From: an uncultured Nitrososphaeria archaeon
GTDB taxonomy: Archaea > Thermoproteota > Nitrososphaeria_A > Caldarchaeales > Wolframiiraptoraceae
Assembly: GCA_964555135.1 (NCBI GenBank)
Contig: CAZKRR010000003.1
Span: 1-40,917, forward strand
DNA length: 40,917 bases
Direction of reading: 5' to 3'
The notes beneath the pieces are model-generated. The model was given only the letters and a program-made list of their open reading frames with translations, ran no database searches and had not been told where the DNA came from. Made by a program: the position numbers and the translations under genes. Shown one piece after another: positions 1 through 40,917 of the stretch; position 1 is the stretch's first letter; each line of letters opens with the position of its first letter.

Positions 1-55
1 TCTGAAATATGCAGTCGAAGTTCTGAGAGAAGAGAGAGTTTACCCATTACCATGA
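1..55 (+). CDS. C-terminal end of a probable DUF433-family antitoxin (truncated by the window edge)
   Basis: Frame from nt 2 reads LKYAVEVLREERVYPLP*, resembling DUF433 C-termini. The stop overlaps the ATG of a DUF5615-like ORF (ATGA), the usual pairing. Confidence 0.5.
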   Translation, partial: LKYAVEVLREERVYPLP

Positions 56-152
56 CTAAGCTCTTAGCTGATGAAAATGTGCCATAGAAACTGTGAAGAT
101 TCTGAAGAGTTGGAGCATAGATATTGTTTCGATAATAGATTTTTTCACATAA
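52..152 (+). pseudogene. DUF5615 / PIN-like toxin remnant
   Basis: MTKLLADENVP* (the LADEN N-terminal motif of DUF5615 PIN-like proteins). Continues in another frame as ETVKILKSWSIDIVSI, then terminates early. Confidence 0.6.
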
Positions 153-535
153 TTTAGTTCTTAATTTTTGTTTATGACTAAAGGATCTTCATTTCTCATC
201 AGTACAAACAACTTAAAACAAACTCTGTCTCGTGTAGACTTGTGAAGCATTTTGTATAGTAAAGGAACTCCAAGTGTAAAAAACCTTTATTATTTTCTCA
301 AAATTCTCTCGCAGCCTGTCTTTAATAGTTCCTTTACTTTAACGTAGATATCAATCTTTCCTCCTTCTTGGAGAATTCTATCTAAACATATCATGTATAC
401 ATAGAATAGTGTGTATTCCTAGATTTCTTCTCTAAAGAGTGTAAGCTCTCAGAGGATATTTTTAACCGAGCTTACAGGTTTTGACTTAGAATTGTTTAGA
501 GAAGATGTGATAAGCATTATTGTATGTTTTCTTTG

Positions 536-961
536 CTACCAATATTCTGGTTTTTCGCTTCCATGTAGTTTGCTTGAGTCTCTAAACCTCCATAAACCTT
601 TGAATGGAGAATCTATTATTATGTTTAGCGCCTCTATCGCAGCATCGCTTAAGAGTACTTCTCTTTCTATCTCAGATATTACTAGGTTTGATGTACATTT
701 AGAGTTCTCATCTCCAGCAACCACTACTACCTCGACGCCATCATCAATACAGTACATCTTAACTGGACCTCCAGCTGTCTCATAACTTTTAACCTTAGCT
801 CCTCTAGGTAGTTTAGGCCAGACTTCAAGCTCTTCAGCAAGCCTAACTGGGAGGAGGCATTCTGGCTTCTCGGTTTCATAACCTGCATTTAAGAGGGCTA
901 CTGTGCTGGCTTCTCTACCTGTCTGCAGGCTTCTAAGCTTTACTCTTACTCTTACACCCAT
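536..961 (-). CDS. Retropepsin-like (clan AA aspartic protease fold) archaeal protein with Asn in place of the catalytic Asp
   Basis: 141 aa. VALLNAGYE aligns with the AL(V/L)DTG motif; the C-terminal EVLLSDAAIEALNIIID resembles the second conserved segment of this fold. Confidence 0.6.
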   Translation of the reverse strand: MGVRVRVKLRSLQTGREASTVALLNAGYETEKPECLLPVRLAEELEVWPKLPRGAKVKSYETAGGPVKMYCIDDGVEVVVVAGDENSKCTSNLVISEIEREVLLSDAAIEALNIIIDSPFKGLWRFRDSSKLHGSEKPEYW

Positions 962-1266
962 GGATCATCTTCCTCTTAAGACTCGCTTCTACTATATGGC
1001 CTATCCTTGGAATCTTTTCAACTTCCCGTATCCTGCCAACCCTTAACCTAACCTTCATAGAGATTCTACTCCCTAAGAATCGTTCATCTTTGCTCTAAGA
1101 TAAATTTTCATAACCTATTCAAATATACAGCCAAAAGATTTACTGCAGCCTCTTCTCACTGCCTCCACAATACACATTTTCCAGACTTGCTCGAATCCGC
1201 GGCTCGAACAATAGTCTATCTCATGGCTTCTGGAGGTGGGGGCTTCTTTACCGTCCTGGTCTAGCG

Positions 1267-2304
1267 TTAATTTTTATTCGCTTCTCCTCTTTTCATGGGG
1301 TTTCTCGGGGTGAACGATTGAAGCTCTTACATCCCTCAAGCATCTATAGAGAAGGTTTCTAACAGCTATAACTTCTCTATCCTCCTCTGATCGCATCTTG
1401 GACGCTTCATCAGCCTATACCCATTTGAGCTTAGCTTTCCCCTACATCTTGGGTATAGGCTTGAAGTACCCTTAGTATCAACATACTTTACGTTTAGTCC
1501 TGTAAGCTTTCGCTTGTAGTCTATTATGTTCTGTAGCTTCCTAAAACTCCACCTATTCGACCTACCGTAAATCTCTCTCGAACATTTAACTCTCCTCCTT
1601 ATGTTTTTGAGTTCTTCTAGTATGATTTTTGAAGCTCCGGCTTTCCTTGCCTCACTGATTATCTAGTTAACAATCTTATGGTAAATGTATTCGATTCTCT
1701 TCTCTTCCACTATACTTCGCTAGTATAGGTTTCTCGTTCAGTCTAGGCTTGGATTGGGGCCTTCTATGCTTAAGAAAGTATGTCGTCCTTATCATCTTCT
1801 CGCAGGTCTTAATATTGGTAACATAGTCTCCTAAGTCGAAGACAATGTCATCTTCATTTATATGTACAGCTATTGCTTTCCCATTGGTTCTACGATTTCA
1901 ACAATCTTAGAGAAGATAACCTTCAGATAGAATTCATCCTCCCTCTTTAAGAGCCAAGCTTGACCTGGCCTCGCCTCTCTAAACTTCTCACGGTATGTTC
2001 CATAGAGTGACCTCAGCTTAATTCTACCATTCTCAGTAGCTATCGATGCTTCCCACCCCTCGAGGTCAAGGCTGAACAAGCAGTCATCCAACATTATTAC
2101 AAGCTTCTTGAAGGATGGCTTCTCTGCTTTCAGTCTTCTGAAGCCTGTAATCCTTCTCGTCGAAGCATATTTAGCTAGACTATTCAAGATTTCACTATAT
2201 GTTGAGAATAGGCTTTCAGGAATTAGTCCTCTTAGCTTGAAGCTTGCTGTAAGCTTAATAGTCTCTAACGGCAGACTCAACCACCATGAGTCTAGGAGTC
2301 TCAA
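1267..2304 (-). pseudogene. tnpB: Degenerate TnpB (IS200/IS605-IS607 RNA-guided nuclease) gene
   Basis: The N-terminal ORF (ETIKLTASFKL...GQAWLLKREDEFYLKVIFSK) is followed by out-of-frame pieces: AVHINED (RuvC-I, D lost), YHKIVN*IISEA, IILEELKNIR (RuvC-II), RWSFRKLQNIIDYK, YVDTKGTSSLYPRC and DREVIAVRNL (RuvC-III). Multiple stops and frameshifts. Confidence 0.85.
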
Positions 2305-2621
2305 TATACTTAGTCTTACCAGAGTAAGCCTGCCTCTCCACGGCTACATAGGATAAACTGGGGGCTCCGCAACCTCACCGACTATATACGGTTCTCCAGC
2401 ATCGAAATCACTAGAGTTATCGTGGACAATGAACTTTATGCTAAGAAGAAGTAGTTTCAAACTACATGAAACCCGTGAAACTGGGGAAACCTTGCAAGAA
2501 ACTGATAAACCAATCTATTTACTGATCATATAAGCCTAGCAACTATTATCAGTCCTTCATTTTCAAAGTTTATAATTGAGGGTGTCTTAGATCGTATTAG
2601 TCGTGATTAGACAGAAATTAA

Positions 2622-3095
2622 ATGGAGCGGAAGTTTGTTATGAAGAATGAAGATGAGTCTTCACTTGTGTTCTTCTTGTTGTCACATCATAGACCAGAGA
2701 AACTTCACAGGACTATTCGTATTTATATCAAGGGGAGGCATCTTTACCTTTGTGCTAGATGCACTGGAATATGGACAGGAATGATAAGTATCTTTGTTGC
2801 TTCTCTCTTTGGGCTTGACCTCCCCGCATGGCTCTACATTCTTTTATTAGCGGTACTTCCAGCGCCCGCCATGGTTGATTGGACTACTCAAAGTTGTAAA
2901 ATTAGGGAGAGTAAGAATTCTATACGAGTAGGAACAGGCTTTCTCCTCGGAATTGGTTGGGGGCTCTTCTTCCTGCTGTTAATGAGGGGTATGCTGTATT
3001 TGCTCCTAATCGGTCTGATGATTCTATGCGCGTACATCTTATTAGTATATGTAATCGCTTTGAAAACCAATTTTCTCAACGACTACTTTAATTAA
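2622..3095 (+). CDS. DUF2085-family membrane protein
   Basis: H-RP...LCARCTGIW motif, DWTTQ...RESKNSIRVGTGFLLG segment and about 4 hydrophobic helices. Confidence 0.75.
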   Translation: MERKFVMKNEDESSLVFFLLSHHRPEKLHRTIRIYIKGRHLYLCARCTGIWTGMISIFVASLFGLDLPAWLYILLLAVLPAPAMVDWTTQSCKIRESKNSIRVGTGFLLGIGWGLFFLLLMRGMLYLLLIGLMILCAYILLVYVIALKTNFLNDYFN

Positions 3096-3175
3096 GTAAG
3101 TTGCCTAAAGTAGGTAAGGATGTGCTATCCTTAGAAAAGCTTAAATTTACAGTGTTCCAATGTAGTCCGATCAGA

Positions 3176-3519
3176 ATGGTAGAAGAAGAGGGAAAAGAAA
3201 AAAGACAATATAATCTAGGCATATTGATTCTACTGGTCCTCCTTTGTTGGCCAGCTGCTATCATATACTATTTCACTAGGCCGAAAGTCAGGTCTGAACC
3301 GACAAGAATCTGCCAAGGGTGTGGAAGACGGATACCTTTGGAATCAAAGCATGCCCTTACTGTGGAAAGCCCATAGTTGAGCTGGCTCCTTGGGCAGCTC
3401 CTGCTGCACTGCCTCTACCGCCTCCACCACCTGGAGGAAAATTTTGTCCAAACTGTGGAGCAAGAGTAGATCCAGCTGCAAGGTTCTGTCCAAGCTGTGG
3501 AAAACAGTTAACGTCCTAA
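3176..3519 (+). pseudogene. Membrane-anchored double zinc-ribbon protein, split by a single frameshift near 3345
   Basis: MVEEEG...NLGILILLVLLCWPAAIIYY (TM), then CQGCG...ESK. The frame changes to ACPYCGKP, a Pro-rich linker and CPNCG...FCPSCGKQL. Joins ORFs 3101..3376 and 3319..3519. Confidence 0.75.
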
Positions 3520-3717
3520 AATCATAGCTTAGCTAGTGGGATCAGTATGCCTTATAACCTTACTGGATTATATAAGCTTTTTAATACGTACAGGATCATT
3601 TAGAGAAGACCTTTTTCATACATGACTATATGAGTTTTACGTTTGAATCTCATAGATCGGTAAAAATTATACTGAACTCATCTATCTTAATTTTTGTTTT
3701 TCAAAGCTATATTAGAG

Positions 3718-4055
3718 CTACTGAGGCAACTTATTTCCCAGTTTGAACGAAAACAGGAGCTCAAAGCGACCTGAGCTTCACAGTTTGGACAGAGGCGAGG
3801 TAGGGTGGACGACGGTGAAGCTGGAGAAGAGCTTGGGGCGGAGTTAAGATTGAACACGCACCGGCTATAGCTGAGTTCATTGCCACGACCCTTCTTTCTG
3901 ATGATCCGCTTTCGAAGATATATGAGTGCGTTTTCTCTCACCATAATTGGGATAATTAACGAGAAGATGCTCTGCACCAAATTTTCTTGAAGCCTCAACT
4001 CTTGTAATTGGTGGTGCAGCGGAATAATATGATTTGACTCTTCTTCATTTTTCAA
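3718..4055 (-). pseudogene. Degenerate zinc-ribbon protein
   Basis: Pro/Ser linker followed by LCPNCEAQVALSSCFRSN; a frameshifted tail gives GNKLPQ*. Matches a decayed CxxC...FCxxCG ribbon. Confidence 0.5.
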
Positions 4056-4675
4056 AATTATCCATCTTCCGACACGTGACTTTCCACTTCTAGATTTATT
4101 CTATTTACTAACTATTAGGCATCAAGTTTCCGCTCAAAGATTTTAATATCCCTGTTTTCGGGCTTATGTTATACTTCAGCCTTAAAATCACCGTCAATGC
4201 AGACTTTGAGAGGTCGGTCAGGCTACCTCAATTGGCTCTATAGCTACTGCTAACCATACAGTCCATCAGAATCAAGAAGGACTACGGCTTATCAATCCCC
4301 CTCAGTTGACGAAAATATGGAATAGCAGATAGATAGATTGCAAAGAGATATCCTCAGCCCTCCAAAGAAGGGGTGCTAAGTTTTACTAGTTCCAAAGATT
4401 TAGGCCTGTCTACCATTATCTGGATAGCTGGAGGCTGGCTGTAAATGAATAATCTAACCATATAGCTGATAATGTCTAGCTTTTTGTTTTTCAAGGATGA
4501 GAAGATATCTCATTTTATCTAACAGTGTTTGTAGCAGGAATAGATGATGACTAGTATCCCTAAGTTCAACAGTTGCGGAGCGCCCGGTTCTATCTTTGAC
4601 TTCTATAGTTTAAGTTAGAGAGTCCTTCTTAGAAGCCTCCCTACGAGGGCTTTGTGAGGACTGGAATAAAGCGAG

Positions 4676-5389
4676 TCAGCGTTTCGACTTGGCTTGACGA
4701 TGTAAGGAGTTACACATTTTAACAACAGTTTCATAGTTTTCTGGCGTGCAATAAATATGCATTTTTTTCCATGAGCCTTTCAGCATGACTACACGCTGCC
4801 TCGGATAAACTTTGACTTCACGGACACCCTTCCAACTCATACTCCAGGTTTGCTGGGACTCACCGAGCAGGGCAATTCCTACAGCCCCCGGTTTTCCAGA
4901 GAAAAGCCCCAGGAAGAACAATAACTCATTTATGACTGCATTCTTTCTTCTTGTTCCCCTGCGTGTTGTCCAACTTACCCCTCTGCTGTCAATCCTGAAA
5001 TGAACTTCATAGCGACTTCGATAGACAACCAAGAGAACAATAATGACAAGGAAGACAATTAGTCCTACTAAACCCAGAGCATACATCCAGCTTTGATCGT
5101 AGCCTCCTATCGATGGGCCGGAATAAACAGCCCAGAGAAGAATGATTATGATCACAAGGCTAGCTATCCCTACTGCTTTGAGTATATCTAAAGCCCAAAA
5201 ACGGTTGAAAAAGGGAATATCAAAATCCCATTCTAATTCTTGGGGAAGATCTGCTTCAGGTACCACAGATGCTGGTCTATGTATTGGCAGGGCTTCAGAT
5301 CTACGTATCTCCGCTCCACAGTTTTGGCAAAATCTCGCCTCTACTTTAATCCTAGTCTTGCAGTTTGGGCAGAAAACTTCTCTTGCCAC
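4676..5389 (-). CDS. N-terminal zinc-ribbon, two-TM membrane protein with a bacterial PH-like C-terminal domain
   Basis: CPNCK...FCQNCG, two strong TM segments, then YEVHFRIDSRGV...WKGVREVKVYPRQRVVML. GTG start. Confidence 0.7.
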   Translation of the reverse strand: MAREVFCPNCKTRIKVEARFCQNCGAEIRRSEALPIHRPASVVPEADLPQELEWDFDIPFFNRFWALDILKAVGIASLVIIIILLWAVYSGPSIGGYDQSWMYALGLVGLIVFLVIIVLLVVYRSRYEVHFRIDSRGVSWTTRRGTRRKNAVINELLFFLGLFSGKPGAVGIALLGESQQTWSMSWKGVREVKVYPRQRVVMLKGSWKKMHIYCTPENYETVVKMCNSLHRQAKSKR

Positions 5390-5605
5390 TCAAGCACGCA
5401 CCTGCTATGCAATCGTTTTATACAATTCGGCTACGTAGCTGCTATATATTTATTCCGATTAGAGAGACTTCACGTATTACCTTCAGCCCATCTAACCTCT
5501 GTTAGAAGCCTGGCTATCTAAGCTTCGCATATGAATGTTGTTAGGAGGCCTGCCAGCATAAGATAAAGTCAGCGATCTGAAAAATCAACCCTACACTTAC
5601 CAATA

Positions 5606-5872
5606 ATGTCTAGGAGGCCAGCATTGCTTAACAAACACTCCTTTAAGCTATTCTGGAAGCCTGGTGTATGGATCTGTATAGGATGCCTCCTGCTCTTTTA
5701 CGCTCTTAGATATGGTGACGTCTCAAGGGCCACACCATTAATACAAGTAGAGCCTCTATTCATATTCCTCCTCATATGATACTATCTTAAAAGTATAGAG
5801 AAGATAACGCCTAAACTTATTGTTGGCGGTATAACTATTATTCTAGGAGCTGTAATTGTAGTATTAGCTTAA
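5606..5872 (+). pseudogene. EamA/DMT transporter C-terminal fragment
   Basis: LLLFYALRYGDVSRATPLIQVEPLFIFLLI*YYLKSIEKITPKLIVGGITIILGAVIV: EamA signature with an internal TGA and no N-terminal half. Confidence 0.75.
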
Positions 5873-6009
5873 CATTCCAACTTGAAACACGCAGCTTAGG
5901 GAATTAGATACAATGTGTAAAGTTGCTAGCTCTGCGGCAGGAGACGTTAATCCTATGTTGCTTGAGCGCTATGAAGTAAAGAGAAACTACACGGCAAGCA
6001 AGAATTGAA

Positions 6010-6230
6010 GAGCGTATACACAGTTCACGGGATTGACGAGCTTTAGGGGGAAGATCCAAAAATTCCTGAGAAGAGAGTAGTTCCTCCTCCAAAAACTCGC
6101 TCAGGAGGGAGAAACTTAGCTAACGGTGTTCTGCATAAAATTGCGAAGTAGTCTGTGGACAGAGCGAAGGTTTAAAACTAATGCAGCCTCAAAGGAGAGT
6201 AGCGTGGATTAAGAGCAGGAGCATGAATAG
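6010..6230 (+). pseudogene. Possible second TnpB remnant
   Basis: Short read ANGVLHKIAK*SVDRAK resembles the TnpB DxLHKIA..IV..A helix; the rest is unreadable. Confidence 0.3.
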
Positions 6231-6428
6231 ATAGAAATAAAATATTGATTATCTGACAACGATTTGTGTGGAGCTATATACCTGGTCCAGAACCTCCTTT
6301 CCGGATAGTCTTCCCGGCTCAGAATCACTGGAGTTATCATAGTCGATGAACTCTACATGATAGATAGAAGTATTTTTCGACCTCCACTTATAGGTTAAAT
6401 TTATCAACTCTAAAATCTAAGGATTTGT

Positions 6429-6704
6429 ATGAACATTGAGGAAGTAATCGAGAAAATAGGAGATTTAGCTTACTATTATGAGCTTACATAACATGGCTGT
6501 TCTCAAAGCGTATTAAAAGCTATACAGGACAGCTTAACGTTCAAGGCTGCAACAGCATTTGCTGGTGGGGCTGCGAGAGCAGGGGAGATATGCGGATCAC
6601 TGATAGCCGGAATTATGGCTGTAAGTCTAGTTTATGGGAGGGATAGGCTTGAAGAATCAACGGTATCCAGTGGATATCTTAAGACTATGAAAACTAGCAG
6701 ATAG
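6429..6704 (+). pseudogene. C-GCAxxG-C-C family redox protein pseudogene
   Basis: MNIEE...YYYELT*HGCSQSVLKAIQDSL..KAATAFAGGAARAGEICGSLIAGIMAVSLVYGRD: in-frame TAA and a truncated C-terminus. Confidence 0.8.
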
Positions 6705-6867
6705 AGAGGCATAGCGTAATAATAGACTAAAACATGCTCGGCTTTAGGATGGAACTTTTGATTTTAGTTCACCATCGTTATCCACAGCTGAATCATTGAT
6801 ATGCACATATTAGTGGAGAGCTCGAGAAGATTAAGAGATTTGTAGGATTAAAATGTGGAAGGAACAT

Positions 6868-6881
6868 CAATGCTTATATAA
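6868..6881 (+). promoter_or_regulatory. Archaeal TATA box for the OCD-family gene (probably a leaderless transcript)
   Basis: TTATATAA at 6874-6881, 28 nt before the ATG at 6910. Confidence 0.55.
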
Positions 6882-6909
6882 GAGTTGATGGGGAGAGAGT
6901 TGGTTTTCT

Positions 6910-7881
6910 ATGATAGACTATATCTTATACTTGTCTAGAAAGGATATCGAGGCATTAAATATCTCAATCGATGAGGTTATTAAAGTTGTTGAAGAAGCTT
7001 TTTTAGAAAAAGCATCAGGGAAGGCTGAAATGCCTCCAAAGCCAGGTGTACACCCGAGACCTGATGCTTTCATACATGCGATGCCAGCCTACTTATCTGA
7101 GAGCAGGGTTGCAGGTATTAAGTGGGTTAGTGGATTCCCGGAAAATCCAATGCATGGTTTACCCTATATCTCCGGGCTTATAATCTTAAACGATGTGGAA
7201 ACAGGCTTCCCAGTATGCGTAATGGATGCTACCTGGGTTACGGCGAAAAGAACGGGCGCGGCAACAGCTGTTGCTGCAAAGTATCTAGCCGATGAAGATT
7301 CTAGAGTTTTCGGAATCCTTGGATGCGGTGTTCAGGGTAGATCTAACCTCGAAGCATTATTATCTCTATTTGATTTAGAAGAAGTAAAAGCATATGATAT
7401 AAATCCTCAAAACCTTAGAAGGTACGTTGAAGAGATGACGAGAAAATTCGGGGTAAAAATAATACCTGTAGATTCTCCTCGAAAGGCTGTGGAAGACGCA
7501 GACATAGTAGTTACTGCTGGGCCGATACTGAAGAATCCTACCCCAGTAATAGAGGCTTCATGGTTTAAGGATGGAGGTTTTGCGTGTCCACTAGACTTTG
7601 ATTCTTACTGGAAGCCAGAAGCATTACACTCAATGGATAAATTCTGTACCGATGATCTCGAGCAATTACTGTATTATAAGAGGCAAGGATACTTTAAAGA
7701 CATCCCTAATGTTTATGCAGAACTAAGTCAGATAGTAAGCGGAGAGAAAGAAGGTCGGTCGAGACCTGAAGAACGCATAATGTCTATGCATCTAGGAGTA
7801 GCAATCGAAGACATGGCCACCGCTAAACTCATATATGAAAGAGCAAAACAAAGAAGTATAGGAGAAAAACTCCAATATTAG
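6910..7881 (+). CDS. Ornithine cyclodeaminase / mu-crystallin family protein (archaeal alanine dehydrogenase-like)
   Basis: MPPK, HAMPAYL, GIKWVSGFPEN, DATWVTAKRTGAA, GILGCGVQG (Rossmann fold) and GVAIEDMATA motifs. Confidence 0.9.
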   Translation: MIDYILYLSRKDIEALNISIDEVIKVVEEAFLEKASGKAEMPPKPGVHPRPDAFIHAMPAYLSESRVAGIKWVSGFPENPMHGLPYISGLIILNDVETGFPVCVMDATWVTAKRTGAATAVAAKYLADEDSRVFGILGCGVQGRSNLEALLSLFDLEEVKAYDINPQNLRRYVEEMTRKFGVKIIPVDSPRKAVEDADIVVTAGPILKNPTPVIEASWFKDGGFACPLDFDSYWKPEALHSMDKFCTDDLEQLLYYKRQGYFKDIPNVYAELSQIVSGEKEGRSRPEERIMSMHLGVAIEDMATAKLIYERAKQRSIGEKLQY

Positions 7882-8509
7882 CTCTAGTTGTACACTCCGG
7901 TATACTCATTACCAAAACTAATACAGCAAGTCAAGGTGGAGTAGCCAAAAATTCTCTTAGACACGATGTAAGCATAAGCCGGCATCACCATATATTTACT
8001 ATTGAGAAGATTGTTAATGTATTGTGGAAATAAGAGCAATACTCAACGCTTAAACAGTAAGAGATAGCTATCTCAGAATTTCCAGAGGCAGCAGATCAGA
8101 AGCCTAGGGTTTTTAATGAGTGATAGAGAGGATAAGAAGGGATGGGAGGTAGAAGCTCTAGAGGACGCAGTAACTTTTTATGAGAAGCTGATAGGCTGCT
8201 CCTGAAAAGGTACTGAAATTTTCGAGAAGCTAGGAGTAAGCAAAACAAAATATAGAAAGATAGGAAAGTAGGGCAGTTATTCTACTCTCCCCTCTTGGTT
8301 CTAACTTTGTGCTCATCTTATGGATAAACCATATGACCTTTCAACACATCTACACCCTCTTCCATTCCAACGTATAGTAAAAACATAGATTGCTATCCCA
8401 ATCTATAAATGCTGAGTGGTTTTCTCATCAGTTTACCACATTTTATTGAAAGCCCGTCTTCTATCATATTTCTAGCATGCAGTAAGATGCCAGTAGATCC
8501 TAGGTGAGT

Positions 8510-8768
8510 TTATTGGTAAATCCTTTTTCTGATGTCTATCTTGACCACCACTATTTTCTCTTTCTCGTAAACCTCGAGTAATGCTCTATAATTTTCCTAC
8601 ACGTAGCCTGAAAGTGTCTGCTTCATCTGCAATCTTAAGAACGTTAAGTCTAACCGCTGGAAAACCCTCAAGCAGCTTAAGCTTGTCAACTATACATTGC
8701 CTATCTTTGATTTATAGATTCTTTAAGAAATTGTATGCCCTTTTATAGATGAGAACTCTAAACTTCAT
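8510..8768 (-). pseudogene. relE: RelE/ParE-family toxin pseudogene
   Basis: MKFRVLIYKRAYNFLKNL*IKDRQCIVDKLKLL...TFRLRVGK, frameshift, YRALLEVYEKEKIVVVKIDIRKRIYQ*. The RLRVGxYR RelE motif carries one stop and one frameshift. Confidence 0.85.
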
Positions 8769-8943
8769 TAAGAGACTTCAACTTGCTAAAGTGTTTGTTC
8801 CTAACAATTTCATCTGCCTCCTTCAACAACACGGGCTCCTCAGTAGTTAGGAAAACATCTTTAAGAAACTCCCTTAACTCATCAAGCTTCCTCCCAATTT
8901 CTTCGATCTTCTCCAAAACAGTTTCGCCCAAGAAAACATTCAT
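8758..8943 (-). CDS. Putative RelB-type antitoxin
   Basis: Small acidic helical ORF (LTTEE..LLKEADE...KSLNEV) overlapping the start of the relE pseudogene. Start position uncertain. Confidence 0.6.
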   Translation of the reverse strand: MNVFLGETVLEKIEEIGRKLDELREFLKDVFLTTEEPVLLKEADEIVRNKHFSKLKSLNEV

Positions 8944-9607
8944 ATAAACACTACTTTTATAGACCTTCAACCTCAATGACGCAACAATGCAATTTTTCAC
9001 CCTTTTTATTAAAATATTATTTTAGGAACGAAGATATTTTAAGGAGAAACCGAGAGAGCTTAACAAAAGATAATTTTTTCCATATTCTAGAGAACTTATT
9101 ATGAATATTGATTCATTGCTCTTCTTCTAACGTAATATCCTGACGATAGAATAAATGGAGGCCTAGGATTACCAGCTAGAAGCACAATATTCATAACATG
9201 GGAAGTAGTCTCAACCATTAGGAAAATTTCAATTCTAGAATGAGACTCAGAAGAAAGATAACTCATGTTTGTTAAAGTCGGAATACGTATACATCACTAT
9301 GGCAGGAAAAGCAAGCCTGATGGCTGCTTAGGAGCTGTTAAACATTTATTCAATCTAGTACGTTAACTGATAGAACGATAATCATCCTCATCAATGGGAG
9401 ACTACTAAGACATGAGAATCTACTGAATTGAGCAGGCGGTCAAGCATGCTTTACCAGTAATTTATCGTATACGCATCTCCCAGATGCATGCTAATACATG
9501 GATATATCGGTGATATGTCAGATCTGATATTGAGAATGTAGAGAGAAGGTAGAGGAGACTAGGCCGGGGATGTAAGAAAGAGCGTATAGGTATGACGTTT
9601 TTCTGAT

Positions 9608-9622
9608 TAAAAGCTTATATTT
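9608..9622 (+). promoter_or_regulatory. BRE/TATA promoter of the ABC operon
   Basis: AAAAGCTTATATTT about 26 nt upstream of the GTG at 9647. Confidence 0.5.
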
Positions 9623-9646
9623 ATTTTCGATTTTAAATTTCTACGT

Positions 9647-10921
9647 GTGAGAATGATGTCGGCTACGAGTAGTAGATGGAGGATTTTAGCGTATCTGGTC
9701 ATAGGATTGCTAATCGGGATCGCTGTAGGATATGCTCTTTCACTTGTTATCGTTCCAGCAGCACCTGCAACCGTAGCAGTCAAAGAGTATACTATCGGCA
9801 TGATAGCAGACTTGACGGGGGAAGGAGCAGATTACGGTATTGAAGTTAGAGATGCAGGCATCTTAACAGTTGAAGAAATAAATAGCTTCTTCACAGACAA
9901 TAAGATACCTGTGCGTCTTAAGCTGGAAGTTGAAGATTCTAAGACTACCGTTGAGGGGGCTGTTTCAGCTGCCCAGTCTCTGGGCGGTAAAGGTATAAAG
10001 ATCATAGTTGGTCATCTATGGAGCGGTCAGGCCAACGGCATCAAGAGCTACATAGATTCTCATAAGATATTCACTGTAAGTACTTCTTCAACTTCTCCAA
10101 TGCTATCGATCCCGAACGACTATCTATTTAGAATGCAGGCGCCGGACAGCATCCAAGGTAGGGTTCTTGCAAACCTAATATGGAAGCTAGGATACGGCAA
10201 AGTCGCAGTAATATATAGAAATGATCCGTACGGTTCTGGGGTATACAAGTACTTTGATGAGGAGTTTAAGAAGCTTGGCGGTACAATAAAGTCTCTAGCT
10301 TATACTCCAGACTTACCTGACTACTCAAGCGAAGTCCTGCAGCTAAGCAGCATGGTTAAGGAGCTCGGCGGAGCAAACACCGCAGTCCTCATCATAGCTT
10401 TCAACTATGAAGCGATTAAGATGTTTGATAAAGCTCGGTTAGACCCTACATTGTCGAATGTACAATGGTTTTCAAGTGAGTCTTTGAAAGGCCCAGGCAT
10501 ACTTCCGCCAGCCGGCCCCCCAGAAGTTGCTGATTTTCTAGTTAAAGTGAGGTTGACTGGGACGTATCCAGCTTCATTAACAGAAACAGAGCTAATGAAG
10601 AAATTCGTAGAGAAATTCAAGGCAAGATACGGTAGAGAACCGAAAGCATATGGAGCCTACACGTATGATGCACTATGGGTCGTAGCTCTCTGCCTCTCAG
10701 CAGCGGGATCCGAAGACCCAGACACTATAATGAAGCTATTCTACAACCTAGCATCCAAATACACTGGTGCAACCGGTCCGACAGCCCTTGACTTAAACGG
10801 TGACAGAGCATTACAGGATTACCAAATATGGGAAGTAAAGAAGCTTGATGGAACCTACGACTTCAAAGTTATAGGAGGATGGAATGGAGCAGCAAACGAG
10901 CTTATAATCTCAAGCCAGTAA
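9647..10921 (+). CDS. LIV/HAAT-family ABC transporter substrate-binding protein
   Basis: N-terminal membrane anchor; YTIGMIADLTG, VEDSKT, SSTSPMLS, YLFRMQAPDSIQG, DPYG and AYTYDALW: type I periplasmic binding fold. Confidence 0.9.
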   Translation: MRMMSATSSRWRILAYLVIGLLIGIAVGYALSLVIVPAAPATVAVKEYTIGMIADLTGEGADYGIEVRDAGILTVEEINSFFTDNKIPVRLKLEVEDSKTTVEGAVSAAQSLGGKGIKIIVGHLWSGQANGIKSYIDSHKIFTVSTSSTSPMLSIPNDYLFRMQAPDSIQGRVLANLIWKLGYGKVAVIYRNDPYGSGVYKYFDEEFKKLGGTIKSLAYTPDLPDYSSEVLQLSSMVKELGGANTAVLIIAFNYEAIKMFDKARLDPTLSNVQWFSSESLKGPGILPPAGPPEVADFLVKVRLTGTYPASLTETELMKKFVEKFKARYGREPKAYGAYTYDALWVVALCLSAAGSEDPDTIMKLFYNLASKYTGATGPTALDLNGDRALQDYQIWEVKKLDGTYDFKVIGGWNGAANELIISSQ

Positions 10922-10990
10922 GCCCAGCTAATTTTAAACTTTATTTTTTATTCTCATTCAGTATTACATCGGATCAAAGGATGGTGGATA

Positions 10991-11929
10991 ATGATAGACC
11001 TTCTCCAAGCAGTAATTTCAAGCATTGTTATTGGAAGTCTTTATGCTCTAACGGCATACGGTTTGACACTAACTCTCGGCTCGATTAGAATATACAATTG
11101 GGCTTATGCCGAGTATGTAACTATCTCAGCTTATGTGACTGCGCTCTTATCATCAAGGTACTCAGTAGATATCTTACTATGTTTTCCAGCAGCTATTTTT
11201 TCAGCGGTCGCGGTCTCTCTGATAGTTGACGAGCTCGTCTATAAGCCGTTAACTAGGAAAGGCTCAACTATAATCCAAGTTATGCTCGCTAGTATAGCAA
11301 TGGGGCTCTTAATAAGATACCTGATTTATATCTTTGCCTCCGTAAACAACGTAGTAATAATCAAGGCAGCTTATACCTCGAAAGCAGTAGCAAAAATAAA
11401 TGAATTAATAATTACGGACCTCGACATCTTTATTGTAGGGCTTACCATCTTTATGATGCTGGTCTTCCATTTTATAATTTCCAAGACTTTGATCGGAAAG
11501 CAGATTAGAGCCATGTGGGATAACTTCGAGCTGGCGAGATTAAGCGGTATAAAGGTGGATAGGGTTAGAAGGTTCGTCTGTATTCTTGTAGGCATGCCTG
11601 CAGGTATTATAGGGTCTCTATGGTCGATATACTCAACTATAACACCTACGTCGGGTTGGTTGCTACTGCTTCCAGCGTTTGCGGCCGTGATTGTCGGCGG
11701 CTTGGTGAGCATACCAGGCGCAATAATTGGGGGTTACTTACTGGGATTCGGGGAAAACTTCTTTATGTATATTGCTTACAAGTTTGCTGGCGTATCTCTT
11801 GCATATAAGCCATTAATAACGTTATCGATTATGCTGCTTGCATTATTCATAAGAGCAGACATAATTCCAGCCAGGTGGTTATTATCAGTTCTTACGAGAG
11901 CGGCTACTCATAGGGGTAATGGTAGATGA
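10991..11929 (+). CDS. livH: Branched-chain amino acid ABC transporter permease LivH
   Basis: GSLYALTAYGLTL...NWAYAE, GKQIRAMWDNFELARLSGI and FAAVIVGGLVSIPGA. Confidence 0.9.
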   Translation: MIDLLQAVISSIVIGSLYALTAYGLTLTLGSIRIYNWAYAEYVTISAYVTALLSSRYSVDILLCFPAAIFSAVAVSLIVDELVYKPLTRKGSTIIQVMLASIAMGLLIRYLIYIFASVNNVVIIKAAYTSKAVAKINELIITDLDIFIVGLTIFMMLVFHFIISKTLIGKQIRAMWDNFELARLSGIKVDRVRRFVCILVGMPAGIIGSLWSIYSTITPTSGWLLLLPAFAAVIVGGLVSIPGAIIGGYLLGFGENFFMYIAYKFAGVSLAYKPLITLSIMLLALFIRADIIPARWLLSVLTRAATHRGNGR

Positions 11930-12984
11930 TACCTGAGCTAATAACTCTATTCTCGACTTCTTTAACATTCTTCAGCATATACGTTATATTATCACTAAGT
12001 CTGAACCTAGAATATGGTTTCACCGGAATTCCCAATTTTGGAAAAGTATTCTTCTTCTCGCTTGGAGCATACGTTGTCGGTGTGTTTGTGCCAAGGGTAA
12101 TCCAGTTCGTTTTTAATATAAGTGAACCGGCGTGTTCAGCACTTGCCTCTACGCAGAGGATATCTATTGCCGCTCAATTTCCAATTTTAAATATAATGAT
12201 CTTCCTAGTATCTCTTATACTTTCTGGGCTTTTAGGTGCTTTCATGGGATACGTTATCTCATATCCTTCCCTTAAACTGAGAGGGGATTATCTTGCTATA
12301 AGTCTATTGATAATCGCTGAGCTTAGTAGGGTGTTTGTTAGAACTGAACCTAGCATAGTATGTGGAAATAATGGTATCGGTGGATTACCTAACCCTTTCG
12401 TCTGGATGCAGGACCCTGTACTAAAAGAGTTAACATATTCTATCTTGTCTGGAGCTATTGCGGGGGTATTCTACTTCTATATTCACCGACTGGTTAATTC
12501 GCCTTATGGGAGAGTTATTAAATCTGTAAGAGACGACGAGTTAGTTTCACAGCTTTTAGGGAAAGATGTAAAAATATTTAAAGCCCAAATACTGACTGTC
12601 TCGTCTTTTATGTCAGCTATAGCAGGGTGTTTATATGCTTTCTTCATAGGCTTCGTCTATCCCGACGACTTCATCATAGTTTGGACGATGTATGCTTGGT
12701 TGATGATGCTGCTCGGAGGTGTAGCTAACAATAAGGGTGTCATATTAGGAAGCACTGTAATGGTTGTGGTAGATAGGGGGTTGAGGCGGATACCAAGTTC
12801 CTGGTTGTCTCTTCCATTTGATGTGAGCTATCTCAGGGGGATCATATTTACAATAATCCTACTAGTGATTATTATGTGGAGGCCTAGAGGTTTGCTCCCT
12901 GAGAAACCGTTAGATACGCCTGCGAGGAAAATATTTGAAGCTCATCTTAGAAGTAAGAATAGCTTAAAAAATTCTTCATCCTAA
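11926..12984 (+). CDS. livM: Branched-chain amino acid ABC transporter permease LivM
   Basis: LSLNLEYGFTGIPNFG, LKLRGDYLAI, SPYGRVIKSVRDDE and WRPRGLLPE. ATGA overlap with livH. Confidence 0.9.
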   Translation: MIPELITLFSTSLTFFSIYVILSLSLNLEYGFTGIPNFGKVFFFSLGAYVVGVFVPRVIQFVFNISEPACSALASTQRISIAAQFPILNIMIFLVSLILSGLLGAFMGYVISYPSLKLRGDYLAISLLIIAELSRVFVRTEPSIVCGNNGIGGLPNPFVWMQDPVLKELTYSILSGAIAGVFYFYIHRLVNSPYGRVIKSVRDDELVSQLLGKDVKIFKAQILTVSSFMSAIAGCLYAFFIGFVYPDDFIIVWTMYAWLMMLLGGVANNKGVILGSTVMVVVDRGLRRIPSSWLSLPFDVSYLRGIIFTIILLVIIMWRPRGLLPEKPLDTPARKIFEAHLRSKNSLKNSSS

Positions 12985-12990
12985 TAATCC

Positions 12991-13746
12991 TTGAGTAAGA
13001 TGGGTGGTCAAGCTATCTTAGAAGTCTCAAATCTCTCTGCAGGTTATGGGAAATCACAGATACTGTATGAGCTTTCAATGTCTGTAATGAGAGACCAGCT
13101 TACCCTAGTTGTTGGTCCGAATGGAAGTGGAAAAAGCACTCTTGCTAAAGCTGTTTTTAATCTAGCATCGATATTTTCGGGAGACGTATTCTTCAAGGAA
13201 AGAAATGTGACGAAGCTGACCCCTGAAGAGAAAATAATTATAGGGATGAGGATGGTTCCACAGTTATCAAACGTATTTGAGAACCTAACTGTAAGAGAGA
13301 ATCTAGAAACAATATACTTTGCTATAAAGTCTCCCAAGAAGAACTTTGAAGATAGCTTAGACTACGTCTACTCTATCTTTCCAGTTTTAAGATATAGGCA
13401 ATATGAGAAAGTGAGAACACTGAGTGGCGGAGAGAGGCAGATGGTGGCATTAGCTAGAGTGCTTGTAGCTAAACCTGAACTAATTATTTTTGACGAGCCT
13501 ACAGCAATGCTTTCACCAGTCCTCTCTAACTTAATACTGAATAAGATTAGAGAGATTAATGAGTCGGGTGTTGCTGTATTACTAATTGAGCAAAACGTTA
13601 AGACAGCGTTAAAAATATCTGACTATGTGTACGTGTTAGTATCTGGCAGGAAAGTATTAGAAGGAGGATCAGAGAGATTCATTAACAATTTCTCTATGCT
13701 TGAAGATGCTTTCTTTGGTAAGTTTCCAAGCAGCGAATCCAGGTGA
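12991..13746 (+). CDS. livF: ABC ATPase, LivF type
   Basis: LSAGYGKSQIL, GPNGSGKST, LSGGERQMVALAR, DEPT and LLIEQN. Confidence 0.9.
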   Translation: MSKMGGQAILEVSNLSAGYGKSQILYELSMSVMRDQLTLVVGPNGSGKSTLAKAVFNLASIFSGDVFFKERNVTKLTPEEKIIIGMRMVPQLSNVFENLTVRENLETIYFAIKSPKKNFEDSLDYVYSIFPVLRYRQYEKVRTLSGGERQMVALARVLVAKPELIIFDEPTAMLSPVLSNLILNKIREINESGVAVLLIEQNVKTALKISDYVYVLVSGRKVLEGGSERFINNFSMLEDAFFGKFPSSESR

Positions 13747-14513
13747 TATACGTGTCCGTAAACCTGCTAATGGTTAAAGAGGTCACAAAAAGCTTTGGTG
13801 GGTTAAAAGCTGTAAATAACGCGTCTCTAGAGGTAAAAGAAAAATCAATAGTAGGACTTATCGGTCCCAACGGCTCGGGAAAGACAACATTGTTTAATCT
13901 GATTAGTGGGGTTTTGTATCCGGATTGTGGACAGATAATCTTCAGGGGTTTGAGGATAGACAGACTCCCCCCTCATGAACGCTTTAGACTAGGGATATGC
14001 CATGCACTACAGATACCCAGAGTGTTTAAAGGTATGACTGTATTAGAGAACAGCATGCTGCCTCTGAAGGGTCAACATGGTGAAAGGTTCCTGTATGCTC
14101 CGATGAGAAGTAGATGGGCTCGCCAAGAAGCTGAAAATGCTCAGAGAACACTCTCCATCTTAGATGAAGTCCGCCTATGTGATTTCTACAACAAATTTTC
14201 ATCGGAGCTCTCTGGTGGGCAGATGAAGCTCTTACAGTTGGCCAGGACCCTCTCAGGTCAGCCTATACTGTTTCTACTAGATGAGCCGGGAGCCGGAATA
14301 GCCCCATCTCTAGCCAAGGAGTTATTTAGCAAGATCGTTACAATTAGAGAAGAAAAAGGTGTGAGTTTCTTCATAATTGAGCATAGACTAGAATTATTGT
14401 TCGACATCGTAGACAAAGTCTACGTAATGAATAGAGGAGAGATTATAGCGGAGGGGACGCCGGACGAGGTAATCAACGATCCTAAAGTTAAGGAAGCATA
14501 CCTAGGAGGTTAA
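13743..14513 (+). CDS. livG: ABC ATPase, LivG type
   Basis: KSFGGLKAV, GPNGSGKTT, LSGGQMKLL, DEPGAG, IEH and the C-terminal DPKVKEAYLG. Confidence 0.9.
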   Translation: MIYVSVNLLMVKEVTKSFGGLKAVNNASLEVKEKSIVGLIGPNGSGKTTLFNLISGVLYPDCGQIIFRGLRIDRLPPHERFRLGICHALQIPRVFKGMTVLENSMLPLKGQHGERFLYAPMRSRWARQEAENAQRTLSILDEVRLCDFYNKFSSELSGGQMKLLQLARTLSGQPILFLLDEPGAGIAPSLAKELFSKIVTIREEKGVSFFIIEHRLELLFDIVDKVYVMNRGEIIAEGTPDEVINDPKVKEAYLGG

Positions 14514-15862
14514 ACTTCTTCGTAGGAGACCAAGTCATTTAGGGTTTCCCTCCTCCTTATCACCTTAACCACGCGGTTTTGAAGTATCATTAGATAGGCT
14601 GGTCTAAGCATTCCATTGAAGTTCATTGTTATCTCTGGACCGTAAGCTCCGGTATGCAGTATTGCTAAGACATCGCCTGGCTGGGAATTCATAGGTAAGC
14701 GTCTATATTTTGGAAGCCTGGGATTGCCTAATTCTTCACCTTCAACATCATGGTAAACGTCTTCTCCATCACATAATGGTCCACCTATTCGGAAAGGAGA
14801 GTCATGCTTCTCATTTATTCTACTAATGTTGATTACTGGGTAATACCATCTTAGTATCCTCATACTTGGAAGAATATTGAATCCTGCATCTACGATAAGC
14901 CACTTCTCTCCAAAACTTCTCTCTTTAAAATTAACAACCTTGGTAAGAAGTAGACAGGTATCGGCGACGATCTTTCTACCTGGCTCAATATACAGTTTAG
15001 TATTGTATTTAAGCTCTTTAAAGCTTTTAGATACAGTCTTCGCTATTTCCGAGATACCAATACTTCCCCAAAGGTAGCTTGAAACATCCGTATCCCTCTC
15101 TATTATAGTCTCTGTATAGTCCTCCGGCAACCCTCCCCCCATGTTTATATGGTCGAGCTCTAACCCTAGATCCTCATATATCTGGTCTGCTAACCTTACA
15201 ACCACCATTGATGCTTTACTCCATGAAGCGATGTCTGTAACTTGTGAGCCGATATGCGTATGTATTCCTTTTATGTTTAAATTTCTCTTTTCCAGAGCGT
15301 GTCTAATCATCTTTACTACTTGGTTTATTTCTACTCCGAACTTCGTCTTAGATAATCCTGTCTTAATACTAGGTGCGGAAACCTCTGGGGTAATTCTTAT
15401 GGAGACACCTACTCTAGTCTTAAGCTTCTCAGCAAGATTAGCTAGGAGGTCCAGCTCATAAAGTGAGTCTACATTTATACAATCGATTCCTAGCTCGACC
15501 GCATATTTCAGTTCTTCTAGTGTTTTTCCGGGACCGTTGAACACTATATCTTCAGGCTTAAATCCTGCTTTGAGGGCTTTGTATAATTCTCCTCCGGAAG
15601 AGACTTCACATCTTAATTGCTCACTCTTCAATATTCTTAAAATAGATAGTATTGAGTTAGCCTTAAGAGCGTAGTGGATGTAACAATCACCGTACTCCTG
15701 TTTGAAGACATCTGATATTAGCCTTGCATTTTCCCTAATCTTGGATTCTGAGAAAATGAATACAGGGGTCTTATAATCTTCAGCGATCTGCAGCAAGTCT
15801 ACGCCATCAAGGTAAAGCCGGTCATTTTCCACTTCTAGATGTTTTGAGATACAAGTACACAT
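14510..15862 (-). CDS. Fold-type III PLP decarboxylase (LysA/ODC superfamily), D-ornithine/D-lysine decarboxylase-like
   Basis: YALKAN (PLP Lys), HTHIGSQ, NMGGG, EPGRKIV, GPLCDGED and GAYG. Lacks the LysA RPxLY and CE signatures. Confidence 0.85.
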   Translation of the reverse strand: MCTCISKHLEVENDRLYLDGVDLLQIAEDYKTPVFIFSESKIRENARLISDVFKQEYGDCYIHYALKANSILSILRILKSEQLRCEVSSGGELYKALKAGFKPEDIVFNGPGKTLEELKYAVELGIDCINVDSLYELDLLANLAEKLKTRVGVSIRITPEVSAPSIKTGLSKTKFGVEINQVVKMIRHALEKRNLNIKGIHTHIGSQVTDIASWSKASMVVVRLADQIYEDLGLELDHINMGGGLPEDYTETIIERDTDVSSYLWGSIGISEIAKTVSKSFKELKYNTKLYIEPGRKIVADTCLLLTKVVNFKERSFGEKWLIVDAGFNILPSMRILRWYYPVINISRINEKHDSPFRIGGPLCDGEDVYHDVEGEELGNPRLPKYRRLPMNSQPGDVLAILHTGAYGPEITMNFNGMLRPAYLMILQNRVVKVIRRRETLNDLVSYEEV

Positions 15863-15875
15863 TACTGATCACCCA

Positions 15876-17663
15876 CTAAATCCTGTTCAGAAAGGTTCTA
15901 CAGATAAAGGAGGCATTTATCAATGCATCGATGAGCATGTTAAACTGTCTTGTTAAACTGACCTTCAATGCATGCCATGTCCAATCTTCACGTGAGGTCT
16001 TCGTAAGACTAGCCAGTATCTTATAAACCCTGGGTAACGGCTTCGCCAAAAATATATTACCATATACGTCATGCGAATATTTATCCACTGTACTTCTAAA
16101 TGCTGGGATCAAGATCCTGCTTAAGGTCAGCAATAATTTGTTTACCGACTTAGTTAAAGTATTCTCTCGGCTATTTTTACACTCACGTGCAATTTTATTG
16201 ACCTCGTAAATTAAAATTTCCAATTCGTTTACTCTTGCCTCTATCCTGGAGAGGTAAGGCTCCGTCCACTCTTTTGAAAATGCTTCTCTAATCTGTGCTA
16301 TATCTGTCTTTACAAGTCTTGTGAATTGGGTGAAGTCGAAAGGTACTACGGCCTCGCAGGCTAGTCTTAGTACATATTCTAAGTATAATTTAGCCTGGAT
16401 CCCCAGCATCTCTCTATCAAGTTTATCAATAGTATCTTCTTCACTGTGATACCACCATCCAAAGACTGCTTCCCCAGACTTTTTCAGCTCCTCTTCGGTA
16501 AATGTTGCGAAAGTAAAGATGTATGGTATACCTATCCCTAGGAAGGAGTTATCTCCGAATTTTAATGGGAGCCTTTTTTCAGATGGTTTGCCGATCACTT
16601 CCTTCTCTACTTCTTCAAGGAACGCCCAAGTCTCTGGAGATGAATATGAGACAAATCTGCTAGCTCCAGCTAGACCGCATGCATCCACATTTACATACGC
16701 TACTCCTCCCTCGTTAAGTTCAACCCAGTAATTATCTACAAACCATGCTGAACCTGCAGCTTCGCCTATCTCATGCCCATCCCAGAAACCGAATACTAGG
16801 CTTCTTAAGATCTTACTTCTATTCTCGGCGAGAACCTTTACCATTTCTAGCATAACTGCATTACCAGCTGAGTTATCGGTCACCGTGCCGCCCCAGGCTT
16901 CTAAGTGCCCTCCAACAATTATGAGTTCATCCATAGGCTGAGAGCATGCTGAATATATCCTGCACATAGGTTGGCTGGAGCATACCCATTTATTCTCAAC
17001 CTTCACCTTAATCCTAGCCTTAACTCTTCGATGCGAAAGTAGACGTCTTATGTACTCTCCATCATACCTTGAAATGTTTAAAGAAATTATCCTTGGGATT
17101 CTTTCCATATCTTCTGGCGTCGGCGGACCCCAAACACCTTTGATCGCCCCTCTCCCAACAGTACGGCTTTCTCTGCGGCCCCAATTCATTATTATAAGCG
17201 CTTTAGCATTATTGATAGATGCGATTCTTGCCTTCTCTGTTCTTGGCGGAGAATAAGAGAGCTCGGCTAGAACGAGTTTTCCAGCTGCATCTATTCCTCG
17301 GTAGGACTCTTCATCCCCGCTACCCACATATATTAGATCTCCGGTAACTCCTTCAGGTGGAGTATTCTCACTGAAGAGGTTAGGAAAACTATTTACGATC
17401 TTTGATTCCGGCTCGAGTATCTCAAAATAAGAATACTCAGGGTAACTAGTTAGAAAGTAAAATCTATCAATCCATGCTCTTACTCCTCCTATCTTCTCCA
17501 AATAATTCACTATATAATTTGATGCTTTCTCGATATTCTCGGTTCCAGCCAACCTATCCGTGAAATTGGAAAGTACTATTACGTGTCTCCAAACAGCGTC
17601 CATGTCAAAGTCGGACTTATTATGATGACCCAGCCTATCCTCTCCACAAGCATCTTTACTCAT
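15876..17663 (-). CDS. M28-family metallopeptidase with PA domain
   Basis: RLAGT; PA-domain GDLIYVGSG...GKLVL; GHLEAW...TDNSAG, DGHEIG, VNVD and WWYHSEEDT metal-ligand segments. Confidence 0.85.
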   Translation of the reverse strand: MSKDACGEDRLGHHNKSDFDMDAVWRHVIVLSNFTDRLAGTENIEKASNYIVNYLEKIGGVRAWIDRFYFLTSYPEYSYFEILEPESKIVNSFPNLFSENTPPEGVTGDLIYVGSGDEESYRGIDAAGKLVLAELSYSPPRTEKARIASINNAKALIIMNWGRRESRTVGRGAIKGVWGPPTPEDMERIPRIISLNISRYDGEYIRRLLSHRRVKARIKVKVENKWVCSSQPMCRIYSACSQPMDELIIVGGHLEAWGGTVTDNSAGNAVMLEMVKVLAENRSKILRSLVFGFWDGHEIGEAAGSAWFVDNYWVELNEGGVAYVNVDACGLAGASRFVSYSSPETWAFLEEVEKEVIGKPSEKRLPLKFGDNSFLGIGIPYIFTFATFTEEELKKSGEAVFGWWYHSEEDTIDKLDREMLGIQAKLYLEYVLRLACEAVVPFDFTQFTRLVKTDIAQIREAFSKEWTEPYLSRIEARVNELEILIYEVNKIARECKNSRENTLTKSVNKLLLTLSRILIPAFRSTVDKYSHDVYGNIFLAKPLPRVYKILASLTKTSREDWTWHALKVSLTRQFNMLIDALINASFICRTFLNRI

Positions 17664-17824
17664 AACAGAACCATCTCTTAGGTGCCTATATAAAGAGTTA
17701 GCTCCGCCCCAGCTGACTAATGTTAACCATCCTAAAAGACTCTAGTAATGATTCCGACAGCTATATGGTGATCAAATAGTAAATGACAATATTTATCAAG
17801 TCACTCTATCAGTAATTTTAAGGT

Positions 17825-19432
17825 ATGGCTGCCGATAATGTTCTAGGTTTTATCAATGGAAAAATATATATCTCTTTCGACCCGTTAAGGAAGGTCAATG
17901 GTCTAGTTACTTGCGGTAGATACATACTTTATTCTGGTGAGTCGGAGAAAGCTGAGAGGCTTGTTAAAACTCTGAATGGGTTACTCATCGATCTCGAAGG
18001 CTTCACAGTTATGCCAGGCTTCATTGATGCCCACATGCATCTTGACATGCTGGCTGTTAGCTTAAACTCGATAGACCTACGGGGGGTTGAATCAATTGAA
18101 TCTCTCAAGAAACGGCTAAGAGAATACTATGAGAAACATCCAGATTCTGAATGGATCGTTGGTAGAGGATGGGATCAAGAATTGTTTAAGGAGAGACGCT
18201 GGCCGAATCGGTTCGACCTAGATGAAGCTGTATCAGATAAACCTGTATTGCTGGAGAGGGTTTGCGGGCATGCAGCAGTAGCAAATACTAAAGCCTTAAA
18301 CATCGTTTGCTCAAACATTGATGTCTCGAAAGATCCGAATTTCCTAAGAGGTGAGGATGGAGGTCTTACGGGAGGTATCATTGAAGATGCTGTAAAACTA
18401 TTTCGAGAATATTATCAATCCAGCTCTAGCGAAATGTTAAAGATGCTGGATAATAGTCTCAAATATACTGCTTCACTGGGAGTAACTACTATTGGTTTTA
18501 TGTCATGTGATGCAACTTCTCTCCGCTTACTCCAGATACTAAAAGAGTCTAGAGGGTTACCAGTGAAGGTTAGGGTTTACCTTAAGGATACATTGATGCA
18601 TACTCTATCAAGCCTCGGCGTAAGAAGAGGCTTTGGAGATGATACTTTAAAGATAATGGGCGTCAAAATTTTTGCTGATGGTTCACTAGGTGCTCGTACA
18701 GCATGGCTGTCAGAAGCATATTCAGATCTTCCGGAGACCTGTGGTATGCCTACAATTAGAGAAGAGAAGCTAAAAGAAATAGTATATGAATGTCATAAGT
18801 CAGGTCTCCAACTAGCAGTTCATGCAATCGGTGATAAAGCCGTTGAGAACGTGATAGACTCCTACAGGCTTATTGAGAATGGACTCTCAAATTATAGACA
18901 TAGGATAGAACATGCATCTCTATTAAGACCTGAGCAGATAGAGAAGATAGCTAAACTTGGATTGCTTATCGCTGTTCAACCACACTTCATCATCTCAGAT
19001 TGGTGGGCTGTTAAAAGAGTTGGTGAGAAGAGAGCTCCATGGTTATACCCGTTTAAATCCTTAATCAAGAGTCAAGTTAAGATTGGTTTCTCAACAGACT
19101 GCCCAGTTGAGCCTTTAAATCCATGGGAAACAGTTTATGCAGCTATATCAAGAGGTAGAAGAGAGGGGATAGAATTATCTAAGTATACGCTAAATGAAGC
19201 ACTCGCCTTACCTGAAGCTCTACACTACTATACGGAAGGCGCTGCATACTTCTTCTTTGAGGAAGAGAGTACTGGAACATTGGAGCCGGGGAAATATGCA
19301 GACTTTATAGCTCTTGATAGAGATCCATTTGAAGTAAGCTTAGATGAGCTTCCAAGTATAAAGACTCTATTAACGGTAATTTCCGGCAGAGTTGTATATC
19401 GAGACAAATTTTTCGAAGATAAACTGGATTAA
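17825..19432 (+). CDS. YtcJ-like amidohydrolase (Amidohydro_3)
   Basis: PGFIDAHMH, GRGWDQE, CGHAAVAN, KIFADGSLGARTA, HAIGD, RHRIEH, STDCP and GKYADF. Confidence 0.92.
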   Translation: MAADNVLGFINGKIYISFDPLRKVNGLVTCGRYILYSGESEKAERLVKTLNGLLIDLEGFTVMPGFIDAHMHLDMLAVSLNSIDLRGVESIESLKKRLREYYEKHPDSEWIVGRGWDQELFKERRWPNRFDLDEAVSDKPVLLERVCGHAAVANTKALNIVCSNIDVSKDPNFLRGEDGGLTGGIIEDAVKLFREYYQSSSSEMLKMLDNSLKYTASLGVTTIGFMSCDATSLRLLQILKESRGLPVKVRVYLKDTLMHTLSSLGVRRGFGDDTLKIMGVKIFADGSLGARTAWLSEAYSDLPETCGMPTIREEKLKEIVYECHKSGLQLAVHAIGDKAVENVIDSYRLIENGLSNYRHRIEHASLLRPEQIEKIAKLGLLIAVQPHFIISDWWAVKRVGEKRAPWLYPFKSLIKSQVKIGFSTDCPVEPLNPWETVYAAISRGRREGIELSKYTLNEALALPEALHYYTEGAAYFFFEEESTGTLEPGKYADFIALDRDPFEVSLDELPSIKTLLTVISGRVVYRDKFFEDKLD

Positions 19433-19714
19433 CAATTTCTAGTGAAAATAGCATAGAAAATTCTAGAATTAATATGCGTCTCTAACAATAGAAGACACTC
19501 CAATAATGTTCAAGATTTATAGAAAATCTAAAGTGCTGAATCTCGAATAGATAAGGATATAGCAGTTTTCTAAGAGGCAGAATCGAGAGATCATCTTATA
19601 GATAAATCTTTAAGGCTTAAGCCAGCAGTATGTTGCATCTAGGATCAGCTTTCTGGAATCTAAATTTTATTTAAACAGAATCTTTATACTCTATTTAAGA
19701 AGATTATTATTGTC

Positions 19715-21454
19715 ATGAGGATTGGAAAATCTGCTCTAACAGTAGCTATCATGGTTTTACTGCTCATCGTTACTGGTTTTCTGATAAATAATGCTGTAAC
19801 CAAGGTGTGGAGTAGCTGGGTTGACTATGAACCTCCTAGTGATGTTAAAGTCTATCTAAAATTAGGTTACAATTATTCTAGGATAGCTGAACATGTAATC
19901 GTAGTGCTTGTAGATGGTGCAAGACCGGACATTATAGATAAGATTGGAGGTGAAGGATTCGGCTTCCTGGAAAAAGAAGGGGTACTTTTCTCCAATGCAT
20001 ATGCTCTACCTCCAACATACTCTATACCTGCAAGGGCCGCAATCTCTACAGGTTTTCCTCATGAAATTTCAGGCGTTACATCTAATTGGTATAATAAAGG
20101 AGTATTGAATCTACCGAGCATATTTTCTCTTGCTAAAAATTATGGTTTAAAAACTGGAGCTATAGGGGATTCCTCCATAAGTATGCTTTTTAAAGATTAC
20201 CTAGATACTTACATCGAAATCCCTGAAACTAGTGGGCACATGAAAAAATCAACTGAAGAAGCTGTAAAGATTATAACCTCTGGTGAACTACCCAACATTT
20301 TATGGGTCGGGTTTGCAGACATAGATGAGGCAGGTCATGACTATGGTGCATTAAGTAGTAGATATGAGGAGGCTATTGTGGAAGCTTCGCAATTGATTAT
20401 GAAGATGATTGAAGCTCTTAAATTAAGAGGGATGGATGATAAAACAGTTCTTATAGTTCTCAGCGACCATGGACACTTAGATAGAGGCGGACATGGAGGA
20501 GAGGAACTAGAAGTCAGACGAGTATATTTGTCTATTATGGGTCCATCGATAAAGAAGAACGTCATCTTGAATGGAGATGTCTATTATACAAGTATTGCTT
20601 CAACGGTTGCTTTCGTCTTAGGTCTTCCACCAGAATTAATATCCTACAGCCCACCGCTATCTTGCGTGTTCAGTGAGGATGTGCTTCCAAGTCTCGCTAG
20701 GTATGAACTTGGTCTAGCTCTAAATTATGGTTATCATTTAAAAGATCTATTCATGGTACTTGGATTAGATAGTTATGTGGAGGAATCCGCTGATTACCTA
20801 GCTATCTTGGAAGAGATTAAGACTTCGAACAAGGTAGATGTAAGCTCGATTACTGAATATTATATGAAGCTTAGTGAGCTTTACGAAGATGGTAAGAAGG
20901 AGTTAATATCTAGAGATGCAGGGATAAGAGTATTTAACGCGACACTAGTAGGATTAATCGCATGGGCTCCCACCGCAACCTTATGTTACTTTACCCGTAA
21001 GTCTCTATGGAAACCATTAACCTCAGGATTTACTGGATTCGCAGCCTTCTGGGCATCATTCATATATCTATTCGGATACACACCTACAATGTCTTCGGTT
21101 AACTCACTAGACTCATACATAGAATCGATGATGGTCTCGACACTCATATCCATAATTGTATCCTCGGCGGTTATGGCCTCTGTAATCAACATCAAAGATG
21201 AGAAGAAAGCTCTTCTATCGATTACACCGATGCTGCTTCTAATCTCATTGTCCTCTATAATAATACTAGTCATGGGTGTGCTCTACGGCTTCATCGTTAA
21301 ATTCCCATTCCCAGATTGGTCGCTTGCATATCTATATTATACATCACTCCTCAATGGAATGTTTCTAGCATTATTCAATGGATTGATGCCTCTACTAGTA
21401 TTCATCGGTTTAACTCTCAAAACAAAATTAGTAAAATTTAACAAGGTAGTATAA
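19715..21454 (+). CDS. Membrane alkaline-phosphatase-superfamily protein (GPI ethanolamine-phosphate transferase-like architecture)
   Basis: N-terminal TM; VLVDGAR, PPTYSIP, DEAGHDYG and SDHGHLDRGGHGG metal-site motifs; about 5 C-terminal TMs. Confidence 0.8.
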   Translation: MRIGKSALTVAIMVLLLIVTGFLINNAVTKVWSSWVDYEPPSDVKVYLKLGYNYSRIAEHVIVVLVDGARPDIIDKIGGEGFGFLEKEGVLFSNAYALPPTYSIPARAAISTGFPHEISGVTSNWYNKGVLNLPSIFSLAKNYGLKTGAIGDSSISMLFKDYLDTYIEIPETSGHMKKSTEEAVKIITSGELPNILWVGFADIDEAGHDYGALSSRYEEAIVEASQLIMKMIEALKLRGMDDKTVLIVLSDHGHLDRGGHGGEELEVRRVYLSIMGPSIKKNVILNGDVYYTSIASTVAFVLGLPPELISYSPPLSCVFSEDVLPSLARYELGLALNYGYHLKDLFMVLGLDSYVEESADYLAILEEIKTSNKVDVSSITEYYMKLSELYEDGKKELISRDAGIRVFNATLVGLIAWAPTATLCYFTRKSLWKPLTSGFTGFAAFWASFIYLFGYTPTMSSVNSLDSYIESMMVSTLISIIVSSAVMASVINIKDEKKALLSITPMLLLISLSSIIILVMGVLYGFIVKFPFPDWSLAYLYYTSLLNGMFLALFNGLMPLLVFIGLTLKTKLVKFNKVV

Positions 21455-21521
21455 TGAGAGCAAGTACTGTCCTGAATGTGAGCATTTAAATAAAGACGTG
21501 AGAGACGGAGAGTATTCAGAC

Positions 21522-21638
21522 TTGGGGGATATAGTTTAGGATGCTGAGACCGTCATTCCTAATTGTATATTTTAACTTACTATCTCTTGTTTGAAATGAC
21601 AGGCAGCCGATGAGAGGGCTCACGGTCTATCTCCCCAA
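21522..21638. repeat. Nested imperfect inverted repeats between convergent genes
   Basis: TTGGGGGATATAG...CTATCTCCCCAA, AGACCGT...ACGGTCT and GTCATT...AATGAC pairs. Confidence 0.45.
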
Positions 21639-21643
21639 TAATC

Positions 21644-22429
21644 TTAGTAGCTCATAGAGGCTATTATCTCATCAAATATCGTTTCTACGTTTCTCATCGA
21701 AGCTCGTGGACATAATGATAGCCCTTCCGGCTCCTCCATCTTTAAGCATTTATCTCTTATTATCTTGGTAGGTCTTACTCCTATTGAAATGAGGGCTTGT
21801 GTTATCTTTTCTTCTCTATTTAGTAAAAGGCATGGAATATGTATTGGACCGTTATAGTTTAATCTAACGGAGAATCCAGCCAGATTCTCTATTAGAAGGG
21901 GTGCTGATAGAGTATGGTGAGATTCAGGTGAGACGGTGTAAACTTTTCTGTAATTCTTTAAAGTTTTTAGTATCCTCTTGAGAGAACTAGGATTCACAGG
22001 TCTACCTTCATCATATCTTTCAACTAATCCATTTACCGATATAAGCCCCATTCCTAATAGCTCTGATAACCCATAAGAATACTTATCATCTAGATTTCTA
22101 GCAGATAAGAGTACAGCCTCTCCTTTCTTCAAGACTTCCAAGTCTAGCTCTACTTCACTAGCATAAGATTCGGGTAAGGGGTATTTTAGAGGGCACTCAC
22201 TTACACATCTCCAGCATTTTAAACAATTATTTCTCCCAATGTCTTCATACCTAGAGTATCCTAGAGGGCTTAGACTCAGGTTTCCAGTATTAATGAATGT
22301 TGGACAGACTGATATACAGATGCCTGGACAATATACACAGGGTTTTTCCACTTTCTTGAAGGGCAGTTGAATAAAATTTAGTAATAGTTTAGGTGTAATC
22401 TTGACACTGCTTAATGTTTTAAGCTTCAC
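21644..22429 (-). CDS. 4Fe-4S dicluster protein (GlpC/GlcF-like, reduced)
   Basis: CVYCPGICISVCPT and CLKCWRCVSECP clusters; residual HIPC motif. Confidence 0.75.
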   Translation of the reverse strand: MKLKTLSSVKITPKLLLNFIQLPFKKVEKPCVYCPGICISVCPTFINTGNLSLSPLGYSRYEDIGRNNCLKCWRCVSECPLKYPLPESYASEVELDLEVLKKGEAVLLSARNLDDKYSYGLSELLGMGLISVNGLVERYDEGRPVNPSSLKRILKTLKNYRKVYTVSPESHHTLSAPLLIENLAGFSVRLNYNGPIHIPCLLLNREEKITQALISIGVRPTKIIRDKCLKMEEPEGLSLCPRASMRNVETIFDEIIASMSY

Positions 22430-22436
22430 TAGATTC

Positions 22437-23834
22437 TCACTCCATAAACTTTCCTGGATTTGAGATATTGTTAGGGTCGAATAATTGTTTTACCTTCTTA
22501 AGGTATTTTAAGGATTCCCCTAGTTCTCTCTCCAGCCATTTCTTCCTTAAGAGCCCGATCCCATGATGATGACTTATTGTTGCGCCATTCTTGATTAGAG
22601 TATCCATTGCTTTCTCCCATACTCTCCAGTAGACTTCTTCGTCTGCTTCAAAGACTACTGTGAAGTATATGCATGCCCCCGTGCTATAGAAATGTGAAGC
22701 ATGTGCAAGGACGGAGTTTACTCCTTTAACCATCTTGATTTCTCTCTTAAACTCTCTATAAACTTTTGGGAGGATGCTCCATGTAGCAGCTGTCTCGATT
22801 GTATCAAACCATAAACCTAGAGGTACTACTAGTTTGACTACATCACTAATTACATCAAATCTTTTCTTCAACCAGCTATCTACATATTCTTCCCCGATTT
22901 CTAGAGCCCCTCTTTTCTTCATTACCATTCTCAATTCAGATTCTTTTGCATCAAGGAGTGTCTTAGACCATTCCTCTATGATGAAGATTGCTAAGTCTTT
23001 ATCTTCATTGAATCTTAAAGCTGCCTCATCTTTATCATAGATCCTGAGTACAGCCGGTTGCAATCCCAGAAGCATTAACTCTCTAGCTGCGGCAAGACCT
23101 TCTTCAAAGCTATTAAATACAAATGTATTCTTAGAAGTGTATCCTGGTATTTGAAAAGTCTTAAGAGTGGCTTTAGTTATTATTCCAAGCTGTCCCTCGC
23201 TTCCAAGCATAAGCTTCTTTATGTTCGGTCCTGTCGATGTTCTTGGAACTATCTTTTCTCTAAGAGGTATGAATCCGCCGTCTGCCGTAACCACTTCAAC
23301 GTCTAGTAAGAGGTCTTCTATTCCACCATACTTAGTGCTATATTCGCCTGAACTTAAGGTTGCTATCAATCCGCCTACCACGGCTTCTGGGAAAGATTGA
23401 GGGATGTGTCTGACAGTATAACCTCTAGAGTTAAGATATTCTTCAAGCTTCTTAATCATTATTCCAGATTCGACGGTTACGTACATGTCTTCTTCATTGA
23501 GTTCTATTATCTTGTTCATTGATTTAACATCTATCACTAGACAGTCTCTACATGGGGCTGCTCCAGTAACTCCAGACCCGCCTCCATATGGGGTGAAGGA
23601 GATTTTAAACTCATTGCAGAGTTTAATTAATGAGGTTACTTCTTCTACGGTTTTAGGCCATGCAACAGCTAGAGGCATAGCTAGCTCACCTCCTCTAGAT
23701 TCTTTTAGAGTTAGTAGAGGCCAAAAATCCCTACTGTAGACCTTTAGTACTCTAGGATCATCTGTAAATCTCGAGCCTACAATACTCTTTACTCTTTCTA
23801 GAAAATCTTCTTTAACGATTGATCTCTCAGACAT
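22437..23834 (-). CDS. VAO/PCMH-family FAD oxidoreductase, alkyl-dihydroxyacetonephosphate synthase-like
   Basis: PYGGGSGVTG, HIPQSF...GGLIAT...STKYGGIED, GSEGQLGIIT, DTIETA, HASHFY..GACIYFT and ISHHHGIG. Confidence 0.85.
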   Translation of the reverse strand: MSERSIVKEDFLERVKSIVGSRFTDDPRVLKVYSRDFWPLLTLKESRGGELAMPLAVAWPKTVEEVTSLIKLCNEFKISFTPYGGGSGVTGAAPCRDCLVIDVKSMNKIIELNEEDMYVTVESGIMIKKLEEYLNSRGYTVRHIPQSFPEAVVGGLIATLSSGEYSTKYGGIEDLLLDVEVVTADGGFIPLREKIVPRTSTGPNIKKLMLGSEGQLGIITKATLKTFQIPGYTSKNTFVFNSFEEGLAAARELMLLGLQPAVLRIYDKDEAALRFNEDKDLAIFIIEEWSKTLLDAKESELRMVMKKRGALEIGEEYVDSWLKKRFDVISDVVKLVVPLGLWFDTIETAATWSILPKVYREFKREIKMVKGVNSVLAHASHFYSTGACIYFTVVFEADEEVYWRVWEKAMDTLIKNGATISHHHGIGLLRKKWLERELGESLKYLKKVKQLFDPNNISNPGKFME

Positions 23835-25240
23835 CTAGAAATAACCCCTAATAGTTTAGAGTAGGCATCCAACATTACGCTCCTGTCTATATGATGGAGG
23901 CTTGGTGAGAAGAGCTTCTCAATATCTGGTTTCTCCCCAAGATCCTTCTTCGACAATTTGCCATCTGATAGAGCTAGTAGCTTAGCAACTCCAAATGAGC
24001 TTACTTCTACGTCTAATGGTCTAGCAACCTGCATACCAGTTATATCTGCTAACGTCTGTAGGAATATGTTCGACCTAGAATATCCTCCACCCGAGAATAA
24101 TGGTTCCCTAAATCCTCCAACATACTTTTTCATAGCGTTGAGTATTGTAGCTATATGTAGAGAGACACCTAAAGCCAGGCCTGACAGTATGTCTGACCTA
24201 GATGTATCTAAGCCTAGACCTAGAATTATCCCTCTGAGATCTCTTAGATACGGAATTCTAAAACCTCCAAGAGACGGTACCAGTAATACTCTCTTCTCAA
24301 ATCCTTTCAATAACGATTCAGCTTCAGAATAATCTCTGAATAAACCCATCTTCATAAGCCATTCGAGGGTTGAGCCTGTCGATCTTATGAACCCCTCCAA
24401 CCCATAGGTTTTCTCATCATCTATCCATAAGACTATTATTGGAACTAACCCAGAGGTTGGTATAGCTAGTTTTTCTGTTACTGTCTCTACGAAGCTTCCA
24501 GTTCCATGCGTAGACTGGACTTCACCCTTACCTAGAACTCCAAACCCCACGCTTGCAGCCTGCTGATCCGCAATACAGGCACTTACTTCTACATCTTCAA
24601 AACTGCCAAATGAGTGAATATTCCCTGTTATTTCAGGTGTTATCTTCGGAAGCTTGAGTAGCTCAAACACTATATCTATCTCTGAGAGTTTTCTCGGATG
24701 TATCAAACCCGTTAAAGTAGCATTTGTAGCATCTGCTAGAAAGTTTCCCGTGAGTATGTATAGTATGTATGAGTCTAGTGTCCAGACATATGCTTTACCA
24801 GCCTTAACTTCTTCAATTAATCTTGGGACGTTATCGTAGACCCACCTTATCAATATAGCTGGAGAATCTGGGCTAAGAATCATATTCAAACTTCTACTAA
24901 ACCTCTTCAGTAATTTTGCTGTAGGAGGTAGCCTCTCAACTACTTCCTTGCCTCTACCATCTATCCATGTAATAATGTTTGTTATTGGGGTACCATCGTT
25001 CCTCCAAGCAAGAATGGAAGCTCTATAAGTACAGATACCTATCTTCTTCACACCTTTCTCTCTAGCTTTCTTAACGAATCCTCTCACAGCATCAGCTATC
25101 TGTAGACTGTTCTGCTCTATATGCTGTTGACTTATCCTCTCGAAGCCTAAGACTGTTTTCTCATAATGAGTTTTCCTGAGATTTTTATCGTATATAGACA
25201 GCTTGACGCCTGTTGTGCCTACATCTATAACACCGTACAT
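23798..25240 (-). CDS. FGGY-family kinase (glycerol kinase / GK5-like)
   Basis: IDVGTTG, ITWIDGR, DATNATLTG, ADQQAA, THGTGSF and GGYSRS...QTLADI. Confidence 0.88.
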   Translation of the reverse strand: MYGVIDVGTTGVKLSIYDKNLRKTHYEKTVLGFERISQQHIEQNSLQIADAVRGFVKKAREKGVKKIGICTYRASILAWRNDGTPITNIITWIDGRGKEVVERLPPTAKLLKRFSRSLNMILSPDSPAILIRWVYDNVPRLIEEVKAGKAYVWTLDSYILYILTGNFLADATNATLTGLIHPRKLSEIDIVFELLKLPKITPEITGNIHSFGSFEDVEVSACIADQQAASVGFGVLGKGEVQSTHGTGSFVETVTEKLAIPTSGLVPIIVLWIDDEKTYGLEGFIRSTGSTLEWLMKMGLFRDYSEAESLLKGFEKRVLLVPSLGGFRIPYLRDLRGIILGLGLDTSRSDILSGLALGVSLHIATILNAMKKYVGGFREPLFSGGGYSRSNIFLQTLADITGMQVARPLDVEVSSFGVAKLLALSDGKLSKKDLGEKPDIEKLFSPSLHHIDRSVMLDAYSKLLGVISRCLRDQSLKKIF

Positions 25241-25241
25241 T

Positions 25242-26210
25242 CTATAAAACCTCTATCGTAACTCTACTATTTGATGGGAGCTCTACTATAGGATAAGGTT
25301 CGTCGACAACTATTTTTTCTCCATTAACTCTCAGCACAACTCCCACGCCGACCCCCAAAATAATACGGGCTACACGTTTAGAAACTTTATGGGGGATGTG
25401 AGGAACACTACATAAAACTTCTATCGGGCCTCCTCCCTCGATTAAAGATTCTGCTACGACCTTGCTTGCCTCAACTATCTTCATAGGATCCTCAAGTATC
25501 ATTGCAGCGTTCCCAACTATATTTTCTACGCCTAGCTGGTTCCAAGGAGATAGTTCTGCAAGTATTAGTGTATCTGCTTTTAACTCTCTCCCATCGATCA
25601 TCACCGAAGATACTCTCTCGCTGCCCAATATTTTCGTAACCCTACCTTCTAAAACCTCTACTCCCATATCTGCGATTTCCCCTAAACCATGTATTAGAGA
25701 GCAGCTCGTATATGCTACAACGACCTGTTCACATGTCTTGGATAACTTGCTTGCTAGAGAGACTGAGTAGTGATTGAATCCATAGATGACCACTTTATCC
25801 CCAATAGAGTAGCCTTTATTGACCAGCTCCCAGGCAGAATAAAGATAGAAGACTCCCGAGGGTCTAGAACCATATATGCCGAGCTCCAACACTGTCTTTT
25901 CTCTAAAACCATTTGCAGCTACAACCGTACCATTGATCTTCCTTGACCCCTCTCTACTTGCAACCCAAACCCCCTCCTTATCGTAACTAAATGCTGCTGC
26001 GTTACACATTATATTATCCTCTGTTGCAAATTGTGATACTAGGTCTCTTCCTCTTACATTATTAACAGGGTATTCATCATACTTGTAGAACCCGCCGACC
26101 TCTCTGTCTTTTTCAACAATTATTGTATTCACGCCTCCCTTCTTCAAGTAATGTGCTACTGAGAGACCTGATAAGCCTCCGCCAATGACTATGAAGTTTT
26201 CACTATCCAG
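25242..26210 (-). CDS. NAD(P)/FAD-dependent oxidoreductase (partner of the G3PDH-like subunit); true start upstream of the listed ORF
   Basis: The in-frame sequence upstream of 26147 reads LDSENFIVIGGGLSGLSVAHYL (GxGxxG). ANGFRE...IYGSRPSGV motif. Likely CTG start at 26210, 7 nt after GAGGTG. Confidence 0.8.
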   Translation of the reverse strand: MDSENFIVIGGGLSGLSVAHYLKKGGVNTIIVEKDREVGGFYKYDEYPVNNVRGRDLVSQFATEDNIMCNAAAFSYDKEGVWVASREGSRKINGTVVAANGFREKTVLELGIYGSRPSGVFYLYSAWELVNKGYSIGDKVVIYGFNHYSVSLASKLSKTCEQVVVAYTSCSLIHGLGEIADMGVEVLEGRVTKILGSERVSSVMIDGRELKADTLILAELSPWNQLGVENIVGNAAMILEDPMKIVEASKVVAESLIEGGGPIEVLCSVPHIPHKVSKRVARIILGVGVGVVLRVNGEKIVVDEPYPIVELPSNSRVTIEVL

Positions 26211-27589
26211 CTTCCGCCACCTCTTAAAGTAATATTAGATGGCTTTACTCCCAGCTCATCCGAAATGACCTCAACGACCTCGGATAGGCATCTTGAGCCT
26301 TGACATACACCCATACATACACCAGTCCTAAACATTACTCCTTGAAGGGTCTTAGAACCTCTCCTGACGGCTTCTCTAACTTCTTCTTCTGTGACTTTAT
26401 TACATATACATATGAGCTTGCCTTTTCCACATTCTGGTTTATCTCTAAATCTATGAAAGACGATGCGCTCGACTATGTCTCCTCTCGGTATAAGCTCCAA
26501 TCCAGCTTCTTTAAGCTTTTCTAAAACGACCCTGGCTATCGCGGGAGAAGATGTGAAGGCAGGAGACTCTGTTCCAAGAACACTCACTATCCTACGGCTT
26601 TTCGTGGAATAAGTAATTATGAAATCATTTGTTGATGGTATAGGTCTTATGCCTGAGTAAGCCTTTATAGGTATCCCTGGATCAGCCTTAATTAATTTTG
26701 AAAATTTACTGATAATTGTGTTGACGTCAGATTCTTCTATGGATAAGTCATTCTTGTCTATTACTATTCTAAGATTTGGACCCCATAAGCCTTTGCCGTC
26801 CCAAGTAAACATTACTGCCCCGCCTTTCGTCTTAGGGTCAGGTCTCAATGTAAGAGGAGATAGAAGCCTATCCGAGACTTGCCTCTCAAAAACTATCATG
26901 ACACCTTTTCCTAGCTCGAACTCTACATAATCTCCTAAAAGTCTCACCACTTCATCAGCATAGAGTCCACCAGCATTTACTAAATATCTAGATAAGAACT
27001 CTCTTCCGCCTTCTGTACAGATTTTCAGGAAATCATTCTGGAAATCTATTTTTACAACTTTTTCACCGAATACAAAATGAACACCGTTTATTCTCAGAAA
27101 TTCGTAGAGACCATACATTAAATCAAAGCTATCTATAACTGCGTAGCCATCAACCTCTATCGCGGCTAAAACTTTATCAGAAATATTAGGCTCAATTCTT
27201 TTGAGAGTTCTCCTACCAATAATCCTAGTCTTAAATTCTTCCTTCAAGTTTAATTTAAGATATAGATAGATGAGTGGGAGGGCTAGTAGGTGGAGGAGAC
27301 TCATTGCAAGGAGCAGAGTACTAGTCTTCTTATAACGTACTTTAAGATATTCACATATTTTTAAGAGTTCTCTATTTCCTTCTCTAGCTAGCTTACTCTT
27401 AAGAGACTTGAAAGGTAGCTGAATAACATGAACTATACCTGCATGACCTTTCGATACGCCCCATCCAGGCTCATTATTCATATCAATTACTAGGATGTCA
27501 AGTTTATAATGAGCAAGCTTATATGCTGTGATAAGACCGCATACACCAGCCCCGACTATCACGACATCGTAAACATCAACCTTACTCAT
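26189..27589 (-). CDS. FAD-dependent glycerol-3-phosphate dehydrogenase-like protein (GlpA/LhgO family) with C-terminal BFD-like [2Fe-2S] domain
   Basis: DVVIVGAGVCG, SKGHAGIVH, NAGGLYAD, KTKGG, GIRP, SPAFTSSPAIA and ICICNKVTEEE...RTGVCMGVCQGSRC. Confidence 0.88.
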   Translation of the reverse strand: MSKVDVYDVVIVGAGVCGLITAYKLAHYKLDILVIDMNNEPGWGVSKGHAGIVHVIQLPFKSLKSKLAREGNRELLKICEYLKVRYKKTSTLLLAMSLLHLLALPLIYLYLKLNLKEEFKTRIIGRRTLKRIEPNISDKVLAAIEVDGYAVIDSFDLMYGLYEFLRINGVHFVFGEKVVKIDFQNDFLKICTEGGREFLSRYLVNAGGLYADEVVRLLGDYVEFELGKGVMIVFERQVSDRLLSPLTLRPDPKTKGGAVMFTWDGKGLWGPNLRIVIDKNDLSIEESDVNTIISKFSKLIKADPGIPIKAYSGIRPIPSTNDFIITYSTKSRRIVSVLGTESPAFTSSPAIARVVLEKLKEAGLELIPRGDIVERIVFHRFRDKPECGKGKLICICNKVTEEEVREAVRRGSKTLQGVMFRTGVCMGVCQGSRCLSEVVEVISDELGVKPSNITLRGGGSWIVKTS

Positions 27590-27799
27590 AACCTACTCTA
27601 AGTGCCATTCTACAAAATATAAGTATTCTAAGAATTAGGATAGATACCTTGTTAACAATTAAACTCTAGGTGAAGCTGCGGATCTCTCAGCACTGTTTAG
27701 AAGATGCAAATAGCTAGGTATGCTTCATTTTAGTATCTTCTATTTAGAAGAAAGACTTATCCAAGACTTTTATTGTTAAACTCCCGCTGGAGATAGCTC

Positions 27800-29170
27800 A
27801 TGCCACCTATAACTATATCTATTATTGGTGCTGGGAGTGTGGTATTCACTGGAAGGCTTATAGTTGATTTATGTGTTACTAAGAGTTTACATGGAAGCAA
27901 CATCGTCTTAATGGATATTGATAGGGAGAGATTAGACATGATGTATAATTTAGCGTTAAGATATGTAAAAGAAACTAGTGCAAATATATCCATTAAGAAG
28001 ACAATGAATCGTAGAGAGGCTCTGGAAGAAGCGGATTTTGTAATAAATACTGTAAAGATTGGAGGATACGAGCCTATGGAGGAAGAGAGGAAGATTGCTG
28101 AGAAGCATGGATACTATAGAGGTGTAGGTGAGAGGGTTTCAGACTATTATGGAGGGATAGGAGCATACCATCAGCTAAGATTCTTCTTGGAGCTTGCAAA
28201 AGACATGGAGGAATATTGTCCCAATGCTTGGCTTATACAAGCTGCTAACCCAGTCTTTGAAGGCACAACCCTCATCCATAGACAGACCAGAATTAAAGTT
28301 GTTGGAGTATGCCATGGACACTTGGGATATAAGGAGATTGTGAAAGTTTTGAAGATGAATGAAGAAGATGTTAAAGTCTTGATGGCTGGATTCAATCATA
28401 ACATCTGGCTTAAGGAGTTCAGGTATAGAGGGGTAGATGCATACCCCATACTAGATAGATGGATAAGAGATGAAGCCCAAAACTATTGGAATAGTAGAGA
28501 ATATCTTGAGAGCCCACCATGGGTTAGTGAGCAACTCTCACCTGCAGCTGTTGAGATGTATAAGCTTTACGGTCTTTTCCCAATAGGAGATACTGTGAGA
28601 AGTGCTTCACCATGGTGGTTTCATGAAGATTTAGAGACAAAGAAGAAGTGGCTTGGACCAATGGGTGGGTTCGATTCAGAAGCAGGCTGGACTTTCTACC
28701 TCAATATGCTCAAAGAGATTCTAGAAAGTCTACGGCAAGTAGCTTCAGACCAATCCATAAAAGTAACAGAGTTTTATCCTCCTGTCTTTAGTGGCGAACA
28801 GCATATACCGCTAATCGATGCTCTAGTGAATGATAAACAGACAATTCTCCAGTTGAATATACCTAATAATGGCATAATATCTGGTATACCCGACAATGTG
28901 GTGGTAGAGGTTCCAGCTATCGTTGATGGTGGAGAGATAAAAGGAATCCACATAGGCTCTCTTCCCAAGAAGATCATGTTATTCAATATTATTCCTAGGA
29001 TGCTTAAAATGGAGCAGATCTTGCATGCATTCCTTCAGGGCGACAAGACTTCTTTAGTCCTCATGATTGCAGAAGACCATAGGACAAAGACATTTGAACA
29101 AGCACGCAATGTAGTTGAAGAAATATTAAGCCTACCTTGGAATAAAGAAGCGGCAGCCCATTATAGGTGA
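27800..29170 (+). CDS. Glycoside hydrolase family 4 (NAD+/Mn2+-dependent alpha-glucosidase / alpha-galactosidase)
   Basis: IIGAGSVVF, LMDID, ADFVINT, ANPVFEGTT, GVCHGH, AGFNHNIW, SGEQHIP and VVEVP. Confidence 0.93.
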   Translation: MPPITISIIGAGSVVFTGRLIVDLCVTKSLHGSNIVLMDIDRERLDMMYNLALRYVKETSANISIKKTMNRREALEEADFVINTVKIGGYEPMEEERKIAEKHGYYRGVGERVSDYYGGIGAYHQLRFFLELAKDMEEYCPNAWLIQAANPVFEGTTLIHRQTRIKVVGVCHGHLGYKEIVKVLKMNEEDVKVLMAGFNHNIWLKEFRYRGVDAYPILDRWIRDEAQNYWNSREYLESPPWVSEQLSPAAVEMYKLYGLFPIGDTVRSASPWWFHEDLETKKKWLGPMGGFDSEAGWTFYLNMLKEILESLRQVASDQSIKVTEFYPPVFSGEQHIPLIDALVNDKQTILQLNIPNNGIISGIPDNVVVEVPAIVDGGEIKGIHIGSLPKKIMLFNIIPRMLKMEQILHAFLQGDKTSLVLMIAEDHRTKTFEQARNVVEEILSLPWNKEAAAHYR

Positions 29171-30474
29171 TTACTCTGTCTAAGTTAACTTCTTTAAAGT
29201 ATGCATGGTTTGTTGCCATAATACTATTCCTCTTTAGAACCTTCCATGAAGCAGACATCTACATTATCTCAGTAGTTCTCCCCCAGATATTAGAAGAATT
29301 TCAGATAACCTACATTCTCGGAGGAGCATTATTCACAGCAACCACTATCTTATCAGTAGTATTCTATCCAGTATGGGGATACTTATTTGACAGATACTCT
29401 AGAAGATTACTGATCACTCTATCAGGAATACTTTGGGGTTTAACGACATGGCTTAACACTCTTCCCAGAACTTTAACAGGATTCTTTATAACTAGAACTT
29501 TAACGGGTGTTGATAATACTCCTCCAGCAGGTATTCACAGTCTTCTTAGCGATTACTTTCCACCTAAGAAGAGAGGTAAGCCATTCGGCTTGATAAGTGC
29601 AGCAAGTGCTTTCGGAGCATTAACAGGTACGATCGTAGGTGTAACGATAGGATACGCATATGGCTGGCGTTCATTATTCTTCTTAACAGGAGGATTAGGA
29701 ATATTATTGGCTGTAGCTGTTTACTTCTTTGTTAAGGATATTCCTAGAGGAAGCTCTGAGCCAGAACTTTCAGGTCTTGAGTTAAGAGAAGAACTATACA
29801 GAATAAAGGTAAGGGATTTGTTTACTTTAATCAAGAAGCCCTCGCTTCTCTTCTTAAGCTTACAAGGCTTCTTCGGAGTCTTTCCTTGGCAAGCTCTCAC
29901 AGCCTGGACGGTCACCTACCTCATCATAGAAAGAGGATTCAGCGAGCTTCAGGTAATGTTGATAATGTCTATATGGTTGATTGTAATGGTTCTAGGAAAC
30001 TTCATAGGCGGCGCTATAGGAGACTTCTTATTCTCGAGAAGCATGAGTGGGAGAGCTATCTTAGGAGCCGTAGATGTTTTTCTCTCAGCCTTAGCTATCT
30101 ACATAGTTATTATGTGGCCTACAGGAGATGTCATCGGATTCATAATCGCAGGCTCGATGGCTTGTCTAATATTTCCAATGGCTGGACCAAATGTATCTGC
30201 CAGCATAACAGACATAATGGAGCCTGAAGCTAGAAGCTCTGCAGACTCGCTACTTAGAATATTTGAAACTGCAGGCTCCTCAACAGCACCATTAATAGTA
30301 GGGTATCTTGCAGACTTGTACGGTCTAGGCCTTGCGATACTGTATGTTTCCGCCTCTACATGGATTGTTTGTGGTTTACTCTTCACAATACTAGCATTTA
30401 TCATCCGTAAGGATATAATCCATCTTAGAAGTAGGATGAAGGAGAGAGCTGAATTATTCAAGAAACTTCATTAG
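29167..30474 (+). CDS. Major facilitator superfamily transporter
   Basis: About 12 TMs; motif A WGYLFDRYSRR; SDYFPPKKRGK. GTGA overlap with the GH4 stop. Confidence 0.92.
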   Translation: MITLSKLTSLKYAWFVAIILFLFRTFHEADIYIISVVLPQILEEFQITYILGGALFTATTILSVVFYPVWGYLFDRYSRRLLITLSGILWGLTTWLNTLPRTLTGFFITRTLTGVDNTPPAGIHSLLSDYFPPKKRGKPFGLISAASAFGALTGTIVGVTIGYAYGWRSLFFLTGGLGILLAVAVYFFVKDIPRGSSEPELSGLELREELYRIKVRDLFTLIKKPSLLFLSLQGFFGVFPWQALTAWTVTYLIIERGFSELQVMLIMSIWLIVMVLGNFIGGAIGDFLFSRSMSGRAILGAVDVFLSALAIYIVIMWPTGDVIGFIIAGSMACLIFPMAGPNVSASITDIMEPEARSSADSLLRIFETAGSSTAPLIVGYLADLYGLGLAILYVSASTWIVCGLLFTILAFIIRKDIIHLRSRMKERAELFKKLH

Positions 30475-31969
30475 CTGAGATTATCTCTCTGTATGTATAG
30501 TAGCTTCTCCTCGGCTTCCTCTCCTTAGTCTGCATATCTACACTACATAATCCAAACTTCATCTTGAAACCTCTAGCCCATTCATAGTTATCAATTAATG
30601 CCCAGTGGAAATATCCTCTAACATCTACCCCATCTTCCATTATGACCTTCTCTAAGACCCTTAGATGGTCTACAATAAACTTAGGCCTTAAAACATCTTG
30701 TGAATCAGCGACTCCGTTCTCAGTTACGTAGAGAGGCTTATTAAACTTCGCCATAAGCTTTAAAGCTGAAGCTAAACCGATTGGATAGATCTCCCAGCCA
30801 AAATCTGACGTAGGATTATGATCCAATGAAGAACTGTTAGGTTCACATTTATTTCCATATCCATCGACAATTTCTGGAACGGCTGGGATACCTGCAAAGA
30901 TCCTCGCAGTAATAGATTTCTTTCTCTTAACAACATTCCTACTATAATAATTAACACCTATCCAGTCTATTCTTCCACGGATTGAGCTGTCAGATTCTTT
31001 ATCATCAATCCTCATGTTAAGGTTTTGGTCTAGCCATCCATTACAGATTGCTTCCATCAAGAACATGTTATGTATGTGGTTTGAGATTAGGCTAGCTTCA
31101 ACGTCTTTAGATTTATCATAGGGCTCTATAGGTGTTATGTTTAAGATTATTCCAACTTCAGCTGGGTTACCGCTAGTTTTATCTGCTCTAATATTGTCAA
31201 AATGTTTTATCGCATCATATGCTCTAGCATGAGCTACAGCCAGATTAGTTAAGCATTCCTTGAAGAATTTAAAATTATTTAGACTAGGTGGGAAGCCCCA
31301 CTCTGGGAAGAGGTAGCCTGCCTCTGCTACTATGTTTGGCTCATTTAAAGTTACCCAATAATCTACAAGGTCTCCGAGCTTCCAAGCCATGTATGCAGCA
31401 TATTTCCAGAATTCAATGATCGTATCTTCATCAAGCCAGCCTCTTGGACCAACTCTACCCTTAGACTCCTTAACATTCAATGGGTTATGTATCCATAAAG
31501 GTAGGGTGAAGTGGTTTAAGCAGATAATAGGCTTCATACCTTTAGAGATTACGTCTAGTATAATCTCTCTGTAATGTCTTAATGCATTTGTATCAGCAAT
31601 CCTATCTAATTTCTCTAAGAAGCTTTCTCCCCCAGTAATACTTGAGATCCTATTGAATTCATTTCTTCTAACTTCAACTTTAACTTCACGTGTTGAGTTT
31701 GGGAAAATCCTGCTCCACTCAATCCCCATTCTATAAGCATTTAACCCAAGCTGGCTTGCTAGAATATGGTCTCTCTCATATAAATGCCAGTAGTTAGGAC
31801 CATCCTCCGGTAGATGTCCACTTACAATCCCGCTTTCAATATTATATCTATCGTGGACCCAGACAAACCAATCAGTATTCTCATCTAACCCTCTCCTAGA
31901 GGGATCACCCATCTCAAACTGAAAACCACTCTCAGACACACCCCAAAGAAAATTTTTCGGAAAAGGCAT
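30458..31969 (-). CDS. bgaS: Glycoside hydrolase family 1 beta-galactosidase / beta-glycosidase, archaeal BgaS/LacS type
   Basis: FPKNFLWGVSESGFQFEMG, IEWSRIFP, TLNEP (acid/base), YVTENG (nucleophile) and DNYEWARG. Confidence 0.92.
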   Translation of the reverse strand: MPFPKNFLWGVSESGFQFEMGDPSRRGLDENTDWFVWVHDRYNIESGIVSGHLPEDGPNYWHLYERDHILASQLGLNAYRMGIEWSRIFPNSTREVKVEVRRNEFNRISSITGGESFLEKLDRIADTNALRHYREIILDVISKGMKPIICLNHFTLPLWIHNPLNVKESKGRVGPRGWLDEDTIIEFWKYAAYMAWKLGDLVDYWVTLNEPNIVAEAGYLFPEWGFPPSLNNFKFFKECLTNLAVAHARAYDAIKHFDNIRADKTSGNPAEVGIILNITPIEPYDKSKDVEASLISNHIHNMFLMEAICNGWLDQNLNMRIDDKESDSSIRGRIDWIGVNYYSRNVVKRKKSITARIFAGIPAVPEIVDGYGNKCEPNSSSLDHNPTSDFGWEIYPIGLASALKLMAKFNKPLYVTENGVADSQDVLRPKFIVDHLRVLEKVIMEDGVDVRGYFHWALIDNYEWARGFKMKFGLCSVDMQTKERKPRRSYYTYREIISANEVS

Positions 31970-31990
31970 GTACTTAAATCTAGAGAATAC

Positions 31991-32004
31991 TAATATAAGT
32001 TTTT
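31991..32004 (-). promoter_or_regulatory. BRE/TATA promoter of the GH1 gene
   Basis: Minus strand reads AAAAACTTATATTA about 22 nt upstream of the ATG at 31969. Confidence 0.5.
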
Positions 32005-32413
32005 CTAGCTTAGATCATTGACTCTCATCCTATGAAACTAAAACTTCTAGGAAAGAAAATTTGTACTATCTTCTTTAAGCACTTTTGAAGCATCTCGGAA
32101 TAATGATGCTAACATAAACTATCCCTCAGACGTGCCGAGCTTCCCCCATATTCACGGCTCATCTACTTCTAGCTTTCTTCAGACTTCTCCGAGAATGCCT
32201 TAGTTTTAGAAACTAGAGATGAGTTCACCACTCTTGTACCTCTTCTTAAGGTCTAACTGCTTAGACCCTAGTATCACCCACTTATTTTTAATTTGCTAAG
32301 AATACCTCTATGTATATTATATGGTTTTACACTTTTTTGGAAGCACGTTTACTTATTATCTTCAAGATATAGGTTTAATTAAATCTAGAATATTTCCTGG
32401 AGAGGTGTCTCCA

Positions 32414-32884
32414 ATGGATTGTGGGCTTCTCATACTATTTATTGGAAATTCTTTGTTTAGGGATGATAGAATAGGTCTTATAGTGGGAGAGAAGCTAAAG
32501 CCGATTCTTGAGCATGAAGGATTCCATGTTGAAGTCCTGGATAAGTCCGGTCTCTCTCTGATAGATTATATTGAAGGTAGAGAGTTAGTCATAATAGTTG
32601 ATAGTATCATAACATCAGAACATCAAGTAGGAGAAGTAGTAGACGTAGACCTAAATAAACTAGAAAGCTGCTCTGTGTGGAGCCCCCACTATATGGGTCT
32701 ACCTGAAACATTGAGGGTTATGGAGGAGTTAGGTATACCTAAGCCGGAGAAGCTATACGTAATAGGAATAGAAGTAGTAGATGTCTACACAATCTCAGAA
32801 GAAATCTCAAGAGAATTAGAGGAGAGGCTAGATGAGATATCAAGTAGAGTCTACGAAATGATAAAGAGTAAACTGTATAAGTAG
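32414..32884 (+). CDS. [NiFe]-hydrogenase maturation protease (HyaD/HycI family)
   Basis: IGNSLFRDDRIG, IIVDS, SPHYMGL and VIGIE motifs. The ATG at 32414 is preceded by GAGGTG, a better start than 32321. Confidence 0.9.
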   Translation: MDCGLLILFIGNSLFRDDRIGLIVGEKLKPILEHEGFHVEVLDKSGLSLIDYIEGRELVIIVDSIITSEHQVGEVVDVDLNKLESCSVWSPHYMGLPETLRVMEELGIPKPEKLYVIGIEVVDVYTISEEISRELEERLDEISSRVYEMIKSKLYK

Positions 32885-32941
32885 TGTATATCACATGCAT
32901 AATCTAAGTTAGTGTTATTAGTTATCTGCTCTATAGAGCTA

Positions 32942-33298
32942 TCAGTAGACTATAGTTTTATCAAATCTTTTATTTGAGAGAGTAAACTGGATGATTATTC
33001 TAGGGATAGTTAGTATAAACCCCCATACTGTAAAGACTGTTGCCGTCATTAAACCTCCAACCATAGTCATCTCATGAAGCATTACTGGGATATCTGCTGG
33101 GTTGGCCATGGCTGTTAGGAAAGGTGGCCACGGAACTACTTCACCATGCCAGAAGTGTTCTACTGCTAGTAGAGCTGCTCCACCCCATAAGAGTGTATTT
33201 AAAATACCTAGTTTTAGTTTTTCAATCTTTCTGGTAAATGTTTTCTGGACTAGTGTTGTTATTACTGCTATTATCATAGGTGTTATGAAGCATGCCAT
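32942..33298 (-). CDS. Small 3-TM membrane protein of unknown function (His/Glu/Cys-containing)
   Basis: 118 aa. MACF N-terminus, LLWGGAALLAVEHFWHGE and MLHEM; GAGGAAG upstream. Confidence 0.8.
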   Translation of the reverse strand: MACFITPMIIAVITTLVQKTFTRKIEKLKLGILNTLLWGGAALLAVEHFWHGEVVPWPPFLTAMANPADIPVMLHEMTMVGGLMTATVFTVWGFILTIPRIIIQFTLSNKRFDKTIVY

Positions 33299-33315
33299 CT
33301 TTCAGTCTTCCTCTG

Positions 33316-33344
33316 GTAACACCGAAAAGTTAAATAATTGTTAC
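33316..33344. promoter_or_regulatory. Putative NikR-type operator in a divergent promoter
   Basis: Perfect GTAACA-N17-TGTTAC inverted repeat enclosing GAAAAG-TTAAATAA (BRE/TATA, 28 nt before ATG 33366); nikR lies 0.6 kb away. Confidence 0.6.
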
Positions 33345-33365
33345 TAATAAACCTTTCTGAAAAAG

Positions 33366-33659
33366 ATGTGGCTATTAATACTGCTTTTCTCAGCAACTAT
33401 GACGACAGCATTCTGGTATTCTAAAGCTGAAGATGATAAATACATGTTAAAATTCTTAAGCTTAATCTTCTGGGGAGCCTCAATAATGGTCTTCATAGAC
33501 CATCTAATAAGCTACATTACCGAGGGAGGAGAATTCATAGAGATAACGACCGAGTCAACCATACTAGGGTTCATTCTGGTAATCACAGCATTAATTATCT
33601 GGGAGATAGCATTACTGATAAAAGACCCGAAACAAGTAATTCGTAGGAAAATGCGATGA
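33366..33659 (+). CDS. Small 3-TM membrane protein, apparent paralog of the divergent neighbour
   Basis: 97 aa. LSLIFWGASIMVFIDH aligns with LNTLLWGGAALLAVEH of 32942..33298. Confidence 0.8.
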   Translation: MWLLILLFSATMTTAFWYSKAEDDKYMLKFLSLIFWGASIMVFIDHLISYITEGGEFIEITTESTILGFILVITALIIWEIALLIKDPKQVIRRKMR

Positions 33660-33983
33660 GAACAGCATAATTAGACATGCTCAACATCGTAAGCACGTAT
33701 TTCGGATATGGTAACTAGAGAATGAGGAAGAAACCTTAAAAATTACGATAATTCATTTTTCAATTTTTATTTTTGTAATCTTGATGTTTATAACTTGTTC
33801 TTTTGAAGACTACTCTACATATTTGCTGAAAAATGAATTAAAGAACAACTTCAGCTATGCACTAGTATACTATCATAGAGTAAAACGAGGTTTTTCAAGC
33901 TCTTATGATTGCTATGCTTCATCTGTCATCCCCAACCTTCTTGGCATTCTTTATCCGTATTGCTTATATCATACTGTAAGTGA

Positions 33984-34421
33984 GTGAGTCTCGATGCAGA
34001 AATGAAGTATTCTAAGAAAACTATTAAGACAGGAGTCTCGTTTCCATCCGAACTCTTAAGAAACTTTGACAGAATCTTGAAAGAGATAAGTATATCTTCA
34101 AGGTCTCAAGGTCTCCAGGAAGCTATAAGAGCTTTCATATCAATAAATACTTGGAGGATTAGTGGAGAGGAAAGTGTAGCTGGAGCTATACTAGTACATT
34201 ACTCCCATGATGTTAAGGGTCTCGAAGAAGAACTAACAGATATCCAGCATGACTTCATAGACATCATACCATCAGCTCTCCACCTACACTTAACAAGAGA
34301 AGACTGCTTACTAGTAATAGTTGTAAAAGGAGTAGCATCTAGGATTAGAGAGTTAACAGAAAAAATTAGAAGTTTAGGAAGGATTAAACAGCTTACGCCG
34401 ATTCTCACACCAATCTATTAG
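33984..34421 (+). CDS. nikR: Nickel-responsive regulator NikR
   Basis: RHH N-terminus (GVSFPSELL..FD...SRS...EAIR); the Ni ligands QH...HLH....DC are all present. Confidence 0.9.
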   Translation: MSLDAEMKYSKKTIKTGVSFPSELLRNFDRILKEISISSRSQGLQEAIRAFISINTWRISGEESVAGAILVHYSHDVKGLEEELTDIQHDFIDIIPSALHLHLTREDCLLVIVVKGVASRIRELTEKIRSLGRIKQLTPILTPIY

Positions 34422-34442
34422 AAATTATAGGCAGCCACTTAG

Positions 34443-35114
34443 CTAGACTTGATAAGCTTCTCCAGGCTTCAACACAACTACTTTAACTCCTCTAACCTTA
34501 ATTTTCCTCAGTTCACGTTTAAATTCTTCTGGGTCCTGCTTTATTACATCGAAAGTATTGTAGTGCATTGGGATGACAACCTTAGGTTTTACTAAGGCTG
34601 CTGCTAATGCTGCCTCTCTCGGCCCCATCGTGTAGAATCCACCGATTGGTAGTAGAGCTATTGAAGGCTTGTATAATTGCCGGATTAACCTCATATCATG
34701 AAAAACTGTTGTATCTCCTGCATGGTATATGCTGGTCTTACCATCTGATAAAACTACCCCGCATGGGTTAGAAGACATAGAATGGAATGCTGGAGCCAAG
34801 GTGATGGATAACCCATCTATCTTAACCGTCCCACCAATATTCATTCCAATACAATTCTGTACTCCTTCGCTTGAGGCTTTATTGGCTGTTTCATATACCG
34901 ATATTATCGTAGAGTTATGCTTTTTCGCTATCTCAATAGAGTCTCCAAAGTGGTCTCCGTGATCATGTGTAATAACAATAACATCTATATGTTGAAGGTC
35001 TTCAGGCTTCGATGGGGACAGGGGATTCTCTTTCAAGAATGGATCAATTAAAACTCTTTTATCAGCTATCTCTATCTCGAAAGCTGCATGACCTAACCAT
35101 TTAATGGAGACCAT
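34443..35114 (-). CDS. Metal-dependent hydrolase, MBL fold (UPF0173)
   Basis: WLGHAAF, IDPF, THDHGDH, YHAGDT, LLPIGG.YTM and PMHYNTF. Confidence 0.92.
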   Translation of the reverse strand: MVSIKWLGHAAFEIEIADKRVLIDPFLKENPLSPSKPEDLQHIDVIVITHDHGDHFGDSIEIAKKHNSTIISVYETANKASSEGVQNCIGMNIGGTVKIDGLSITLAPAFHSMSSNPCGVVLSDGKTSIYHAGDTTVFHDMRLIRQLYKPSIALLPIGGFYTMGPREAALAAALVKPKVVIPMHYNTFDVIKQDPEEFKRELRKIKVRGVKVVVLKPGEAYQV

Positions 35115-35248
35115 ACATAAAAATCTGTTAAAGAAATTATTAATAATTTCTTTAGAGTAGATGAAATTTATCTTAAAATAAAAGGATGCATGATGGAGAG
35201 TGAGAGATTTATCTTACTTTTATCCTCTCTAGAATAGGGAGGGCTGGG

Positions 35249-36616
35249 ATGGCGTTAACAGATATTACAGACTATGCAAGTAGAAGGGTTACCAGAGTAG
35301 GTGCTCACAGCCACATTAAGGGTCTTGGATTAGATGGTTTAAGAGCTAAGCCTATAGCTGATGGTCTCGTAGGGCAGATTGAGGCGCGTGAAGCTGCTGG
35401 AATAGTCGTTAAGATGATCAAGGAGGGAAAGATGGCTGGTAGAGCAGTATTGTTTGCTGGTCCCCCGGGAACGGGCAAGACTGCTATTGCTTATGGAATT
35501 GCTAAGGAGCTTGGCAAAGATGTACCTTTTGTTGCTTTAAGCGGTTCAGAGATTTATTCTTCAGAATTGAAGAAGACTGAGGTTCTTACTCAAGCCATGA
35601 GGAAAGCTATCGGCGTTAGATTGAGAGAGCAGAGACACGTATACGAAGGTGAGGTAGTCCAGCTAGACATAAAGACCCGGAAGCATCCCTATAACCCATA
35701 CCAAGAAATTCCCGACCACGTTGTTCTTGGTTTGGCAACCAAAGATGATAGAAGGGTGTTTAGAGCAGGTCAAAGTATCGCTCTCCACCTTATCCAGCAG
35801 GGAGTAGTACTAGGCGATATAATAATGATAGATGCGGAAACAGGGAAAGTAACAAAGCTTGGAAGGTCTGAGGAGGCAGCTGAGAAATATGAGATAACTA
35901 CGTGGGAGGAGAAGCCTATACCTAGACCTGCTGGACCTGTAGAGAAGAATAAAGAGTTTATCTATGTCCTAACACTTCATGACCTTGACCAGATATCCGC
36001 GCAACATCGAGGTGGAGGATTATTCGGTCTACTATTCGGCGGTCCTCCTTCCAAAGAGATAGATTCAGAGATAAGGAAAGAAGTTGATGAAATGGTTAAG
36101 AAGAGGCTTGAAGAAGGCACTGCAGAGATAATTCCAGGAGTACTCTTTATAGATGAAGTTCACCTACTAGATATAGAGGCATTCTCCTTCTTGAATGCAG
36201 CTATGGAGAGCGAGCTTGCACCGATACTCATATTTGCAAGTAACCGTGGAGTAACAAGAGTTAGAGGAACGGATATAGAGTCTCCTCATGGGATTCCTCT
36301 AGACCTTTTGGATAGATTACTAATAATCAGTACTAGGCCATATACTAGGGATGAGATTAAGAAGATTCTAGAGATAAGGGCAGCTGAAGAGAAAGTAAAG
36401 ATATCGGGTGAGGCATTAGAAGCTTTAACAGATATTGGTGTTGAATCTACACTTAGATATGCCGTCCAACTTCTTAGGCCGAGCATGGAGATAGCGAGGG
36501 GAAATGGAAAAGAAGAAATAACGGTTCAAGACGTTATTGAAGCTAAGAAGCTATTCTCTGATATAAAGAGGAGCGTAGAAGAACTTAGAAGATTTGAGGA
36601 GTTAATGTTGAAGTAG
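35249..36616 (+). CDS. TIP49 / RuvB-like AAA+ ATPase (archaeal homolog of RUVBL1/2)
   Basis: GAHSHIKGLGL, GLVGQ.EAREA, GPPGTGKT, GSEIYSSE.KKTE, PGVLFIDEVH and SPHGIPLDLLDRL. Confidence 0.95.
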   Translation: MALTDITDYASRRVTRVGAHSHIKGLGLDGLRAKPIADGLVGQIEAREAAGIVVKMIKEGKMAGRAVLFAGPPGTGKTAIAYGIAKELGKDVPFVALSGSEIYSSELKKTEVLTQAMRKAIGVRLREQRHVYEGEVVQLDIKTRKHPYNPYQEIPDHVVLGLATKDDRRVFRAGQSIALHLIQQGVVLGDIIMIDAETGKVTKLGRSEEAAEKYEITTWEEKPIPRPAGPVEKNKEFIYVLTLHDLDQISAQHRGGGLFGLLFGGPPSKEIDSEIRKEVDEMVKKRLEEGTAEIIPGVLFIDEVHLLDIEAFSFLNAAMESELAPILIFASNRGVTRVRGTDIESPHGIPLDLLDRLLIISTRPYTRDEIKKILEIRAAEEKVKISGEALEALTDIGVESTLRYAVQLLRPSMEIARGNGKEEITVQDVIEAKKLFSDIKRSVEELRRFEELMLK

Positions 36617-36617
36617 A

Positions 36618-37295
36618 ATGGGTAGGCTTATCTGTGGAATAGATGAAGCTGGAAGAGGCTCCGTAATAGGACCGATGGTTATAGCCGGAATCCTAATAAG
36701 CGAAGAAAAAATAAATGAATTGGTCAACTTAAAGGTTAGAGATTCTAAAGAAGTTAAACCGGAGGAAAGAGAAAAACTCTACGATGAGATTTTGAAGATA
36801 GCTAAGAGGTGGAAGATAATAATACTAACTGCTAAGGAAGTAGACTCAGAGACTAGAAGAAATAAGATGAGGGGGATAAACTATCTAGAAGCACAGAAAT
36901 TCATCGAGATAATCAATGAGCTTAAACCAGACATAGCTTATATTGACTTACCATCTAGAGACCCTGAAAAATTTAAATCAACAATTTATCAAATGCTGAA
37001 GCATGAATGTCAACTCATCTTAGAGCATAAAGCAGACAAAAACTACCCAGCTACGTCTGCAGCATCTATAGTAGCCAAGGTTACTAGGGATAGAGAAATA
37101 AAGAAGCTTAGAGAAAAATTTGGAGATTTCGGGTCAGGATACCCTCACGACCCTAAAACAAGAAGATTCATTAGAGAAATACTTAAGTCGAGTAGTGAGG
37201 CTCAAGAATACATTAGATTGACTTGGCAAACAATAAAAAGAGTCATGCAGACGAGACTGGAAGAGTATGGGGATGGAGTAGCTGAGGAAGGATAA
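36618..37295 (+). CDS. rnhB: Ribonuclease HII
   Basis: GIDEAGRG, DSK, HKAD, SAASIVAKV.RD, GSGYPHDP and a C-terminal PIP-box-like QTRLEEY. Confidence 0.96.
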   Translation: MGRLICGIDEAGRGSVIGPMVIAGILISEEKINELVNLKVRDSKEVKPEEREKLYDEILKIAKRWKIIILTAKEVDSETRRNKMRGINYLEAQKFIEIINELKPDIAYIDLPSRDPEKFKSTIYQMLKHECQLILEHKADKNYPATSAASIVAKVTRDREIKKLREKFGDFGSGYPHDPKTRRFIREILKSSSEAQEYIRLTWQTIKRVMQTRLEEYGDGVAEEG

Positions 37296-37452
37296 AACAT
37301 TCCAGCTACCGCGTGACTTCTCTCCGGCATACCAAATATAATACGATAATAGATAAATTAAAACTAGGAGGAGTGTAAGAATAAAATGTAGGGGGAAGGG
37401 ATGGCCGACGAGGTATAGTAGCCATGAGACCGCATGATGGGGGGAGATTAAT

Positions 37453-38004
37453 TTGAGGATGCTTTATGCTTTAACGGGGCCACCTGGATGTGGTAAAACT
37501 ACAGCCATTCTCAAAATTAACAATATACTGAGATCATCGAATGTAAAGATTGATGGAATGTATACTGAAGAGATTAGAGTTTCAGGGAGACGTGTGGGGT
37601 TTAGGGTAACTAGAATTGCTACTGGGGAAAGTGGAGTCATGGCCCACGTAGAATTCAAGAGTTCTTATAGAGTCGGAAAATACTTTGTTGATATCAAGAC
37701 TCTAGAAACTATTGGTGTAGCAGGGATACTGAATGGGCTAAACTCTGCACAGGTAGTAATTATTGATGAGGTTGGACCTATGGAACTATATAGCAATAGC
37801 TTCATTAATGCTGTCAGGAGAGTTTTATCACATGATGCCCCTGCTATATTAACAGTCCATTATAGAGCATCCCACCCCATAGTCTATGATGTTAAGAAGA
37901 CTGCAGGTGATAGATTAATAACTTTAAATGAGAGTAATAGAGATAGAATCCCCTACGATGTATCAAGAGAGATTCTGGAAACCTTAGGAAAATCAATCCC
38001 GTAA
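37453..38004 (+). CDS. NTPase (THEP1 / NTPase_1 family)
   Basis: TGPPGCGKTT, G.YTEEIR..GRRVGF, RVGKY and IIDEVGPMEL. Confidence 0.92.
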   Translation: MRMLYALTGPPGCGKTTAILKINNILRSSNVKIDGMYTEEIRVSGRRVGFRVTRIATGESGVMAHVEFKSSYRVGKYFVDIKTLETIGVAGILNGLNSAQVVIIDEVGPMELYSNSFINAVRRVLSHDAPAILTVHYRASHPIVYDVKKTAGDRLITLNESNRDRIPYDVSREILETLGKSIP

Positions 38005-38036
38005 AAGAATAGTTTTTTAGGCGAGCTGGGTTAGCT

Positions 38037-38765
38037 TAACCTTTTTGTAAGGTGTTTCTAACGTAGTTTTATCTCTGTAAATACGAATGCTAGGTGAAGG
38101 CTGCAACTGCTAAGAAGTCAAGCATCGGTGGATAAAATCCCTTGTTTAGAAAAGTTGTCTAACAATGTCCGTGAAATATGTTGATGGAGAAATTGAGGCT
38201 ATGGCTGATCCCCGTTGGGGAAGCAGTTCTACTGGTATGAAGACTAGTGGAAACTTAACTAGGGATAAAAGGATCATGGATGTAGCTGGTACATCTGTAG
38301 GCGAGTAAGCAGAAAGCAACACGCTTAAGGCTGCGAAGTATAGGTTCGCGATGATCAAGCCGAGGAGAAACATTATAAAGCTTAGCTGTTGAGTTCTCAA
38401 GAACAATGTTAAGACCAGAGGAATAATAGATATGATGAGACCAAGAATGAAGAATGAGAGCACATCCTCAACTATAATTGTCCACATGGCTACAGGACAG
38501 CATAGAAGCCTCTTAAGGGTTTTTGAACGGTCTTCCAGGGAACGATTGAAGGGCCTACAGACGTGGCTATGAAAAACGTTGTCATCCCGATTAGTCCTGG
38601 TAAAAACTCTCTGAGTGATACGTCCATCCGATGATGTAGGCTAAGGCTAGGAAGAGTGAGAAAACTAGCCCAAAGAGTATGACGTGGCTTTTCAAGTAGT
38701 ACATTTTAATGCTCTTTTTCAGTTATAACGAGGAAGCGCTTAAATTGTATTGCGAGAATGCTCAT
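38037..38765 (-). pseudogene. ABC-2 type exporter permease, degenerate
   Basis: Hydrophobic fragments in shifting frames: FLPGLIGMTTFFIATSVGPSIVPW, ...VFIPVELLP...SISPSTYFTDIVR. Several frameshifts and stops. Confidence 0.7.
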
Positions 38766-39141
38766 TCAATGACCACCTCCCTCCTCTTATGGGTTTTAGG
38801 AACACATCCTCTAGGGATAGCATCATAGTGTTTAGGCTTAAAATGCGTAGATTATTCCTTTTGGCATAATCCACTAGAAACTTTATTAGAATGGATCGAC
38901 TGTGTAAACGTGCACTTCATTACCTGCAAGCACAGCCCTGGTAATGCTTGGGTTTTCTGAAAATTCCTGCGTATTTACGATTTTGTTGAAGGCCACTTCA
39001 ATATATTGGAGCTCTATGGATTGTGCTCTGAGGTTTTCAGGGGTATCTATGGCCGCTATCTGCCCATGGTTTATTATAGTTATTCTGTGGCAAAGCTGGT
39101 TTGTCTCCTCCATGTTGTGAGTTGATAGGAAAACAGTTGTC
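38741..39141 (-). pseudogene. C-terminal fragment of a DrrA-like ABC ATPase
   Basis: TTVFLSTHNMEETNQLCHRITIINHGQIAAIDTPENLR ... ** ... SLEDVFL. The Walker A region is missing where the IS remnant begins. Confidence 0.8.
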
Positions 39142-39240
39142 CTATTCTATATATGTATGGCTGATATGAATGGACTTGCTATGTGGTGAGAAGCACCTCT
39201 CTAACCCTCCTAGAACTATTAGATAATCTAACGTCGTTAG

Positions 39241-39880
39241 ATGTATATACCGCAGCTCTATAGATGTAGTCTATTAGGGTATAGTAGGAGGCGCTGCGAT
39301 AAGACATTCAACGATAAGACTGGAACATCCATGCCTTACTCTAGGCTAACAATAGAAGAAATCGCATCGATACTACACCTAACAATAATACTTAGGACTC
39401 GGTTGAATACTTTTTCAAACTCTACTGACAGGTCGTATAAGACTATATTTAGAGTCTATAGGAGGTCTATATCTTCAGTTAAGGATTTAGAAGGCTTTCA
39501 AGAGTAGTCAAGCAGACGAACTATATGTCAATGCAGGTGTTAAGGTCTGTAGAGTCTAGATATGTTAGAAGAGCTGTAGGAGGAAATGTTGATAATGGAT
39601 CAAAAATATATAGACTCATACATAACCCTGAAAGAGCTAGGATATATGCATGAGATAGTAAACCATTCGATAAGAAAATATTCTAGAGAAGAAGTACATA
39701 TGAATAATTGTGAGAATAGAACGTCAAACCTAAGAATACTCTCTAATAGCTGGAAGAAGACTATCCAGGGAATGGATTGATATTCATCCCTAAAGCATTC
39801 CAACGATATAGAAGGCTTAGGAAGCCAACAAACAAGGAAGCCGTAAAAGAATTAGTAGAAACAAAACATAGGTTTAACCT
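39241..39880 (+). mobile_element. IS1595-family (ISH4-like) transposase remnant
   Basis: KTFNDKTGT, QADELYVNAGVK and HEIVNHS..YSREEVHMNNCENRTS: IS1595 motifs in broken frames. Confidence 0.8.
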
Positions 39881-39962
39881 TATACAGAAGCACGAAATGA
39901 AAATAGTCAAAGTAGTCGGGATGATTTAAAATTTAACAAGGAAATCTATCATTAGGCATCTT

Positions 39963-40318
39963 TTATAGAGCTAGTAAACCAATGTATTCTAGTTCTTCTA
40001 CAACTGGGTTTACTCTATAACCCATACTCTCTAGAGCTACCACTCCTAAGACTGCTGAATTTCCTTCTTCACCCATTACGACCTCAACAATCGCTTCAGC
40101 CTCTCTATATCTTACTCTAGCAGATGATATATTACGTTCAATTAATTCACCATTCATAGTCTTAAACTTCTTTTTCTCAACGGGTTCTAGACCTATTTTT
40201 TCTAGTATCTTCTTAGGTATCGAAGTAGTGTGGCTCCAGTATCAACTAGCAGTTCAACTTCTTCTCTTAAAAGCTTGATCAGGTTTTCTATAACTATCTT
40301 CACGTATGCTAAGCCCAC
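39963..40318 (-). pseudogene. Clan AA aspartic protease (COG5550-like), frameshifted just after the DTG motif
   Basis: MGLAYVKIVI...ELLVDTGATL, frameshift, TSIPKKILEKIG...AVLGVVALESMGYRVNP. Confidence 0.8.
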
Positions 40319-40405
40319 GGGCTTAAATCCTCTACTCATTAGATTATAATCCCAACTTAATAACATTACTACTATTGTTATCTGTGTGTTCAGTATATTG
40401 CTCTG

Positions 40406-40917
40406 CTAGAGTCTTTTATGGAAAAGTATATAATAGATAAGGTAAGCTCCATAAGATGCTGACGCTCCTCTATCAATTAGTGGATTCGCTTCTACAACAT
40501 CTAACCCGATGATTTTCTCTCTAAGTATCTTGTCAAGAAACTTGGTTATCTGTGTGTATGTTAAACCTCCAGGAGACGGATTAGATACTCCAATAATACC
40601 TTGCTGTTCTAGTATGTCTAAGTCTATGCTAACATAGATTTTCTCAGAATTTTTCAAGAAGCTATTAAATCTATCTGCTGCCTCATCAATATTCTTTTCT
40701 ATACTCTCAGCTGAGATAAGTAGATCAATGTTCTTTTCAGCATACTCTACCTCTTCTCTTGAGAAGTCTCTATATCCTACTACTGCTACTTTACCTGTCT
40801 TCTTCTCTAAGAATCTTCTAAGCCATGTTGCATGATTTATTCTTGTATCCATAAACTCGCTCCGTAAATCTAAATGTGCATCAAAGATTATTACCGTTGG
40901 CTCAACATGCTTGGCTA
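40406..40917 (-). CDS. speB: Agmatinase / arginase-family ureohydrolase (5' end outside the window)
   Basis: The frame upstream of 40852 reads VIIFDAHLDLR; then HATWLRR, VGYR, YVSIDLD, GVSNPSPGGL and GLDVVEANP. Confidence 0.85.
   Translation of the reverse strand, partial: AKHVEPTVIIFDAHLDLRSEFMDTRINHATWLRRFLEKKTGKVAVVGYRDFSREEVEYAEKNIDLLISAESIEKNIDEAADRFNSFLKNSEKIYVSIDLDILEQQGIIGVSNPSPGGLTYTQITKFLDKILREKIIGLDVVEANPLIDRGASASYGAYLIYYILFHKRL

Follow-up and report, generated by a model that had tools for sequence, protein, structure and literature searches.

A divergent pair of small three-helix membrane proteins next to nikR: a candidate nickel uptake permease of archaea and bacteria

Results

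Gene organization around the A/B spacer

The window, that is, the whole stretch of 40,917 nucleotides that was analyzed, includes two genes for small membrane proteins, here called A and B, located between a hydrogenase maturation protease gene and nikR. The features are as follows.

32414..32884, + strand: gene for a HycI/HybD-type hydrogenase maturation endopeptidase (Pfam PF01750, 6.8e-11; TIGR00072, 3.9e-24)
32942..33298, - strand: gene for protein A, 118 aa, three transmembrane (TM) helices, starting with MACFITP
33299..33365, no strand: divergent promoter region of 67 bp common to A and B, defined by the ORF positions
33316..33344, no strand: candidate NikR operator, GTAACAC-N15-tTGTTAC, with an AT-rich centre, found by consensus match
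33366..33659, + strand: gene for protein B, 97 aa, three TM helices, starting with MWLLILL
33984..34421, + strand: gene for the nickel-responsive repressor NikR (PF08753, NikR_C, 2.8e-22; NF002169, 118 bits, cut-off 111)

The ORFs and profile matches confirmed the arrangement described in the first-pass annotation, in which two small membrane proteins are divergently transcribed over a 67-bp spacer and flanked by a HycI-type protease and NikR. All the motifs quoted there could be read in the translated sequences, with MAC, WGGAALLAVEHFWHGE and MLHEM in that of A and WGASIMVFIDH in that of B. The HycI-type gene, convergent with that of A, is a context gene, and a neighbor of this type recurs beside A in two other loci (L003 and L004). 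The nikR gene starts 325 bp downstream of B, and its translation may begin at the ATG at 34002 rather than at 33984. The product matched the Pyrococcus NikR 2bj1 (6.3e-28) and keeps the QH...LHxH...C (His/His/His/Cys) positions, as had been claimed; the role of these positions in nickel binding is presumably the one known from E. coli NikR.

A predicted NikR operator in the promoter region

The reversed NikR signal is given as GTAACAC-N13/14-GTGTTAC in an excerpt of a published comparative analysis (PMC545781). A close match to this consensus is located in the A/B spacer, and it is the only one in the window, where 0.02 would be expected. When the whole assembly was scanned with up to 1 mismatch, the spacer box was the sole intergenic one; one further NikR-like box, found on contig C71, falls within a 418-aa ORF and was disregarded. 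Of 81 loci, 21 have a box of the NikR type upstream of A, about -38 to -53 from its start codon; among control windows the figure was 13 of 5056. The spacer has the appearance of an operator of the NikR regulon, an inverted repeat within a promoter region, and the NikR control proposed earlier for the pair stands in the form of a predicted site.

A and B are partners

Clustering at 50% identity gives 564 or more groups of A relatives, from both archaea and bacteria. The association with B was assessed in 80 related loci from a one-genome-per-species collection. B adjoins A in 78 of them, and one of the two exceptions is at a contig end. The order is A then B in 59 loci and B then A in 3, and the genes are divergent in 16, plus the window. 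The existence of three gene orders indicates that selection keeps the pair and not one operon layout. Furthermore, of 13 longer homologues that were fetched, 8 consist of A joined to a B that lacks TM1 (five helices in total). In one of these fusions, P0197, residues 155-229 match positions 20-94 of B with 99.4% probability (hhalign, E = 1.2e-21), while the remaining seven fusions were assigned by visual inspection and from their rows in an alignment named A7. One fusion cluster has 19 members from many contigs. The fusions came solely from the profile search, the word-based search having produced 1 of 524 candidates, a 360-aa protein with baseplate-J domains from a 1159-bp contig that was taken as a gene-call chimera. 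The co-occurrence of A and B expected from the first reading of the locus was thus borne out, and B is an obligate partner of A.

Both proteins are strongly conserved, with a mean column identity of 67-68% across phyla. Comparison of 71 homologues of each showed that C3, F4, P7, E47, H48, W50, H51, E53, P59, L61, T62, E76, G81 and W92 are invariant in A, and that L31, M41, D45 and W79 are invariant and WY17-18, WG36-37 and DP87-88 near-invariant in B. The residue after Asp45 of B is His in archaea. Each protein has three hydrophobic helices. According to the K+R counts in the same sets of 71 homologues, the inner side holds loop 1 and the C-terminus, and the outer side holds the N-terminus and loop 2, which is acidic; hence an N-out/C-in topology is predicted for A and for B. 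The conserved polar residues are in or adjoining the membrane helices or in the outer loop, and none is in a cytoplasmic domain. A is the candidate metal-binding subunit. The junction in the fusions connects the C-terminus of A (inside) to TM2 of B, which starts inside, matching the K/R topology.

The AlphaFold model of A had a pLDDT of 86.4, and the prediction of a complex of A and B scored 0.17, below the mark, and was given no weight for or against the pair. The fusion was modeled as a single confident unit (pLDDT 88.7, pTM 0.80) from alignment A7, which contains the 8 fusions and 71 rows of B minus the first 20 residues, so that the A half rests on 8 rows. A and B may themselves be related. 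BLASTP aligned them weakly (E = 0.001, 19% identity), hhalign gave the two families a probability of 36.8% (E = 3.6e-4), MAFFT placed B rows onto A columns, and the B profile matched one A ORF (5.4e-4). Common ancestry is plausible from these comparisons, but the similarity is weak.

Comparison with known families and folds

Neither A nor B matched a Pfam family at E <= 1, beyond one match of A to MotA_ExbB that was dismissed as sub-threshold (12.2 bits, cut-off 22.9), and neither matched any NCBIfam profile. The profiles of the known nickel transporters, NiCoT/NicO (PF03824), HupE/UreJ (PF04955), CbiM/NikM (PF01891) and NikL (PDGLE, PF13190), were not matched by either protein. When the families were compared by hhalign with proteins of locus L075, the probabilities were 0.5% for A and NikM and 0.2% for B and NikL. 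A profile search of the PDB found nothing for A and two Fab matches for B, which were judged chance. Foldseek comparison of the A model and the A-B fusion model with the PDB produced 0 matches at E <= 0.001, the best TM-score being ~0.34. The PDB library searched presumably contains S-component structures of the RibU/ThiT/BioY/NikM2 type, and an ECF S-component fold was set aside for A and for the fusion on this result. The relatives in the Protein Atlas were unnamed 'hypothetical protein' clusters only. Full-text searches of the literature found no description of A or B; supplementary tables of comparative papers may mention NikR-linked hypothetical genes. The failure to recognize a known family in the first-pass annotation was therefore upheld for Pfam, NCBIfam, PDB sequences and PDB folds, as well as for NikM and NikL, and the A-B family is probably undescribed.

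Nickel genes in the neighborhood of A and B

Genes within 5 kb of A were surveyed in 81 loci. A recognized nickel-linked gene was present in 32 loci, and a nickel-linked gene or a NikR box in 46; the other 35 had no recognized nickel link. The neighbors, counted by gene, included NikR (9), LarC (11), LarB (9), LarE (8), HypE (4), HypF (3), HypC (3), HypD (2), HypB/UreG (3), HycI (3), UreC/UreF (2), CODH (2) and NikM-NikL-NikQ (2). Every recurrent functional neighbor of the pair was nickel-specific, with annotation covering neighbor clusters of at least 2 members. In two loci, L071 and L007, A-B is embedded amid hyp maturation genes. In two others, L075 and L082, both from Dehalococcoidia, A-B comes directly after a row of genes arranged fur-nikM-nikL (PDGLE)-nikQ-nikO (ATPase), a position that may reflect an accessory role there. 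In the remaining loci, ABC ATPases in the vicinity of A are either parts of other systems (e.g., urea, NMT1-type) or kilobases away.

A Fur-family regulator adjoins the pair in 4 loci; in L075 and L082 it precedes the nickel-type NikM-PDGLE (NikL) operon. No RcnR/CsoR-type or MerR-type regulator was present among the recurrent neighbors. Cobalamin biosynthesis genes were not seen beside the pair in the 81 loci, nor was a B12 riboswitch, for which the Rfam scan covered 14 Firmicute loci. That scan detected tRNAs and one drum RNA only, with no metal riboswitch. Taken together, the nikR, fur-family, hyp, lar, urease and CODH genes agree with the expectation that the pair adjoins metal regulators and nickel enzymes. 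As to the substrate, which had been proposed to be nickel, cobalt or possibly iron, the context indicates nickel. The cobalt and iron alternatives are left without support because no cobalamin or iron context was seen.

Distribution of A, nickel enzymes and known importers

Fifty-six genomes of the class with 85% completeness or more were surveyed. Of the 40 HypD-positive genomes, 29 have A, as does 1 of the 16 HypD-negative ones; the genomes are related to each other, and such co-occurrence counts overstate independence. NicO was found in 0/56 genomes and intact CbiM/NikM in 2/56, both of them A-negative. All 29 genomes with A and HypD lacked CbiM/NikM and NicO, the importers to which these absences refer, since importers of the Nik/Opp ABC type are not separable from peptide importers. 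A replacement pattern was seen within one family, where one genome (G028) has A and no CbiM and two others (G030 and G031) have CbiM and no A. Among the 11 HypD-positive genomes without A, 9 were also without intact CbiM and NicO, indicating that other routes exist or that the assemblies are incomplete. Of the 30 A-positive genomes, 8 have nikR within ~1 kb of A and 10 have no NikR.

The genome to which the window belongs (84% complete) has HypC, HypD, HypE and HypF, and no CbiM, NicO or HupE/UreJ was found in it. A large subunit of NiFe hydrogenase was looked for in the same genome with PF00374, with no match. The sole Complex1_49kDa match is NuoD-like, without the CxxC motifs, and was rejected as a large subunit. 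The DPCxxCxxH/R motif was absent from the six frames. In a Lachnospiraceae sample, LarC was present in 13 of 14 A-positive genomes versus 64 of 107 A-negative ones, a modest enrichment.

Discussion

Computation supports the A/B partnership, its genomic link to nickel, the match to the NikR operator and the phyletic distribution. Transport by A-B is an inference, as are its direction, energy coupling, ligands and stoichiometry. We think it probable that the pair forms a heteromeric permease for nickel uptake, repressed by NikR and belonging to a new family. A and B would be the two subunits of this inner-membrane permease, each with three helices, the N-terminus outside and the C-terminus inside, packed together as one helical bundle. 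The metal site would be at the outer face. Its ligands would come from the N-terminal (Met)-Ala/Gly-Cys of A, from the EHxWHGE motif at the end of its TM2 and from Glu76, and B would contribute Asp45, at the equivalent position of TM2 and followed by His in archaea. No ATPase is regularly found beside the pair, and thus the membrane potential or a proton gradient probably drives transport. At sufficient nickel levels, nickel-loaded NikR would bind the single palindrome of the 67-bp spacer and shut both divergent promoters. The imported nickel would supply the Hyp/HycI hydrogenase maturation machinery in the organism of the window, and urease, CODH and the LarBCE nickel-pincer cofactor pathway in other lineages.

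The pair could instead be a nickel-capture or accessory unit of an ATP-driven module, either a split atypical S-component working on a shared EcfT/EcfA or an add-on to NikM like NikN, NikK and NikL. CbiQ/EcfT-family genes are indeed present in 54 of the 56 genomes of the class, including all the A-positive ones, and for that reason do not discriminate. A and B have six helices together, the number typical of S-components, and they directly follow the nikM-nikL-nikQ-ATPase genes in the two Dehalococcoidia loci. However, 29 of 29 genomes with A and HypD have no CbiM/NikM; except in those two loci, the ABC ATPases in the vicinity of A are parts of other systems or lie kilobases off; the models of A and of the fusion match no PDB chain at E <= 0.001; and the hhalign probabilities against the NikM and NikL of L075 are 0.5% and 0.2%. 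We regard a part in such a module as rather unlikely. It is likewise unlikely that A-B handles nickel at the membrane without importing it, by handing it over to maturation proteins or by sensing or buffering it, despite the very small size of both proteins, the location amid hyp genes in L071 and L007 and a nickel context that, strong as it is, is silent on transport. Hydrogenase, urease, CODH and Lar, the four nickel enzyme systems found with the pair, are unrelated and differ in their soluble chaperones, and this fits a common upstream step such as import. Moreover, mutual exclusion with NikM is the pattern of a replacement importer, and the conserved polar residues are in or near the helices and in the outer loop instead of a cytoplasmic domain.

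A nickel exporter, serving as a resistance or overflow valve, has to be weighed as well, since cations could pass both ways through small membrane proteins whose helices contain His, Asp and Glu, and efflux genes can neighbor nickel enzymes. Against export stands the regulator, which is NikR, with a box that covers the promoter region at about -40 from the start codon. Such a placement is the layout of nickel-repressed uptake genes, as in E. coli nikABCDE. Nor was there a NiCo riboswitch or other Rfam metal element upstream in the 14 Firmicute loci, or a regulator of the RcnR/CsoR or MerR types among the recurrent neighbors. The pair is also placed inside ure, hyp and lar biosynthetic clusters, a location typical of the importers HupE, UreJ, UreH, HoxN and LarMNQO, and export seems highly improbable. 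We would be very surprised if the pair carried cobalt, iron, zinc or a non-metal with incidental nickel neighbors. Cobalt-specific members are common in the known nickel transporter families, according to an excerpt of a comparative survey (PMC2667541), and a Fur-family regulator adjoins the pair in 4 loci. On the other side, the Fur-family genes of L075 and L082 lead a nickel-type NikM-NikL operon, the recurrent functional neighbors are all nickel-specific, and neither cobalamin biosynthesis genes (81 loci) nor a B12 riboswitch (Rfam scan of 14 Firmicute loci) were seen beside the pair.

As a nickel permease, A-B would resemble the NiCoT/HupE-type carriers in importing nickel without an ATPase, in having genes beside those of hydrogenase, urease and CODH and under NikR control, and in having His/Asp motifs within a membrane helix. 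The NiCoT signature is HX4DH, and HupE has a DH motif. The differences are that A and B have no sequence relation to these carriers (no Pfam match at E <= 1), that neither A nor the fusion model has a fold match, and that the carriers are single polypeptides of 6-8 helices, whereas A-B consists of two 3-helix subunits or a 5-helix fusion. The ECF importers NikMNQO, NikKMLQO and CbiMNQO are members of the NikR regulon, to which A-B is predicted to belong by its match to the same operator consensus (PMC545781). These importers have, in addition, small membrane partner proteins (NikN, NikL), and NikM and A show a displacement pattern between genomes. NikM and CbiM bind the metal through an extracellular N-terminal amine. 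This offers a precedent for the invariant N-terminus seen in A, although that of A is M-A/G-C-F and that of NikM/CbiM an M-H motif. Unlike the ECF systems, A-B is not regularly adjoined by an ATPase or T component, and hhalign showed nothing between A and NikM or B and NikL. With SemiSWEET dimers and the mitochondrial pyruvate carrier MPC1/MPC2, the likeness is one of architecture only, with two ~100-aa 3-TM units, possibly paralogous, making one translocation unit. Those proteins carry other substrates, A/B have no sequence or Foldseek similarity to PDB chains, and some natural A-B fusions lose the first helix of B.

We also advance, with more reserve than the permease reading itself, a combined claim that may hold but that we would not call probable as a whole. 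A and B would represent a new, ancient and widespread class of two-by-3-helix nickel permeases, through which nickel would mainly enter many uncultured archaea (Bathyarchaeia, Caldarchaeales, Thermoplasmata, Desulfurococcales and Methanomethylicia) and some of the Firmicutes of gut and rumen. At the outer membrane face, Ni(II) would be caught in a planar site within the transporter, resembling the NiSOD hook or ATCUN. The ligands would be the EHxWH histidines and, from the invariant Ala/Gly-Cys, both the thiolate and the free amine of the N-terminus.

Nickel-using organisms without a recognizable importer have long been noted by comparative surveys, as stated in an excerpt of PMC2667541. The importers named in the excerpted text of a 2024 survey are the secondary carriers NiCoT, UreH and HupE/UreJ and, as ABC systems, Nik/Opp and NikMNQO only (PMC11247825). 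If the permease reading is true, A-B fills this gap for a large set of anaerobes. With its confirmation, metabolism could be reconstructed better for uncultured archaea and for bacteria of the gut and rumen that rely on hydrogenase, CODH, urease and the nickel-pincer cofactor. The pair would also provide a minimal model of selective metal transport, with ~215 residues in all, and a name for well over 1000 'hypothetical proteins'.

The locus and its protein families

The first-pass annotation placed A and B head-to-head across a 67-bp spacer, between a hydrogenase maturation protease and a NikR, and the ORF coordinates bear out this divergent arrangement:

32414-32884, + strand, HycI-type hydrogenase maturation protease (Pfam HycI, 6.8e-11; TIGR00072, 3.9e-24)
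32942-33298, - strand, A, 118-aa membrane protein
33366-33659, + strand, B, 97-aa membrane protein
33984-34421, + strand, NikR (NikR_C, 2.8e-22; the NF002169 score exceeds its cut-off)

Every motif described earlier in A and B was found in the translations. The NikR, said to keep its nickel ligands, aligns with Pyrococcus NikR (2bj1, 6.3e-28) with the His, His-x-His and Cys positions kept. The view that A and B lie outside the recognized nickel-uptake families also held, as neither matches Pfam or NCBIfam above noise. Neither matches PDB sequence profiles, and the predicted models match no PDB fold.

Both families are widespread. For A, a word-indexed search at 90% identity returned 1586 clusters, every one of them without a name or labelled "hypothetical"; B gave 49. 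With a profile built from 71 A sequences and a limit of E ≤ 0.001, at least 564 clusters at 50% identity were found, of which 368 scored 1e-10 or better, and at least 583 stretches of the one-genome-per-species collection encode a relative of A. Among the matches listed, the archaeal carriers are Bathyarchaeia, Caldarchaeales/Aigarchaeota, Thermoplasmata, Desulfurococcales, Archaeoglobi, Methanomethylicia and Micrarchaeota, and the bacterial ones include Lachnospiraceae, Ruminococcus, Roseburia lenta, Gordonibacter, Dehalococcoidia, Synergistaceae and Moorellales. For membrane proteins this small, A and B are unusually well conserved: their mean column identity is 67-68% over the archaeal phyla. 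Over 71 sequences of each family from both domains, A keeps C3, F4, P7, E47, H48, W50, H51, E53, P59, L61, T62, E76, G81 and W92, while B keeps L31, M41, D45 and W79, with WY, WG and DP nearly invariant. Comparison of their sequences suggests, not securely, that A and B are paralogs.

A few copies appear broken or irregular. In an Archaeoglobaceae MAG (L022, 7712-8084), stops leave only 27 aa of A and 52 aa of B open, a pattern that suggests a decayed copy or faulty assembly. One surveyed genome carries a second A interrupted by two TGA stops (G045:C12:187640-187973) and an intact A elsewhere. A 360-aa protein joining an A-like segment to phage baseplate-J domains (P0170) was seen once, on a 1159-bp contig, and probably arose as a chimera during gene calling or assembly.

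A and B as one unit

The first-pass annotation treated A and B as partners, and B does adjoin A in 78 of 80 loci (tblastn). The exceptions are L038, where the sequence stops 46 bases past A, and the Gordonibacter locus L068. A precedes B in 59 loci, B precedes A in three, and the two are divergent in 16 and in the window; the pair is thus retained although the gene layout varies. Eight of the 13 longer proteins examined from the profile search consist of A followed by B without its first helix. In one of them, P0197, residues 155-229 match B positions 20-94 (probability 99.4%, E = 1.2e-21); the other seven were identified by eye and by their rows in an alignment of the eight fusions with 71 B sequences. 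The fusions are real genes. One fusion cluster (P0190) comprises 19 proteins from many contigs, two of them from Eubacterium MAGs. Counts of K+R and D+E over the alignments predict the same topology for both proteins: loop 1 lies inside together with the C-terminus, and the N-terminus lies outside, as does loop 2. The fusions agree with this prediction, as they link the inside C-terminus of A to the inside-starting TM2 of B. AlphaFold models reached a pLDDT of 86.4 for A and, with only eight alignment rows covering the A half, a pLDDT of 88.7 and a pTM of 0.80 for P0197. A and B function as a unit.

Nickel context and a candidate NikR operator

ORFs were called in all loci and clustered, and recurrent clusters were annotated. 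A nickel-linked gene lies within 5 kb of A in 32 of 81 loci, a lower bound because annotation covered clusters with two or more members. Within this distance were found NikR (9 loci), LarC (11), LarB (9), LarE (8), HypE (4), HypF (3), HypC (3), HypD (2), HypB/UreG (3), HycI (3) and CODH (2); nikR and hydrogenase genes were among the neighbors that the first-pass annotation proposed to look for. In two loci the pair lies between urea ABC transporter and urease (UreC/UreF) genes, and in two loci a fur-nikM-nikL-nikQ-ATPase operon is immediately upstream of A. The neighbors span four unrelated nickel enzyme systems and the nickel regulator, and tie the A-B unit to nickel. In five Lachnospiraceae loci (L048, L051, L054, L062 and L069) a DUF3842 protein of about 137-147 aa is encoded just ahead of A-B-larB-larC-larE and is a conserved partner; the sole literature mention of DUF3842 found was unrelated.

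The A/B spacer contains a candidate box, GTAACAC-N15-tTGTTAC (33316-33344), the sole match in the window against 0.02 expected. For nik(MN)QO operons, Rodionov et al. 2004 (PMC545781) derived the upstream NikR signal GTGTTAC-N13/14-GTAACAC, and they also found the reversed form GTAACAC-N13/14-GTGTTAC. When two mismatches and a spacer of 12-16 were allowed, 21 of 81 loci had such a box in the 160 bp preceding A, against 13 of 5056 control windows from the same loci. The boxes preceding A are nearly always located at -38 to -53 relative to the A start codon, and 14 of the 21 loci have no recognized nickel-linked gene within 5 kb. The TATA elements of the two divergent promoters probably lie in the AT-rich center of the window's box, and a single NikR tetramer could thereby silence both genes. 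At one mismatch or fewer, the 1.64-Mb assembly has one other box (G000:C71:6179-6204; L086 2680-2705), probably a chance match, within a 418-aa ORF of no assigned function; the adjacent ORF reads by eye as a putative Fe/Mn superoxide dismutase. In five Lachnospiraceae loci (L051, L054, L062, L069 and L072) a perfect palindrome with a T-rich center, CGTATGCC-N11-13-GGCATACG, lies at about -62 from the A start. It matches no Rfam family and may act either as a terminator for the gene upstream or as an operator for another regulator.

The 324-bp gap between B and nikR (33660-33983) is AT-rich with several short inverted repeats, such as TAAAAATT/AATTTTTA (33737-33769). No NikR box was found in it, so autoregulation of nikR is not indicated; a 68-aa ORF (33781-33987) lacks support. 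Downstream of nikR (34443-37295) are an MBL-fold hydrolase, the only one of these genes searched against families, and ORFs of 455, 225 and 183 aa, the first two of which read from their translations as a RuvB-like/TIP49 ATPase and an RNase HII. This order is conserved in the two closest loci, L003 and L004, and has nothing to do with nickel. Regions 9647-14513 and 27800-31969 hold five genes for an ABC transporter of the branched-chain amino acid/urea type, whose permeases cluster with BPD_transp_2 genes of L040, together with ORFs of 456 and 435 aa and a GH1 glycosidase. The 435-aa ORF, the one of these two covered by the family search, matches MFS_1, and no gene in these regions is of the Nik/Opp type.

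Genome-level distribution

Among 56 genomes of the class with completeness of at least 85%, A was found in 30 and HypD in 40: 29 have both, one A alone, 11 HypD alone and 15 neither. In one nine-genome genus HypD occurs in two members, and A is confined to one of those two. NicO was detected in none of the 56 genomes, and intact CbiM/NikM in only two (G030 and G031), neither of which has A; in the related genome G028, A is present and CbiM absent. NikR is encoded by 20 of the 30 A-positive genomes, about 1 kb or less from A in eight. In a sample of 121 Lachnospiraceae, LarC was found in 13 of 14 A-positive and 64 of 107 A-negative genomes, the two genes being adjacent in five. As the surveyed genomes are mutually related, the counts describe a pattern and do not amount to a statistical test.

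The window's genome (84% complete) encodes HypC, D, E and F (contigs C14, C83, C171 and C13) besides the HycI-type protease in the window; CbiM, NicO, HupE/UreJ and LarC were not found in it. A search for the [NiFe] hydrogenase large subunit gave no PF00374 match and no DPCxxCxxH/R motif in six frames, and the sole Complex1_49kDa match is NuoD-like, without CxxC motifs. Either the large subunit is encoded in the 16% that the assembly lacks, or the maturation genes have another role.

Proposed function

The A-B partnership, nickel context, operator match and displacement pattern are supported by computation. The reading we favor, with moderate confidence, is that A and B assemble into a heteromeric permease for nickel uptake, repressed by Ni-NikR. 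The position of the NikR box and the placement of the pair within maturation clusters point to import, and nickel efflux is less likely, as are nickel handling without transport and the carriage of another substrate. Energization would be secondary, since no ATPase is regularly adjacent to the pair. An outer-face metal site may be formed by the N-terminal Ala/Gly-Cys of A, after removal of Met1, with E47, H48, H51, E53 and E76, and by D45 of B. NikM ligates nickel by its N-terminal amine and NiSOD has a Cys-amine hook, which are precedents for such a site.

The pair could instead be an accessory or S-component-like unit serving an ECF module, given that EcfT-family genes occur in 54 of the 56 class genomes and that A-B follows nikMLQO in two loci. 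However, NikM is absent from the A-positive genomes of the class and no S-component-like fold was detected, and we consider this role unlikely. A permease made of A and B would resemble in function the NiCoT, HupE/UreJ and UreH carriers and the small subunits of NikMNQO, but the pair belongs to none of these families. Its architecture recalls the 3+3-helix transporters SemiSWEET and MPC1/MPC2, although there is no detectable similarity. The literature searched contained no description of these proteins, and an earlier passing mention is possible. Nickel uptake under NikR is itself already known; here it would be carried out by a new protein family with a new architecture.
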